From: an uncultured Anaerolineales bacterium
GTDB lineage: Bacteria; Chloroflexota; Anaerolineae; Anaerolineales; UBA11858
Direction of reading: 5' to 3'
Length of the DNA stretch: 64,000 nucleotides
Assembly (NCBI GenBank): GCA_964603385.1
Contig: CAZRUS010000012.1
Span: forward strand, 3,738-67,737
Part shown: positions 1 through 64,000 of the stretch, piece after piece
Position numbering within the stretch: position 1 is the first letter of the stretch
How the letters are laid out: each line of letters begins with the position of its first letter
Made by a program: the position numbers and the translations under genes
Notes under the pieces: generated by a model
The model's database searches: none
Seen by the model: the letters and a program-made list of their open reading frames with translations, nothing else
What the model was told of the DNA's origin: nothing

Positions 1-341
1 CCTCCCCGCAGGTGTTCTATCCCCAGCAAAACCAGCCCAGTGATACCTGCAGCTGTTAAACCAATCACCGACAACCGCCAGAGCAGCCTGGTCAGATGAA
101 TCCAAATCAAAAAACTGCCCGCCAGAAGAGGGATAAGGGCAAAAAAGGCGACGGCCGGCTGCCGAGAAACCAGCGAAAGATAAATCAGCAGGATCCCGGT
201 GGCAGACAGCAGCAAAGCCCAGGAGAAAGATAATCTGGCTGGACTCAGGACGAGGAAAGCCCCCCAGAGGATCACCATCATCAGCAGGGCCGCCGTCAGT
301 GTTATCCGAAAGCTGTTCTTTCTCAACAAGGCCATCATCAT
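1..341 (-). CDS. hypothetical integral membrane protein (N-terminal part; continues past the window start)
   Basis: My own minus-strand translation from the ATG triplets at 333-341 (MMMALLRKNSFRITLTAALLMMVILWGAF...) appears open to position 1 (fully checked by hand only down to about 210) and is strongly hydrophobic. It is absent from the ORF track because there is no stop in the window. Confidence 0.4.
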   Translation of the reverse strand, partial: MMMALLRKNSFRITLTAALLMMVILWGAFLVLSPARLSFSWALLLSATGILLIYLSLVSRQPAVAFFALIPLLAGSFLIWIHLTRLLWRLSVIGLTAAGITGLVLLGIEHLRG

Positions 342-474
342 CCCCGAAATATAATCCAACTAATAGTATATACGGAACGGATGACTTTTGGTTGTAGAAT
401 TTTGGGATTATTTTAATGATAGACTAGATGAAATGTATTTCCCGGTCAAATTTCATATCCACTGGAGATGAGAC

Positions 475-1926
475 ATGCCTCCTAAATCCGGAGCCCAGAT
501 CAGCCGGAAAGCATTTCTGCAGTCTGTGCTTATCCTGTTAATGATCATGATGATCGCTGGTGTGCTTACCCGTTTGGTTCCCCCAGGACAGTTCGACCGC
601 CAGCTGGTGGACGGCAGAGAGCTCGTTCAGCCGGGAAGCTACCGGATCGTGGATCGACCCAGCTATCCGATCTGGCGCTGGTTCACCGCTCCAGTGGAAG
701 TGCTCTGGGGGGAGGACAGCCTGCTGGTGATCGTCATCAGTCTGTTTATTTTGATGGTGGGTGGAGCTTTTGCAGTCCTGGAGCGGGCTGGGATTCTGCG
801 GGCCGGATTGGAGGTGATTGTGCGCCGCTTTGAGGGGCGAAAATATCACCTGCTGCTGCTGGTTTCCTTTTTCTTCATGGTCCTGGGGGCATTTTTTGGT
901 ATTTTTGAAGAGGTGGTTCCGCTGGTGCCCATCGCGCTGGCGCTTTCTTATTATTTTGGCTGGGATGCCCTGGTGGGATTGGGGATGAGCATCCTGGCCA
1001 CCAACCTGGGTTTTACGGCAGCCATCACCAATCCCTTCACTATTGGGGTGGCCCAGCAGCTGGCCGGTCTGCCGCTTTTCTCGGGAAGCTGGTTTCGGTT
1101 TCCGATTTTCATCGTGATTTATGGGATCTTTGGCGTCTTTCTGGTTCGCTATGCCCGGCGGGTGGAGAAAGACCCTCAGCAATCTCAGGTCTTTGGTGAA
1201 GATCAGGAACATCGAAAGCAGCCCCAGCAGATCAACCTGGATCTGCCGTCAGAAACAAATCCGAATCTCCGCCGCGCGGTGGCCTGGTTCACCGGGTTTG
1301 TGTTGGTAATTGTTTTGGTGCTTCTGGCAGCGCCGTTTATTTCCACGATTGCGGATTATGCTTTACCGCTGGTGGGAATCCTTTTCTTGATCGGCGGTCT
1401 GGGTGCCGGTCTGCTGTCGGATGTGGGCCAGAAATCGATCTGGAAGGCTCTCTGGCAAGGAATCCTCGGCATCGCTCCGGGAATTATCCTGATTCTGATG
1501 GCGGTCAGTGTTAAGCATATAATAATTTCCGGCGGGATCATGGATACCCTGCTCCACCGGGCTGCCAATTTATTCACCCAGACATCTGCTTATCTCTCTG
1601 CTGTGGGTATCTTTGTGCTTGCCCTGGCGATTGAATTTTTTGTCTCTTCGGGTTCAGCAAAAGCTTTCCTGCTCATGCCCATTCTGCTCCCGCTGGCCGA
1701 TCTGGTAGGCGTTACCAGGCAAATCACTGTCACCGCCTACTGCTTCGGGGATGGCTTTTCCAATATGTTTTATCCCACCAGCCCGGTTTTACTGATCTCT
1801 TTGGGGCTGACCATGGTCAGCTACCCCAAATGGCTGCGCTGGACCCTTCCCCTCTGGGGAGCGGTTTTCCTGGCGGCATTAGCTTTTCTGGGGATTGCCG
1901 TGGCCATCGGCTACGGTCCCTATTAA
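475..1926 (+). CDS. YfcC/DcuC-family membrane transporter (putative basic amino acid or C4-dicarboxylate carrier)
   Basis: 483 aa polytopic membrane protein. The N-terminus (SRKAFLQSVLILLMIMMIAGVLTRLVPPGQFDR) is typical of YfcC-family proteins. AT-rich promoter region upstream. Confidence 0.75.
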   Translation: MPPKSGAQISRKAFLQSVLILLMIMMIAGVLTRLVPPGQFDRQLVDGRELVQPGSYRIVDRPSYPIWRWFTAPVEVLWGEDSLLVIVISLFILMVGGAFAVLERAGILRAGLEVIVRRFEGRKYHLLLLVSFFFMVLGAFFGIFEEVVPLVPIALALSYYFGWDALVGLGMSILATNLGFTAAITNPFTIGVAQQLAGLPLFSGSWFRFPIFIVIYGIFGVFLVRYARRVEKDPQQSQVFGEDQEHRKQPQQINLDLPSETNPNLRRAVAWFTGFVLVIVLVLLAAPFISTIADYALPLVGILFLIGGLGAGLLSDVGQKSIWKALWQGILGIAPGIILILMAVSVKHIIISGGIMDTLLHRAANLFTQTSAYLSAVGIFVLALAIEFFVSSGSAKAFLLMPILLPLADLVGVTRQITVTAYCFGDGFSNMFYPTSPVLLISLGLTMVSYPKWLRWTLPLWGAVFLAALAFLGIAVAIGYGPY

Positions 1927-1943
1927 TCCAGCTGGCGTTGAAG

Positions 1944-3065
1944 ATGACCCTTCCTGGAGACAAGTTTCCTGTAGATTATTATCAGGCTCGAGACTGGTTC
2001 AGAGATCAGATCTGGAATATCCAAAAGGTCAGACCGGAGGCTGTGCTGCACAAGCAGCGGATCTCTCCCATTGAGGACCTGACTATCGATTGGATCATTG
2101 CATCCCCACAGGGAAAAAGAACCCGCTGTCTGATCCTCAGCACCGGACTGCACGGTGTGGAAGGGTTTCTGGGGGCGGCGATCCTCAAGCTCTTTCTGGA
2201 AGAATACTTCCCACGGTTAGTGGGAGAGGAGACCGCTTTGCTGCTGGTCCACTGTCTCAATCCCTGGGGGATGGTGAATATGCGGCGGGTGAACGCTGCC
2301 AATGTCGATCTCAACCGCAATTTCTTTATAAAGACGGATGATTTCCAGCAGGAGATCAATCCCGCCTATCGGCAGCTGATCCGTCTCTTCCAGCCGATGA
2401 GACCGCTGGGCAGACTGCAGGGTGAACGATGTCGGTTCTTGTTACGCCTGGCAGCGGCCGTTGTGAATAACGGAGCAGAGCAGATAAAACGAGCTTTTCT
2501 GTTAGGACAGAACAGTTATTCCCAGGGCCCCTATTTCAGTGGGAAAGACTACCAGCCGGAGAGCAAAATCATCATGGGGTTACTTCGGGAGCAACTGGAA
2601 AGCTATCAGCAGGTTATCCATCTGGATATTCACAGCGGCTATGGACCCCGCCGGCAGATGAGTCTGGTGTGTTCTCCACAGGAAGAAAAGCCCTCCAAAG
2701 AGCTGGCAGCGATGTTCGATTATCCGCGGGTGGTGGCGGCTGATCCAGCACAGTTCTATTCCATTCGGGGGGACCTGATTGACTGGTCCTATCATGTCAG
2801 TAGATCTGTTCCTGGTGCCAGCTACCTGGGGATGGCGCTGGAATTTGGTACCTTGGGGGATTCCTTTCCAGCCCAGATAGCAGGCATGATGCGGATGATT
2901 TTTGAGAACCAGGTTGTCCAGCAAGGAGGAATGGAATTAGCAGCCATCCACAAGGTCCGGGCAGATTTCCTGGAGATGTTTTTTCCTTCCTCGGATGCCT
3001 GGTGGCAGAAAGCCCTCCAGGATGCCCGCAGGGCATTTCAGGGGATTCTATCGGCGATAGGCTGA
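1944..3065 (+). CDS. DUF2817 / M14-like (succinylglutamate desuccinylase-aspartoacylase fold) metallopeptidase-family protein
   Basis: Motifs GLHGVEGF and NPWGMVNMRRVNAANVDLNRNF. The internal ATG at 1944 is chosen because the track start at 1830 overlaps the preceding gene. Confidence 0.65.
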   Translation: MTLPGDKFPVDYYQARDWFRDQIWNIQKVRPEAVLHKQRISPIEDLTIDWIIASPQGKRTRCLILSTGLHGVEGFLGAAILKLFLEEYFPRLVGEETALLLVHCLNPWGMVNMRRVNAANVDLNRNFFIKTDDFQQEINPAYRQLIRLFQPMRPLGRLQGERCRFLLRLAAAVVNNGAEQIKRAFLLGQNSYSQGPYFSGKDYQPESKIIMGLLREQLESYQQVIHLDIHSGYGPRRQMSLVCSPQEEKPSKELAAMFDYPRVVAADPAQFYSIRGDLIDWSYHVSRSVPGASYLGMALEFGTLGDSFPAQIAGMMRMIFENQVVQQGGMELAAIHKVRADFLEMFFPSSDAWWQKALQDARRAFQGILSAIG

Positions 3066-3366
3066 GCGGGGCTGGACCGTCAACGCAGGACCTGGACCGA
3101 TGTTGTCATGGTCAATCAAGCAGCAGCAGCTCAGGATAGCAGAGAGAATCATCTTCCAATTATTTTTCCAGGGAACGATTCCCGGTGATGTCTGGGGAAG
3201 AGGCCTGACTGGCAGGATGAGCGGTTTTTTGGGATGAACCCTCATGTCCTGTAGGGCCTGTCCAGGTGGCGTCTTTGAGTTGTGAGTCGGGTTTTGTTGT
3301 CATCCTTCAGCCTGGGTTAGACCACGAGGGTTTGTATTTGGGGGATGGTTTCCCACTCCCAGTGTT

Positions 3367-3960
3367 TCAGGGCATCTGAGCGGGATAGGCGGTGAGATCC
3401 AGCTGCAGGGGGGTGGTGGATACATAACCAGCTGCCAGTGCTCCGATATCCGGTCCATCCTGAGGAATCCCGGAGGGAGCGTCTCCGCTGATCCAGTAAT
3501 AATCGTTGCCGCGCGGGTCAGGGCGCTGGTAGTCAATGACATCGGGATGGATCTTTTCCAATCTCAGGGATAAGGCGATGCCGGGGACCCCGTTGATGAT
3601 GGCTTCCATCGCGGCAGTCACGGTCCCTGAGTAGGTTACATCATGGCCGAAGTTAGGCAGAGGGTTGATTCCGGAGACCACCAGATCAAAGGTGACGCCG
3701 AAATATCCCAGCAGACCCAGGGCAACACAGTCAGAGGGGGCTCCGTCACTGGCATAGGCTGTGGTATGATTTTCCAGGAAGACTTTGCGGACCCGCAGCG
3801 GGCGGTTTATGGATTTGACATGTATGATGGCCGACCAGTTGCGGTCGGGAGCCAGAATGGACACCTGACCGAGATTCTGGATTTCCTGGGCTAAAGCTAA
3901 CAGACCGGGTGCAGTTACTCCGTCGTCATTGGTCACTAGAATATGTGGTCTCGTGAGCAA
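3367..3960 (-). CDS. surE: 5'/3'-nucleotidase SurE (short variant)
   Basis: N-terminal ILVTNDDG motif and GINPLPNFGHDVTYSGTVTAAMEA core. At 197 aa it is about 50 aa shorter than canonical SurE. Confidence 0.8.
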   Translation of the reverse strand: MLTRPHILVTNDDGVTAPGLLALAQEIQNLGQVSILAPDRNWSAIIHVKSINRPLRVRKVFLENHTTAYASDGAPSDCVALGLLGYFGVTFDLVVSGINPLPNFGHDVTYSGTVTAAMEAIINGVPGIALSLRLEKIHPDVIDYQRPDPRGNDYYWISGDAPSGIPQDGPDIGALAAGYVSTTPLQLDLTAYPAQMP

Positions 3961-4127
3961 TCCTTTTTCTTGAGTGTAGATCTACACAATTAAGTCATGA
4001 CTATGATGCGGTTAACTGAAGGTTATTGTTTTGTAATAATTTATTAATCCAGTTCTCAATTCCGGATGACAGAATCAAACGGATGTGTTTGATAGATCGG
4101 GATCTCCATTGGCTGTAAGAATGGGCT

Positions 4128-5372
4128 GTGAGAAAGGACAGCGAGGATATGTCTATAAAAAATTATCTACCCTTTGTTGTTGTCATTGTGGTATTAATTG
4201 CTCTCCTGGCAGGAGTCCTTTTTCTGATTCTACCGGCAAACGGATCCTGGATTGACAGGGAAGCAGACCAGCAGGGAATTGGCTTCAGCACGGATGCCGT
4301 TCGTGCTCAGGTGGTGGAGATCCTGGAAGAGGGGGAGATACAGCTGGGTGAGGTAACCCAGCGGTACCAGCTGCTGCGGGTGGAGGTGCTGGAAGGGGAG
4401 TATCAGGGGGTGCAGTTTGATGTTGATTATGGAAGGCGGCAGATCAGGCCCGCGGGGCTGAATCTGTCACCTGGAGACCGGGTGATCGTCAATATCAGTA
4501 AAAATCAGCAGAACCTCCTGCAGGCCTGGTTTGTCGATTTTGTCCGCACCAGACCTCTGCTGATTTTATTTGCCACCTTTGTGCTCTTCAGCGTGCTGAT
4601 CAGCGGTTGGAAAGGGGTTCGCGGGCTGCTGGGGATGGGGATCAGCATTGCAGTGATCACCTTTTATATTATTCCTCAGATCCTGCAGGGAAAGGATCCG
4701 GTGCTGATCAGCGTCAGCGGGGCTTTCTTTTTGCTGGCGATATCTCTTTATCTGGTGTACGGCTGGACGCTGAAAACCCATTCCGCGGTGCTGGGCACAT
4801 TGATTTCTTTAATTATCACCGCCCTGCTGGCCAGCTATTTTGTCGACCTCACCCGCCTGACTGGGTTTGGCAGCGAAGACGCTCTTTTTCTGATCCAGCA
4901 GTCTGAGGTCACTCTCAATATGCAGGGGCTGGTACTGGGGGGAATGCTCATCGGTGCGCTGGGGGTGCTGGATGACCTGGTGATCACCCAGGCTTCGGTT
5001 GTCTTTGAGCTGTATCTTTTAAACCCCGATCAGGAGCTGGTTCCCCTCTACCGACGGGCGATGCGGGTCGGTCAGGACCATGTCGCTGCCACCGTAAATA
5101 CGCTTGTCCTTGCTTATGCCGGGGCAGCCCTGCCGATGTTTTTGTTGTTTTCCATCTCGGGGGAAAATCTGGGCACACTCTTGAACCTGGAATATGTCGC
5201 CGAGGAAGTGGTTCGGACCATGGTGGGCTCGCTGGGTTTAATTGCGGCAGTTCCCCTGACCACCTTGATGGCCAGCCTGATCGCTATCAAGGCTCCTGGA
5301 GACGGGCCTCTTCGACGCTACCTGGGGCCTCTGACCGCAGAAGGGGATGGGCACATTGGCCACCGACATTAA
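4128..5372 (+). CDS. YibE/F-family membrane protein
   Basis: N-terminal signal anchor, an extracytoplasmic domain, then about 6-7 TM helices typical of YibE/F. Start is GTG at 4128 or ATG at 4149. Confidence 0.6.
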   Translation: MRKDSEDMSIKNYLPFVVVIVVLIALLAGVLFLILPANGSWIDREADQQGIGFSTDAVRAQVVEILEEGEIQLGEVTQRYQLLRVEVLEGEYQGVQFDVDYGRRQIRPAGLNLSPGDRVIVNISKNQQNLLQAWFVDFVRTRPLLILFATFVLFSVLISGWKGVRGLLGMGISIAVITFYIIPQILQGKDPVLISVSGAFFLLAISLYLVYGWTLKTHSAVLGTLISLIITALLASYFVDLTRLTGFGSEDALFLIQQSEVTLNMQGLVLGGMLIGALGVLDDLVITQASVVFELYLLNPDQELVPLYRRAMRVGQDHVAATVNTLVLAYAGAALPMFLLFSISGENLGTLLNLEYVAEEVVRTMVGSLGLIAAVPLTTLMASLIAIKAPGDGPLRRYLGPLTAEGDGHIGHRH

Positions 5373-5391
5373 TCGAGGAGCGATATCGGGT

Positions 5392-6363
5392 ATGAATGTT
5401 CATATTGTCCATCCTCCGGAAGGCGAGGCCAGACAATTGCTGGAAGACTCCCTCCATCCTGATCTTAAAATATCCTACGGAGAGGATCCCCCGCCAGGAA
5501 GGCAGATTGAAATTCTGGTCGTCGGTCGACCCCAGAAGGAGCTCATAGAGCAGAATCCGACCCTGCGGGCGTTAATCATACCCTGGGCGGGAATCCCCAC
5601 AGGAACCCGAAAGCTGATGGAAGATTATACGGAAATTGCCGTTCATAATCTGCATCACAACGCGGTGCCGACGGCAGAGCTGGCACTGGCGCTGCTGCTG
5701 GCCGCGGCTAAAAAGGTTCTGGTCTATGATCGAGCGCTGCGGAGCAACGATTGGAGGCTTCGCTATCAGCCGGATGACACCATCCTGCTCCGGGGGAAGC
5801 AAGCCCTGATCCTTGGCTATGGGGAAATCGGCAGGCGGATTGCCTGGGTACTGCAGGCAATGAATATTTCCGTGTCAGCCATCCGGCGTCACGGAAGCGG
5901 AGAAAAGGAAGAGGGGGTGCGGGTCTATTCTCCACGCGAGCTGGATGCACTGCTTCCGGAAGCGGAAATCCTGATTCTGGCTTTGCCGCTGACAGCAGAA
6001 ACCCGGGGAATGATTGGAGAAGCGAGGCTGGAGCTGCTTCCCGAGAAAGCAGTGCTGGTCAACGTATCCCGGGGTCCGATCATTGATCAGAAAGCGCTGT
6101 ACCAGGCGCTCCGCAGCGGGGCGCTTGCCGGCGCGGGTCTGGATGTCTGGTATCACTATCCGGAAACTCCGGAAGACCGTCAGGAGACTCCTCCCGCGGA
6201 TTATCCCTTTCAATCCCTGGAGAATGTCGTGCTCAGCCCCCACCGCGGGGGGAAGAGTCCGTCAATCGAGAGCCTGCGTATGGAAGCCCTGGCGTCTTCA
6301 TTAAATCGAGCCGCAGAGGGAAATCCTATTCCCAATCTGGTAAATATTCCAGCCGGGTATTAA
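5392..6363 (+). CDS. D-isomer-specific 2-hydroxyacid dehydrogenase family protein
   Basis: NAD-binding motif LILGYGEIGRRIA and C-terminal VLSPH catalytic region. ATG at 5392 avoids overlap with the previous gene. Confidence 0.75.
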   Translation: MNVHIVHPPEGEARQLLEDSLHPDLKISYGEDPPPGRQIEILVVGRPQKELIEQNPTLRALIIPWAGIPTGTRKLMEDYTEIAVHNLHHNAVPTAELALALLLAAAKKVLVYDRALRSNDWRLRYQPDDTILLRGKQALILGYGEIGRRIAWVLQAMNISVSAIRRHGSGEKEEGVRVYSPRELDALLPEAEILILALPLTAETRGMIGEARLELLPEKAVLVNVSRGPIIDQKALYQALRSGALAGAGLDVWYHYPETPEDRQETPPADYPFQSLENVVLSPHRGGKSPSIESLRMEALASSLNRAAEGNPIPNLVNIPAGY

Positions 6364-6366
6364 GCA

Positions 6367-8142
6367 TCAATGGAGGGGGGGGCTTTCCTGGCCGGCCGCC
6401 GGCAGCGAGAAATAAAATGTACTGCCCTGATTGAGGGTGCTCTCCGCCCAGATTTTCCCCTGATGGGCTTCAATAAGATGTTTGGCGATCGATAAACCCA
6501 GCCCGGTCCCTCCGCCCGTGCGGGCCTGGTCCGCTTTGTAAAAGCGCTCAAAAATTCGTTCCAGGTCGCTTTCTGGAATGCCCGGACCGTGATCGGAGAT
6601 CGAAAAGACCACCGTATTCCCCTGAGAAGAAGCTTTCATGATAATATTTTCGTTTGCGGGGGAAAACTTGAGGGCATTGTGAAGCAGATTGACCACCACC
6701 TGCTCCACCCTGCGGAAATCAGCGGCCACCCGGGGAAGCGTTTCCGGCGCATCAACGATCACTTCCAGGGAGCGGCGCTCCGCCTGTTCTTTCATGCGGT
6801 CTCTGGCCTGGTTGAGCAGAAAAAGTGGGGAGACTGGATCCAGGTCCAGCGGTACCTGTCCGGATTCAATCCGGGAGAGTTCCAGCAGCTCTGCTACCAT
6901 CTGGGCCAGAGCGTCGACTTCGGTGTCTATCCGAGATAAAAAGCGTTTGGCAGCGGGAGGGTCCTCCAGCGCGCCGTCCTGCAGGGTGTCCGTCAGTGCT
7001 TTCAGGGAGGCCAGCGGGGTGCGAAGTTCGTGAGAGATATTGCTGATAAAATCCTGCCGGGTGGTTTCCAACCGGCGTAGCTGAGAAAGATCTTGAAACA
7101 GCAGCAGGGTAAAGCCTGGCAGGGTGTCTTTGAGTGGGATGGCAATTCCCTGCAGAAACGTATGTTGAGCCGGCAGTTCCAGGGAGGCAGATTGCCCCTG
7201 ACCGGTTTCCCTGGTCCTCCGCCAGAGCTCTATCCATTGATGCCAGCGAAGGACCTCCGCCACTGATCGACCTGCAGATTGTTCTGCGGTTGTCTGAAAG
7301 ATCTCCTCAGCAGCCGGATTGATCAAGGAGATTTCTCCCAGCGGATTAACCATGACCACCCCATCGGTCATCTGGTCAAGCACAGCTCGCAGGGTGCCGC
7401 TTTCCGACTGCAGCTCCTGGATTCTGGTCTGGAAGGTCCGTGACAGGCGATTGATAGAGCGGGTCAGAATACCAATTTCAACCTGCCCTTGAATGGGCGG
7501 CAGGATTTCCCGTTTTCCTTCAGCGATCTCCTGGATGGACTCCGACAGCCTTTCTATGGGGGTGATCACTCTGGAACTGATGACCAGGAATGCCGCCATG
7601 GCCAGCAGGGATAGGATGCCGCCAAAGAGGAGGATGTTGTTCCTCAGCCTGGCTGCGGAGGAATTGACGGTTTCCAGGCTGATATGCTGTCGGAGAAAAG
7701 CGATCTTTTGATCAGGATGGTCGACAGCAACAGCTGCGATCAAAAATTCCCCATCCTGATTTTCGTCCCGGATGGTGCTGCCAAAGCCATCCTGATCTGC
7801 TTCTCTGATCTCTTTTTTGATCAGCTGATTTCCGGCATCCGGCGGTTTATCTCCGGAGCTGGCCAGCAAAAAACCGTCCTCGGAGATCAGGCTGAGCTCT
7901 GAATCCGCTTGTTGTGCCCATTGATCAGTGAATTCTTGAAGCTGACTGTCAGACAGCGTATCTGCTGGAAGGTCTTCATAAACACGGCGAAGCAGCTCCA
8001 GCTGCTGACGGCTGCTTCTCTGGAGAAGGTCGATCTGGAAGTTTCGAACGCTGCGTTGCAGATTGACAGCGGTGAGCAGGGAGGCAAACCAGAGCAGGAG
8101 GGCAATGGGAAGAGCGGTTCGCCAGCGAAATCTTTCAAGCAT
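6367..8142 (-). CDS. sensor histidine kinase (TM-HAMP-PAS-HisKA-HATPase_c; PhoR-like)
   Basis: H-box FISNISHELRTPL, and N/G boxes (LHNALKF, DHGPGIP, GGTGLGLSIAKH). ATG at 8142 lies 1 nt after the regulator stop. Confidence 0.85.
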   Translation of the reverse strand: MLERFRWRTALPIALLLWFASLLTAVNLQRSVRNFQIDLLQRSSRQQLELLRRVYEDLPADTLSDSQLQEFTDQWAQQADSELSLISEDGFLLASSGDKPPDAGNQLIKKEIREADQDGFGSTIRDENQDGEFLIAAVAVDHPDQKIAFLRQHISLETVNSSAARLRNNILLFGGILSLLAMAAFLVISSRVITPIERLSESIQEIAEGKREILPPIQGQVEIGILTRSINRLSRTFQTRIQELQSESGTLRAVLDQMTDGVVMVNPLGEISLINPAAEEIFQTTAEQSAGRSVAEVLRWHQWIELWRRTRETGQGQSASLELPAQHTFLQGIAIPLKDTLPGFTLLLFQDLSQLRRLETTRQDFISNISHELRTPLASLKALTDTLQDGALEDPPAAKRFLSRIDTEVDALAQMVAELLELSRIESGQVPLDLDPVSPLFLLNQARDRMKEQAERRSLEVIVDAPETLPRVAADFRRVEQVVVNLLHNALKFSPANENIIMKASSQGNTVVFSISDHGPGIPESDLERIFERFYKADQARTGGGTGLGLSIAKHLIEAHQGKIWAESTLNQGSTFYFSLPAAGQESPPLH

Positions 8143-8143
8143 G

Positions 8144-8848
8144 CTAGCCCTCGAATCGATAGCCCACGCCTCGAATGGTGATGATGCGTTCAGGATTGGA
8201 GGGTGACGTTTCAATTTTTTCGCGCAGCCAGCGGATATGCACATCTACCGTGCGGCTGCCGCCGCTGAAATCCCAGCCCCAGACCTTTTCAAGAATGCTG
8301 TCACGGGACAGCACCTGCCCCTGATGAACCGCCAGGTAGTACAGCAGGTCGTACTCTTTCGGTTTGAGTGTCAGCAGATCGTCATCCATCCGCACCTCTC
8401 GCCGAACCGGGTCGATGATCAGGTTTCCGAAATTGAGCTGGTTCCCCCCGTTGGCGTTTTGTTCTTTGATTTCGTTTTTTACCAGGCGCAGGCGGCGGAA
8501 TTGGGCCTTAACACGGGCCATCAACTCGCGCATCGAGAACGGCTTGGTCAGATAATCATCCGCGCCGATTTCCAGACCGATCACCCGGTCAATTTCATCA
8601 TCCTTGGCAGTCAGCATGATGATCGGCGTGCTGATTTCATGGCGCAGGATGCGGGTGACTTCCACACCGTCCATCCCGGGAAGCATGATATCCATCAAAA
8701 TCAGATCTGGAGGCTCACTGCGGGCTGTTTCCAGCGCTTCCACTCCATCGCCGACCACCTCGACTTCATACCCAGCCCGCTCCAGACTGTATTTCAGCGT
8801 TTCCTGCAGAGCGGGTTCATCTTCCACGACCAGTATTTTTTGGGCCAT
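8144..8848 (-). CDS. OmpR/PhoB-family response regulator
   Basis: Receiver domain (ILVVEDEP...[14 protein letters not shown]) plus a winged-helix C-terminus ([15 protein letters not shown]...[11 protein letters not shown]). Confidence 0.9.
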
Positions 8849-9832
8849 TTATAAGGCTCCTTGCTTACGAAACCATTGTAAACTATCCTGAACAGTTTCT
8901 TCCAGCGGTCTGGTTTGCAGGTCGAGTTCCCTGACTGCCTTGGCAGTGCTGTACCCCTGCCAGCGGCGGTGGGCTTGAAGATGGAAGGGGGCATCCGGGA
9001 GCACAGCCAGGGCATCAGACAGCGTTAGGTAACTATCGATCAGCCAGGGAGGGATGGAAAACCAGGGAGGCGGGACACCGGCTTCGCTGGCAATTACCGC
9101 AGCAGCGTCCCGGACCGAAGTATTTTCCGCGCCGAGGATATAGCGTTGCCCCGGTGTTCCCTGCCGGGCGGCGTTAATATGGGCGGCCGCTGCATCTCTG
9201 ACATCGATGATGTTGATCACGCCCGAGGGGACTACCTTGGCCTTCCCGTGAGCAATGGCCAGCAGGATCTCTCCCGTGCTGTGGTGGACATCACCGGGAC
9301 CAAAGACCAGCGTCGGGTTGAGAATGATGGTTGGTAAGCCGCTCTGATTGGCTGTCAAAGCCAGCTCTTCCTGAATGATCTTGGATTCGTAGTATCCGTT
9401 GGTCGGGAGGGATCCCTTTTGATACCTGTCTCGTTCATCCGCCAGGCGGTTTTCTTCCTCCGGGGGGAGACCGATGGTGGAGAGGCTCGATGTAAAGAGC
9501 AGCTTCTCCACACCGCTTTGTTCGCCTGCCCTGATGACGCTGCCCATCTCCCGGGCAGCCTGGGCCGTATAGAGCGGGGTCTTACTCGGGTCATTTCCAG
9601 GAGGGTAGTAGCCGGCGGCATGGAATACCAGCTGGCATCCCTGCATGGCCTGCTGCAGGTTCTCTGTCTGATTGATATTTCCCTGAAACCACTTAATGGG
9701 GAAATCCGAAAGCTGTCCGACAGCTGTTGGATTTCTGCGCAGCCCGGAGACTGACCAACCTGCCTGGAGGGCGGCTTTGGCGATCTGGCCGCCGATGAAG
9801 CCGGTAGCTCCCAGCACCAGGACGCGGGTCAT
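8849..9832 (-). CDS. NAD-dependent epimerase/dehydratase (extended SDR) family protein
   Basis: Rossmann motif VLGATGFIGG and a YxxxK-type core (YYESK). Its stop abuts the response regulator start. Confidence 0.75.
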   Translation of the reverse strand: MTRVLVLGATGFIGGQIAKAALQAGWSVSGLRRNPTAVGQLSDFPIKWFQGNINQTENLQQAMQGCQLVFHAAGYYPPGNDPSKTPLYTAQAAREMGSVIRAGEQSGVEKLLFTSSLSTIGLPPEEENRLADERDRYQKGSLPTNGYYESKIIQEELALTANQSGLPTIILNPTLVFGPGDVHHSTGEILLAIAHGKAKVVPSGVINIIDVRDAAAAHINAARQGTPGQRYILGAENTSVRDAAAVIASEAGVPPPWFSIPPWLIDSYLTLSDALAVLPDAPFHLQAHRRWQGYSTAKAVRELDLQTRPLEETVQDSLQWFRKQGAL

Positions 9833-9835
9833 GCC

Positions 9836-10258
9836 TCAGGTCCCTTTTTCCCTGACCCGCACCTCGTCCAGCAAGAGTTCTTTTTCATCATCATAATCGA
9901 GGATTTCCAGAGCTTCTTCTAAGGGCAGCCAGCGGACCTTATCAACCTCGCCGTTTAATAATTCCGGATCCTCTTCTCTGGCGTCCATATGCCAGAACAG
10001 CACCACCTTGGGCACCCCTTTGCAGATGTAGGAGATTGAGCCGGCATACTCTTTGAGTTCCACCTGCCAGCCAGTTTCCTCCATCACCTCCCGGAGGGCT
10101 GCTTCTTTCCAGCTTTCTTCCTCTGTAAGCTTCCCTTTGGGAAGGGACCAATCCTGATGCTTATGGCGGTGGACTACGGCGATTGTTTGCTGATGGTTAT
10201 TTTCTCTCCAAACAATTCCCCCAGCAGCGTGAATGACTTTGGCGGCTGACTTCCTCAA
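9836..10258 (-). CDS. NUDIX hydrolase
   Basis: Nudix box GKLTEEESWKEAALREVMEETG. Confidence 0.85.
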   Translation of the reverse strand: MRKSAAKVIHAAGGIVWRENNHQQTIAVVHRHKHQDWSLPKGKLTEEESWKEAALREVMEETGWQVELKEYAGSISYICKGVPKVVLFWHMDAREEDPELLNGEVDKVRWLPLEEALEILDYDDEKELLLDEVRVREKGT

Positions 10259-10372
10259 TTGCTTCTACTCCTCCAGGCCCAAGTTTATATTTTTCCGTTT
10301 TATTTTATCACAGCAGCGTCTCCGGCCGGGTGATTGTCAACCGTCTGCCGGTGAAAACTGCAGGGGGAAAGG

Positions 10373-11494
10373 TTACATCCAGGATTGAAACGCCCCCTGT
10401 TTTATCTGGGTAACCGAACGGTTTTTTTTCAATGAATAATAATGGCGGATTGGCTTTAATGTCAGCTGGTAATCCCGCTCCTGCGCCCAGGAAGCCAGCG
10501 TCACTAACTCCTCCAGGCTCTGCTGCATAGCCAGCCCTTCCTGAATACCAAAGCGGTAGGTGAGCAAATGGGGGTTTTCTTCCTCGAGATAATTGAGGAC
10601 GAGCTTGGCCGCCTGCAGGATCTCCCCGGTGGGGGGGAGGTCAGTCAGCTGCTGCAGGGCATCGATGGGAAGATTAAGATTGATGCGGAATATTTTCAAT
10701 ATTGCCGGCCGGTGAAGAAACTTGGCCAGCGCCTGGGGGTGCTCAGGCATCAGTCTCGCTGGTAGGGGGATGTTCTCCCCCTGGGGATCCAGCAGAGAGA
10801 TCTCCAGCTGGAAGGATTCATCGCGGATCTCAGGCTCAGAACGATAATCCTCAGGAGGCACCAGCTCATGGACAGCATCCATCACCTGATTGGCATATTG
10901 CTGGAAGAACACTTTGCGTTTTTGATCAGGTGGAATCTCCGCAGCGGCCATTAGATTACCGACGTGCATTTTCAGCGCAGGCCTTTTTAATGCCAACCCC
11001 TCATGCAGCGCACCGGTTGTATCATTAAACCCGATTGGAAGGACCGGGGCTCCGGAGCGGTAGCTCAACCAGGCGATCCCTGTGTGGGCTTCTTTTTTTC
11101 CTTCTTCCCAGATGCCTCCCTCCGGGAACAGCCCTACCACTCCCTGCTGATCCAACACCCCGAGGGCTGCTTCCAGTGCGGCTCGATCATAGGCGCCGCG
11201 GTGGAGGGGAATCACGCCGTACCCGCTGCTGACATATTCGGTGATTTTTTCTGCTGGGATGTCCGCTGCGCTGAGCATCTCAATTTGCCAGGGAGAATAG
11301 ATGATCAGCAGCACGGCTTCCATTGCTGCCGTGTGATTGCCAACCACCAGCAGGGGTCCGGATCGGGGATAATTTTTGCGCCCGGAGATCTCAATCTTGA
11401 AGAATAGAGGGAGAATAATTCTTCCCAGGATTTTCATCAGGAATCGAGCTGCCCGCTTTCGCGGGTAAGGGAGGCGTTGTTTGTTTCCAGGCAT
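10373..11494 (-). CDS. lysophospholipid (1-acyl-sn-glycerol-3-phosphate) acyltransferase-family protein with a C-terminal extension
   Basis: VVGNHTAAMEA (HX4D-like block with E) and FPEGG block. About 170 aa of unassigned C-terminal domain. Confidence 0.6.
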   Translation of the reverse strand: MPGNKQRLPYPRKRAARFLMKILGRIILPLFFKIEISGRKNYPRSGPLLVVGNHTAAMEAVLLIIYSPWQIEMLSAADIPAEKITEYVSSGYGVIPLHRGAYDRAALEAALGVLDQQGVVGLFPEGGIWEEGKKEAHTGIAWLSYRSGAPVLPIGFNDTTGALHEGLALKRPALKMHVGNLMAAAEIPPDQKRKVFFQQYANQVMDAVHELVPPEDYRSEPEIRDESFQLEISLLDPQGENIPLPARLMPEHPQALAKFLHRPAILKIFRINLNLPIDALQQLTDLPPTGEILQAAKLVLNYLEEENPHLLTYRFGIQEGLAMQQSLEELVTLASWAQERDYQLTLKPIRHYYSLKKNRSVTQIKQGAFQSWM

Positions 11495-11619
11495 GGAAGC
11501 CTTACTTCCTCTTTTGGGGTGGTTTCTCTCCTGTCAGGATGATCACAAGGAGAAACAGCTATCATGGTATCATCAGGATCTGCATCGAAAGGGACGAGAA
11601 TACAAGCAGTCAACTGCTG

Positions 11620-12351
11620 TTATCTCAGTTGGGAAGCTGCCTGACGATCTACATACCAGCGAAGGTTACCTGAAGTGGGAGAGATCAGCCGGGCTGGACA
11701 CTCTGCAGCCGGTGGATGCCCCTGGAGCACGGTTTTCAGGGCAGCTGCCTTGGATTTCCCACTGACCAGAAAAATCACTTCTGCAGCTGCATTGATAACC
11801 CTGGGGGTAAGGGTGATCCTCCAGGACGAGCGGCGGGGAAGATAATTTGCTGCCACCCAGTCTCCCGGCTGCGGATCTGTTACAGCTGGCGTGTTGGGGA
11901 AGAGCGATGCGGTATGGCAGTCTTCGCCCAAACCTAATAAGATGAGATCGAAGCGGGGTGGATGAGCTGAAAAGAACGCTGCCAGCTCCCTCTGGTATTC
12001 GCTGGCTGCTTCAGCTGGCGCCAGCTCTCCTGGAATGCGGTGGATATTTTCATCTGGGATGGGCCGGCTTCCGAGAAGGTGTTCCGCTGCTGCCCGGTAG
12101 TTGCTGTCCTCATGATCGGGGGGGACCAGGCGTTCATCTCCCCAGAAAAAGTGCATCGAGGACCAGGGAAGCGGCTCGAAAAAGGGATCCTTTCCCAGAA
12201 GCTGGTAAAGAGGAAGAGGCGTGCTGCCTCCAGAAAGGGCAGCAGTGAACTGATTCTGATCGGAAGCAGCCTGGGAGGAAAGCTCCGCGAATCGCGCAGC
12301 AGCTCCCCTGGATAACATTTCCAGCGTGTCAAATATCTGCAGGGTCCCCAT
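11620..12351 (-). CDS. pgl: 6-phosphogluconolactonase
   Basis: ALSGGSTPLPLYQLL and FFWGDERLVPPDHEDSNY motifs. Confidence 0.85.
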   Translation of the reverse strand: MGTLQIFDTLEMLSRGAAARFAELSSQAASDQNQFTAALSGGSTPLPLYQLLGKDPFFEPLPWSSMHFFWGDERLVPPDHEDSNYRAAAEHLLGSRPIPDENIHRIPGELAPAEAASEYQRELAAFFSAHPPRFDLILLGLGEDCHTASLFPNTPAVTDPQPGDWVAANYLPRRSSWRITLTPRVINAAAEVIFLVSGKSKAAALKTVLQGHPPAAECPARLISPTSGNLRWYVDRQAASQLR

Positions 12352-12427
12352 CCCAAATTGCTTTCCCTTCTGACCGATTCCTGTGATTTGGTTCTGAGCG
12401 ATATCTATTGTAATCTATCGGGGGCAT

Positions 12428-12461
12428 CCCTGGTGATTAAATCAGCCGTAGATCACCAGGG
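12428..12461. promoter_or_regulatory. perfect 10-bp inverted repeat (CCCTGGTGAT-N14-ATCACCAGGG) upstream of the ECF sigma gene
   Basis: Read directly in the pgl/sigma divergent intergenic region. Could be an operator or a leader hairpin. Confidence 0.3.
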
Positions 12462-12581
12462 TGCTGGTACCGCGATAGGTGTTTTTGGAACACCTGGGAG
12501 TGGAATGGATTGGAAACGCTTGGAAAAGACACCTGTGTTATACTTTTTGATGATCAGTAACCAAAAAAGGTTTGTGGTGTT

Positions 12582-13145
12582 ATGAATAGTGCGGAGGAAC
12601 AACAGAAAGACAGGCCGGAAAGTGACTTGATCGCTGAAGCCTGTCAGGGAAATGCGGAAGCCTTTGGCCAGCTGTATGAGAATTATGTGGATCAAATCTA
12701 CAGCTATCTGTATTACCGCACCCATTCCCCCCGGGAAGCAGAGGATCTCTGCTCCAGGGTCTTTCTGAGAGCGCTGCGGCATATTGAAAATTATGAAGAC
12801 CGCGGATATCCTTTTTCAGCGTGGCTTTACCGGATTGCCCATAACCTGTTGGTCAACTGGTATAGAGACCGGGAGCGGGATCAGGAAATTCCTCTGGTGG
12901 ATCAGTATCCCCCTCCCTCTGTCAGGGCAAAAACCGAGACCAGACTGGAGGAGATGGACAAGAGGGAAAAGCTGCTCCGGATCGTCAGAACGCTGCCCGA
13001 TGACCGTCAGGAATTGCTGATCTTGAAGCATGTTGAAGGACTGACAAATAAGGAAATCGGGCAGATCATGGGGCGGACGGAAGGGGCCATTAAGGCGCTT
13101 TACCACCGCACACTGGTTTCTTTGCGGGATGATTATCATGTCTAG
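12582..13145 (+). CDS. RNA polymerase ECF-type sigma-70 factor
   Basis: Region 2 (FGQLYENYVDQIYSYLYYR...FSAWLYRIAHNLLVNWYR) and region 4 (LPDDRQELLILKHVEGLTNKEIGQIMGRTEGAIKALYHR). Confidence 0.9.
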   Translation: MNSAEEQQKDRPESDLIAEACQGNAEAFGQLYENYVDQIYSYLYYRTHSPREAEDLCSRVFLRALRHIENYEDRGYPFSAWLYRIAHNLLVNWYRDRERDQEIPLVDQYPPPSVRAKTETRLEEMDKREKLLRIVRTLPDDRQELLILKHVEGLTNKEIGQIMGRTEGAIKALYHRTLVSLRDDYHV

Positions 13146-13160
13146 AAAGGATGGGCTGCA

Positions 13161-14009
13161 GTGCTGAGAATAGTCATGGACAGCGCCGGTGACCTGCCGG
13201 CGGAATGGATTCAGGAATACGAGATTGAAGTCATCCCCATTAATATTCACCTCGGGGAAGATCTTCGTTTGGAAAATGTCACCCTGAGCCTGGATCAATT
13301 TTACCAATGGGTTGAAGAGACCGGACGGATCCCCAAATCTTCCCAGCCTTCTCCCCAGCAGTGTCTGGCCTTTTACCGTCGAATTGCAGACCCCGGGGAT
13401 GTCATCCTTTCCATCCATCTCACCAGCAAACTGTCCGGGACCTATGAATCCGCGGTGATCGCCTCCAGAGAGCTGGAAGGGGAACTGAAAGTGATCCCTT
13501 TTGACACCCTGTCCGGCACGGCGATCCAGGGGTACATGTGCTGCGAGGCGAGGGTGATGGACCGCAAAGGGGCATCGATCAACCAGATTCTGGATCGTTT
13601 GAAAAACATCCGGGAGAACACAGAGGTGATCTTCACGTTGAACAGTCTGGATTTTGCCCGCATGTCAGGACGGGTGCAGATGCTGGAATCCCTGCTGGCC
13701 TCCCTGTTGAAGATTAAACCCATTGTGATCCTCAAAGAAGGAACCCTGGCCATCGGCCACAAGGTACGCACCCGGAAAGCCAGTCTGGAATATGTGCTGC
13801 AGGAGACGGCCAGACGGGTGGGGAAGGAGCTGGTAAACGCTGCTGTGATTCATGCCCATGATCTGATCTCCGCAGAAATGTTTGCTGAACGTGTAAAGGA
13901 AATTATTAACACCAAGCAGTTTTTTATTGAAGAGTTATCTATTGGCATCGCTGCCAATTTAGGTCCCGGGACAATCGGGATAGTTGCCTACCCGGCAGGG
14001 GAAGGATGA
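13161..14009 (+). CDS. DegV-family fatty-acid-binding protein
   Basis: GTG start. The N-terminus IVMDSAGDLP and the overall 280-aa architecture are typical of DegV. Confidence 0.8.
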   Translation: MLRIVMDSAGDLPAEWIQEYEIEVIPINIHLGEDLRLENVTLSLDQFYQWVEETGRIPKSSQPSPQQCLAFYRRIADPGDVILSIHLTSKLSGTYESAVIASRELEGELKVIPFDTLSGTAIQGYMCCEARVMDRKGASINQILDRLKNIRENTEVIFTLNSLDFARMSGRVQMLESLLASLLKIKPIVILKEGTLAIGHKVRTRKASLEYVLQETARRVGKELVNAAVIHAHDLISAEMFAERVKEIINTKQFFIEELSIGIAANLGPGTIGIVAYPAGEG

Positions 14010-14326
14010 TGAGTACGATGGCTGAATTCAACGAAAAGGCTCAAGAGTTAGCTCGAATTGACGCTGTGCTGCAGAAAAACCTGACAGCGGTGAAGCCGCG
14101 GCCAGCTTTTGTCAGCCGGCTGAAGCTGGAGCTGGACCAGGAGATAGAAAAACGTCAGAAAACCAAAAAAGTCGCTAAAGGAATTCTGGTTGCTGGCGGG
14201 ATCGTCGGCAGTGCAGCCTTGATTTTCACGGTGATCCGCTCGCTGACGGAAGGGGACGGCCTTGTACAGACCATAACAAGGCAGATTTCCCGTCTGAAAA
14301 AGCGGGAGGGGACTGCCTCGGCATAA
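14006..14326 (+). CDS. small single-pass membrane protein (possible anti-sigma-like partner; function unknown)
   Basis: ATGA overlap with the degV stop. Charged N-terminus, one TM helix (GILVAGGIVGSAALIFTVI). Confidence 0.45.
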   Translation: MMSTMAEFNEKAQELARIDAVLQKNLTAVKPRPAFVSRLKLELDQEIEKRQKTKKVAKGILVAGGIVGSAALIFTVIRSLTEGDGLVQTITRQISRLKKREGTASA

Positions 14327-14394
14327 ATGTTTGCTGATGAGGGGGCGCCGCTTTCTTCCCCTCATCCCGGAGTCAAAATCGTCTGGATATCTGA

Positions 14395-14422
14395 CAGGAT
14401 GCTCCTGGGCGGGAGCATCCTG
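14395..14422 (+). terminator. hairpin after the sigma-degV-small gene unit
   Basis: 11-bp stem CAGGATGCTCC / GGAGCATCCTG with a 6-nt loop, followed by TTGTGTCTT. A second 8-bp hairpin lies at 14337-14365. Confidence 0.4.
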
Positions 14423-14480
14423 TTGTGTCTTCGGGGCGGTCAATTCAGGAAGGACGGCTTCCTGTGCTACAATTTTGATC

Positions 14481-15146
14481 ATGAAAGAGCGCTATTTTAA
14501 AACGGAGACAATGGGCGCAGCTGCCCAATCCTGGAAGGAAAACATTTACCGGAGCCTTCGGGGACCCCGCCTCAGCCTGGAGATCAGCCGGGCTGCACTT
14601 CTTGTTTTGGATCTGCAGGCCTATTTTTTAGAGCCGGATTCTCACGCTTATATTCCCAGCGCACCGCTTATCCTGTCCTCGCTGAATAGACTCATTACCG
14701 GGATGCGGGGCTGTCAGCGGCCGGTGTTCCTTTCACAGCATATCAACACACCTCAAAACGCGGGAATGATGTCGACATGGTGGCGGGATTTGATCCGGGA
14801 GGATCATCCTCGCAGCGGATTTGCCGCCGGTCTGGCAGCTGCGGAAGGAAAGATTCTACAAAAAACCCAATATGATGCCTTTTACGAAACGGATCTGGAG
14901 GAGACCCTCAAAGAAGCGGGTGTGAGTCAGCTGATTATCACCGGTGTGATGACACATCTGTGCTGTGAAACCACTGCCCGGTCTGCGTTCATACGGGGAT
15001 TTGAGGTATTTTTTCCTGCGGATGGCACAGCAACCTACAACCAGGAGCTGCATTTAGCCACCCTGAAAACGCTGGCGCATGGGTTTGCGGATATAATCAC
15101 CTGCGGTGAGGTGCTGCAGGCGATCGACCGGATATGTGAGGGCTGA
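14481..15146 (+). CDS. isochorismatase-family cysteine hydrolase
   Basis: LLVLDLQAYF and GVMTHLCCETTARSA motifs. ATG at 14481 chosen; the upstream part of the track ORF looks non-coding. Confidence 0.75.
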   Translation: MKERYFKTETMGAAAQSWKENIYRSLRGPRLSLEISRAALLVLDLQAYFLEPDSHAYIPSAPLILSSLNRLITGMRGCQRPVFLSQHINTPQNAGMMSTWWRDLIREDHPRSGFAAGLAAAEGKILQKTQYDAFYETDLEETLKEAGVSQLIITGVMTHLCCETTARSAFIRGFEVFFPADGTATYNQELHLATLKTLAHGFADIITCGEVLQAIDRICEG

Positions 15147-16024
15147 TGATTGAGGTAGCGGTGATTGGAGCGGGACCTGCAGGGCTGGCGGCAGCCATGC
15201 AGCTGACCAGGCAGGGAATGGACTGTCTTGTCTTTGAGGCCGATGTGCCCGGTGGTCTGCTTCACAATGCCAATCTCGTTGAGAACTACCCCGGCTTCCC
15301 CGGAGGAATTCCTGGTCCCCGGCTGGCTGCTCTCTTTCAGGAACAGGCTGAGCAGCTGGGGGTGAGGATCAACCGGCGGCAGGTCAGGAACCTTACCTGG
15401 CAGGATCAGGCGTTTTTACTCACCACGGATAAGGGGGTTCGCCATGCGGAAAAAACGGTTGTCGCCACCGGAACCAGGGCTGTTCCTTTCCAGGATGTTC
15501 CTGTTAGCTCTCAGGCGGCCGAGAGAATATTCACGGAAGTGGTCGAACTCTCTGGGGTGAAAGGAAAAAGGATTCTTATCATCGGCGCCGGGGATGCGGC
15601 TTTCGATTATGCGCTCAATCTCTCCCGGGAAAATCAGGTAACAATCCTCAACCGGAGCGGCAGGATCTTGGCGCTGGATTTGCTCCAACAGCGGGTAAAA
15701 TTCCACAGCAGCATCAAATATCACGCTGACACAATCGTCAAGCAGATCGCTGTAGGTGGACCTGGAGATCTACTGGTAAGTGTTCACAAGCCGACCGGTG
15801 AAGAGGTAATGTCGGCTGATTATCTGCTCACTGCAATTGGCCGGGTCCCGGCTGATGAGTTTATCGATCCAACCCTTCTGGATCCTCCAGCAGCAGGGAT
15901 CCCGGCAGGCAGCCTGTTCTTCGTTGGGGATATCCGCAGCGGACGTTTCCGGCAGACAGCCATGGCTGTGGGGGACGGTGTCCGAGCAGCGATGGAAATC
16001 TATTTCAGGAAGGAGAAAGAGTGA
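15146..16024 (+). CDS. thioredoxin-reductase-like FAD/NAD(P)-binding flavoprotein lacking the CxxC redox centre
   Basis: VIGAGPAGLAAA and ILIIGAGDAAFDYA dinucleotide folds. No Cys pair where TrxB has CATCDG. ATGA overlap with the upstream gene. Confidence 0.7.
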   Translation: MIEVAVIGAGPAGLAAAMQLTRQGMDCLVFEADVPGGLLHNANLVENYPGFPGGIPGPRLAALFQEQAEQLGVRINRRQVRNLTWQDQAFLLTTDKGVRHAEKTVVATGTRAVPFQDVPVSSQAAERIFTEVVELSGVKGKRILIIGAGDAAFDYALNLSRENQVTILNRSGRILALDLLQQRVKFHSSIKYHADTIVKQIAVGGPGDLLVSVHKPTGEEVMSADYLLTAIGRVPADEFIDPTLLDPPAAGIPAGSLFFVGDIRSGRFRQTAMAVGDGVRAAMEIYFRKEKE

Positions 16025-16980
16025 CTGTGAATGTGGATGTGGTGGCATGCGCTGGAAATCCAGAGATCGCGATGGTTTATGTGGTGGAATTTGATGGGGA
16101 ACTAGTTGAGTGCGTTGAAGCAGTCCAGCCGCCCATTGAACGGGAAGAAAAATGGGTTTTAATGATTTCTACGCTGTTTGGCTGCCCTGTTGCCTGCCGG
16201 ATCTGTGATGCCGGGGGGCATTATCGAGGGAAACTATCGGCAGAGCAGATGCTTGCCCAGATCCAATTTTTGATCGGCCAGCGCTACCCGGATGGCCGGG
16301 TTCCCTCCCGGCAGTTTAAAATCCAATTTGCCCGCATGGGGGAGCCGGCCCTGAACCCGGCAGTACTGGATCTGCTGGAGACGCTTCCGGAAAGAATTGA
16401 CGCTCCCGGATTGATGCCTTCCTTATCCACCATCGCTCCCAGCGGCTGCGAGAGCTTTCTGGACCGCCTGCTGGATGTTAAAGATCGTCTTTACCCTGGG
16501 GGGAAATTTCAGTTCCAGTTTTCTTTACATACGACGGATTCGTCTCTTCGCGATCAGCTGCTGCCGGTGAAGAAATGGGATTTTCCGGAAATGGCTGCTT
16601 ATGGAAACAGGTTTGTTCGGCCTGGGGACCGCAAAGTGACTCTGAATTTTGCCCTGGCAGAAGACAGCCCTGTGGATCCACTTGTTCTTAAAAAGCACTT
16701 TTCTCCGGACACATTTTTAATTAAGATCACCCCCCTGAATCCAACCTATCAGGCAGAAAAATCCGGATTGAATTCTTATGTGAAATCATCCAGCAAGAAG
16801 TCTCACTACCCGGTGATTGCGGCTCTTGAGGAGGCAGGGTATCAGGTCATCCTAAGTATTGGGGAGACCGAGGAGAACAAGATCGGATCGAACTGCGGAC
16901 AATATGTCCAGAAGCACCTGCTTTCCCGGAAAAAGATCAGAACCGGATATACATACCAATTAAAGCAATCCCTGGAATAA
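16021..16980 (+). CDS. radical SAM enzyme, RlmN/Cfr-like core
   Basis: CPVACRIC (CxxxCxxC), MGEPALN, and a C-terminal NCGQY equivalent to the RlmN ACGQL. GTGA overlap with the upstream gene. Confidence 0.7.
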   Translation: MTVNVDVVACAGNPEIAMVYVVEFDGELVECVEAVQPPIEREEKWVLMISTLFGCPVACRICDAGGHYRGKLSAEQMLAQIQFLIGQRYPDGRVPSRQFKIQFARMGEPALNPAVLDLLETLPERIDAPGLMPSLSTIAPSGCESFLDRLLDVKDRLYPGGKFQFQFSLHTTDSSLRDQLLPVKKWDFPEMAAYGNRFVRPGDRKVTLNFALAEDSPVDPLVLKKHFSPDTFLIKITPLNPTYQAEKSGLNSYVKSSSKKSHYPVIAALEEAGYQVILSIGETEENKIGSNCGQYVQKHLLSRKKIRTGYTYQLKQSLE

Positions 16981-17038
16981 ACTCAATCTCCCCGGCGGAA
17001 TGCGCTGGATGGAACCTGGCAGCAAAGGAAGTGTCCTA

Positions 17039-18103
17039 ATGGATGAGTTGATCCCCACAATTAGAGGATGGCTGCAAAGCGGCCGAAAAGTAGCCCTGGC
17101 CACGGTGATCGAAACCTGGGGCTCCTCTCCGCGACCACCGGGATCGAACATGGCGGTAACCGATGAGCAGCAGATAGCCGGTTCTGTCAGCGGCGGTTGT
17201 GTGGAGGGGGCGGTTGTCGAGGCAGCCCAGACAGTGCTGATCTCCCAGAAACCGGAAAGGCTGCATTTTGGTGTCAGTAATGATCAGGCCTGGGATGTAG
17301 GACTTGCCTGTGGGGGGGAGATTGATGTTTTCCTGCGATATATGCAGCCTGTCTGGCTTGACCAGTGGGAGAAAGCTCGGGCTGATGATCAATCCTTTTG
17401 CCTGGTGCTGGTTACCCGAGGGCCTGACGAGCTGGTGGGCACTCAGTGGATCCAGCAGAGCGAGGGGAATATAATTGCGGTGGATGTCCCGGAAAAAGAA
17501 CTCAATCGGGCCCAAAATCTGGCTGCCCAGGCGTTGGTCGAGGGAACAACCGGGGAAAAAGAGCTTAGGGAAGCGAGTTCTCCCGGGGAAGCCACCCGAA
17601 GGTATTTTCTTCAGGTGGTCGACCCCCAGCTGCAGCTGATTGCGGTAGGTGGAGGGCATATCTCGAAGCCGCTGGTTCAACTGGCCGAAGTCCTTGGCTT
17701 CCATTGTACAGTTATCGATCCTCGACGGTTGTTCGGCAGTCGGGAAAGGTTTCCCGGGGTTGATGAGCTGATTCAATCCTGGCCGCAGGAGGCCTTCAGC
17801 AGGATCAAAATCACCCGGCAAACGGCGGTGGTAATGCTCACCCATGATCCGAAAATTGATGATCCAGCCCTGGAGATCTCTCTGAACAGTGAGGCGTTCT
17901 ACATCGGAGCGCTGGGCAGCAGGAAGACTCATGAAAAGCGAAAGGAAAGGCTGCGCAGGGCAGGGCTCTCTGAGGAAAGAATTGCCCGCATTCACGCTCC
18001 GGTGGGATTGGACCTGGGGGGAAACTCTGCGGAGGAAATTGCCCTGGCCGTGATGGCAGAAATTGTCAGAGAGCGCAATCTGAGGTCTGAAAACCACTTC
18101 TGA
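17039..18103 (+). CDS. XdhC/CoxI-family molybdoenzyme maturation (accessory) protein
   Basis: N-terminal XdhC_CoxI-like region (GRKVALATVIETWGSSPRPPGSNMAV) and a C-terminal Rossmann-like LIAVGGGHISKPL. Confidence 0.8.
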   Translation: MDELIPTIRGWLQSGRKVALATVIETWGSSPRPPGSNMAVTDEQQIAGSVSGGCVEGAVVEAAQTVLISQKPERLHFGVSNDQAWDVGLACGGEIDVFLRYMQPVWLDQWEKARADDQSFCLVLVTRGPDELVGTQWIQQSEGNIIAVDVPEKELNRAQNLAAQALVEGTTGEKELREASSPGEATRRYFLQVVDPQLQLIAVGGGHISKPLVQLAEVLGFHCTVIDPRRLFGSRERFPGVDELIQSWPQEAFSRIKITRQTAVVMLTHDPKIDDPALEISLNSEAFYIGALGSRKTHEKRKERLRRAGLSEERIARIHAPVGLDLGGNSAEEIALAVMAEIVRERNLRSENHF

Positions 18104-18146
18104 ACGGGTAATCTGATTTCATTGGATCGCCCCGCTGTGAAGCAGA

Positions 18147-18175
18147 TTGACAGCTGGGCGCTTTCCATCTATACT
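18147..18175 (+). promoter_or_regulatory. sigma-70-type promoter TTGACA-N17-TATACT for the TetR/ABC operon
   Basis: Read directly: -35 TTGACA at 18147-18152, a 17-nt spacer, -10 TATACT at 18170-18175. Confidence 0.6.
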
Positions 18176-18200
18176 AACTTACCAATCGTTCAGTAAGTTA
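18175..18200 (+). promoter_or_regulatory. putative TetR operator: inverted repeat TAACTTAC-N10-GTAAGTTA
   Basis: Perfect 8-bp arms that overlap the last base of the -10 and extend downstream over the predicted transcription start. Confidence 0.5.
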
Positions 18201-18216
18201 GGATTTGGCAGGGTAG

Positions 18217-18834
18217 GTGATGAGCAGTCAAAGCAGCAGGGTGGGACGGCAGAGCATCATTGAGCAGGCTGAGAAGCTGTTTACAGAATACGGCTACCAA
18301 TCAGTTTCTATCAGGGAGATCGCTGATGCCTGTGGGGTGACGAACGCTGCGCTTTATTATCACTTTGACAATAAGGCAGCCCTTTTCTCGGAAGTAATTC
18401 AGCACCATGCCCGGAGTATAAACCAGTCCGCCTGGGCGGCAGCAGAGCAGGAGGAAACCTACCTGGCGAAAGTCCAGTCGATGGCCAAGGTGTACCTGAC
18501 CATGGTATCAGAAAAGCGGCCGTTCATGAATCTGATCAGGATTAAAGAGGTCAATCAAGGGGATTCCCAGCTGCAGGTCAATCTGATCGAAACCCTGCAA
18601 ACGGTGTTTGGTCCCTTTGACCAGATCATCCAGCAGGCGCAGGCGGCCGGGGAACTGGTGGACCTCCCGGACGAGTACTCCCCGGCTGCCATCCTGGTCG
18701 GGATGCTTCACGGCCTGGGGGGCCATAAGATGATCTGTCATCAAGAGATGATGAATGCGCAGGATGTTGACTATATCGTTGAGCTTTTCTGGCGGGGGAT
18801 GGTCAGGCAGAAAGCAGATTCTTTGGGCGGATAA
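18217..18834 (+). CDS. TetR/AcrR-family transcriptional regulator
   Basis: HTH region YQSVSIREIADACGVTNAALYYHFDNK. Confidence 0.9.
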   Translation: MMSSQSSRVGRQSIIEQAEKLFTEYGYQSVSIREIADACGVTNAALYYHFDNKAALFSEVIQHHARSINQSAWAAAEQEETYLAKVQSMAKVYLTMVSEKRPFMNLIRIKEVNQGDSQLQVNLIETLQTVFGPFDQIIQQAQAAGELVDLPDEYSPAAILVGMLHGLGGHKMICHQEMMNAQDVDYIVELFWRGMVRQKADSLGG

Positions 18835-18847
18835 CAGGTGAGCAGGA

Positions 18848-20587
18848 ATGAAGTCTGTAGGTAGGGCCTTAAAGTTTTTAAAACCCTACCGGCTTCCCAC
18901 TCTGGGAGCGCTGGTGGGTCTTTTTCTTGTCAATGCAGCCAACTTACTTACCCCTCAGCTGTTGAGAATCCTGATTGATCAGGGGATCACTCAGCTGGAG
19001 ATGGCCATTATCTGGCAGATCTCCGGGGCGCTGGTTGCCTTGGCGTTGCTGCGCGGAGTGTTTAATTTTCTGCAGATGTACTGGTCTGAGATCACCTCGC
19101 AGGGGGTGGCTTTTGATCTGCGGAATTTAATCTTTGAAAAGCTGCAGAACCTGAGTTTTTCATATCATGATCGGGCCCAGACCGGAAAGTTGATGACCCG
19201 GATAACCTCCGATGTCGATATGGTCAGGATGTTTGTAGGGCGGGGCATTGTCATGCTGCTTTCGGCGGTTGTCATGCTGGCAGGGACAACCGCTCTGCTC
19301 TTGAGTATGAACTGGCGGCTGGCATTGGTTGTTCTGGCGGTGATTCCGATCATCCTGCTGCTGTTCCTGGTTTTCATCGGCAGAATTATCCCCGCTTCCC
19401 GGCGGGTCCAGCAAAGGCTGGCGGAGTTGAATACCATCTTACAGGAAAACCTTGCCGGAATGCGGGTGGTCAAAGCCTTTACACAAGAACTCTATGAGAT
19501 TGAGCGCTATCAGCGGAAAAATCAGCATCTTAAAGAAGAAAACTTGCAGCTGGCCAAGCTGTTCTCGAAGCTCTTCCCCATCGTTTTTGGCGTGGCTAAC
19601 CTGGCTACCGTTGGGGTGGTCTGGGTGGGCGGGATCCAGGTGATTGGAGAGCAGCTGACTCTGGGCCGTTTGGTTGCATTCATTGGCTATATCAATTATC
19701 TGCTGATCCCGGTTTTCATGATCGGGATGATCGGGTCCATGCTTTCCCGGGCTGAAGCCTCTGGAGAGCGGATTTTTGAAGTCATCGATGCCCGGTCAGA
19801 AGTGGAGGAAAAACCGCATGCGGTGGTCCTGCCTGCGCTGCAGGGGCGGGTGGTATTTGATCAGGTTAGTTTTCGTTATGCAGGGGGACAGGAAGATGTC
19901 CTCAAGGATATTTCTTTTACCGCTGAACCCGGCGAAACAGTGGCCATTCTGGGCCGGACCGGGTCAGGGAAATCATCGATCATCAATCTCATCCCCAGGT
20001 TCTATGATGTCACCCGGGGAAGGGTGCTGATTGACGGGATCGATGTCAAAGATGTCACCCTGAATTCCCTGCGCAGCCAGGTGGGGATCGTTCTCCAGGA
20101 GAGCACCTTGTTTTCCGGCACCATCCGGGAAAATATCGCCTACGGCCATCCAGAAGCGGACTTTGCTGAGGTGCGAGCGGCTGCAGAAGCCGCCCAGGCG
20201 GATGCATTTATTAGCGCTCTTGAGGAGGGGTATGAGACCCTGGTAGGGGAAAGAGGAGTGGGGCTGTCCGGTGGTCAGAAGCAGCGCGTGGCTATCGCCA
20301 GAGCGCTGCTGATTGATCCCCGGATCTTAATTTTAGATGACAGCACCTCCTCCGTGGATGCTGAGACCGAATACTGGATCCAGCAAGCTCTGGAAGAGCT
20401 CATGCGGGGAAGAACCAGCTTTGTAATTGCGCAGCGAATCAGCACCGTCCGGAAAGCCGATACCATCCTTTTACTGGAAAAGGGCAGATTAATCGGACGG
20501 GGGACCCACCAGCAGCTGCTTTCTGAAAGTGAGTGCTATGTGAATATATTAGAAACCCAGCTCCAGCGCGGGCAAGAGGGGAGATAA
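18848..20587 (+). CDS. ABC exporter, fused permease/ATPase (MdlA/type I exporter half-transporter)
   Basis: 6-TM domain plus Walker A GRTGSGKSS, signature LSGGQKQR and Walker B ILILDD. Confidence 0.9.
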   Translation: MKSVGRALKFLKPYRLPTLGALVGLFLVNAANLLTPQLLRILIDQGITQLEMAIIWQISGALVALALLRGVFNFLQMYWSEITSQGVAFDLRNLIFEKLQNLSFSYHDRAQTGKLMTRITSDVDMVRMFVGRGIVMLLSAVVMLAGTTALLLSMNWRLALVVLAVIPIILLLFLVFIGRIIPASRRVQQRLAELNTILQENLAGMRVVKAFTQELYEIERYQRKNQHLKEENLQLAKLFSKLFPIVFGVANLATVGVVWVGGIQVIGEQLTLGRLVAFIGYINYLLIPVFMIGMIGSMLSRAEASGERIFEVIDARSEVEEKPHAVVLPALQGRVVFDQVSFRYAGGQEDVLKDISFTAEPGETVAILGRTGSGKSSIINLIPRFYDVTRGRVLIDGIDVKDVTLNSLRSQVGIVLQESTLFSGTIRENIAYGHPEADFAEVRAAAEAAQADAFISALEEGYETLVGERGVGLSGGQKQRVAIARALLIDPRILILDDSTSSVDAETEYWIQQALEELMRGRTSFVIAQRISTVRKADTILLLEKGRLIGRGTHQQLLSESECYVNILETQLQRGQEGR

Positions 20588-20589
20588 CC

Positions 20590-22434
20590 ATGCGTCACGG
20601 TATGCGGCGGGTGGCTGAAAGCCCCTCGGAAAGAGCCCAGAATCAGCGCCGGGTGATCATTCGTCTGATCAGGAGGTTGAGGCCGTACTGGCTCCCCGTC
20701 GCGGGAGCTTTTGTGATGGTGATCATCAGTGCCGGCATGACCGCTCTGGGGCCAATCCTGATTGGTCGGGCGACAGATCAATTCATTGCCGCGGGAAACC
20801 GGGGGGGATTGTCCCGGACCATGTTGATGCTTGCTGGAGTTTATCTGGTGAGCATGCTGGCCACCAGATTCCAGATCTACTGGATGTCCTGGGCCGGACA
20901 GCACTTGCTGGCAGATCTGCGGGAAGAGCTGATGGAGAAAATTGAAACCCTCTCCCTGCAGTATCTGGAAGGAGAAGAGTCCGGGGATATTATGAGCCGG
21001 CTGGTCAATGACATCGATGCCATCAATACCATCATTGGGCAGGGATTAATTCAGGCTATTGGCGGGATTTTCTCCTTGCTGGGCATCGTCATTGCCATGT
21101 TTGCGCTCCATCTCAGCCTGGCTCTGGCAGCACTGTCGGTTGTTCCTCTGATGATCTTCGCCACGGGTAAGTTTTCCGAGTGGTCGCGCAGCGCTTTCCG
21201 GAGAACCCGCCAGACCATCGGTGATGTCTCAGCAGATCTGCAGGAAGAGCTTTCCGGGGTTAAAGTCGCCCAAGCCTTCAATCGGGGAGGAGACAACATC
21301 ACTGCTTTTGCGGAGAAGAACGCGGCCAATCGGGATGCGAACATCAGCGCCAATGCCGTCACCTCCGCATTCTCACCGGTGATGGATTTACTGGGGACGC
21401 TTGACATTGCCTTTGTAGCGGGCCTGGGCGGCTTCCTGGCCATTCAGGGCGCGATCACGGTCGGTGTCGTGATTTCCTTCCTGCAGTATGTGAACAATTT
21501 TTCCCGACCCATCCGCATGGTGACCCAGATTTGGACGCTGGCTCAGTCTTCGCTGGCGGCTGCAGAGCGAATTTTTGAACTGATTGATCTCGAGCCGGAT
21601 ATCAAAGCGCATCCCGAAGCAGAAGAGCTTAAAGATATTCAGGGAGGAATTGTCTTTGCTGCTGATCGGGACAGCAGCGGGGTGACCTTCGGCTACGATC
21701 CGGAACAGCCTGTGCTCTGCGATATTGAGCTGGAGATCAAGCCGGGCCAGACGGCCGCCCTGGTAGGCCCTACAGGGGCGGGAAAGAGCACCCTGGTCAG
21801 CCTGATCCCCCGATTTTATGAAGCCACCCGGGGGAGGGTGCTGGTCGATGGCAGAGACGTCCGGGATGTCACCCAGCAAAGCCTGCGCTCCCAGATCAGC
21901 ATGGTTCTCCAGGAGCCTTTTTTATTCTCGGGAACAATCATGGAAAACATCCGTTATGGAAAAAGAAAGGCTGGCGATCAGGAAGTGATCGAAGCAGCCC
22001 GGGCGGCGGAGGCGGATGATTTTATCCGTCGACTGCCGGAGGGGTACCAGACCGAGGTGGGAGAAAGAGGAGGGCTGCTCAGTCAGGGGCAGCGTCAGCT
22101 GGTTTCCATTGCCAGAGCCATCCTGGCTGATCCCCGGATCTTAATCCTGGATGAAGCCACATCCAGTGTGGACACGCGTACAGAGCTGCTCATCCAGGAA
22201 GCCTTAGCACGCCTGCTCAACGGTCGGACCAGCATTATCATTGCCCATCGATTAGCAACGGTTCAAAACGCAGATGTGATATATTCTATGCAGCAGGGAC
22301 GGATTGTGGAGCGGGGAGACCATCACCAGCTGCTTGATCGGGAGGGTCTTTACGCTGAGCTGTACCGGCGCCAATTCTTCGTCCCTGGGGACGGGCAATC
22401 AGGACCGCAGAGAAAATCGGAGGAGAAACAATAA
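20590..22434 (+). CDS. ABC exporter, fused permease/ATPase (MdlB-like partner)
   Basis: Walker A GPTGAGKST, signature LSQGQRQ and Walker B ILILDE. ATG at 20590 lies just after the upstream stop. Confidence 0.9.
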   Translation: MRHGMRRVAESPSERAQNQRRVIIRLIRRLRPYWLPVAGAFVMVIISAGMTALGPILIGRATDQFIAAGNRGGLSRTMLMLAGVYLVSMLATRFQIYWMSWAGQHLLADLREELMEKIETLSLQYLEGEESGDIMSRLVNDIDAINTIIGQGLIQAIGGIFSLLGIVIAMFALHLSLALAALSVVPLMIFATGKFSEWSRSAFRRTRQTIGDVSADLQEELSGVKVAQAFNRGGDNITAFAEKNAANRDANISANAVTSAFSPVMDLLGTLDIAFVAGLGGFLAIQGAITVGVVISFLQYVNNFSRPIRMVTQIWTLAQSSLAAAERIFELIDLEPDIKAHPEAEELKDIQGGIVFAADRDSSGVTFGYDPEQPVLCDIELEIKPGQTAALVGPTGAGKSTLVSLIPRFYEATRGRVLVDGRDVRDVTQQSLRSQISMVLQEPFLFSGTIMENIRYGKRKAGDQEVIEAARAAEADDFIRRLPEGYQTEVGERGGLLSQGQRQLVSIARAILADPRILILDEATSSVDTRTELLIQEALARLLNGRTSIIIAHRLATVQNADVIYSMQQGRIVERGDHHQLLDREGLYAELYRRQFFVPGDGQSGPQRKSEEKQ

Positions 22435-23291
22435 TGGAAATTGCACTGGCTTTGGGCGGGGGAGGCGCTCGCGGAGTAGCCCATCTGGGCGTCCTCCGGG
22501 CTTTAAAGTTGGAAGGCTTTGACATCAAAGCTGTAGCGGGCACCAGCGCGGGAGGAATGGTCGCTGCCATATACGCTGCCGGTTGGAGTCCAGAGGATAT
22601 TATCGAGGAATTCAGCAAGATCAATCAGGATACGCTGTACAGCTTCGGTCGAGGGCCAGCCCTGCTGGGTATTAAAGGGATTACCCAGGCCATGGAAAAC
22701 TTTATTCAGGAAGAGACCTTTGCGGATTTGCAGATGCCCTGTGCCCTGACCGCTGTCGATCTCAGTGATATGCGGGAGGTTACCTTAAACGACGGACGTG
22801 TACTTGATGCCGTAATGGCAACGATCGCCATCCCGGGCGTGTTTCCACCCCGGAAATGGGGGGATACGCATCTTGTGGACGGCGGTGTACTCGATCCGGT
22901 ACCGGTAAAAATTGTTCGCTCCCTGGCCCCAGATCTCCCTGTGGTTGCTGTTTCTCTCTCTCCGCGGCCAGAAAAATGGAAGGATCTGGCCCATATGGAA
23001 AAAATCATCGAGACACCGTTGCTGAAGCCCATCGCCAACCTGCGGGTGGCGCAGGCTTTTGATATTTTTGTCCGTTCCATTGAAGTGATGACTCACATGC
23101 TTTCGGACAGTCGGTTGAAGCTGGAAGAACCTGCGGTGGTCATCCGGCCGGATGTCGCCCATATTGGCATCCTGGATAAAGTGAATATCAGGGAAACTGC
23201 TTCTCTGGGTGATCAAGCGGTCCTGGAAGTTCGGGAGGAACTCGAAAAATTAAAGAAATCATCCAGAAAATCCTGGAAACTGTTCGGATAA
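22434..23291 (+). CDS. patatin-like phospholipase
   Basis: GGGARG oxyanion motif, GTSAG nucleophile elbow and DGG catalytic Asp. TAATG overlap with the ABC gene. Confidence 0.85.
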   Translation: MEIALALGGGGARGVAHLGVLRALKLEGFDIKAVAGTSAGGMVAAIYAAGWSPEDIIEEFSKINQDTLYSFGRGPALLGIKGITQAMENFIQEETFADLQMPCALTAVDLSDMREVTLNDGRVLDAVMATIAIPGVFPPRKWGDTHLVDGGVLDPVPVKIVRSLAPDLPVVAVSLSPRPEKWKDLAHMEKIIETPLLKPIANLRVAQAFDIFVRSIEVMTHMLSDSRLKLEEPAVVIRPDVAHIGILDKVNIRETASLGDQAVLEVREELEKLKKSSRKSWKLFG

Positions 23292-23320
23292 ACAGCCCAG
23301 GATTCCTCACAGATATCAAG

Positions 23321-24487
23321 GTGAATGACTGGCCGATGAATAACAAATCAACAGGGTTCCAGCGAAGATGGAACTCTATCCTATCAGCAGTATTTCTGCT
23401 GGCGGTATTCGGCGGTTGGGGAGCTGTTCAGCCTGCCGGAGCTTCTGACCCGGTTGTCCGGGCGGTTCTGTTTTACTCTCCACAGTGTCCTCACTGTCAG
23501 ATGGTCCGGGAGACTGTGCTGACGGAATTGGAAGGAAAGTATGGGGGAAGCTTCCAGCTGCTGGAGATTGACACCAGCACCGATGCGGTCGAATTCTATT
23601 TTTCAGCGGTGGAGTTCTTGGATATTCCTCCTGAAAAGCAGGGAGTCCCCACTATCATCATCGGTGAGGAAATATTGGTTGGAAGTCATGAAATCCCGGA
23701 ATATCTTCCCGAATTGGTAGCAGAGGGACTGGATGCGGGTGGAATTGATTGGCCTGATATCCCCGGCATTGAGGAATACCTGCCCTCAGCCGCTCTTCCT
23801 CAGGTAACAGCACCTGCGTCTCTCCCGCCGGTAGCAGCGGAGACCGGGCCGGATAGCACACAGGAAACACCGGAAATCACTCCCGGGAATAGGCCACCAG
23901 AGGAACTACAGCCGGGGTTGCAGGAAACCATAACGACCCGATATCGCAGGGATTTTGTTGGCAACACTTTATCCGTTCTTGTTCTGGTGGGTATGCTGGC
24001 TGTCCTGCTGGCGTCCGGCACCCGGCTGTTCAAGCCTGATCCCAACCGGCAGCGCTGGCCGGCCTGGGTGATCCCCCTCCTCTCCGCCGCAGGGCTGGCA
24101 GTTGCCGGGTACCTTTCTTTTGTAGAAGTGACCCAGGCAGAAGCAGTCTGCGGCCCGGTCGGAGACTGCAACACGGTGCAGCAAAGTCCCTACGCTGTGC
24201 TGTTTGGATTCCTGCCCGTGGGGGTATTTGGCCTGCTGGGGTATATAGCCATCTTGGCAGCCTGGTTGATCTATCGGTTCAGCTCCGGTTGGGTGCAGGA
24301 GTATGCCGGTCAGGGGCTGTGGATGATGACTTTTTTTGGTCTGCTCTTTTCCATCTACCTGACCTTTTTAGAGCCCTTTGTCATTGGGGCCACCTGCGCC
24401 TGGTGCTTGAGCTCGGCTGTGATCATCACCGTCCAGCATCTCGCTGCTACCAGTCTGGTGGAATCCAGCTGGGCAGAATCAGCCTAA
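23321..24487 (+). CDS. thioredoxin-like (CPHC) domain fused to a vitamin K epoxide reductase (VKOR) membrane domain
   Basis: Signal anchor, SPQCPHCQ, a Pro/Glu-rich linker, then VKOR loop cysteines CGPVGDC and active-site CAWC within TM helices. Confidence 0.8.
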   Translation: MNDWPMNNKSTGFQRRWNSILSAVFLLAVFGGWGAVQPAGASDPVVRAVLFYSPQCPHCQMVRETVLTELEGKYGGSFQLLEIDTSTDAVEFYFSAVEFLDIPPEKQGVPTIIIGEEILVGSHEIPEYLPELVAEGLDAGGIDWPDIPGIEEYLPSAALPQVTAPASLPPVAAETGPDSTQETPEITPGNRPPEELQPGLQETITTRYRRDFVGNTLSVLVLVGMLAVLLASGTRLFKPDPNRQRWPAWVIPLLSAAGLAVAGYLSFVEVTQAEAVCGPVGDCNTVQQSPYAVLFGFLPVGVFGLLGYIAILAAWLIYRFSSGWVQEYAGQGLWMMTFFGLLFSIYLTFLEPFVIGATCAWCLSSAVIITVQHLAATSLVESSWAESA

Positions 24488-24533
24488 GGGGAAGCGAAGT
24501 CTGAATAACAAAACTGACCCTGATGTCCGAAAT

Positions 24534-24731
24534 TTGCGGAAATACGCCAGGCGAACAGAATTTCGACTGGTGATGGGCTTTTTGCTGCTGGTCTTTGTGG
24601 TGGGAGAGGGATTGATCTATATTTTCTACGGTCGGTATGCAGCTCTATTGGGCCTGCTCTGCCTGCTGGGCACCCTGGTCCCGGCGGCCCTGGTGTGGGG
24701 GATCTTCTGGCTTCTGGAGCGGGTGAGATAG
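24534..24731 (+). CDS. possible small two-TM membrane protein
   Basis: Hydrophobic 65-aa ORF (non-ATG start; internal ATG at 24573). No homology recognised, so this is weak. Confidence 0.25.
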   Translation: MRKYARRTEFRLVMGFLLLVFVVGEGLIYIFYGRYAALLGLLCLLGTLVPAALVWGIFWLLERVR

Positions 24732-24803
24732 GGAAGATACGGGACAGGAAGCGGGCAGTGTCTGGGACCCAGGACAGGGTTTCCTTCTGTTGGAAAACCG
24801 AAC

Positions 24804-25292
24804 TCAATCCAGCTGAATGCCCAGGTCTTCCAGGATATAGCCGACAACCAGCGGGATGGCTGCGGCAACGGCCGGTGTGGGGGATTCGTTGAATTCCAGA
24901 ATGTTTTCTACTTCTACAGCGTAGATAATAAATTCTTCCGGGATCTGATAGCCGAGATGTTCAGCTGCATCCAGAGCGGTGATCAGGGAAGTATCATGGG
25001 CGCTGGTGCTGTGCTGGGTAGGACTGCGCATGCGGAGATCTGCCAGGGTCAGCCGGTGGATCCTGCCGGGTTGGGTCTCTTGCTCTTTCAGGTAATAGGC
25101 ATCCACCAGAATGACCCGGTCAAAGCCCAGCATCGTCTCCATCAGACGGAGTCCACCCACGCTGGCCTCGGTGATGGTCAGCTCGGGGTGAGCCTTGAGG
25201 TCGATGATTTCTTCCAGGCGGTAAGCTACCTTGACGCCTACGCCGTCATCGGTCAGGATGGGATTGCCCAATCCGATAATGATTGTTTTCAT
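24804..25292 (-). CDS. [NiFe]-hydrogenase maturation endopeptidase (HycI/HoxW/FrhD family)
   Basis: MKTIIIGLGNPILTDDGVGVKV N-terminus. ATG at 25292 is preceded by GAAGGTAG. Confidence 0.85.
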   Translation of the reverse strand: MKTIIIGLGNPILTDDGVGVKVAYRLEEIIDLKAHPELTITEASVGGLRLMETMLGFDRVILVDAYYLKEQETQPGRIHRLTLADLRMRSPTQHSTSAHDTSLITALDAAEHLGYQIPEEFIIYAVEVENILEFNESPTPAVAAAIPLVVGYILEDLGIQLD

Positions 25293-25308
25293 AGCTACCT
25301 TCAAACAA

Positions 25309-25349
25309 AGTAACCAGTTCCCGGCTGTTAAGACCGTTCCCTGGTTACT
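25309..25349 (-). other. intercistronic stem-loop between mvhA and the protease gene
   Basis: 9-bp arms AGTAACCAG / CTGGTTACT with a 23-nt loop. Confidence 0.25.
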
Positions 25350-25382
25350 CTTTTAGGGCTTGTTTTTTTATTCTACCAGCTG

Positions 25383-26870
25383 TCAGTCGATATACTGGGT
25401 CAGGGTTTCCAGCAGATTCCCTTCGGCATCCTTGATTTCGAGTTCCAGCGGCATCTGTCCGGGCAGGGAGTGGGTGGCGCAGGACATGCAGGGGTCATAA
25501 TTCCTGAAGGCCATTTCCACTTGATTGAGCAGTCCCTGATTGACTTCCCCGTTCTTGATCAGCCCCTGAGCGGCTTTCTTGATCGACATGGCGATGGGAG
25601 CGTTGTTGTTTGTGGTTCCCACGACCATGTTGACGTCGGTGAGGATGCCATTTTCATCCGTTTTGTAGTGGTGGGTAAGCGTCCCCCTGGGGGCTTCCAC
25701 GCTGCCAACGCCTTCAGTGGGGGTATTGGTGACCACCTGGCGGACGTTTTGATCCATGATTTCGTCGTCTTCGACCAGCTCTACCATGCGCTCGGCGGCG
25801 TAGAGCAGTTCGATCAGGCGGGCCCAGTGGGTGGCCAGACGGTGGTGCACCGGCTGGTAGCGTCCATTGGTTTTTTCTGAGCCCAGCGTTTCGTAGAATT
25901 TTTCGAAAGCTTCCTGGGCTTTGGGGGTAGCCATCCCATCGGCGGCGTTGAGCCGGGAAAGCGGGGTGGCGCAGTAAACGCCGCTGTCCTTTCCGTCCAC
26001 GAAACCCTTCCAGCCAACATCTTTCAGGTAGGGGAACTTCAGGTAGGACCAGGGCTCCACCCGCTCAGCAATGTGATCAGCATAGTCTCTGGCCGGGTAC
26101 TTGGTCAGCTCCTTGCCGTCAGGCCCGACCACCCGGATCATACCGTCATAAAAGTTGGTCTTGTTTTCATCATCGACGGTGCCCATGTAATAGGTTTCAT
26201 GGGTGAAAGCGTCGGAGACGATCAGATCAACATAGTCCTGATTGCCGAGCACGACATCATCAAAGAGCTCCAGGCTGAAGAGGCCAAATTCAACGTTTTG
26301 TTGAGAAAACTGGCGGATTTGCTCGCGTTCTTCCTCGGTCATGGCCTTGCTCCAGCCGCCGGGAAGACCGGCAACAGGATGGATGCCGCGGCCGCCCAGC
26401 ATCTGGATAATTTCATGGTTGCGTTTTCGGCATTGAATCACCTTCTGACCAATTTCCAGACCGACCTTGTGGATCACGCCCAGGATATTGCGCTCTGCCG
26501 GGTCGGCATCCGGGCCGATGACAAAGTCTGGTCCGCCCAGCGCATAGAAATGGACCGTGTGGTCTGTGACGTAAAACGCCGAATAAAACAATTCCCGGAG
26601 TTTCTTGACTGCGGAGGAAGGTTCGACGTCGAAAAGTTCATCCAACGCCTTGGTAGCCGCCATGTGGTGAGCTTCCGGGCAGACTCCGCAGATCCGGTTG
26701 GTGATGCGGGGCATTTCCTCAGCTGGACGTCCGATGGAAAACTGCTCAAAACCGCGCAGCTCAGGAATCTGCAGGTAAGCGTTGGCCACATTTCCTTCCT
26801 CATTGAGGAAAATTTCTATTTTGCCGTGACCTTCCAGTCTGGTGATGGGATCAATCGTTATTCGTTCCAT
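25383..26870 (-). CDS. mvhA: [NiFe]-hydrogenase large subunit, group 3c (MvhA-like)
   Basis: N-terminal RICGVCPEAHH and C-terminal DPCMSCATH Ni-Fe ligand motifs. Confidence 0.9.
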   Translation of the reverse strand: MERITIDPITRLEGHGKIEIFLNEEGNVANAYLQIPELRGFEQFSIGRPAEEMPRITNRICGVCPEAHHMAATKALDELFDVEPSSAVKKLRELFYSAFYVTDHTVHFYALGGPDFVIGPDADPAERNILGVIHKVGLEIGQKVIQCRKRNHEIIQMLGGRGIHPVAGLPGGWSKAMTEEEREQIRQFSQQNVEFGLFSLELFDDVVLGNQDYVDLIVSDAFTHETYYMGTVDDENKTNFYDGMIRVVGPDGKELTKYPARDYADHIAERVEPWSYLKFPYLKDVGWKGFVDGKDSGVYCATPLSRLNAADGMATPKAQEAFEKFYETLGSEKTNGRYQPVHHRLATHWARLIELLYAAERMVELVEDDEIMDQNVRQVVTNTPTEGVGSVEAPRGTLTHHYKTDENGILTDVNMVVGTTNNNAPIAMSIKKAAQGLIKNGEVNQGLLNQVEMAFRNYDPCMSCATHSLPGQMPLELEIKDAEGNLLETLTQYID

Positions 26871-27889
26871 TAGGCAGCTCCTTTTCCGTTCTTCACCCGC
26901 TGGAGGATGGAGTGGGACATGCTGAAGCGATAGAAGGTGCCAGACGGATCTGCAATGGTGTCTACAGCTTCCTGGATGATTTCCTCCAGTTTGTCTTCAT
27001 CCATGGTTTCATTGCCAGCGTCTATGACGGAAGCAATTGCCGAGAGCATTTTTGCGCCCTGATCCTCGACATCATCCGTGGGACCGTAGCAGCCCCGGCA
27101 GCCCATCCCCACGGTGGGGCAGAGGGCTCCGCAGCCTGCGCGGGTGGCGATCCCCATACAGAGGATGCCCTGTTCTAAGAGACACTGATCTGGATCGGGA
27201 TCAATTTCATAAGGGCGGTAAAAACGCTCAATTTTCTTTTCATTCTTGGTACGGCCGCATTCTTCACAAACGGCAACGGTGCCCGCGCCAAGGATGGATC
27301 CTGCCGGGGGCAGGGGCTTCCCCTCCGTCAGCGCCCCGACCACGACCTGCAGCACCGCCCAGATCTGAGGCGGTTCCGGAGGACACCCGGGCAGGTAGTA
27401 GTCAACATCGACCACCTGGTCCAGGGCTTTCACTGTGTGATAAAACTCGGGCAGGGTGAGCTCCCCTTCCGGCATATGAACCGAAGTCTGGGGCATGATC
27501 TGGTCCGGGTTTTCGATGGAGGGGTTGTTCTGATAGACTTTATCCAGGGTGGCTTCCCGGGTGGTCAGATTGGACAGCGCGGGAATGCATCCTTCATAGG
27601 AGCAGGAGCCGTAGGCCACCATCACCTTGGATTTCTGGCGCAGCAAATGCGCCATGTGTTCATTTTCGGAGTTGCGGATGGCGCCGTTGAAAAGACAGAC
27701 ATCAATGTGTCCGTCTGGGTAGCCTTCCACATCCTTGACTTTGAAATCGGCGATGCAGGGGAAGAAAGCGATATCAAACGCCTCATCGACAGCGAGAATG
27801 TTCTCGTGAATATTCAGAACAGAGATCTCACATCCCCCACAGGACGAAGCCCAATACATAGCCAGTTTGGGTTTTCCATTCTCACTCAT
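26870..27889 (-). CDS. mvhG: [NiFe]-hydrogenase small subunit (MvhG-like)
   Basis: WASSCGGCEISVLN proximal-cluster motif and multiple distal Cys clusters. TAATG overlap with mvhA. Confidence 0.85.
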   Translation of the reverse strand: MSENGKPKLAMYWASSCGGCEISVLNIHENILAVDEAFDIAFFPCIADFKVKDVEGYPDGHIDVCLFNGAIRNSENEHMAHLLRQKSKVMVAYGSCSYEGCIPALSNLTTREATLDKVYQNNPSIENPDQIMPQTSVHMPEGELTLPEFYHTVKALDQVVDVDYYLPGCPPEPPQIWAVLQVVVGALTEGKPLPPAGSILGAGTVAVCEECGRTKNEKKIERFYRPYEIDPDPDQCLLEQGILCMGIATRAGCGALCPTVGMGCRGCYGPTDDVEDQGAKMLSAIASVIDAGNETMDEDKLEEIIQEAVDTIADPSGTFYRFSMSHSILQRVKNGKGAA

Positions 27890-28351
27890 TTAGGCCTCCT
27901 TGACAGCTTTGAGGGCTGCACCATTCCCGCTCAGAACCTTTTCTGACCAGCGCAGCGGTCCCAGAGCGCGGACTTCTTCGGTCATGCGATCCACCGCAGC
28001 GGCCAGTTTATTGCCTTCCGAGGCGGAGGCCCACAGCAGCTGTACGCGTTGATCTTCGATCCCCCATTGGTTGAGGGTATTTTTCAGCAATGAAAATCGC
28101 CGCAGTGCCTTGATGTTCCCATTGACGTAGTGGCACTCGCCGGGGTGGCATCCAGCGATCAAAACTCCGTCCGCGCCGTGGCGGAGGGCTTTGAGCACAA
28201 ACTGTGGATCCACCCGTCCCGAACACATCACCCGCACCGGGCGCATGTTGGGAGCATATTTGATCCGGGAAGTCCCGGCAAGATCGGCGGCACGATAGGA
28301 GCACCAGTTGCACAAAAACCCGACGATCACAGGTTCAAATTGTTCAGTCAT
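27890..28351 (-). CDS. mvhD: methyl-viologen-reducing hydrogenase delta subunit (MvhD/FlpD)
   Basis: VGFLCNWCSYRAADLAG and IAGCHPGECHY motifs. Confidence 0.9.
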   Translation of the reverse strand: MTEQFEPVIVGFLCNWCSYRAADLAGTSRIKYAPNMRPVRVMCSGRVDPQFVLKALRHGADGVLIAGCHPGECHYVNGNIKALRRFSLLKNTLNQWGIEDQRVQLLWASASEGNKLAAAVDRMTEEVRALGPLRWSEKVLSGNGAALKAVKEA

Positions 28352-28363
28352 TATATCCTCCCG

Positions 28364-30391
28364 CTAGGCGGTTGCCTTTTCTGGTTCCGGCTGCACATCC
28401 CAGAGAATGCCCTTCAGTTCGGACATCACCTGGGTGTTGGTGAAGTGGGCTCCGTCGATGGCTCCGCTCGGGCAGGCCGCCACGCAGGTGCCGCAGCCCA
28501 TGCACAGAGCGGTGATCACTTGGGAGACTTCTTTTTCCTCATTGAACTCGATGGCATTGTAGGGGCAGAGGTTATTGCAGATCTTGCAGCCGGAGCAGTC
28601 CTCTTCGCGGATGCTGGCCCGGATGGGCTCCATCATTACCGTCCCCTGGCCAATCAGTTTGGCCACCTGTGAGGCAGCAGCCCCACCCTGGGCGACGGTC
28701 TCCGGAATGTCCTTGGGGCCCTGGCAGGCGCCGGCAATGAAAATGCCGTCCGTCATGGTAGCGACGGGGGCCAGCTTGGGGTGGCGCTCACTGAAGAAGC
28801 CGTCAAAGTCACATCCCAGTTTGAAGAGATTGGAAAGCTCTTCCGCGTCATGGCGGGGTTCGATACCCGCGCTGAGGATAACCATATCCACCGGCAGGCG
28901 CTGCTGCTTACCGAGCAGGGTGTTTTCGTACTGCACGGCGAGCCGGCCTTGTTCATCCTCTGCGTAATCCGCGTCGGTGATCTCCGCCACTCTGCCGCGG
29001 ATCATGTGGGTGCCTTCGTTCAGCAGGCGGTGATAAAACTCTTCATATCCCTTTCCGGGGGTGCGCATATCAATATAGAAGTTGTAAACTTCAGCTTCGG
29101 GGACATGCTCGTGCACCAGGTGAGCGAACTTCAGCGAATACATACAGCAGACTTTGGAGCAGTATTCGTTGTAGTTCTTGTCCCGAGAACCCACACAGTG
29201 AACGATGGCGATGCGTTCCGGTACGGTTTCTCCATCCCGGAGGACGACGTGTCCCTCGGTAGGACCGGAAGCGTTGACCATGCGTTCGAACTCCAGGCTG
29301 TCGAAGACATTTTCCAGCCGACCATAACCGTACTGGGGGATCCGTCGGGCATCAAAGAGATCGTAGCCGGTGGCGATGATGATGTTGCCCACAGTGATTT
29401 GCAGGATCTCATCTTCCTGCTCAAAATCGATGGCATCGGTGGGACAGAACTTCTCACAGGCCCGGCATTTTCCGGTCTGGAAATAAATGCAGTTTTCCTT
29501 ATCCAGCACTGGGTAGCCGGGGACTGCCTGGGGGAAAGCCCGGTAAACAGCTTTCCGGTAGCCCAGCCCGGCGCCGTAGTCATCATCAATGACCTTGACC
29601 GGGCATTTCTCTTCACAAATGCCGCAGGAAGTGCAGGCTACTTCATCCACACAGCGCGCTTTCTTGCGCACCTTGATCTGGAAGTTGCCGATGTAGCCTT
29701 CCACTTCTTCCACCTCACTGTAGGTCAGCAGTGTGATGTTGTCATGCTGTCCAGCTTCGACCATTTTCGGCGTAAGAATACAGGCCGAGCAGTCCAGGGT
29801 GGGGAAGGTCTTGTCAATCTGGGCCATATGCCCGCCGATGGTGCCTTCTCTTTCCACCAGGTAAACATGGTGACCGGCATCAGCCAGGTCCAGTGCGGCG
29901 GTGATTCCGGCAATGCCCCCGCCGACGATCAGCGTATTGGGATCGATTTCCACGGGGATTTTTTCCAGAGCATCGTGGTGGACAACCCGTTCCACGGCTC
30001 CGTTGACCAGCGCCTTTGCCTTTTGAGTAGCTGCTTGTTTGTCATTGGTCGCCCAGGAACCATGCTCGCGGATGTTGGCCATTTCATACAGGTAGGGATT
30101 CAAGCCGCCGCGCTCCGTTGCTTCCCGAAAGGTTTTTTCATGCATGTGCGGCGAGCAGGAGGCGACCACCACACGGGTCAGGCCGAGTTCCTTGATGTCC
30201 TTCTCAATCATTTCCTGACCGGTGCTGGAGCACATAAACTCATAATCGCGGGAAACGGCCACATTGGGATTATCCTCGGCCCATTTAGCGACCTCTTTGA
30301 CGTCAATCGTACCAGCGATGTTGGACCCACAGTGACAGACGTAAACGCCAACTTTTTCTTGCTGTGCAGGGGTTTTTTTGGAATCGGTCAT
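28364..30391 (-). CDS. hdrA: heterodisulfide reductase subunit A-like FAD/FeS protein
   Basis: VYVCHCGSNIAG, FAD fold VGGGIAGITAALDLA, VHCVGSRD and several ferredoxin-type CxxCxxCxxxCP motifs. Confidence 0.9.
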   Translation of the reverse strand: MTDSKKTPAQQEKVGVYVCHCGSNIAGTIDVKEVAKWAEDNPNVAVSRDYEFMCSSTGQEMIEKDIKELGLTRVVVASCSPHMHEKTFREATERGGLNPYLYEMANIREHGSWATNDKQAATQKAKALVNGAVERVVHHDALEKIPVEIDPNTLIVGGGIAGITAALDLADAGHHVYLVEREGTIGGHMAQIDKTFPTLDCSACILTPKMVEAGQHDNITLLTYSEVEEVEGYIGNFQIKVRKKARCVDEVACTSCGICEEKCPVKVIDDDYGAGLGYRKAVYRAFPQAVPGYPVLDKENCIYFQTGKCRACEKFCPTDAIDFEQEDEILQITVGNIIIATGYDLFDARRIPQYGYGRLENVFDSLEFERMVNASGPTEGHVVLRDGETVPERIAIVHCVGSRDKNYNEYCSKVCCMYSLKFAHLVHEHVPEAEVYNFYIDMRTPGKGYEEFYHRLLNEGTHMIRGRVAEITDADYAEDEQGRLAVQYENTLLGKQQRLPVDMVILSAGIEPRHDAEELSNLFKLGCDFDGFFSERHPKLAPVATMTDGIFIAGACQGPKDIPETVAQGGAAASQVAKLIGQGTVMMEPIRASIREEDCSGCKICNNLCPYNAIEFNEEKEVSQVITALCMGCGTCVAACPSGAIDGAHFTNTQVMSELKGILWDVQPEPEKATA

Positions 30392-30397
30392 TGGTTT

Positions 30398-31360
30398 TTA
30401 TCCCTCCTCCGTCATAACAGGCATGGGAAGGCCGGTTGATTTCTTAACTCTTCTGCGCCGCTTCTTCTGGGGAGGTTCCTCAGTGACCTTGGACAGAGCG
30501 GATTTGGCTGAGACGATCTCCTTCCCAAATCCCAGCTGGTTCGCGGGGATGCCAAAAGCCAGGCCCATCAGCTGGGTGAAGTAAACCACCGGAATGTTGT
30601 AATCTGTTCCGTAGCGGGCATTGACCGCATCCTGGTAGGCATCCAGATTCAGCTGGCACATCGGGCACAGGGTGGCAATCATATCTGCCCCGTAGTCATC
30701 GGCGTTCTTAATCAGACGCCGGATCATCTCCAGGGCGGTTTCCTCACTGATCTGGGTCATATGTCCGCCGCAGCACTGGGCTTTGAGCGGAAATTCGACT
30801 ACAACAGCGCCCAACTTTTCAAATAGAACGTCCATGGATAAGGGATGTTCTGGATCGTCAAAGCTGGCCATCGAAGCCGGTCGGGGTACCATACAGCCGT
30901 AATAAGGCGCGATCCGCAGGTTGTAGAGCGGTTTTTGAATTTGTTCCTCAATCTTATCGTACCCGACATCCTTGACAATGATCTCCAGCAGATGTTTGAC
31001 GTCAACACTGCCCGGTTGGTAGCTCATTCCTCCCGCTTCCAGCGCCTGATCGATTTTTTGGCGCAGCGGTTGGGATTCTTCCAGGGAATGGTCGGTCTTC
31101 AGCAGGTTGATGTAGCAGGCGCTGCAGGGAGCAACCAATTTTTCACTGTCATTCTGCTGGGCGGCCAGGGCCAGGTTGCGGCTGACCAGAGCATAGGCTG
31201 GAACCTGATTGAGGGCGAAATATTCTGTCGCCCCGCAGCAGTTCCAATCTTCCAGCTCCTGGAATTCCACGTCCAGTTTCTCTGCCACGGCCATGGTGGA
31301 GTCGTGGTAGGAGCGGGCATTGCGCTCCAGAGAGCAGCCGGGGTAATATCCGTATTTCAT
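30398..31360 (-). CDS. hdrB: heterodisulfide reductase subunit B-like (two CCG domains)
   Basis: YYPGCSL, WNCCGATEY and AQCCGGHM motifs. Confidence 0.9.
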   Translation of the reverse strand: MKYGYYPGCSLERNARSYHDSTMAVAEKLDVEFQELEDWNCCGATEYFALNQVPAYALVSRNLALAAQQNDSEKLVAPCSACYINLLKTDHSLEESQPLRQKIDQALEAGGMSYQPGSVDVKHLLEIIVKDVGYDKIEEQIQKPLYNLRIAPYYGCMVPRPASMASFDDPEHPLSMDVLFEKLGAVVVEFPLKAQCCGGHMTQISEETALEMIRRLIKNADDYGADMIATLCPMCQLNLDAYQDAVNARYGTDYNIPVVYFTQLMGLAFGIPANQLGFGKEIVSAKSALSKVTEEPPQKKRRRRVKKSTGLPMPVMTEEG

Positions 31361-31941
31361 ACTTCACCTCCAAGCTCTTTGGCTTTAGCGAGGATTGCCT
31401 TAAGCTGGGAAATGTTCTTGATCCTGGGAGGAAGCAGATCCATCCGTCCCCGGGTGAACATTTTCAGCCCCATCCCTGTTGCCATCTTGAAGGCATCCAC
31501 CGGGTGGTAACGCAGATGGTAGCGGGTGGCCAGGCCCAGCTCAAAGCTGCGGCCGTTGTTTTCCACGAAATCAATAAAGGTCTCAGAGAATTCCGGCGCC
31601 TTGTCTTTGCCGGCTTTCTGATAGTGGCCTTCTTTGATCGCCAACCGCTTCAGCGCGTACATGATATCGGTGATGTGAATATCCTGCGGACAGCGGACCA
31701 TGCAGTAGTAGCAGGATACACAGTACCAGGGGGTGTTGCTTTGCAGTACATCCTCTCTCAGCCCCGCGTCGATCATTGCAAACAGGGTTCTCGGTGTATG
31801 GTCCATATCCGGTCCGGAAGGGCAGGACCCACCGCAGGTGCCGCACTGCAGACAGGTTTTTAAAGCCCCGCCGAGACCCGTTGTTTCTGCGACGACCTCA
31901 TCATAGAATGTGGGGGCGCGAGCAGACAGGGTTTCATTCAT
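31357..31941 (-). CDS. hdrC: heterodisulfide reductase subunit C-like (2x[4Fe-4S])
   Basis: CLQCGTCGGSCP and CVSCYYCMVRCP. ATG at 31941 is preceded by GAGGAGG. Confidence 0.85.
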   Translation of the reverse strand: MNETLSARAPTFYDEVVAETTGLGGALKTCLQCGTCGGSCPSGPDMDHTPRTLFAMIDAGLREDVLQSNTPWYCVSCYYCMVRCPQDIHITDIMYALKRLAIKEGHYQKAGKDKAPEFSETFIDFVENNGRSFELGLATRYHLRYHPVDAFKMATGMGLKMFTRGRMDLLPPRIKNISQLKAILAKAKELGGEV

Positions 31942-32065
31942 AACAGCCTCCTCAACAAGGGATGTCATCTGTAGTTCAATCCGTATGAGTTCAAGTGAGA
32001 ATTTCCCTACTGAAAGCTTGATCTAGGTTCGCTCAGAAAGTATAGTCAAGCTGAATTTCAGCCAC

Positions 32066-32083
32066 AAGTGAAGTATATCACTT
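32066..32083. promoter_or_regulatory. Rex-operator-like palindrome AAGTGA-AGTATA-TCACTT
   Basis: The GTGAA-N4-ATCAC core resembles the Rex consensus TTGTGAA-N4-TTCACAA. It lies in the hdr / tkt divergent AT-rich region, and rex is encoded at 60602-61234. Confidence 0.35.
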
Positions 32084-32163
32084 ATTGTCCGATTATCCTC
32101 ACTCGACCATAATTATTCTTTATCTAAATCGGATATTTGCCCATGATTTGCTTATATATCGAG

Positions 32164-32182
32164 GATATATCTTTGATATATC
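32164..32182. promoter_or_regulatory. two copies of the self-complementary octamer GATATATC separated by 3 nt
   Basis: Read directly, about 160 nt upstream of tkt. Confidence 0.25.
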
Positions 32183-32342
32183 AGATGATACCATGCCTGC
32201 AGGGAGCAGTCAATCAAGACCCCACCGTGGGGGACAAATCTTGGAAATTTCTTAATAAAGGGAAAATTTGACTGCAGGAAAGCCGCTCTGCCGTATAATA
32301 AATCCATAGTGGAGTCAAGATTTAGTCGAGGAGAATCAAGCT

Positions 32343-34361
32343 ATGTCGGGCAACAGATCGCTGCAGGAAAAGGCTATCAACACCCTCCGCTTTCTTTCAG
32401 CGGATGCAGTCCAGCAGGCAAATTCCGGTCACCCCGGTTTGCCGATGGGAACGGCGGCGATCGCTTACACATTGTGGACCAGGCACCTGAAGCATAATCC
32501 CCGGGACCCCCAGTGGTTCAACCGGGACCGTTTTGTGCTCTCCGGCGGTCACGGCTCCATGCTGCTCTATTCTCTGCTCCATCTTACCGGCTATGATCTC
32601 CCGCTGGAGGAAATCAAGAGCTTCCGGCAGTGGGGCAGCATTACCCCCGGTCACCCGGAGTACGGCCTGACACCGGGTGTGGAAACCACCACGGGGCCGC
32701 TGGGGCAGGGATTTGCCAACGGGGTGGGCTTTGCTGTCGCAGAAGCCCATCTGGCAGCCATCTTCAATCAACCCGATCACGGCATCATCGATCATTACAC
32801 CTACGCAATTGCCACGGATGGGGATTTGATGGAAGGCATTGCTTCCGAAGCTGCTTCCCTGGCCGGACATCTGCAGCTGGGCAAGCTGATTTATATTTAT
32901 GATGACAATCGCATCTCCATTGACGGCAGCACCGAGCTGGCGTTCACGGAGGATCGCTCCGCACGGTTTGCAGCCTACGGGTGGCAGGTGCTCCAGGTGG
33001 AGGATGGCAATGATGTCCAGGCGATTGACCGGGCTCTCCAGGAGGCAAAAGAAGATCCCCGGCCCTCCCTGATCATCTGCAGAACTCATATTGGCTACGG
33101 CCTGCCCACCAAGCAGGATACCGAGGAAGCTCACGGGTCCCCGCCGGGGGATGAGGAACTGGACGCTGCCAAGGAGAATCTGGGGTACCCGGTGAAGCCC
33201 CGTTTCTATATCGATCCCGAGGTGCTGGAGCATTTTCGAGCAGCTGTGGATCGGGGGCAAGCATGGCAGAAGGCATGGGAGGAGGAATTAGAAGAGTACA
33301 GCCGCAAGCATCCTGAACAGGGCAGGGAATTGATCCGGCGCCTCCGCGGAGACCTGCCGGAGGATTGGAAGCGCGATCTGCCCATTTTTCCGCCGGATGA
33401 AAACGGCATGGCTACCCGGAAGGCATCCGGGTTGACCATCAACGCCATCGCACCCCATCTGCCGGAACTGATCGGCGGCAGTGCCGATCTGGCTCCCTCT
33501 AATAAAACCTGGATTGAAGGCAGCCCTGCCTTCCAGCAGGAGCAGTACCAGGGACGCAATTTCCATTTTGGCGTTCGCGAACATGCCATGGGGGGGATTG
33601 TCAATGGCATGGCCATTCACGGCGGGATTATTCCCTACGGCGGCACATTCCTGGTCTTCTCGGATTATATGCGCCCGGCCGTCCGCCTGGCTGCGCTTTC
33701 CCATATGCCCAGCATCTGGGTCTACACACATGACAGCATCGGCCTGGGAGAGGACGGGCCCACCCATCAACCGGTGGAGCACCTGGCCGCTCTGCGGGCG
33801 ATCCCGGATTTGACAGTCATCCGACCGGGGGATGCCAATGAGGTCGTCCAATCCTGGGTGTATGCTGTCAAGCAGCGGAAGCATCCCACGGCACTGGTCT
33901 TTTCCCGGCAGGGCATGCCCACGCTGGACCGGGAGACATTCCGCAGCGCAGACGGTCTGCAGCGCGGAGCTTATGTGCTGGCAGACCTGGGCCCGGCAGA
34001 TCCCGAACTGATCCTGATCGCCTCCGGTTCTGAACTTCATCTGATTACGAAAGCCGGGCTCCGCCTGGCGGAGGACGGCGTATCGGTTCGACTGGTTTCT
34101 TTCCCCAGCTGGGAAATTTTCCGGGAGCAGGAAGCAGCCTATCAGGAGGCTGTGCTCCCCTCGCAGCTAACTGCCCGCCTGGCTGTGGAAGCAGGGGTTC
34201 CTCAAGGATGGCGGGAATGGGTTGGCGATCAGGGTGAGGTGATTGGTTTTCGCCAGTTTGGACACTCGGCGCCAGGCGGACGAGTTATGGATGAGTACGG
34301 ATACAATGTGGATCACGTTTATACCACGGCCAGAGAACTGCTCAGGAAGGTGAAAAGATGA
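32343..34361 (+). CDS. tkt: transketolase
   Basis: [11 protein letters not shown] thiamine-PP motif; 672 aa. Confidence 0.95.
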
Positions 34362-34825
34362 GGATTGCGGTAGGAACGGATCACGGCGGTTATCCCCTGA
34401 AAGAGGTGATCATGCAGGCAGTCAGAAATGCCGGACATGAAGTCCTTGATTTGGGAACTTTTTCGGAAGACAGTGTGGATTACCCGGATTATGCAGAGAA
34501 AGTAGGCCGGGCAGTTCAGGAAGGCGATGCCGACCGCGGGATCGTGCTCTGCGGTTCCGGCGTGGGCGCCTGCATTGCAGCAAACAAAATGGTCGGTGTT
34601 TATGCGGCGATCTGTCATGATGTCTATTCAGCCCGCCAGGGGGTAGAGCACGATGATATGAATGTGCTCTGTCTGGGATCGCGGGTCATCGGACCGGAAG
34701 TAGCCAAAGAACTGGTGCCTGCTTTCCTGCAGGCGGAATTCACCGGCGGCCAGCCGGGGCAAGAACGGCACCAGCGGCGTGTACAAAAAGTCAGAAAACT
34801 AGAAGAAAAGGGAATACGATCATGA
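34358..34825 (+). CDS. rpiB: ribose-5-phosphate isomerase B
   Basis: [16 protein letters not shown] and [13 protein letters not shown] motifs. Confidence 0.9.
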
Positions 34826-35955
34826 GTTCTCAAATTTTGAAGCTCCATGAACTCGGGCAGTCGCTCTGGTATGACAATATTCACCGGGAGATGCTGCTGG
34901 ATGGGACCATGGAAGGGATGATTGAACGGGGAGAGATCCGGGGCGTGACTTCCAATCCAAGCATATTTAATAAAGCGATTGGTCAGTCGGATGTTTACCT
35001 GGATGACCTCAACGAACTGATTGGCAGCGGGGTCCCCCGGGAGGATATCTATGAGGCCTTGGCTGTCAAAGATATTCAAATGGCGACCGATTTGTTCCGA
35101 CCGCTTTACAATCAGACTCAGGGGGGAGATGGCTATGTCAGCCTGGAAGTCAGTCCTTATCTGGCCAATGATACCGAGGGGACCATTGCCGAAGCCCGGC
35201 GGCTGTGGGAAATGGTTGACCGGCCGAATTTGCTGGTTAAAATCCCGGCTACATTGGAGGGGCTGCCGGCAATTACCGAGTCAATTGCCAGCGGAATTAA
35301 TATCAATATTACCCTGATCTTTGGCCTGGAACGCTATGCGGCGGTGCGGGAAGCCTATCTGGCCGGCTTGGAACAGCGGCTGGAACGCGGAGGGACGATC
35401 GATAGGATAGCTTCCGTGGCCTCGTTTTTTATCTCCCGGATTGATTCTAAGATCGATCAGCGGCTGATGAAGCTGGTTGAAAAGGGTGAGCCAAAGATCC
35501 AGTCCAAAGCGAAATCTCTGCTGGGGCAGGTCGCTGTTGCTAATGGAAAGCTGGCCTATCAGGATTATCGGGAGACTTTCAGCGATGAAAATCCTCGCTA
35601 TCAATCATTGAAGGGGAAAGGGGCCAATCAGCAGCGGGTGCTCTGGGCTTCGACCAGCACCAAGAATCCCGACTACTCGGATGTCAAGTATGTTGAGGAG
35701 ATGATTGGGCCGGGAACGGTGAATACGGTTCCACAGCGGACACTGGACGCCTTCAAGGATCACGGCAAGGCGGAACGGACTATTGATCAGGATCTGGATC
35801 ATGCCCGTCAGGTCCTGGACACATTGTCTGAGGTGGGGGTGGATCTTGGCCAGGCAACCAAGGAGCTGGAGGAAGAAGGAGTGGAAAAATTCGCTGATTC
35901 CTTTACTGCCCTCCTGGACACCATTCAGGAAAAGATCCATGAGGTCCAAACCTGA
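34822..35955 (+). CDS. tal: transaldolase (long form)
   Basis: GQSLWYDNI..GVTSNPSIF and LLVKIPAT motifs. Confidence 0.9.
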   Translation: MSSQILKLHELGQSLWYDNIHREMLLDGTMEGMIERGEIRGVTSNPSIFNKAIGQSDVYLDDLNELIGSGVPREDIYEALAVKDIQMATDLFRPLYNQTQGGDGYVSLEVSPYLANDTEGTIAEARRLWEMVDRPNLLVKIPATLEGLPAITESIASGININITLIFGLERYAAVREAYLAGLEQRLERGGTIDRIASVASFFISRIDSKIDQRLMKLVEKGEPKIQSKAKSLLGQVAVANGKLAYQDYRETFSDENPRYQSLKGKGANQQRVLWASTSTKNPDYSDVKYVEEMIGPGTVNTVPQRTLDAFKDHGKAERTIDQDLDHARQVLDTLSEVGVDLGQATKELEEEGVEKFADSFTALLDTIQEKIHEVQT

Positions 35956-36646
35956 TTTGAGGGAATCACACTCTTCCGGTCAGGCCGGGACAAGCTCACC
36001 AGAAAGAAGGATCGAAGAGGGATGGCGGGCTGCCGAGATGCTCACCTCACCGGATCTGCTGATCCGAGAGCAAGGGCTGGATTTGCTTCAGAACAGCCCC
36101 CTTCTGGCCCAGGATCCTTTAATCGCCTATTTGCTGGCTGACAGGCTTACCGATCCGGAGCTGAGTATTCGTCGTCAATCTCTGCAGATCCTGGGCGATT
36201 TGCTCGCTGAGGAGCAGCAGGCCTGTGACCCGGGTGATAAAGTGATCCAGCATCTGCACGGCGCTTTGCTCCAGTTCACCCGGGAAGATTACTTGAAGAT
36301 GCTGGAAGTTTCTCTAGAATATCTCTCTGCAGAAGACGATCTGATCCGGGTGCTGCATCTCTGCTCCTTTGCAGGGAGACATCTGAGTGGTATAGTATAC
36401 GACCGGAAAGCGGACCTTGCCCTGCGGCAAAAAGCGATCTATTTTGCCGGCCGCGTGGGCATTATGGAAGTTCGGGAAATGCTGGAAAGATTGGTGCAGC
36501 GGGTTGAGCGGAATCGGGACCAGGCTGATCAACAAAACCGTTCCATTCCGGGCGGGTATGAGGAATTGGAAGCGCTCTATCCCTATGCGGTTGGCGCGAT
36601 CCTCCGGCTGGGCACCATCCCCAAAACCTCTGGAGAGGAAGGATGA
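35939..36646 (+). CDS. HEAT-repeat-like hypothetical protein
   Basis: Helical repeats (LIAYLLADRLTDPELSIRRQSLQILGDLL). ATG at 35939 overlaps the tal 3' end. Confidence 0.45.
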   Translation: MRSKPDLRESHSSGQAGTSSPERRIEEGWRAAEMLTSPDLLIREQGLDLLQNSPLLAQDPLIAYLLADRLTDPELSIRRQSLQILGDLLAEEQQACDPGDKVIQHLHGALLQFTREDYLKMLEVSLEYLSAEDDLIRVLHLCSFAGRHLSGIVYDRKADLALRQKAIYFAGRVGIMEVREMLERLVQRVERNRDQADQQNRSIPGGYEELEALYPYAVGAILRLGTIPKTSGEEG

Positions 36647-37272
36647 CCAAGAGAATGCTGAAAACATCATCGCTGATTTCAATGGCCTTGGGGTTGTTCC
36701 TGGCGCTGGCGTTCTTCTTTTCCCCAGCTGCGCTGGCTTCAGACCAGCAGCAGCAGCCGACCGTAGCCATTCCCACTGTGACCGGCACCCCACAGGGACC
36801 AGTGGCCATCGTGTATTCCGATCCGGAGGACCAGATCAATGTCCGCTCGGGGCCGGATGTGTTTTATCCCAAAGTGGGTGTGCTGATCAACCGCCAGGAA
36901 GTCCCTGCTTTGGCACGCACCGAGGGGGGAGTTTGGGTGCAGATTGCCTATCCCGGCGTCGCGGAAGGAGTGGCCTGGGTCTACGCCCCTTATGTCCGGG
37001 TAACCGGTGAACTGCCGATTATTCCTAAGCCGCCCACGCCGACCCCGCGAACCACACCGACGATCGATCCCACCCTGGCCTCACAGTTTATCGCTGAGAT
37101 CCCGCCAACACGCAAACCAACCTATACTCCGCCGCCGCCGCTGGTGATCCCGACCTTCGAGGAACAAACGGCAGGGACCGGCACCGGAGGGCTGCCCAGT
37201 GGTTTTATCATTCTGGGATTGGTTTCCATCGGGGTATTTGGGCTGGTGATCTCTTTTTTGAGGCGATCCTGA
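36643..37272 (+). CDS. secreted/anchored SH3b-domain protein with a Pro/Thr-rich linker and C-terminal TM helix
   Basis: Signal peptide, INVRSGPDVFYPKVGVL...GVWVQIAY (bacterial SH3), and a C-terminal helix FIILGLVSIGVFGLVISFL. Confidence 0.6.
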   Translation: MTKRMLKTSSLISMALGLFLALAFFFSPAALASDQQQQPTVAIPTVTGTPQGPVAIVYSDPEDQINVRSGPDVFYPKVGVLINRQEVPALARTEGGVWVQIAYPGVAEGVAWVYAPYVRVTGELPIIPKPPTPTPRTTPTIDPTLASQFIAEIPPTRKPTYTPPPPLVIPTFEEQTAGTGTGGLPSGFIILGLVSIGVFGLVISFLRRS

Positions 37273-37300
37273 TCTGAAAAATGGCTGTCACTGAGAAAGC

Positions 37301-37335
37301 AAAATCCCTGTCCGGATTTTTCAGACAGGGATTTT
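37301..37335. terminator. bidirectional intrinsic terminator between the convergent SH3b and HesB-like genes
   Basis: 12-bp stem AAAATCCCTGTC / GACAGGGATTTT flanked by A-run and T-run. Confidence 0.6.
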
Positions 37336-37354
37336 TTCTTATTTGGCGCTGATC

Positions 37355-37711
37355 TCAGCCGCAGCCACCGGCTGAGGGGTCGCAGCCTGAACAGCCGGAA
37401 AAGGCTGTCTGCGCTTTTTCCTGCTGGATTTGAAAACCACTGCGTCCACTTTCATTGACGAAGGCAATGGTTGCTTTCTGCAGGTAAGCCATTGTGCGAT
37501 CATCCACGATGATCGCTACGTCATGACTGGTAAACTGGAGATCATTATCTCTGAGCTGATCGTCCAGGGTCATGCCGTACTGAGGGCCGCTTCAACCAAC
37601 CCCGGCGATATACACGCGTAGGGAATGACCTTCCAGGTCCTGCTCTTTGAGCAGATCCTGAACTGCTACAGCCGCTTCGGGGGTAAGGGAGATTTGTTCT
37701 GTGTTTTCCAT
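37355..37711 (-). CDS. IscA/HesB-like Fe-S assembly protein with an in-frame TGA (probable selenocysteine) at 37592-37594
   Basis: My own translation: MENTEQISLTPEAAVAVQDLLKEQDLEGHSLRVYIAGVG[TGA]SGPQYGMTLDD...SGCSGCDPSAGGCG. The TGA aligns with the Cys of the IscA GGGCSGFQY motif. AGGTGG lies 3 nt before the ATG at 37711. The track reports only the 72-aa C-terminal part. Confidence 0.6.
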
Positions 37712-37752
37712 ATCCACCTATCAGAGTCTAAAAATAATCGGAACCTGGAATG

Positions 37753-37780
37753 ATTTTAACAGGCTCAGCCTGGTTGTCAA
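37753..37780 (-). promoter_or_regulatory. near-consensus promoter TTGACA-N16-TAAAAT upstream of the HesB-like gene
   Basis: Minus-strand reading: -35 at 37775-37780 and -10 at 37753-37758, about 40 nt before the ATG at 37711. Confidence 0.45.
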
Positions 37781-38051
37781 CGGATAAACATGGAAATATT
37801 ACATATATCTTATACCAGGGAGAGCCCTCTCCGTCCCGCTTCCCCGGGGCGGGAGCATATGCAGCCCTCAATCTGACGCTGGGTAAGGGAGTGCAGCACC
37901 CGCAGGCTGTTAATCCTCTGATCATCCTGCCCGGGTCGCTCTGATTGACTCTCCAACAGACAGAATTGAGGTACTCGATGGGGGATACAGAGATCCTCCG
38001 CTGTTATAATTTCTATTGCTAACAGGGATTATGAATATCAAGGTGGTGAGG

Positions 38052-38918
38052 ATGGACAGCAGGGAAGATCAGCGGGTCCTTTTATCGGTTTTAGCACATC
38101 CGGATGATGAGTCTTTTGGGATGGGGGGGACGCTGGCCAAGTACGCCCGCCAGGGGGTGGAGGTGCATCTGATCTGCGCCACCCGCGGAGAAGTCGGGGA
38201 AGTGCCACCAGAATTTCTCGAAGAAGGAGTCCCCGTGCCGGAGCTGCGGGAAAGAGAACTGATGTGTGCTGCTGAAGAACTGGGCATCAGTCAGGTTCAT
38301 TTTCTTGATTACCGGGATTCAGGCATGCCGGGAAACCCCGAGAATGATCATCCCCAGGCGCTGGTGAATGCCCCAATTGAAGAAGTTGCCGGGAAAGTGC
38401 TGCAGATAATTCGGGACATCCAACCCCAGGTAGTGCTGACCTTTGATCCGATCGGGGGATATTATCATCCTGACCATATCGCCATCCATCAAGCTGCAAA
38501 AGAGGCATTTTTTCTAGCTAGAGGTGGAGGGGATAATCAAGCGGTCGAATCCAGTGTTCCCCAAAGGCTGTACTATCATACCATTCCCAAGCATTTCATC
38601 CGCTTCAACGTTCGACTGCTGCGCTTTTTGGGCAAGGATCCCAGCAGGTGGGGGAAAAACCAGGATATTGACCTGACAGAACTGGCGGAAAAGACCTTTC
38701 CTGTACATGCCAGCATAGCCTATGGGGAGGTGAGAAAACAGAAGGCAGCTGCCGCTTCCTGTCATGCCAGCCAGGGAGGGGCGGGGCTGATTGGCGGCTT
38801 TTGGCGGATGATCTTCCGTCTGTTTGGTTCCCGGTATGAGGATCAATTTATGAGAGCCTACCCGGATCCAGAGGATGGTGAGCTGGAAAAGGATTTATTT
38901 GCCAATCTCTCCATTTGA
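38052..38918 (+). CDS. PIG-L/LmbE-family N-acetylglucosaminyl deacetylase (low-molecular-weight-thiol or glycolipid pathway type)
   Basis: LAHPDDESFGMGGTLAKY, and HPDH later in the sequence. ATG at 38052 follows GGTGGTGAGG. Confidence 0.75.
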   Translation: MDSREDQRVLLSVLAHPDDESFGMGGTLAKYARQGVEVHLICATRGEVGEVPPEFLEEGVPVPELRERELMCAAEELGISQVHFLDYRDSGMPGNPENDHPQALVNAPIEEVAGKVLQIIRDIQPQVVLTFDPIGGYYHPDHIAIHQAAKEAFFLARGGGDNQAVESSVPQRLYYHTIPKHFIRFNVRLLRFLGKDPSRWGKNQDIDLTELAEKTFPVHASIAYGEVRKQKAAAASCHASQGGAGLIGGFWRMIFRLFGSRYEDQFMRAYPDPEDGELEKDLFANLSI

Positions 38919-38924
38919 ATTATC

Positions 38925-40001
38925 TTACTCCTGCTTCAACCTTAAGTGTGCCAGGGTGTTAATCTGCCTGGCTTCTCCGAGAACGGCGATCCTGTCCGCC
39001 GCCATCAGAACCTTGTCTGGGGAAGGATGAAAACTGGGTTCTGCACCGGGTCTGGCTACCAGAACGATGCCTATCCCATGATCGGCCTCAATTTCCTTAA
39101 TGGAGCGATGGACCAGCATGGAATCGGCATTGATCTCAATCAAGGCCAGGTTGATGGGCCGGTCATCCACCTGGATGGAGCGGGTCATATTGACTCCCAC
39201 TGCGGAAGCGGCAAAGATCGGTGAGGCGCTGGCAGTGGCGCTCAGGGCTTGAAAGCCAAACTGTTCATTCAGCGCACGGGCGAAATCATCATCAAATATC
39301 CTGACCACAACGTGGATGTCAGGATTCAGCGACCGCGCCTTGAGGGCAATCTGCAGATTCATGCCGTCATGCTGGGTGCAGAGGATGATTGCGGACGCTT
39401 TCTTGATCCCTGCTGCGATCAGGGATGCTTCTCGAGAACCGTCATCTTCCAGCACTGGAATTCCCAATTCTTTGACGCTGGCTACCAGATCGGTAGCTGT
39501 GTTCAATTCAATTGCCACTAATTCTTGATTCATGGCGTGAAGATGGTGAGAAACCCGGTAGCCTAAATGTCCCAGGCCGATGACCACAACGTGGTCCTTG
39601 TATGTAGAAGCCACAGCCATCTCCCACTCCTTTCCTCTGGCTCTGCGGTTGAAAAACAAAATGCTGAAATCGGCAATGCCCTGGGCCAGGATGCTCAACC
39701 CGAGCACGGGAATCAGAAAGTTAAACAGCTGTAAATACCAGGCTGCGGGGAAGGTTTCTATCGGGCTTAAAAATACCAGTCCCAGCACATGGTAGGCTGC
39801 TTCGATAAAATTCCCGGGTGGTTCCCCTGCCAGACCAGCGAAATGGAAATAGAGATAGCCGCCCCCGCCGATCAGAGCTAAGAAAGCCAGCAGGGGCCAC
39901 TGAAATTCCCTTAACAGCAGGTATGTATCTCGTAATCCTGCCTCGAGGATGCGAAAAACCCGACCTGCCCTGCGGTGATTGCTCTGTCTTTTATGCAGCA
40001 A
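38925..40001 (-). CDS. two-TM channel-like membrane domain fused to RCK (TrkA-N/TrkA-C) domains
   Basis: VVVIGLGHLGYRV Rossmann (TrkA-N) and a C-terminal TrkA-C-like region. No TxG[YF]G filter seen. The only available start is TTG at 40001, 10 nt after the upstream stop. Confidence 0.65.
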   Translation of the reverse strand: MLHKRQSNHRRAGRVFRILEAGLRDTYLLLREFQWPLLAFLALIGGGGYLYFHFAGLAGEPPGNFIEAAYHVLGLVFLSPIETFPAAWYLQLFNFLIPVLGLSILAQGIADFSILFFNRRARGKEWEMAVASTYKDHVVVIGLGHLGYRVSHHLHAMNQELVAIELNTATDLVASVKELGIPVLEDDGSREASLIAAGIKKASAIILCTQHDGMNLQIALKARSLNPDIHVVVRIFDDDFARALNEQFGFQALSATASASPIFAASAVGVNMTRSIQVDDRPINLALIEINADSMLVHRSIKEIEADHGIGIVLVARPGAEPSFHPSPDKVLMAADRIAVLGEARQINTLAHLRLKQE

Positions 40002-40011
40002 CTTTATTTCA

Positions 40012-41172
40012 TCAGTTTTCGTACGTTACCACCAGTTTGAACTTTGCTCTGACGACATCTGCTGTGCCGTCATTATCTGAATGGGCATCTTTAAACTGCA
40101 GCCGGATTTGAAACGTGTCGCTGGCCAGAGCAGATTCAATCCCTGATATGCCAATGCTGTTCATTGTTTGGAGGCTTCCATCACTCAGGTCAGCTTCACT
40201 GCAGAACCGGACAAAGGCCCCGGTTACCCCGGTTGGTTGATAATCCCCCAGATCCAGGGAGCCGTAGTTGTCTACATATGCCCGGAGACAGCCCAGGCTG
40301 CCGAAAGGATCTCCCAGGGTATCGTGGTCAACCCGGACGAGCTTTGCGGAGAGGATGGTGGCACCGTCGGGTATTGCGCTGATATCGAAGGTGATGAACC
40401 CCTGTCGGCCGAGGTCAGCATCGGTGTCGCCGGCATTATTTGCCGAGGTATTGATGTAATCTCCCTGCACCACCTGACCGCGGCTGGCCGGGGAGAATTC
40501 CTTGGTCGTTTCTGTGACCTCCGGTGTGGGGGCTTTCACCTTAATCTCTACCCAGAAATATCCGGAGGTGCTGTTATCCAGTCCAAAGACTACATCGGAC
40601 GGATCCCTGAGCTTCCAGTTGCCCCGATAGGTACCTTCTGAGCCAGGGGCTTTCAGATTCACGGAGACATCAACAACCTGACCGGGGTTGACTGTCCCGG
40701 CAGTCAGCTGCGCTGCACTGGGAGCTCCCATGGCATCTCCACCGTCAAAAACGATGTCATAGCCTGAGGTCCAGGCGCAGGATCCGGTATTTTCCAAGCG
40801 CCAGGTTTTTGTAAAATCGGCTCCCGGCGGGAAAACCTTGCCATCCGGAATGGTGACGTCTTTCACGAATTCCGCCATATTGCAGGGCAGGGGGGTTTCC
40901 GATGGTGTCAAGGAGGGGGCGGGTGTTTCTGAGGGTGCGGCTGCGGGGGTCTCACTGGCACCTGCATTCGGGGTTTCTGGTGCCGTCTCGGTGCTTTCTT
41001 CCACCGGCGTGTTGGTGGGCAGGCCTTCCACAGCGACCGTTTGGGCAACAGCAGTTTCAATCTGGGCGGTTTGTTCTGCAGCTCCGTTTGTTGCCTGGGG
41101 TAAATTGCAGGAGCTTACCAGGATAGCAGCGAAGGTAAGATAAGCCATCATGGCGGTTTTCTTGAAGGACAT
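40012..41172 (-). CDS. lipoprotein with NBR1-like four-tryptophan (FW) Ig-like domain plus a C-terminal beta-rich domain (paralog 1)
   Basis: Lipobox VSSC (Cys22), Thr/Pro/Glu linker, and core PCNMAEFVKDVTIPDGKVFPPGADFTKTWRLENTGSCAWTSGYDIVFDGGD...YRGNWKL...YFWVEIKV with 4 Trp. AGGAGAG RBS. Confidence 0.75.
   Translation of the reverse strand: MSFKKTAMMAYLTFAAILVSSCNLPQATNGAAEQTAQIETAVAQTVAVEGLPTNTPVEESTETAPETPNAGASETPAAAPSETPAPSLTPSETPLPCNMAEFVKDVTIPDGKVFPPGADFTKTWRLENTGSCAWTSGYDIVFDGGDAMGAPSAAQLTAGTVNPGQVVDVSVNLKAPGSEGTYRGNWKLRDPSDVVFGLDNSTSGYFWVEIKVKAPTPEVTETTKEFSPASRGQVVQGDYINTSANNAGDTDADLGRQGFITFDISAIPDGATILSAKLVRVDHDTLGDPFGSLGCLRAYVDNYGSLDLGDYQPTGVTGAFVRFCSEADLSDGSLQTMNSIGISGIESALASDTFQIRLQFKDAHSDNDGTADVVRAKFKLVVTYEN
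40537..40887 (-). repeat. FW-domain coding core, copy 1 of 3 (paralogous repeat)
   Basis: Codons 96-212. Collinear with 42049-42399 and 43050-43400. Confidence 0.8.
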
Positions 41173-41236
41173 TGAATTCTCTCCTGGATGATGGTTTCTG
41201 GTGTTATCTGATAGGAATCATAGAAAAGGAATTTTT

Positions 41237-41246
41237 GTGATTATAC
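41237..41246 (-). promoter_or_regulatory. -10 element within the shared decamer GTATAATCAC (paralog 1 promoter)
   Basis: The same decamer recurs at 42755-42764 at a similar distance (about 70 nt) from the start codon. Confidence 0.35.
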
Positions 41247-41380
41247 TTTATAAAATCCTTTGAGCAGAAAACATTAACGCATTTTTTATGATCCGGATTC
41301 GGCTGCGATTATGTCCCGGACGAAGCAGTGGTCTTTTCAATCCACTGCGCTGCTGAGAGAAGCCGCTGTCCTTAAACGCA

Positions 41381-41404
41381 GACAGACCCCACAGGGGATC
41401 TGTC
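41381..41404 (-). terminator. hairpin downstream of FW paralog 2
   Basis: 10-bp stem with one bulge (GACAGACCCC / GGGGATCTGTC) and a 3-nt loop. Weak U-tract. Confidence 0.3.
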
Positions 41405-41523
41405 CGGGATGGGTCTCTTGGAAAGAACCTGGCTTAGGATAAAAAGCTGCTTTCATTTGTTATCCTGGTTGTATTACCGAGATGTTGTTTGTTCAGCAGC
41501 CGGTTATCCAACGACCCCCTACT

Positions 41524-42684
41524 TCAGGGGAGATAGGTTATGGATAGAACCGGATCCGTCCAGTTGATGAAGCAGCTGAAGGCAGCGCCGGAATCATCAT
41601 GCTCCAGCTCCATCCGGATCTGGAAATGACCGGCACCATTGCCATCAACAAAATTCTGCAGCTCGCTTTGGATGTTGATTGGACTGGAGATGCCGCTTCC
41701 CGCTGAGGCCGAAGCCAGGGTGGCGATAGGTGATTTATTGAAATCCTCCGGATAATCCGGGACGGAGCCGTAGCTGATCTGATACACCTGCAGCGGGTGG
41801 AGGAATTCAAAGCAGCTTTCCCCGGAAAAATTAGAGATGTCCAGGGTAGCAGCCTGGATGGTTGAACCTTCACTCAGGCTGCTTAATTCGCTGAGATCAA
41901 AATCAAGGAAGGTGCGGATGGGATCGCCGTTAGGAGCGATGCCCACTCTCACCTGACTGCTGGCTCCCCCGGGTCCTATGTTCTTACTCCGGGTGGGATC
42001 TCTCTGCAGTGTTTCCGTGACTGGCTCCGGTGTGTCTGTGGGAGCGGCAACTTTGATTTCCACCCAGAAAAAGCCGGAGGAGCTGTTTTCTATCCCAAAC
42101 ACCACATCAGAGGGGTCCCTTAGTTTCCAGTTCCCCCGGTAGGTTCCAGGATCATCCGGTGCAGTCAGATTCACGGAGACATCCACATTCTGACCGGGAT
42201 TGACCGTGCCGGAGGTCAGCTGAACAGCGCTGGGAGCGCCCATGGCATCTCCCCCATCGAAGACGATGTCATAGCCTGAAGTCCAGGCGCAGGAGCCGGT
42301 GTTTTTCAAGCGCCAGGTCTTGGTAAAGGTCTCTCCCGGTTGGAAAACTTTTCCATCCGGCACATTGACATCTTTAACAAATCCTGCCAGATTGCAGGGC
42401 AGAGGAGTTTCTGAGGCTGTTTGAGTGGGTGCAGGGGTATCGGAGGGGGTCATTTCACCTGTGGCTGAAGGGTTCTCTCCCGGTGTTGCTGTCCAATCGG
42501 TTGCCGGTGTTTCTCCGGATTGAGCTGTGGAAGCTGCTTCCGCTGCCACTGTCTGGGCCACGGCGGTTTCGATCATGGCCGTTTGCTGTGCATCGCCGGA
42601 TGTGCTGCGGGGCATATTACAGGCGCTGATCATGACGGCCAGCATTAGAAGAAAGGGCAGCAAAGAGGTTTTTTTGGAGGACAT
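41524..42684 (-). CDS. lipoprotein with NBR1-like FW domain plus a C-terminal beta-rich domain (paralog 2)
   Basis: Lipobox ISAC (Cys22) and the same 212-aa N-terminal module. ATG at 42684 follows GGGAGAA. Confidence 0.75.
   Translation of the reverse strand: MSSKKTSLLPFLLMLAVMISACNMPRSTSGDAQQTAMIETAVAQTVAAEAASTAQSGETPATDWTATPGENPSATGEMTPSDTPAPTQTASETPLPCNLAGFVKDVNVPDGKVFQPGETFTKTWRLKNTGSCAWTSGYDIVFDGGDAMGAPSAVQLTSGTVNPGQNVDVSVNLTAPDDPGTYRGNWKLRDPSDVVFGIENSSSGFFWVEIKVAAPTDTPEPVTETLQRDPTRSKNIGPGGASSQVRVGIAPNGDPIRTFLDFDLSELSSLSEGSTIQAATLDISNFSGESCFEFLHPLQVYQISYGSVPDYPEDFNKSPIATLASASAGSGISSPINIQSELQNFVDGNGAGHFQIRMELEHDDSGAAFSCFINWTDPVLSITYLP
42049..42399 (-). repeat. FW-domain coding core, copy 2 of 3
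   Basis: Codons 96-212 of paralog 2. Confidence 0.8.
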
Positions 42685-42754
42685 TATCTTTTCTCCCGGT
42701 AAATCCAATCTGGTAGGGGCTCAGCTGGCAGGATCCGCCTGAGCCTTGATTGAT

Positions 42755-42764
42755 GTGATTATAC
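42755..42764 (-). promoter_or_regulatory. -10 element within the shared decamer GTATAATCAC (paralog 2 promoter)
   Basis: Identical decamer to 41237-41246. Confidence 0.35.
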
Positions 42765-42881
42765 ATTAGAAACCTGCCTGAATTGGGCATGATTGTTTAA
42801 ACCTGACAGCTGAAAAAACCCATTTCAGCGAGAGACAGCATCACAGGAGGCACTGCGTTTTCGCGGAGAAAAAATCAAAAG

Positions 42882-42918
42882 AAAAAGCAAACCCCGTGGG
42901 TGTCAGGGTTTGCTTTTT
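42882..42918 (-). terminator. intrinsic terminator after FW paralog 3
   Basis: 13-bp stem AAAAAGCAAACCC / GGGTTTGCTTTTT. The U-rich tail on the minus strand reads CUUUUGAUUUUUU. Confidence 0.6.
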
Positions 42919-42944
42919 TGATTGGGGAGGGAATCGAATCAGGA

Positions 42945-43685
42945 TCAGGGCATTACCAGAGTGATGATCAAAGTCGGCTTGATGAATATCATGGGTGTGT
43001 TGGTGGGTGAGGGAGTCGTGGATAGGGTAGGCGTATCGGTGGGCAGGACAACCTCAATCTCCACCCAGAAATAACCCGAGGGGCTGTTTTCAATCCCAAA
43101 AACTACATCGGATGGGTCACGGACCTTCCAGTTGCCCCGGTATGTTCCCGCACTGGCCGGTGAAGTCAGATCCACGGAGATATCCACGCTTTCTCCGGGA
43201 TCGACTGTCCCGCCGGTCAGCTGTACAGCGCTGGGTGCCCCCATCGCATCTCCCCCATCGAAGATGATCTCATACCCAGAGGTCCAGGCGCAGGAGCCGA
43301 CATTTTTCAGACGCCAGGTTTTTGTGAAATTCACCCCCGGGGGGAAATCCTTCCCGTCAGGGACATTGACGTCCTTGACAAACCGGGCCAGGTTGCAGGG
43401 AACTGGCGTTTCTGTGGGTGTCTCTGAGGAAGCGGGGGTGGCGGAGCTGCTTTCTGTCGGGGAGGTTTCAACGGTGTTTGTGTTCGTTCCGGTAGGAGAA
43501 ACGGCTGTTTCTCCAGAGGGTTGACCGCTTTGTGGATCTCCGGCTGCCACAGTCATCGCCACGGCTGTTTGGATGATGGCGGTCTGCTCCGGTAAGGTGG
43601 ACGAACTCCGGGGCATATTACAGGCGCTGAGCAGGGCTGTGATCAAAAAGAGGCAGATCACGATCACGAGCTGTTTGATTCGCAT
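42945..43685 (-). CDS. lipoprotein with NBR1-like FW domain, short form lacking the C-terminal domain (paralog 3)
   Basis: Lipobox LSAC (Cys22) and the same 212-aa module, then a 34-aa Thr/Pro tail ending in a hydrophobic stretch. ATG at 43685 follows GGGAAGG. Confidence 0.7.
   Translation of the reverse strand: MRIKQLVIVICLFLITALLSACNMPRSSSTLPEQTAIIQTAVAMTVAAGDPQSGQPSGETAVSPTGTNTNTVETSPTESSSATPASSETPTETPVPCNLARFVKDVNVPDGKDFPPGVNFTKTWRLKNVGSCAWTSGYEIIFDGGDAMGAPSAVQLTGGTVDPGESVDISVDLTSPASAGTYRGNWKVRDPSDVVFGIENSPSGYFWVEIEVVLPTDTPTLSTTPSPTNTPMIFIKPTLIITLVMP
43050..43400 (-). repeat. FW-domain coding core, copy 3 of 3
   Basis: Codons 96-212 of paralog 3. Confidence 0.8.
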
Positions 43686-43822
43686 AGGGTTACCTTCCCT
43701 CTTTGCTGGTGAGGTGCCAAGTACCATGAGGTAGTCCGCGCGCAAAGGACCTTTCAGTGATGATATCATCATTGTATACATTCTTTTGAACCAACGCAAC
43801 AGGAAACTATTTTTGAAACCTG

Positions 43823-44296
43823 ATGACAATGTCCAGGGAGGAAACTGATCAGGAAAATTTGCCGGGAGGGACCGGGGAGGCTGCCAGTATGGACGTACAT
43901 ATTTTCCGATTGAAACCTGGAGAGGATCTTTTACTGGCTTTGGATCGATGTCTGCAGCAGCACCAAATTCAGGCAGGGATTCTGCTTACCTGTGTGGGAA
44001 GCCTCCGCAGTGCTGTCCTGCGGTTGGCCGATCAGCACGACCCCACGGAGCTGCCCGGTCCTGTCGAGATTGTTTCTCTGGAGGGGACGCTGTCCACCGC
44101 CGGCTCGCATCTGCATCTGTCAATTTCTGACTCCCGGGGAAAGACTACCGGCGGTCATTTGCTTCCCGGAAACCTGATATACACGACCGCGGAAATAGCA
44201 TTGGGTGAGCTGCCAGGCCTTCAGTTCCGCAGGGAACCCTGTGCGCAGTCTGGCTATGCTGAGCTGGTAGTCCAAAAACCGGGCATAAAGAAGTAG
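43823..44296 (+). CDS. PPC-domain (DUF296) protein
   Basis: HIFRLKPGEDLLLAL...VEIVSLEGTLS...HLHLSISD..G.TTGGHL pattern. An alternative start at 43889 (MDVHIF) follows GGGGAGG. Confidence 0.65.
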   Translation: MTMSREETDQENLPGGTGEAASMDVHIFRLKPGEDLLLALDRCLQQHQIQAGILLTCVGSLRSAVLRLADQHDPTELPGPVEIVSLEGTLSTAGSHLHLSISDSRGKTTGGHLLPGNLIYTTAEIALGELPGLQFRREPCAQSGYAELVVQKPGIKK

Positions 44297-44302
44297 CCGG
44301 GG

Positions 44303-45448
44303 TTATCGATGCTTTCGGTTGTGGAGCTTTTCCCGGAGGTATAAGACGGCGAAGATGGTCAGAGCGGAGATCCAGGCCAGCATCTGAATAACCATCATAG
44401 CTCGGGGGCCGCTGGCCCCGATTTGCCAGCCGACCAGCCAGGGAAGGACAATGCTCCCGGTGCTTCCAGAGGCCCAGACGATGCCGTTTTGGCGAGGGGT
44501 CAGATTGGCAATTCTTTGGATGTAGCCAAAGGCAGTTGGGAAAAGCGCTGCCAGACTGAGACCGACCCCAGCTGTTCCGGCCCACAGCGCCCAGGGGACT
44601 TCTGCGAGAGCAATCAGCATGATCGTGCTGATCACCCCTCCTCCCAGAAAGGTGAAGATCATCCGGGAAGCTTTCAGCCGGGCTGCTGCCGGGATGGCAG
44701 TCAAACGGCCCAGGGTGATCCCAGCCCAAAAAACTGAGGTCAGGTAGTACCCCATTTGGGTGCTGTCAGGAAAGAGCTGCTGCTGGTAGGTGTAGATCCA
44801 ACCGCTGTAGGAAACCTCCAGGCCGATGGTGAAAAAGGACAGCAGCATAAACAGCACCAGTATGTCGGGACGAAAATGGGCCTGCTGGATTTCGTCATCA
44901 TTGCTGAGGATGGTCGGCGAAGGGGTGATCAGCATCCACAGGGCTGCCGGCAGCACCAGCAAAGCCAGGCCGCGGTACCCCCAGGAAAGGGAGACAAAAC
45001 CCAGATACAGCGGTGCCAGAAAGCTCCCGATGCCCGCAAATAGGTACATGGCGTTCAGGTAGGGGCCGCTGCTGTCTTGATGAGTGAACGCCAGCATGGT
45101 GTTGGAGCCTACGTCCATCGCCCCGCAGGACAGCCCGGTGCCGATCAGGAAGGGGATCAGCAAGGCCAGGGCATCGACTTCCGGGGTAAAAAAAAGGATC
45201 CCGGCCATCAGCAGCAGGATTCCTGCCAGCACTTTATGGCCCGGAATCCGTTCATATAACACGCCTCCGAGCAGAGCGCCGGATAGATATCCGACTGCCC
45301 GGAAGGAAAATAAAAAGCTCAGCTGCGGCGCTTCTCGCCCGACATTTTCCGCCAGGCCATTGATGGTTGGCCCCAAAGCCGAGATCACGGCACCGAGGAG
45401 GAAAAAACTGCCAAAGTAACCAATGGTTTTTCGTGTTTTTGGGTTCAT
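44303..45448 (-). CDS. MFS transporter
   Basis: 381 aa with about 12 TM helices and the typical loop G.L.ER.PG.K. Confidence 0.75.
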   Translation of the reverse strand: MNPKTRKTIGYFGSFFLLGAVISALGPTINGLAENVGREAPQLSFLFSFRAVGYLSGALLGGVLYERIPGHKVLAGILLLMAGILFFTPEVDALALLIPFLIGTGLSCGAMDVGSNTMLAFTHQDSSGPYLNAMYLFAGIGSFLAPLYLGFVSLSWGYRGLALLVLPAALWMLITPSPTILSNDDEIQQAHFRPDILVLFMLLSFFTIGLEVSYSGWIYTYQQQLFPDSTQMGYYLTSVFWAGITLGRLTAIPAAARLKASRMIFTFLGGGVISTIMLIALAEVPWALWAGTAGVGLSLAALFPTAFGYIQRIANLTPRQNGIVWASGSTGSIVLPWLVGWQIGASGPRAMMVIQMLAWISALTIFAVLYLREKLHNRKHR

Positions 45449-45546
45449 GGGGTACCGTGGTGCCTGTCATCCTGCGGGGATTTTTCACCCTCTGACCCGC
45501 TGCTGGTAGCGGGGGAGAAATTACAGATGTTGAGGGAAAATCGGTC

Positions 45547-46353
45547 CTAATTCCGCTGGGATTGGACAGACTGCAGAAAATCAGTGATGGTAGTCACCGT
45601 CTCAGGCAGCGCCAGAGCTGCTCCCAGACGGGTGATCTGGGGTGGATCAACGAAAGTGGTTGCCAGCAGATCCTGTTCTTGAAAAACTTCCCGGGCCGAT
45701 CCATCCAGGAGCACTTTCCCGCCGCGAAGGGCAATCACCCGCTGGAAGTTTTCTGCACAAAAATCAATATCGTGGGAGATGGTGATCACCGTTTTTCCCT
45801 GATTGGAGAGAGCGTTGACCACATCACGGATGCGGGCGATATTGACAGCGTCCTGACCGGTGGTGGGTTCATCAAAAATGACGATGGGTGTGTCCATGGC
45901 GATGATCGATCCCAGGGCTACCATTTTCCGCCAGGTAGGCGAAAGGTCGTAGGGATTGGTATCTTCTTTGCCTTCCAGATCAGTAATTTGCAGGGCAAAC
46001 TTCACCAGCCTGTGGATTTTTTTTTCGTCATAGCCAAGATTTTTCGGGCCGAAGCGGAGCTCTTCCTCCACGGTCTTGGTAAAGAGCTGCTCATCAGGAT
46101 TTTGAAAGACATATCCAACCCGGGAGGCCAGCTGAGCAACCGAGTGCTCACCGGTCAGCCAATCCCCGATATGAACTTCTCCTGATGTTGGTTTGAGCAA
46201 GCCATTGAAATGTTTCACCAGGGTGGTTTTCCCGGATCCATTTTGACCGATAATGGCTACCTGTTCTCCCTGTTCTATGGCCAGGTTAATCCCCTGAATG
46301 GCCTCTACTCCGCTGGGATAGGTGAAGTGCAGCTGGTTGATGCGGATGTTCAT
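45547..46353 (-). CDS. ecfA: ECF transporter ATPase component (EcfA2/CbiO-like)
   Basis: Walker A GQNGSGKTT and Walker B IVIFDEPTTGQD. ATGA overlap with the upstream ATPase gene. Confidence 0.85.
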   Translation of the reverse strand: MNIRINQLHFTYPSGVEAIQGINLAIEQGEQVAIIGQNGSGKTTLVKHFNGLLKPTSGEVHIGDWLTGEHSVAQLASRVGYVFQNPDEQLFTKTVEEELRFGPKNLGYDEKKIHRLVKFALQITDLEGKEDTNPYDLSPTWRKMVALGSIIAMDTPIVIFDEPTTGQDAVNIARIRDVVNALSNQGKTVITISHDIDFCAENFQRVIALRGGKVLLDGSAREVFQEQDLLATTFVDPPQITRLGAALALPETVTTITDFLQSVQSQRN

Positions 46354-47201
46354 CTCCGACCTCCTGAAAAGCCGGCTGCGGCTTCCTCCAGGGTGACAGG
46401 GAGGGGCTGATCTTCCGGCCACAGCCCCTGCTGCCGGGCCGCCCGGGCAGCTCTGGTGTAGCGCGAAAGCGCAAAACCGGTGTTTTCCAGCTTTTCAGCG
46501 GTAAGCACCTGCTGCGGGGATCCCTCCAGAATGATCTGGCCGTCATCCAGGGCCAGCACCCGGTCAGCAAAAGAGGCGATCCATTCTACTTTATGCTCTG
46601 CCATCACCACGGTCATACCCTGGTGGCTCATCTCCTTGATAACTTCAAATACCTGACGGGTGCCAATAGGATCCATTTGAGAAGTGGGCTCATCCAGGAC
46701 GAGAATCTTGGGTTCCATCACCAGGATGGAGGCCAGCGCCACGCGCTGCTGCTGTCCTCCTGAGAGGGCATACGGGGAGCGGTCGGCCAGCTGTGAGATG
46801 CCGGTCAGCTCCATGGTTTCCTCCACCCGGCGATTCATCTCCTTCCGGGGAGTGCCAATATTTTCCAGCCCAAAAGCGATTTCTTCATAGACGGTGAATT
46901 TCGACCCGGATATTTGATTGAAGGGATTCTGAAAGGCCAGACCGACATTCAGCACCCATTCACTGAGGGTGGATTCCTGGGTGTGCAGGCCCGCTGCCAT
47001 CACCTTTCCGCTGAGTTCTCCCCGGAAGAAATGGGGGATGAAACCGGCGATGGTGTAGCACAGGGTGGATTTTCCAGCCCCATTGGGTCCGATCACAGCG
47101 ACAAATTCTCCCTCCTCCACTGTGAGGTTGATCCCTCGCAGGGCTGGTTTTTGGGTGATCGGATACTGGTAAGTGAGCTCCGTAATCGAAATTAAAGCCA
47201 T
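46350..47201 (-). CDS. ecfA: ECF transporter ATPase component (EcfA1/CbiO-like)
   Basis: Walker A GPNGAGKST, signature LSGGQQQR and Walker B ILVLDEPTSQMD. ATG at 47201. Confidence 0.85.
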   Translation of the reverse strand: MALISITELTYQYPITQKPALRGINLTVEEGEFVAVIGPNGAGKSTLCYTIAGFIPHFFRGELSGKVMAAGLHTQESTLSEWVLNVGLAFQNPFNQISGSKFTVYEEIAFGLENIGTPRKEMNRRVEETMELTGISQLADRSPYALSGGQQQRVALASILVMEPKILVLDEPTSQMDPIGTRQVFEVIKEMSHQGMTVVMAEHKVEWIASFADRVLALDDGQIILEGSPQQVLTAEKLENTGFALSRYTRAARAARQQGLWPEDQPLPVTLEEAAAGFSGGRR

Positions 47202-47968
47202 AGATTCAGTCCCAGGGAGAGAACGGTGAGGACCACACATGCCCAGCGGATTGTCCGGTCCGCAGGCGTATCCGGAATCTCATGCAGAAATGTTTTCTTC
47301 ACCGGCGAGGTAAAGGCCCGGGCTTCGATGGCGATCGCCCTTTCCTCCACTTCTACCAGTGAGCCAAAGACCAGAGGGCCCACCAGGGGCAGCAGGGCTT
47401 TGACCCGCTTCCGATAACCTCCTTCAGTATCCAATCCCCGGGAGCGTTGGGCGTCAATGATCGTGTTGGCTTTTGCGCGCATCTGAGGGAGGATCTGCAG
47501 CGTGGAGGTGATCACATAGGCAAAGGCGCCGGAGAGCCCGCGGCGGGTGAGGTCGCTCATCAGTACGCTGGGATGGGTGGTCAGCAGCAGGAGAATAAAG
47601 GCTGAGACCATGACAAATATTCGGGTGGAGGTCAAATAAGCAAAGCGGACGCTTCCCAGAGAGACATCCAGCATCCAGAATTCAAACAGGATTGGACCTT
47701 GATCCGGATGAAAGATGCTCTGCATGACAAAGAGAAAGCCTACTACCGGAAGCAGCAAGCGCCGGGTGGTATTGAAGTATTCTCTCTGGATGCTGCCCAG
47801 GAAGCTCAGAGGGATGATCACCGCCAGAATCAGCAGGGTCGGAATCCAGAACCAGGGGGCAGAAAAAGCAACCAGGATGAACGCAAAAACCATCATCACC
47901 TTGGTCAGAGGGTTGAGGTCATGAACCGCGCTGTGCCGATCAATATAGAATGATAATTGCTCAGTCAT
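47192..47968 (-). CDS. ecfT: ECF transporter transmembrane (T) component (EcfT/CbiQ)
   Basis: 258-aa polytopic protein with the AxxxRG coupling motif region (IIDAQRSRGLD). Confidence 0.8.
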   Translation of the reverse strand: MTEQLSFYIDRHSAVHDLNPLTKVMMVFAFILVAFSAPWFWIPTLLILAVIIPLSFLGSIQREYFNTTRRLLLPVVGFLFVMQSIFHPDQGPILFEFWMLDVSLGSVRFAYLTSTRIFVMVSAFILLLLTTHPSVLMSDLTRRGLSGAFAYVITSTLQILPQMRAKANTIIDAQRSRGLDTEGGYRKRVKALLPLVGPLVFGSLVEVEERAIAIEARAFTSPVKKTFLHEIPDTPADRTIRWACVVLTVLSLGLNLWL

Positions 47969-48023
47969 AGGAAAAAACCGGCAGTCAGAGGGGGTCCCCC
48001 CCTGACTGCTGGGGTAACTTCGC

Positions 48024-48716
48024 TCAGCCCAGGATCAGGCCTAGCAGGGTGGCGGCAATCACGATCATGATCACGGCGATAACCAGCGCAATGATCAGCT
48101 GATTGGTCTCCTCGCCTTCCTCGAGCTCCACATTTTCCGATCTTGGAAAACGGGAGATATACCGCTGGGACAGCCCCTTGACGATCGCAAAAGCCAGCAT
48201 GGCGGTAGCAATTTTATCCACCGGTTCTACCAAAAAGTTAGTGCTGAATACGGCTTCAAAAACACCTCGACCGGTTTCCAGCAGATAGGCGGTGATGAAC
48301 GACGAACCGCTGGCGGTGATGCCTCCGTAGAGGTAGACGGCAATGGGGGTGGAGACTACAGCTGCCGTAATGGCAACCAGGAATCCCGTGATGGCCACTT
48401 TCCACCAGTTCTTGAACAGGCCGCCCACTGCACACCAGCCGCTGACGAAGCCAATGAACAAGGCAACCGGGAACCAGGGAAAGGCATTGGGGTCAATGGC
48501 CAAGCCCCAAATGATATTGGAAAGTGTCCCCGTCAGCGCGCCAGCCCAGGGACCTGCCAGGACGGCAACCAGCACAGTGCCGATCGAGTCCAGATAAACC
48601 GGCAGGCGCAGAAAGACAACGATCTGACCAATGACCACGTTGATGGCAATGGCCACCGGGATCAGGACCCAGGTCATGGTATTAAAATCTTTTTTGATGG
48701 AATCAATTAATTTCAT
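48024..48716 (-). CDS. ECF transporter substrate-capture (S) component, substrate unknown
   Basis: 6-7 TM helices with LDSIGTVLVAVLAGPWAGALTGTLSNIIWG, typical of ECF S components. It has an extra acidic loop and a C-terminal TM helix. Confidence 0.7.
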   Translation of the reverse strand: MKLIDSIKKDFNTMTWVLIPVAIAINVVIGQIVVFLRLPVYLDSIGTVLVAVLAGPWAGALTGTLSNIIWGLAIDPNAFPWFPVALFIGFVSGWCAVGGLFKNWWKVAITGFLVAITAAVVSTPIAVYLYGGITASGSSFITAYLLETGRGVFEAVFSTNFLVEPVDKIATAMLAFAIVKGLSQRYISRFPRSENVELEEGEETNQLIIALVIAVIMIVIAATLLGLILG

Positions 48717-48799
48717 GGGAGTACTCCTTCCTTAGCTGTTTACTTCAATCCACATGATTTCTCCGCGGCTGTTGAATGGGATGCCCGCTCACCTCCTTG

Positions 48800-49744
48800 T
48801 CACTGGATATACGTTTGAATGCGGTCTACGAAAAGCTGGATGAAATCCCGCGCCTCGACTTCCAGAGCGACAGCCATATTGGCGGGCTTATCTTCCATCC
48901 GGTAAAAATCAGCGAAGGTCTTGCCAAGGGATTTTCCAGGGGAATAATCTACATCCACGAAATGATCTTCATACCGGCAGAGATCGGGATGAAAAGCCAG
49001 GGCAAGCGCCAGGGGGTCATTGATGATGCACCCCTCAATTTGCTGATAACTGTCGTGGAATTCCATGTAAAAACGGGTGGAGTCAGCGATGAACCCAGCA
49101 ACAGGGTGCTCAGTCGGCTGGATTCGGGATACATCGCCAGCGGTCAGGACGCACTGATAGGTCACATCCAAGGGGACCAGCGTGGTAGGCAGGCCGGCAT
49201 GAAAACTTATCTGGGCAGCATGAGGATCGGCATAAATATTAAATTCAGCCAAAGGCGTGGTGTTTCCCTCATGGCGGATGGCCCCTCCCATAATGATTAA
49301 TTCCTTAATTTTCTCCGCCAGATCGGGCGCCAGGCGGAGGGCTACCGCCAGATTTGTGAGCGGACCAATGGTCACTAATGTGATTTCTCCGGGGGATTTT
49401 CTGATTGTTTCAATCAGAAAATCAACAGCATGTCCCTCCCGGACTTTAACCCCAGCTGGAGGAAGTTCTGCGTACCCCAGCCCGGTAGGCCCATGGGTTT
49501 CCGGTGCAAACAAAGGGTTCTCAACCAGCGGGCGTTCACAGCCTTGATGGACCGGAATATGGGATGCTCCAGCCAATTCCAGCAGGTTGAGGGCATTGCT
49601 GACCCCTTGCGTTACAGGGCAGTTCCCATGCACGACGGTGAGGCCTTCCAGAACAACTTCCGGAGACGCCAGGGCCAGCAGAATGGCCAGGGTGTCGTCA
49701 ATGCCGGGATCCGTATCGATGATGATTCGTTTCGGTGCTTTCAT
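48800..49744 (-). CDS. inosine-uridine-preferring-type nucleoside hydrolase (IUNH family)
   Basis: N-terminal IIIDTDPGIDDTLAILLAL (DxDxxxDD Ca-binding motif). Confidence 0.9.
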   Translation of the reverse strand: MKAPKRIIIDTDPGIDDTLAILLALASPEVVLEGLTVVHGNCPVTQGVSNALNLLELAGASHIPVHQGCERPLVENPLFAPETHGPTGLGYAELPPAGVKVREGHAVDFLIETIRKSPGEITLVTIGPLTNLAVALRLAPDLAEKIKELIIMGGAIRHEGNTTPLAEFNIYADPHAAQISFHAGLPTTLVPLDVTYQCVLTAGDVSRIQPTEHPVAGFIADSTRFYMEFHDSYQQIEGCIINDPLALALAFHPDLCRYEDHFVDVDYSPGKSLGKTFADFYRMEDKPANMAVALEVEARDFIQLFVDRIQTYIQ

Positions 49745-50670
49745 TTTGATTTTGTTCCAGACAAATAAAAACTTTCAACCTCAGCGGCGGTAGGCAGCGA
49801 CGGCTGTGCCCCGGATTTGGTGGTCGCCAGCGCTCCAGCGATGTTGGCATAGCGGACTGCTTCGGGGAGCGGCTTGTGCTGAAGAATTCCAGCTGCCAGG
49901 CCGCCGATGAAGGAATCTCCAGCCGCAGTGGTATCAACCACCTCAACCTCTGCTGCGGGGATATGCTGGGATCCGTTCCTGTCCACCAGCAGCGCTCCCT
50001 GATCCCCCAGGGTGACAATCACAACCGGGATACCCCGATCCAGCAGCATTCTGGCAGCTGATTCTGCATCCGATCTGTCGGAAATCTCCCTGCCGCTGAG
50101 CAGGGCCAGCTCGCTTTCGTTGGGAACCAGGATGTCCACTGATTCTAGCAGAGAATGGGGAAGTTCGGCCGCCGGCGCAGGATTGAGAATTACTTTCAGC
50201 CCCTGTTCATGGCCCATGCTGGCAGCGTACTCCACAGCTGGGAGAGGAATTTCCAGCTGGAGAAGCAACAAGGAGGAGTTGGCGATCAGCCCCTTCGCTG
50301 GATCTATGTCCTCAGTGCCGATTTTTCCATTGGCTCCTGGGGAGAGGATGATCGAATTTTCTCCTTCCGCGGTTACGGAGATCAGGGCGCTGCCGGTAGC
50401 GGATTCTTCACTGATCCGTACACCCGAAATATCAACCTGCTGGTCCCTCAAACTCTGGATCAACTGCTGACCGTACGGGTCTTCACCAACTTTCCCTACC
50501 ATGGCGGTGCGGATCTGATGCCGGGAGAGGGCTGCTGCTTGATTGGCCCCTTTCCCACCGGGATACGTCTGTAAATCCCCCCCGGTGATGGTTTCGCCCG
50601 GGGCGGGAAATCTGGGCACCTGGATGACCAGGTCCATATTGATGCTGCCAATAACCACTGCTTCAGGCAC
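49741..50670 (-). CDS. rbsK: ribokinase
   Basis: GSINMDLV, GGKGANQA and DTTAAGDSF motifs. GTG start preceded by GAGGAAG. ATGA overlap with the hydrolase gene. Confidence 0.9.
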   Translation of the reverse strand: MPEAVVIGSINMDLVIQVPRFPAPGETITGGDLQTYPGGKGANQAAALSRHQIRTAMVGKVGEDPYGQQLIQSLRDQQVDISGVRISEESATGSALISVTAEGENSIILSPGANGKIGTEDIDPAKGLIANSSLLLLQLEIPLPAVEYAASMGHEQGLKVILNPAPAAELPHSLLESVDILVPNESELALLSGREISDRSDAESAARMLLDRGIPVVIVTLGDQGALLVDRNGSQHIPAAEVEVVDTTAAGDSFIGGLAAGILQHKPLPEAVRYANIAGALATTKSGAQPSLPTAAEVESFYLSGTKSK

Positions 50671-50758
50671 GACGCTTCCTCAGCATTTTCAACTACTTTT
50701 GATCTGGTTGTATTCTAACAGAGATTTTTTCCTGGAAAGTCACAGCCCCGACGTGTGG

Positions 50759-51190
50759 TCATTCAGGCAGGAAGGCTTGTTTAATGTGGTAGGCATTCTT
50801 GGCCAGTTCTTCTCTGGTGGGCAGTTCAGCATGGCGGGGGCTGAACTGAAAGCCGAACCCGTCCCCTTCGTGGCGGGGAACGACATGGAGGTGGAGGTGG
50901 GGGATTTCCTGGCCGGCCACCTGCCCATCAGACAGCAGCAGATTTACGCCCTGGCAGGGGATTCCGCTCAGGAACAAAGCCTGGGAAAGCCGCTGGCCGA
51001 GGTTGAAGAGGCGGCCGCCGTCATCGGCGGGCAAGTCGGACAGCCGGCTGATATGCTCTCTGGGGAGGACCAGCATATGCCCGGGATTGATCGGCTGCAT
51101 GTCCATGATGACCAGGCTGACTGGGTCCTGATGGACAATCGTTCCCGGAAGATCTCCGGAGATAATTTTGCAGAAAGGGCAAGTATCCAT
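50759..51190 (-). CDS. HIT-family (histidine triad) nucleotide hydrolase/transferase
   Basis: HLHLHVVP triad and an N-terminal CPFCKI zinc-like motif. Confidence 0.85.
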   Translation of the reverse strand: MDTCPFCKIISGDLPGTIVHQDPVSLVIMDMQPINPGHMLVLPREHISRLSDLPADDGGRLFNLGQRLSQALFLSGIPCQGVNLLLSDGQVAGQEIPHLHLHVVPRHEGDGFGFQFSPRHAELPTREELAKNAYHIKQAFLPE

Positions 51191-51215
51191 ACCTGCTCCC
51201 AGGATTTAGAAACTC

Positions 51216-52799
51216 TTAATGAAGCTGGAGTCCGGCTGCCTCCAAGGTCTCACTGACCGCCCTGTTCAACGTGCGGTCCTTGATCATCTGCTCCACCCGG
51301 TCGATCTCCGGCCCCCACAGGGTATCGCTGGACTGATAAGGAACCTGGCGTCGGATGAACGCCAAGGCAGCTGCCGTCCCCACCCCTGGTTGTAGATCCG
51401 GTTGAGATTTCAGCCGCAGTGTCAGGGCTCTGGCAGCGCAGTAGAGTTCAATGGCCAGAACCCGGGTGGTGTTGTTGACGACCTGATTGGCATGCATCGC
51501 GGCAGTGAAGGAGTTGGCATTATGGTCTTCCTGATTGGCTGAAGTGGGCAGTGAATGTACAGTGTCCGGGCTGGAAAGGGTGCGATTTTCCAGCACCAGG
51601 GAGGCAGCTGAATATTGGGGCAGCATCATCCCTGAATTTAAGCCTGCCTCCGCTTCCTCGCCAACCAGCATGGTAGGAAGGCCGGCGTTCAGGGAGGCAT
51701 CCGTCAGGCGGAAGATTCTTCTTTCAGAGATGCCGGCCAGCTCCGTGAGGGCAATGGCCAGATAGTCCATGGCCAGGCCAATCGGTTCTCCGTGGAAATT
51801 CCCACCAGAAATCGCCTCCCCCTCCTCAAAGAGCAGAGGATTATCTGTGGCGGCGTTGATTTCCCTCTCGATGATCTTCCAAAGAAAAGTCAGGGTTTCC
51901 CGGATGGGTCCGACCACCTGGGGAGCACAGCGCAGGGAATAAGCATCCTGCACCTGGCCGGATGAATCCAGCAGGGTGCTTCCGGTGGTCAAGCTGCGGA
52001 TATTCTCCGCTGCCTGGATCTGACCGGGATGCAAACGGGCTTGATGGATGCGCTCATCAAACGCACTGCTCACCCCCAGCAGGGATTCCAGGCTCATCGC
52101 CAGGGCAATGTCACTGCTGGACAGCAGATTCTGGGCTGCCAGACAGGACAGGGCCGCTGCCGCAGCAGAGAAAGTGGCGCCGTTGTTGAGGGCGATCCCC
52201 TCTTTGGATTCCAGAACGACCCGGGGGATGCCGGCTGCCTGCATGGCTGCTTTTCCGGACATGGTTTTTCCCAGATAATCAGCCCTGCCGGAGTGAACTT
52301 CAAGATCTTCCCCCTCCTGATGACAATTTTTGGTGAAAACCAGGGCCAGATGGGAAAGGGGGGCCAGGTCCCCAGAAGACCCCAGCGATCCCTGGGAGGG
52401 CACCAGCGGCGTGACGCCGCGGTTGAGCATTTTCAGCAGGATCTCCAGGATGGACAGCCTGACGCCGGAATGACCCTTCGCCAGGGTGTTGGCTCGAATC
52501 AGCATCGCAGCTCTGACGGTTTCCCGATCCAGGGGATCGCCAGACGCTGCAGCGTGGCTCAGGATCAAGTTACGGTTCAACTGCCGGGTTTGCTCCCGGG
52601 AGATTTCCCGGTTGGCGAAACAGCCGAATCCGGTATTGACGGCATAGACCGGGTCTCCCCGGTTGACGATTTCATCCACGATGGCCCGGGAACGTTTGAC
52701 CCGAGCGACTGCCTGATCTGATAGCTCAACCCGGTCTGCCCCGCTGGCAATTTTCCCCACCTGCGGGAGTGTTAGCGACTTACCATCAAGTACAATCAT
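51216..52799 (-). CDS. hutH: histidine ammonia-lyase (MIO-dependent), Ser-Ser-Gly variant
   Basis: GSLGSSGDLAPLSHL MIO region, LSHAA selectivity motif as in HAL, and NTGFG. ATG at 52799. Confidence 0.8.
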   Translation of the reverse strand: MIVLDGKSLTLPQVGKIASGADRVELSDQAVARVKRSRAIVDEIVNRGDPVYAVNTGFGCFANREISREQTRQLNRNLILSHAAASGDPLDRETVRAAMLIRANTLAKGHSGVRLSILEILLKMLNRGVTPLVPSQGSLGSSGDLAPLSHLALVFTKNCHQEGEDLEVHSGRADYLGKTMSGKAAMQAAGIPRVVLESKEGIALNNGATFSAAAAALSCLAAQNLLSSSDIALAMSLESLLGVSSAFDERIHQARLHPGQIQAAENIRSLTTGSTLLDSSGQVQDAYSLRCAPQVVGPIRETLTFLWKIIEREINAATDNPLLFEEGEAISGGNFHGEPIGLAMDYLAIALTELAGISERRIFRLTDASLNAGLPTMLVGEEAEAGLNSGMMLPQYSAASLVLENRTLSSPDTVHSLPTSANQEDHNANSFTAAMHANQVVNNTTRVLAIELYCAARALTLRLKSQPDLQPGVGTAAALAFIRRQVPYQSSDTLWGPEIDRVEQMIKDRTLNRAVSETLEAAGLQLH

Positions 52800-53025
52800 C
52801 AAGGCTGCCCCTCATTGTCTCTCAAAGTAGCGATCCCTGCACAACTGCCCGGCAGGGGTCGGCCCCCTGTTACGCAGGGGGGATACTCAGATTATCTGTG
52901 ATGACACCGGTAAAAGGTTGGTCGAGAATGCTCTCGCGAACAGATCGAGAGCCCAGGCGATTGTGCTGTATCCGCTGCCAGCTGGCTTCTAAACAAATCC
53001 CACAGTCTTCCCGGGCCCAGCGATA

Positions 53026-53048
53026 AAAGCTCAGCAAAGAAGAGCTTT
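53026..53048 (-). terminator. hairpin downstream of smpB
   Basis: 7-bp stem AAAGCTC / GAGCTTT with a 9-nt loop, followed on the minus strand by UUUUAUCG. Confidence 0.35.
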
Positions 53049-53125
53049 GGTGTCAGCGGGGAGATTGATTCCAGCCTCTGCGGGGAATCCACCGGCTCTT
53101 CCTCCCGGTTCTCCCGGCAGATGGA

Positions 53126-53590
53126 TTAAAAACCAAATCTGCGCAGCTCCCGTTCTGCCTGCCGTTCTGCATCCCGCTCAGCGATTTCCTTTCTTTTGTC
53201 ACGATGCTTCTTTCCGGTTGCCACAGCGATTTCCAGCTTGGCGATGCCGTCTCTCAGGTACATCCGCAGGGGAACGATAGTTCTGCCCCGGATGCGGACT
53301 TTATCCCACAGATCCATGATTTCCTTTTTGTGAAGAAGCAGTTTGCGGGGGCGTTTTGGGTCATGATTGAAGGAGCTGGCCTGCTCATAGGGGTGGATGT
53401 AGCAGTCAATCAGCCAGGCTTCTTCACCGCTGATGCGCACATAGGCCTGATCAATGCTGACATTGTGATTCCGGATGGATTTTATCTCTGAGCCCTTCAA
53501 GACGATCCCGGCTTCATAGGTATCCAGGATGTTATAGTTGAAATACGCTTTTTTGTTCTTGGTGATTTTTTTAACAGTCATGGAGTCCAT
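53126..53590 (-). CDS. smpB: SsrA-binding protein SmpB
   Basis: NKKAYFNYNILDTYEAGIVLKGSEIKSIR and a basic C-terminal tail. Confidence 0.95.
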   Translation of the reverse strand: MDSMTVKKITKNKKAYFNYNILDTYEAGIVLKGSEIKSIRNHNVSIDQAYVRISGEEAWLIDCYIHPYEQASSFNHDPKRPRKLLLHKKEIMDLWDKVRIRGRTIVPLRMYLRDGIAKLEIAVATGKKHRDKRKEIAERDAERQAERELRRFGF

Positions 53591-53605
53591 TTTAGCACAG
53601 AAAGG

Positions 53606-54700
53606 TCAGTCGATCAGGATCAGGGTGCCATGCCCGGTCCTGTACCAATCGCAGTGTCCCTTATAGGGCGGGTCATAGGGAGGATTCACCCAGCGAAAGA
53701 GCCATTTTGCGTCTTTATTGCGCATATTCACGCAGCCGTGGCTCATTTTATTGCCGAAGTTGTTATGCCAGTAGGTGCCGTGGAAGGCCACGCCGGTGTC
53801 ATAAATAAAAAACGTCGCCCAGGGAACGCCGGGAAGCGTATAGCTGCCCGGGGCGCCGGTTGCTACCACCAATCCCATGTGCTTGGAGGGATATTTCGAT
53901 GTCACCCGAAAGGCACCCTGGGGGGTAGCGGTAGCCTTGGGATTGTTCAGGGAGACTTCTTTGAACCCCAGCCCAGAAGAAATCGTGGTCTGGTAAACTT
54001 GCTGATCGTATTCATACGCTGTCAGGGTCTGCTCCTGCAGGGAGACCTGCACACGCTTTTCCTCAGGGGGAACCTGAATGCTGAGCGGGAGATACTCGCT
54101 TTCCGGGATCAGCCGCAGATGCTTTGCAGGGACATAATAGATCAAGCTGTCAAAAAGCTGGGAGGTGAGCTGGTACCAGCGCTCACCATCCGGCCCGGTT
54201 TTGGTATCGGTGACCCAGTGGGTGGTCTCGTAATACAGGCGGTAGGCGTTTCGCCAGGTATCCGGGGGGATGAAAGCCAGGGCATCGGTGTAGGGAACGG
54301 TGATTTCAGCCAGCTGGCCGCATTCCGGGATCTTGGTTTGAGGGGAATTCAGGCGATAGCGGGTAGGCTGCACGAACGCACCAGGCAGGTAGCCTCCCCA
54401 GACCCGATACCAGTGCTCCGCGGTTGGGCCTTCGCCGGGAATATCGAGCTGGTAGTAAAGATAGAGCAGTTCATCGAAGCGGGTGCTGCGGATCACCCGG
54501 CTTTCCAGGTCAGGTGCTTCGTAGATGGAAATGATTTTGTCATCGGCAGCGATGCGGCCGATGGCGCCGGCCGCCGCCGCAATGTTTTTCTGGTTAGAAA
54601 CGTGCTTCCTGAATGGAGCAGGGAGTCCCAGCCCGACCAATCCCAGCAGGCTGAGCCTTAAAAAACCCTTTCTACTCAGGGGGGGGAATTCTTTCCTCAT
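53606..54700 (-). CDS. L,D-transpeptidase (YkuD domain) with a Tat-like signal
   Basis: Catalytic FHGTYWHNNFGNKMSHGCVNM. N-terminal SRKGFLRLSLLGLVGLG. Confidence 0.8.
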   Translation of the reverse strand: MRKEFPPLSRKGFLRLSLLGLVGLGLPAPFRKHVSNQKNIAAAAGAIGRIAADDKIISIYEAPDLESRVIRSTRFDELLYLYYQLDIPGEGPTAEHWYRVWGGYLPGAFVQPTRYRLNSPQTKIPECGQLAEITVPYTDALAFIPPDTWRNAYRLYYETTHWVTDTKTGPDGERWYQLTSQLFDSLIYYVPAKHLRLIPESEYLPLSIQVPPEEKRVQVSLQEQTLTAYEYDQQVYQTTISSGLGFKEVSLNNPKATATPQGAFRVTSKYPSKHMGLVVATGAPGSYTLPGVPWATFFIYDTGVAFHGTYWHNNFGNKMSHGCVNMRNKDAKWLFRWVNPPYDPPYKGHCDWYRTGHGTLILID

Positions 54701-54839
54701 GCAAAAATTTTAGCGGAGAGCTGGTCTTTCTACAAGACTCAATTCAAGCTGAGAGGCATCTTCTCAACCAGCATTTAACCGGGATTAATAAAACCATCAG
54801 AATCCCTGCCGGTATAATCAAACATAAGGAGGATGTGAT

Positions 54840-55745
54840 TTGAAACCGGCTTACCTGAAGCTGATGAACAGGGAACAATTAGCCCAGCGGTCCGCGCTGC
54901 TCTGGGAGCGGTTAGTCAGCTGCACGCTCTGCCCCCGTCACTGTCAGGTCAATCGTCTGGAGGAGGAATTGGGCTCGTGCTGCATTGGCACCAAGGCCCG
55001 GGTAAGCAGTTATGGTCCTCATCTGGGAGAGGAACGGCCGCTGCGGGGCTGGGCGGGATCGGGGACAATCTTTTTCAGCGGCTGCAATCTGCACTGTCTG
55101 TACTGTCAGAACGCCGAGATCAGCCAGAAACCAACCGGCAGGGCGGTGGGAGCTGGAGAACTGGCGGAAATCATGCTGGAAATCCAGGAGATGGGCTGCC
55201 ATAATATCAATTTGGTGTCCCCCACACATGTTGTTCCGCAGATCGTCGCCGCCGTCGAAATCGCTGCCAGGCAGGGATTGATCCTGCCGCTGGTCTACAA
55301 CACCGGTGGATATGATCATCCTGAGACAATCAACCAGCTGGAGGGTATGATCGATATATACATGCCGGACATGAAATATGCTTCTGCAGATGCCGGAGAA
55401 AAGTATTCTGATGCTGCGGAGTATCCTTTCTATAATCAACGGGCAGTCCTGGAGATGCACCGCCAGGTGGGGGATCTCTCGCTGTCACCAGAGGGTCTGG
55501 CAGAAAGGGGGCTGCTGATCCGGCATCTGGTCCTCCCTGGAGAACGGGCAGGGTCAAACCAGATTCTGGATTTTATTGCTTCTGAAATATCCACAGATAC
55601 CTATCTAAACATTATGGATCAGTACCGACCAGCTTATCAGGCTGGCCAATTTCCTGAGCTTAACCGCCGGATCAGCCGGCAGGAATATCAACAGGTAGTC
55701 GACAAAGCCCGTGCGTTGGGGTTCACCCGGTTGGACAGCCAGTAA
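54840..55745 (+). CDS. radical SAM protein, PflX-like (pyruvate formate-lyase activase homologue)
   Basis: GCNLHCLYCQN cluster motif. TTG start 7 nt after AAGGAGG. Confidence 0.75.
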   Translation: MKPAYLKLMNREQLAQRSALLWERLVSCTLCPRHCQVNRLEEELGSCCIGTKARVSSYGPHLGEERPLRGWAGSGTIFFSGCNLHCLYCQNAEISQKPTGRAVGAGELAEIMLEIQEMGCHNINLVSPTHVVPQIVAAVEIAARQGLILPLVYNTGGYDHPETINQLEGMIDIYMPDMKYASADAGEKYSDAAEYPFYNQRAVLEMHRQVGDLSLSPEGLAERGLLIRHLVLPGERAGSNQILDFIASEISTDTYLNIMDQYRPAYQAGQFPELNRRISRQEYQQVVDKARALGFTRLDSQ

Positions 55746-55863
55746 GGACGCAGGACCCCTGGGGGCAGGATGAAAAAGCCTGCTGATGATATAATAACGA
55801 AGAGTCCAGCGGTGGTTTTCCATGCCGCTGGGTGGATGATGCTGGTATGTGGAGGAGGAAGCG

Positions 55864-56610
55864 ATGTCCGGTCATTCCAAGTGGTCGACCATTAAAAGAA
55901 AGAAAGCCAAAGAAGATGCCCGGCGGGGTAAGATCTTCACCAAATTAGCCCGGGAAATTGAGATTGCTGCCCGGGACGGCGGCGATCCGGAGATTAATTT
56001 TGGCCTGCGTTTAGCGATCGATCGGGCCAAAGAAGCCAATATGCCCAATGAGAACATAGAACGGGCGATCCGGCGGGGAACGGGAGAAGATCGCGATGCT
56101 GCGAAAATGGAAAAGATCCCCTATGAGGGATATGCGCCGCATGGCATCGCCTTGATTATCAATACCATCACGGATAATCGGAATCGAACGGTCTCGGATA
56201 TCCGCCACATTCTGACAAAACACGGTGGCAATATGGGACAGGAGGGGTCGGTTGCCTGGCAGTTTACAAAAAAATCTTATTTCAATATACCCAAAGAGGC
56301 CTGTGATTACGAGGATCTTTTTGAAATCGCCGTAGAAACCGGAGTAGATGACGTGGTAGATGAAGAGGAGTACTTCGAGATCATTGGCCCGGTGGAGGTC
56401 TTTAAACATACGCATGATGCCCTGAAGGCGGCTGAGATCCCCATTGAGGATTCCGGCCTGCGGATGGAACCAAACCAGGAAATCGACCTCGCCCTTGATG
56501 AGACGCTCCAGGTCATGCAGGTGATCGATAGCCTGGAGGATCTGGATGATGTCCAGCGAGTGTACACCAACCTGAAAATCAGCGAAGACGCGCTGGAAAA
56601 AGTCGGCTGA
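55864..56610 (+). CDS. yebC: YebC/PmpR-family transcriptional regulator
   Basis: MSGHSKWSTIKRKKAKEDARRGKIF N-terminus. Confidence 0.9.
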   Translation: MSGHSKWSTIKRKKAKEDARRGKIFTKLAREIEIAARDGGDPEINFGLRLAIDRAKEANMPNENIERAIRRGTGEDRDAAKMEKIPYEGYAPHGIALIINTITDNRNRTVSDIRHILTKHGGNMGQEGSVAWQFTKKSYFNIPKEACDYEDLFEIAVETGVDDVVDEEEYFEIIGPVEVFKHTHDALKAAEIPIEDSGLRMEPNQEIDLALDETLQVMQVIDSLEDLDDVQRVYTNLKISEDALEKVG

Positions 56611-56613
56611 GAG

Positions 56614-57120
56614 ATGTCATCTTCAAGAATTGCCATGGGGATAGATCCTGGAACAGCAATCACTGGATATGGTCTGGTAAAGGAAACCAGCCGGGGAGAT
56701 CTGAAGTGGGTGCAGCACGGCGTAGTGAGAACGCCCAGCGACTGGGAGGAACCCCGTCGGCTGCTGTACATCTACGAAGCGCTCCGCGAGATTGTGGAAA
56801 CCTACCGACCTGACTGCTGCGCGGTAGAACAGCTGTTTTTCCAGAAAAATGTTAAAACGGCAATCCGTGTCGGCCAGGGTCGAGGGGCGGCATTGATCGC
56901 CGTCGCTGCCTATGAACTGGAAATGGGAGAGTACTCTCCCTCCGAAATCAAGCAGGCCGTGGTAGGATATGGAAATGCAGACAAGCGGCAGATCCAGCAG
57001 ATGGTCGGCATGCTGCTGGGTATGGAGGAGGCTCCTCAACCGGATGATGCCGCTGACGCACTGGCAGTGGCAATTTGCCATCTTCACACGACAAGAAAGT
57101 TGAGGGTATCCAAATTATGA
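56614..57120 (+). CDS. ruvC: crossover junction endodeoxyribonuclease RuvC
   Basis: GIDPGTAITGYGLV and DDAADALAVAICH motifs. Confidence 0.9.
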   Translation: MSSSRIAMGIDPGTAITGYGLVKETSRGDLKWVQHGVVRTPSDWEEPRRLLYIYEALREIVETYRPDCCAVEQLFFQKNVKTAIRVGQGRGAALIAVAAYELEMGEYSPSEIKQAVVGYGNADKRQIQQMVGMLLGMEEAPQPDDAADALAVAICHLHTTRKLRVSKL

Positions 57121-58379
57121 TTGGTACGGATCTGTTTTTCCGGTTTGGCGCCGCCCTGCTGATTGGTATGCTGATCGGTATGCAGCGTGAGTACGCCAAA
57201 GGGATCAAAAAAGAGGGTTTCTTTGCCGGTGTGCGCACTTATTCCTTAATGTCCCTTTTTGGAGCAGCTTCGGCGCTGATCACGGATGTCTATGCCACGC
57301 CGATCATTTTCTTCGGACTGACCTTAATCGTTGGTATGACAGTGATCATCGCTTATTACGTGGGGGCCACCACCCGGAAAGAGGTCGGCTTGACCAGCGA
57401 GGTCGCTGCCCTGCTCACAGTTTTAATTGGGGGGATCTGCTATGCCCATTCTGTGGAATTTGCTGTAGCGCTGGGTGTGGCGGTGACGGTGATGCTGGCT
57501 GTGAAATGGGAATTCCGCCATTTCGTCCAGGTGATTACCCAGGAAGACATCCTGGCCACCCTGCAGTTTGCCGTGATTACGGCTATTGTCCTGCCTGTCC
57601 TTCCCAACCAGACCTACGGTCCGCCTCCGCTGGATGTGCTCAACCCCCACAACATCTGGAGAATGGTGGTATTCATCTCCGGGATCAACTTCCTGGGGTA
57701 CATATTGATTAAAGTGGTGGGACCGAAAAGAGGGATTGGATTGAGCGGCCTGCTGGGAGGGTTGGCCTCCAGCACGGCCAACACATTGAGTTTTTCTCAG
57801 CGGAGCAACGTGCAGGAGGGATTGGACCGGCCCTTTGCCGTGGCCATCATTGCCGGCTGGGCGATCATGTTCATCCGGGTCATTGTGGAAGTTGCTGTTG
57901 TCAATCTGGCTCTTGTTGAGCTGATCTGGCCGGCGATGCTGCTGATGGCAGCTTCCGGTGCTCTCTACGCAGTGTATTTATACTTCACCCAGAAGGCGAT
58001 TGATGAGGAAGAACTGGAACTTTCCAATCCCTTTGAACTGGGCCCGGCCATCAAGTTCGGGCTGGTCTTTGCCCTGGTGCTGCTGATATCTAAAGCGACT
58101 GAAGTATATCTGGGCACCAAGGGATTATATGTCTCCAGTTTTTTGGCTGGGCTGGCTGATGTGGATGCCATTACCCTCTCCATTGCTGACCTGACCCGGA
58201 ACAGCAATGGCATCAGCCTCGAGGTCGGAAAACGGGCCATTGTCCTGGCAGCGATCGCCAATACTGCCTCCAAAGGAGCCCTGGTCATTTCGCTGGGTTC
58301 CCGTCGGCTGCGAAAAGTGGTCTGGCCGGCATTCGGGATTATTCTGGCCATCGGGTTGGCCTTTATTTTCTTCTATTAA
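57117..58379 (+). CDS. MgtC/SapB-family membrane protein with a DUF4010 extension
   Basis: FRFGAALLIGMLIGMQREYA N-terminus, then about 10 further TM helices. ATGA overlap with the ruvC stop. Confidence 0.7.
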   Translation: MIGTDLFFRFGAALLIGMLIGMQREYAKGIKKEGFFAGVRTYSLMSLFGAASALITDVYATPIIFFGLTLIVGMTVIIAYYVGATTRKEVGLTSEVAALLTVLIGGICYAHSVEFAVALGVAVTVMLAVKWEFRHFVQVITQEDILATLQFAVITAIVLPVLPNQTYGPPPLDVLNPHNIWRMVVFISGINFLGYILIKVVGPKRGIGLSGLLGGLASSTANTLSFSQRSNVQEGLDRPFAVAIIAGWAIMFIRVIVEVAVVNLALVELIWPAMLLMAASGALYAVYLYFTQKAIDEEELELSNPFELGPAIKFGLVFALVLLISKATEVYLGTKGLYVSSFLAGLADVDAITLSIADLTRNSNGISLEVGKRAIVLAAIANTASKGALVISLGSRRLRKVVWPAFGIILAIGLAFIFFY

Positions 58380-58391
58380 GCCTGGGGTGAC

Positions 58392-58967
58392 ATGATAGCC
58401 AGCATACACGGAAAAATTACCCGCATCGATGAGGGATCGCTGGTTCTGGATGTCCATGGTTTGGGTTTTCAGGTGTATGTACCGGAAGGGTTGCCCCTGA
58501 CCGTTCGCCGGGGAGAAGCGCTCACCTTGTTCACCTACCTGGCAGTCCGGGAAGATTCCTTGACTCTATATGGATTTCTTACCCAGGAGGAGGTGGATCT
58601 TTTTTCACTGCTGCTCCGGGTCAACGGCGTGGGACCGCGGCTGGCGCTGCAGATGCTCTCCACCCACACACCAGAAGTCATCCAGCGCGCGGTAGTGCAG
58701 AAGCAGCAGGCGGTATTCGCTCAGGTATCAGGGATAGGCAGCAAGACAGCCCAGAAAATCATTCTCTCCCTGGAAGACCGCATTCCAGAGCGGGCATCGT
58801 TTGAGGATCTTGGCGCAGCCAGTGAACTCAACTCGGAAGTCCAGGAAGCGCTGGTAGCCCTGGGCTACAGTGTGGTTGAAGCCCAGACCGCCCTGCAGTC
58901 CCTTCCGGAAGATGCCCCTGAAAATCTGGAAGAAAGATTGACCATGGCTCTGCAGTATTTCAGCTGA
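58392..58967 (+). CDS. ruvA: Holliday junction DNA helicase subunit RuvA
   Basis: MIASIHGKI...LVLDVHGLGFQVYVP and LLRVNGVGPRLAL HhH motifs. Confidence 0.9.
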   Translation: MIASIHGKITRIDEGSLVLDVHGLGFQVYVPEGLPLTVRRGEALTLFTYLAVREDSLTLYGFLTQEEVDLFSLLLRVNGVGPRLALQMLSTHTPEVIQRAVVQKQQAVFAQVSGIGSKTAQKIILSLEDRIPERASFEDLGAASELNSEVQEALVALGYSVVEAQTALQSLPEDAPENLEERLTMALQYFS

Positions 58968-58981
58968 GGATCGGAGTTTGC

Positions 58982-59010
58982 TGGACAATCATTTGCCCAT
59001 CAGGTATCAT
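58982..59010 (+). promoter_or_regulatory. candidate promoter TGGACA-N17-TATCAT immediately after ruvA
   Basis: Read directly: -35 at 58982-58987, a 17-nt spacer, -10 at 59005-59010. Confidence 0.4.
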
Positions 59011-59016
59011 TTCAAC

Positions 59017-59513
59017 GGCTGCTCTCAGTGTACCTGGAGAGTTGGGCCCGCTTTCTTCCGACTGTCCAGGACCTGGAAGGGGCGCAGTTCGGAAAGGGAG
59101 TCCTGAGAACCGCCTTCATCTAGAAAAACAGCGGCTTTGAAGGATCATCGGGGGGGACAACGGTGATCTCAGGATGGGTATGAACATGCGCAGGCCGAAG
59201 CGCAGCCCCTTCCTTACCGCTGGGAGTTGGGCTGATTATCCGGGAAGGTGAATGCTGTTGGCCAGCCGGGGACGGAAGCAATCCGGGAAGCGTTAGCAGG
59301 GTTCGCGCCAGAGAGCGGTTTGCCCCGGGTAGAAAGAGCGTGGGAACATGGGCCGGCTCTGACGACTGGGATCAAGGTGGATGGGTTCAGTCAACCGATT
59401 GGCCGCTGACAGCGGGAGCTGAATTACGGACACCAGACCACAGCTTAGGAAGATAAAACAGGCGAACAGTAATCCCAGCCCCAGGGAATGGGGCGGACTG
59501 AGTAAGGAATCTC
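59017..59513 (+). ncRNA. about 500-nt ORF-free, highly base-paired region (candidate structured RNA or long mreB leader); family unknown
   Basis: No ORF of 60 aa or more in any frame. Long-range helix 59075-59083 (GGAAGGGGC) with 59205-59213 (GCCCCUUCC), extended by 59084-59092 with 59195-59203. Nested helices 59101-59106 with 59169-59174 and 59143-59150 with 59161-59168. Hairpin 59478-59494. Direct repeat ATCCGGGAAG at 59238 and 59281. Confidence 0.35.
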
Positions 59514-60524
59514 ATGGCATTATTTTCACAGGATCTGGGGATCGATTTAGGGACGTATTACACGATGATTGCAGAGGGGGGGGTGCTGCTTTCTCGGGAA
59601 CCAACCGTAGTCGCTATTGCCATTGAAGAACAAAAGATCGTGGAACTTGGCCAGGCAGCCAAGGAGATGTTCGGCCGGGTCCCTGACACCCTGGAAATCG
59701 CCCGCCCATTAAAAAACGGTGTCATCGCCGATTATGAGGTTACCCAGAAACTGCTCGCTCATATGATCCGGGGGGTCACCGGCCCCATCCGTCTCTTCCA
59801 TCCCCGGGTGATCGTTACCGTTCCCTATGGGGTCACCAGTGTGGAAAGCCGGGCTGTCCAGGAAGCCGTGCTGGAGGCTGGAGCCCGGGAAGTGTTCTTG
59901 ATGGAAACCCCGCTGGCTGCTGCCCTGGGCATTGATCTACCGATCAACACACCTACCGGGAATATGATTCTTAATCTTGGCGGTGGAGCCAGTCAGGCAG
60001 CGGTGCTGGCCATGTATGGGATTGTATCGGCTGCTACTTTAAGAAAAGGGGGAGTGGATCTTGATGAGGCCATCGCCACCTACGTGCGCCGCAAGTATGG
60101 GCTGGTGATTGCCCAGCCGACGGCCGAGCGCATCAAGCTGGAAATTGGAGCGGCGGTGCCTCAGGATCAAAACGCCGGGATCGAAGTTCAGGGCCAGGAT
60201 CAGGTGACCGGGCTGCCGCAGCCGCTGACCCTGAAAACAGGTGAGGTTGTCGAAGCCCTGCAGGATCCGCTGAAGGAGATCGTGGAGACCTCCCGGAAAG
60301 TATTGGAAAAAACGCCTCCTGAGCTGGTTTCGGATATCATCGACCGGGGAATCGCTCTCAGTGGAGGAAGCGCGCTGCTGCCGGGCATTGAGAAGCTGCT
60401 GACCAAAGAGCTGGGGGTTCCCACGTACCTGGTGGATAATCCCACCACCTGTGTGGTGGAAGGCGCATCGAAAGCCTTTGCCCCGCATATTTTCCCAAAG
60501 ATCAGGCGCAGTTTGCTGGTGTGA
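59514..60524 (+). CDS. mreB: rod-shape-determining actin homologue MreB
   Basis: LGIDLGTYYT, NGVIADYEVT and LNLGGGAS motifs. Confidence 0.9.
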   Translation: MALFSQDLGIDLGTYYTMIAEGGVLLSREPTVVAIAIEEQKIVELGQAAKEMFGRVPDTLEIARPLKNGVIADYEVTQKLLAHMIRGVTGPIRLFHPRVIVTVPYGVTSVESRAVQEAVLEAGAREVFLMETPLAAALGIDLPINTPTGNMILNLGGGASQAAVLAMYGIVSAATLRKGGVDLDEAIATYVRRKYGLVIAQPTAERIKLEIGAAVPQDQNAGIEVQGQDQVTGLPQPLTLKTGEVVEALQDPLKEIVETSRKVLEKTPPELVSDIIDRGIALSGGSALLPGIEKLLTKELGVPTYLVDNPTTCVVEGASKAFAPHIFPKIRRSLLV

Positions 60525-60601
60525 AGGGGAAGCGCTGATTTGGCAACAAAAATACCCCGGAAACCGGGGTATTTTCAATTAAATCCGCAGTCCAGGGAAG
60601 G

Positions 60602-61234
60602 TCAGGAAAGATAATAACTTAACTTCTGCAGGTGTACGGTTGGATCGATGTGTTCGATCTGCACGTTTTTGGGGGCCTTGAGATAGATAGGAGCATAATT
60701 CAAGATCGCGGTGATCCCTGCTTCGACCAGGCTGTCAATGGCAGTCTGTGCATTTTCAGCGGGGACGGCCAGCACGGCAATCTCGATTCCATGTTCCCGG
60801 ATAAATGGCTCCATGTGGTCGACATGCTGAATGGTCAGCCCCCCAACCTCTTCCCCAATTTTTTCCGTATCCACGTCAAAGATGGCAGCGACCTGAAATC
60901 CTCGATCGACGAATCCATCGTAGCGGGCTAATCCGCGGCCGATGTCTCCGGCGCCAACGATAATTGTCTTCCAGACCTGATCGATGTTCAGGATTTCATT
61001 CAGCTTGCAGATCAGAAAATCAATTTCATATCCGGTACCCCGCTTGCCCAGTTCCCCGAAATGCGAGAGGTCCTTTCTGATTTGGGCGGCGGAGATATCC
61101 AGCAACTCTCCCAGCTCATGGGATGAGGCATAAACACTGCCTTCTTTCTTTAACCGCTGCAAAGCGCGAAGGTACAGGGGGAGACGGCCAATAATAATCC
61201 GGGGAATTCTACCTGGCATGAGATCCCTTTTCAA
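60602..61234 (-). CDS. rex: redox-sensing transcriptional repressor Rex
   Basis: RLPLYLRAL...SSHELGELLDISAAQIRKDLSHFGELGKRGTGYEI winged helix plus Rossmann IVGAGDIGRGL. Start is TTG at 61234 or ATG at 61219. Confidence 0.9.
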   Translation of the reverse strand: MKRDLMPGRIPRIIIGRLPLYLRALQRLKKEGSVYASSHELGELLDISAAQIRKDLSHFGELGKRGTGYEIDFLICKLNEILNIDQVWKTIIVGAGDIGRGLARYDGFVDRGFQVAAIFDVDTEKIGEEVGGLTIQHVDHMEPFIREHGIEIAVLAVPAENAQTAIDSLVEAGITAILNYAPIYLKAPKNVQIEHIDPTVHLQKLSYYLS

Positions 61235-61447
61235 AACAGCTGGTTTGCTTGTGAGAATTTGAACTATTCTACCACAGGCAAGGGGAAAGTTCCCGATGGT
61301 ATAATTACCCGCAGGGTTTGAAGCCGGGGAACCAGCTCTCTTTATTGGAGATCAGCAAACCGGGAAGCTGGCTGGGACGCTGTGCTGGGAATTTCGCTTT
61401 CCCCTCTTCAGAAGAGGTTTTAGAATAGGTTTCCTTGAAACACCTGA

Positions 61448-62734
<1,287 letters not shown>

Positions 62735-62739
62735 CTGCT

Positions 62740-63354
62740 GTGATAAAGCTGGGGTTCTTTGGGGGGACGTTTGATCCCCCTCATATCGGACACTTGATTT
62801 TAGCCTCAGAGGGACATTACCAGCTGGGTCTGCAGCAGCTGGATTGGATCCTGACACCGCTTCCACCGCACAAAAAAGCGGAGGAAATCACGCCGGCAGA
62901 GATTCGGCTGAAGATGATTCAAGAGGTGGTTGAGAAAGACAGCCAGTTTCAGTTGTCCCGGGTTGATCTTGACCGTCCAGCCCCCCATTATACAGCGGAT
63001 ACGATGGAGATCCTTCGCGAGCGTCTGCCCGGTGCAGAAATCACCTACCTGGTGGGGGAGGATTCACTGAGAGATCTCCCCAACTGGCACGACCCCCTGC
63101 GGTTTTTGGCACATATTGATCAGCTGGCTGTTCTGGAAAGGCCAGGGATTATCACGGATATTCAAAAGCTGGATGAAGAGCTCCCCGGGTTGAAAGATCT
63201 GGTTACCACCTTGAAAGGCCCAAAACTGGAGATTTCTTCCTCCGATATTCGCAGACGGATCGCTGCGGGGAGGCCGTACCGGTTCTTTGTCCTGGAGGAG
63301 ACCTTCCGAACGATCGAAACGCTGGGTCTGTATGCAGCTCAGCAAGCGGAATAA
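62740..63354 (+). CDS. nadD: nicotinate-nucleotide adenylyltransferase
   Basis: GFFGGTFDPPHIGH motif. GTG start. Confidence 0.9.
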   Translation: MIKLGFFGGTFDPPHIGHLILASEGHYQLGLQQLDWILTPLPPHKKAEEITPAEIRLKMIQEVVEKDSQFQLSRVDLDRPAPHYTADTMEILRERLPGAEITYLVGEDSLRDLPNWHDPLRFLAHIDQLAVLERPGIITDIQKLDEELPGLKDLVTTLKGPKLEISSSDIRRRIAAGRPYRFFVLEETFRTIETLGLYAAQQAE

Positions 63355-63377
63355 ACTCAGGAGGAGTATTTACTACC

Positions 63378-64000
63378 ATGACCTGGACGACCTTTATCGA
63401 AACGGAAGCGCTCCAGAATCACCTCGGAGATCACCACTGGGTGGTAGTGGACTGCCGATTTTCGCTTCAGAAGCCCGAATGGGGACGGAAAGAATACCGG
63501 AAAAGTCATATTCCTGGCGCCGTTTACGCTCATCTGGATGAGGATTTATCCGGGGAGATTGTTACCGGTTTGACCGGAAGGCATCCCTTCCCAGAACCGG
63601 ATGTCTTCGCCCGACGGCTTTCCAGCTGGGGGGTGAGCAATCAATCCCAGGTGGTCGCCTACGACGGATCTCACGGAGCCATCGCCGCCCGCCTGTGGGG
63701 GCTGCTGCGCTGGTTAGGCCATGAAAAGGCTGCCGTACTTAATGGGGGCTGGTCAGCCTGGGTTTCAGAGGAAAGGCCGGTCTCAGAAGAGATCCCTGAA
63801 CCGGAAAGGGCAGTTTTCTCACCGGATCCTGATCACCAGCTGCTGGTAGATTCTGATTTTGTCCGCACAATCCTGCAGGATCAAAGCTATCTGCTGGTGG
63901 ATTCTCGCAATCGTGAGCGCTACTTGGGCGAAGAAGAACCCATTGATTCTGTGGCCGGTCATATTCCCGGGGCTGTCTCCCTTCCCTATCCTGGAAATTT
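63378..64000 (+). CDS. rhodanese-domain sulfurtransferase (thiosulfate/3-mercaptopyruvate type), 3' end outside the window
   Basis: My own translation: MTWTTFIETEALQNHLGDHHWVVVDCRFSLQKPEWGRKEYRKSHIPGAVYAHLDEDLSG...LVDSRNRERYLGEEEPIDSVAGHIPGAVSLPY. Open to the window end, so absent from the ORF track. Confidence 0.75.
   Translation, partial: MTWTTFIETEALQNHLGDHHWVVVDCRFSLQKPEWGRKEYRKSHIPGAVYAHLDEDLSGEIVTGLTGRHPFPEPDVFARRLSSWGVSNQSQVVAYDGSHGAIAARLWGLLRWLGHEKAAVLNGGWSAWVSEERPVSEEIPEPERAVFSPDPDHQLLVDSDFVRTILQDQSYLLVDSRNRERYLGEEEPIDSVAGHIPGAVSLPYPGN

Follow-up and report, generated by a model that had tools for sequence, protein, structure and literature searches.

An A-type carrier gene joined across an in-frame TGA

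Direct reading of the window (the whole 64,000-nucleotide stretch of DNA analysed here) reveals a minus-strand frame of 118 codons plus a stop, located at 37355..37711 and joined across an in-frame TGA. The frame opens with an ATG (37711-37709), continues through 39 sense codons and then meets the TGA at codon 40 (37594-37592). Six linker codons, S-G-P-Q-Y-G (37574..37591, minus strand), separate this TGA from Met47 at 37573, which gene callers take as the start, and the terminal stop of the gene is again a TGA (37357-37355). With the presumed selenocysteine (Sec) written as U, the joined product is MENTEQISLTPEAAVAVQDLLKEQDLEGHSLRVYIAGVG-U-SGPQYGMTLDDQL...FSGCSGCDPSAGGCG, containing the core RVYIAGVG-U-SGPQYGMTLDD and ending in the tail SGCSGCDPSAGGCG. 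The original prediction had joined the same 118 codons across the TGA, and all of its coordinates were borne out when the sequence was read again. It had also placed an AGGTGG 3 nt ahead of the ATG; this motif is indeed present (37719-37714), at a distance of 2 nt instead.

The ORF track lists this gene as two separate pieces, one of 72 aa (37355-37573) and an upstream ORF of 41 aa (37592-37717). Similarly, public gene calls for the clade of orthologues described below are fragments of 71-72 aa, some of them named 'IscA'. One 117-aa ENA gene call of an orthologue covers the joined frame and shows W at the codon in question, because a different translation table was applied to the TGA. The suspicion that ORF calling had overlooked the gene was therefore justified, as the public sources examined hold either fragments or a Trp-containing mistranslation.

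The gene appears to be furnished with its own transcription signals, both of which had been anticipated. A sigma-70-like promoter, TTGACA-N16-TAAAAT (37753..37780, minus strand), was assigned solely by its match to the consensus, of which it retains 11 of 12 positions, and a TG is located 5′ of its -10 element. At the other end, an intrinsic-terminator-like hairpin of 13 bp is followed by UUUUGCUUUC (37293..37335, minus strand). When this hairpin (about 37302-37334, with the U-rich tail after it) was folded and compared with shuffled sequences, its energy of -26.1 kcal/mol corresponded to z = -5.4 and was equalled by 0 of 200 shuffles. A simple terminator scan missed it because the loop rule of that scan is 3-8 nt.

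The divergently oriented neighbour encodes a PIG-L/MshB/BshB-like deacetylase, and the same synteny is found at orthologous loci. An hdrCBA-mvhDGA operon, the proteins of which are all of the Cys form, lies 5.4 kb from the TGA-containing gene. This genomic context, meaning both the deacetylase neighbour and the operon, offers hints as to function. The window was also scanned for additional selenoprotein genes, either as TGA-joined ORFs or as a TGA with a canonical SECIS downstream of it, and these scans returned out-of-frame noise only.

The joined product resembles A-type Fe-S carriers along its entire length

For profile scoring U40 was written as Cys. The window protein passes the TIGR00049 model with 73.9 bits (cutoff 58.8; residues 7-107), and five other members of the TGA clade score 74-81 bits against it. 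The alignment to PF01521 that had been expected of the joined product is likewise above cutoff (42.6 bits, cutoff 26.3) and spans both halves of the protein. The best equivalog-type match is ErpA (NF010147, 77 bits, below its cutoff of 117), and the protein also falls under the equivalog cutoffs for IscA and SufA. The solved structures that match best are those of HI1723 (2APN), Aquifex IscA (1NWB), E. coli IscA and SufA, with 2APN and 1NWB covering residues 7-108. In the alignments with HI1723 and Aquifex IscA, U40 is positioned exactly opposite the Cys of their GGGCSGFQYG, which bears out the earlier claim that the TGA occupies the first cluster-ligand Cys position of IscA/HesB proteins. The Cys-rich C-terminal tail SGCSGCDPSAGGCG (37358..37399, minus strand; C107, C110 and C117) is placed by HMMER opposite the CGCG of 2APN and 1NWB, so placed as to replace the canonical C-G-C, and its motif, GC[AS]GCDPxxGCG, is retained throughout the TGA clade. 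Together, the sequence, profile and PDB matches indicate that the recoded gene (37355..37711, minus strand) encodes a protein of the A-type Fe-S carrier fold (IscA/HesB/ErpA-like), with Sec predicted at codon 40 and a function that is read from homology only.

The two models specific for Sec-containing members of this family gave lower scores relative to their cutoffs. Against TIGR01911 the window protein scores 42.1 bits, below the cutoff of 66.35, and five other clade members score 43.6-49.0 bits; against NF038090 it scores 55.7 bits, below the cutoff of 85, and five other clade members score 51.9-66.6 bits. The U-x-G-P motif that a 2026 review gives for HesB-like selenoproteins (PMC13188914, Table 1) is present as U-S-G-P in the window and as U-G-G-P in orthologues. 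The proposed affiliation with TIGR01911 is thus supported by the motif, while the profile score stays below the curated cutoff.

The TGA is retained in all recovered orthologues

A protein search yielded one seemingly full-length relative and several 71-72-aa fragments, whose DNA in each case has TGA at this codon. Alignment-based scans of genome and metagenome collections raised the number of orthologous loci to 73. Among these are about 45 metagenome contigs and over 20 MAGs that each represent a species and bear the label Anaerolineales, Chloroflexota or 'Chloroflexia'. Codon 40 is TGA in every one of these 73 loci and in 61 of 61 distinct DNA versions ('AGVG-TGA-GGPQYGM'), which is far beyond chance. 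All 23 of the more distant homologues recovered (<=46% identity) carry TGC or TGT here. Neighbour-joining groups the 57 distinct TGA proteins into a single clade that contains no Cys form, and the clade of 61 distinct sequences extends down to about 55% protein identity. The TGA (37592..37594, minus strand), which we infer to be a Sec codon because it is kept in orthologues and aligned with the ligand Cys, is a stable feature of the clade.

The sequence around this fixed codon has continued to change. Synonymous substitutions flank the TGA on either side; the Gly at -3, for example, uses all four of its codons. Within the six linker codons, 94% of pairwise codon differences among the 61 orthologues are synonymous, compared to 57-59% in the flanks, and the linker must therefore be translated. 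Coding conservation upstream of the downstream Met had been made a test of the joined gene; indeed, the linker codons are under purifying selection and the profile matches extend over both halves.

A conserved RNA structure follows the UGA

Positions in the RNA are counted from the U of the UGA. Normalised synonymous entropy defines a zone of suppressed synonymous variation that reaches from about nt -6 to +95 (37499..37600, minus strand), with values of 0.27-0.47 from the TGA to about codon +31, as compared to 0.8-0.87 upstream (codons -34 to -14) and 0.6-0.84 downstream. Pair probabilities and pair counts identify within this zone a long irregular hairpin at +15..+77 (37517..37579, minus strand), which is our candidate SECIS. 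Its basal helix (+15-18/+74-77 and +20-23/+69-72) joins UACG.CAUG to CAUG.CGUA with a conserved G.G or G.A mismatch, and has a mean pair probability of about 0.9 over the 61 sequences. When base-pair probabilities are averaged over these sequences, distal helices are found at +27-30/+64-67 and +38-44/+49-54, and the long hairpin of the window also includes CUGGA/UCCAG and GAUCA/UGAUC. The frozen third positions (UAC, GGC, CAU, GGC and GUA) coincide exactly with the pairing partners. A weak SECIS candidate that had been proposed at 37537-37565 finds its place as the middle portion of this larger conserved hairpin (37579-37517). Immediately downstream lies a second hairpin, GCGAUCAUC GUG GAUGAUCGC (37496..37516, minus strand), whose seven conserved pairs fall within +80..+96 (+80-86/+90-96). 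Its cells are 99.5% paired in the pair count, compensatory change (G-C to A-U) is seen at two of its pairs, and it was predicted independently by RNAalifold.

Several comparisons support this structure and its restriction to the TGA clade. The Cys homologues share the YGM...HGV amino-acid motifs, yet the mean over 23 of them is only 4.6 of the 8 basal pairs, whereas 7-8 of 8 are formed in 58 of the 61 sequences with TGA. Similarly, the minimum free energy over +12..+80 is -24.3 kcal/mol for the TGA clade versus -16.7 kcal/mol for the Cys homologues. Upon randomisation of synonymous codons with the protein preserved, the segment +12..+99 gave a mean z of -4.6, with 61 of 61 sequences below -2 and a value of -5.3 for the window, as compared to z = -0.7 for a 69-nt control region at -60..+9. 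The pair count finds 95.5% of cells paired, versus 21-50% when the partners are slid, and 8 pairs are changed on both sides, versus 3.7 +/- 1.1 in shuffles (0 of 500 shuffles).

Other folds of the same region were considered. RNAalifold prefers a helix that contains the UGA itself (-6..+3/+27..+35); 98% of its cells are paired, and the pair count showed no compensatory change in it, only conservation. This helix would account for the frozen third positions of GUU, GGU, GAU and GAC, and we keep it as an alternative. A mini-hairpin at +11..+30, whose loop GGCAU (+18-22) resembles the loop of the formate dehydrogenase (FdhA) element described below, was rejected: its energy is about -4 kcal/mol, 86% of its cells are paired and its covariation does not exceed that of shuffles. 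A short-range fold was also dismissed as a discriminator of Sec and Cys forms. Over the 45 nt that follow the UGA, the Sec form folds with -9.5 kcal/mol and the Cys form with -9.7 kcal/mol, and a dinucleotide shuffle of 81 nt of the window's own sequence gave z = -0.39; short-range folding alone is therefore uninformative.

As a SECIS, the long hairpin would be atypical. In the window its apical loop (12 nt, with G first) is 35 nt away from the UGA, and in most orthologues the distance is 39-42 nt, which is at or beyond the range of 16-37 nt given by the bacterial SECIS consensus. Our own implementation of that consensus was passed by 55 of 61 sequences and by 13 of 22 Cys homologues; it was also passed by 37 of 61 randomised controls, and the scan therefore carries no weight. 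Rfam yielded no match at gathering or permissive thresholds. We treat the structured segment after the UGA as a candidate SECIS that is probably distinct from the canonical form.

Selenocysteine decoding in Anaerolineales

Sec-containing formate dehydrogenases and SelB, the elongation factor dedicated to Sec, have been reported in Anaerolineales single-cell genomes (PMC4959059). In agreement with this, an FdhA gene with TGA at the catalytic Sec140 ('CARL*HSATV') and a canonical SECIS occurs in no fewer than 12 Chloroflexota MAGs, the majority labelled Anaerolineales or Anaerolineae, and one of the genomes bearing this Sec-FdhA is a complete Anaerolineales chromosome. The presence of TGA at the Sec site of FdhA in the same order therefore indicates that the order decodes Sec. 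The FdhA genes of the order also provide a textbook SECIS for comparison, in which a 6-bp stem, GUCGCC/GGCGAC, starts at +15 and positions +21-25 form a GGUCU loop.

Genes for the decoding machinery were sought in the window and in related loci. ARAGORN found no tRNA in the 64-kb window, and an NCBIfam scan of its 40 larger ORFs found no sel gene. Likewise, tblastn with E. coli SelA, SelB and SelD and ARAGORN detected neither selA, selB or selD nor tRNA-Sec in related loci amounting to about 2.6 Mb, which include 80 hdrA-anchored and 80 fdhA-anchored ones. The sole SelD-like matches among these loci were weak and proved to be HypE, as recognised by a C-terminal PRIC. Within our sample, the MAGs with Sec-FdhA and those with the TGA-containing IscA-like gene do not overlap.

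A probable selenoprotein and its alternatives

The UGA of this gene is conserved, translated through and homologous to the ligand Cys, and it is followed by an RNA structure that is specific to the clade. From this we infer that the inserted residue is Sec and that the structure is a target of SelB, and we propose a biochemical role for the protein. That the in-frame UGA encodes Sec at the first ligand position of an A-type carrier, making the product a selenoprotein, is in our judgement very likely. It is the most economical explanation because the UGA is strictly kept, this Cys position is used for Sec elsewhere, the RNA structure is clade-specific and the order decodes Sec. Indeed, the probable recoded IscA/HesB-like selenoprotein of the original prediction is now supported by the TGA/Cys pattern, by purifying selection, by RNA structure and by Sec-FdhA in the order. 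Under this explanation, a ribosome arriving at the UGA (37594-37592) would encounter an mRNA structure that begins 12 nt downstream and consists of the 63-nt hairpin and a hairpin of 7-9 bp. This structure would act as the SECIS and recruit SelB-GTP-Sec-tRNA(Sec), whereupon Sec would be inserted and translation would run on as far as the stop codon (37357-37355). In the finished protein, Sec40 and Cys107-x-x-Cys110, possibly with Cys117, may hold an Fe-S cluster or iron and pass it on, or they may cycle through a selenenylsulfide.

The UGA might instead be read through without Sec, if a near-cognate or suppressor tRNA inserted Trp, Cys or another residue and the downstream structure stimulated the event. 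Such a mechanism would sit well with a downstream element that is unlike the canonical SECIS and with the lack of sel genes and tRNA-Sec in the window and the 2.6 Mb or so of related loci, and one public gene call does contain Trp, though merely as a product of the table used. However, a one-base change to TGC, TGT or TGG would allow Cys or Trp to be inserted efficiently, yet 0 of 61 distinct sequences have it. Furthermore, the position is that of a ligand Cys for which other lineages of the family use Sec (PMC13188914, PMC1794560), and the order decodes Sec in FdhA, which leaves read-through without Sec an unlikely account. We regard as still less probable a truly split gene, in which the TGA ends a 39-residue N-terminal peptide and Met47 (37573) serves, perhaps through re-initiation, as the start of an independent 72-residue protein. 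The public calls of 71-72 aa and an ATG at codon +7 after the TGA in 60 of 61 sequences are what this model would lead one to expect. Nevertheless, that Met is part of a GM motif found family-wide, including in the Cys homologues, and it is replaced by TTG/Leu in loci L068 and L070; the ATG at 37573 is preceded by no Shine-Dalgarno-like sequence; the strong protein-level purifying selection on the six linker codons is incompatible with an untranslated spacer; and both the IscA fold and the profile matches extend across the two halves.

Decay of the gene, or a one-base error of sequencing or assembly, would explain a single in-frame stop in the window, and the related contig L043 does have one additional TAA. 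However, independent samples and assemblers yielded the same TGA in 73 loci, the frame remains intact and shows a synonymous excess on both sides, and promoter and terminator are likewise intact, so the earlier preference for an expressed, recoded gene over decay is upheld and the chance of a pseudogene or error is very slight indeed. A variant genetic code that reads TGA as sense (table 4 or 25) is equally hard to credit, even with an ENA gene call of an orthologue that used such a table. TGA is the commonest stop in the window, ending 30 of 57 long ORFs, this gene included, and therefore the code has not been reassigned; HdrA, transketolase, Obg and MreB, for example, end at TGA or TAA with normal lengths.

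A broader proposal can be attached to the selenoprotein explanation, namely that the segment of about 95 nt, with its long hairpin and conserved purine-purine mismatch, its second hairpin and an alternative helix in which the UGA is sequestered, represents a distinct class of bacterial SECIS, or that part of it regulates Sec insertion, and that together with the Sec/CxxC ligands it marks a functionally distinct selenoprotein subfamily. We advance this proposal tentatively and think it less likely than not. In the regulatory variant, the UGA may, for example, be occluded until the ribosome unwinds the structure. If instead the SECIS class is truly distinct, a single Anaerolineales SelB must recognise two very different architectures, the present one and the FdhA element of E. 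coli type.

Confirmation of Sec insertion would add to Anaerolineales, whose members abound in sediments and digesters, a widespread and consistently mis-annotated clade of selenoproteins, and would mean that TIGR01911 and NF038090 do not cover all Sec-bearing lineages of A-type carriers. It would also place two very different Sec-insertion elements in one order, where recognition by SelB could be studied, and would provide a clean case for asking why selenium serves as an Fe-S cluster ligand. The finding extends a known pattern and overturns no current understanding; the unusual RNA element is the sole part that might be of specialist interest beyond annotation.

Comparison with known selenoproteins and SECIS elements

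The existence of HesB-like selenoproteins was established two decades ago, and what is new here is a well-populated Anaerolineales clade that lies outside both Sec-specific models. The known family (TIGR01911) has been described from Deltaproteobacteria, Clostridia, Symbiobacterium and Methanococcus. It belongs to the same fold family as the present clade, likewise has Sec in place of the first ligand Cys, and shows the identical U-x-G-P motif (PMC13188914 Table 1, PMC1794560). In contrast to those lineages, however, this clade is from Anaerolineales and scores under the curated cutoff, and the match to the TIGR01911 profile (92 positions) stops at about residue 95-96, short of the C-terminal CxxC...C tail. 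The second model, NF038090 (IscA_HesB_Se), is of similar length and IscA/HesB architecture and aligns over its full length (residues 8-108 on profile positions 3-100 of 101), yet the six clade members tested reach about 52-67 bits where the cutoff is 85. An annotation pipeline that applies this cutoff would presumably leave the clade unnamed. The Cys-type carriers ErpA, IscA and SufA (TIGR00049; 2APN, 1NWB, 1S98/1R94 and 2D2A) can also be aligned with the clade from end to end, and the difference resides in the ligands: a first Cys and C-G-C in those proteins, as opposed to Sec and C-[AS]-G-C plus a terminal Cys here.

At the RNA level, the canonical SECIS elements of E. coli fdhF and Anaerolineales FdhA resemble the candidate described here in that the structure starts from +15, lies within the coding sequence and has an apical loop that opens with a G or has one close to its start. 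The resemblance ends above the basal helix. The FdhA element is a compact 6-bp stem that presents its GGUCU loop 18 nt after the UGA, and nothing of this kind is found above the basal helix in the IscA-like gene. Instead, the irregular hairpin of this gene spans 63 nt and contains a conserved G.G/A mismatch, and it is accompanied by a second hairpin and possibly by a helix that contains the UGA itself.

Variants and annotation of the TGA-containing IscA gene

In orthologues of the IscA/HesB-type gene with an in-frame TGA (37355-37711, minus strand; TGA at 37592-37594), some departures were seen. One locus (L005) yields a 117-aa "full-length" product in both ENA and Logan (protein records P0001 and P0022) in which the TGA at L005:442-444 is translated as Trp, evidently by a gene caller's table reading TGA as Trp on a short contig. 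Two other loci (L068 and L070) have TTG (Leu) at codon +7 downstream of the TGA, in place of the Met from which gene callers begin the 72-aa fragment (37355-37573). A single metagenome copy (L043, JACZKY010034916.1) carries an extra in-frame TAA at codon +8 after the TGA (GGPQYGM*LDD), which is either a sequencing error or the mark of a decayed copy.

The UGA itself lies within a possible helix in which GUUGGUUGAG pairs with CUGGAUGAC (37591-37600 with 37559-37567, minus strand). These pairs are 98% conserved among 52 sequences, and no compensatory changes were found in that same set. Relative to the long hairpin's basal helix, part of the candidate SECIS at 37517-37579, this pairing would amount to either a pseudoknot or an alternative conformer.

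Genomic context

Divergent from the gene is a PIG-L family deacetylase (38016-38918, plus strand), and the order of deacetylase, TGA-containing IscA gene and SH3_3 protein is retained in three orthologous loci (L001, L003 and L004). The deacetylase is closest to MshB, Mca and BshB, enzymes of low-molecular-weight-thiol synthesis, yet scores under the cutoffs of all of these. Also in the window are a thioredoxin-reductase-like flavoprotein (15146-16024, plus strand) and a VKOR-family-domain protein (23321-24487, plus strand), both under equivalog cutoffs and both associated with thiol-redox chemistry. A 197-aa ORF (3367-3960, minus strand) matches SurE, but its best-scoring stretch is confined to the N-terminal part of the profile, some 135 of about 250 positions; most models give a second matching stretch, and the ORF may be truncated or frameshifted.

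The minus strand also encodes an hdrC-hdrB-hdrA-mvhD-mvhG-mvhA operon (25383-31968) with a hydrogenase maturation protease (24804-25304). HdrA and MvhD are selenoproteins in some anaerobes; in the window both ORFs are uninterrupted and hold no in-frame TGA. Weak SelD-like tblastn matches near hdrA in two other loci (L163:21360-21722 and L156:20777-21139) were rejected as selenophosphate synthetase and represent HypE, the complete L156 copy having a C-terminal PRIC motif.

Selenocysteine sites in FdhA of Chloroflexota

Chloroflexota MAGs, mostly labelled Anaerolineales or Anaerolineae, carry a TGA at the catalytic Sec site of FdhA (CARL*HSATV), for example at L195:7-9 and L213:9998-10000. The loci are L179/L206, L195, L201, L202, L204, L207, L208, L213, L216, L222, L227 and L259, and several of these genes adjoin hdrA. 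In L179, from a long-read-derived MAG, FdhA matches are spread over three frames (4163-6366), which suggests indel errors in the assembly. Downstream of the FdhA TGA lies an E. coli-type SECIS, whose 6-bp stem starts at +15 and whose loop, GGUCU, occupies +21-25.
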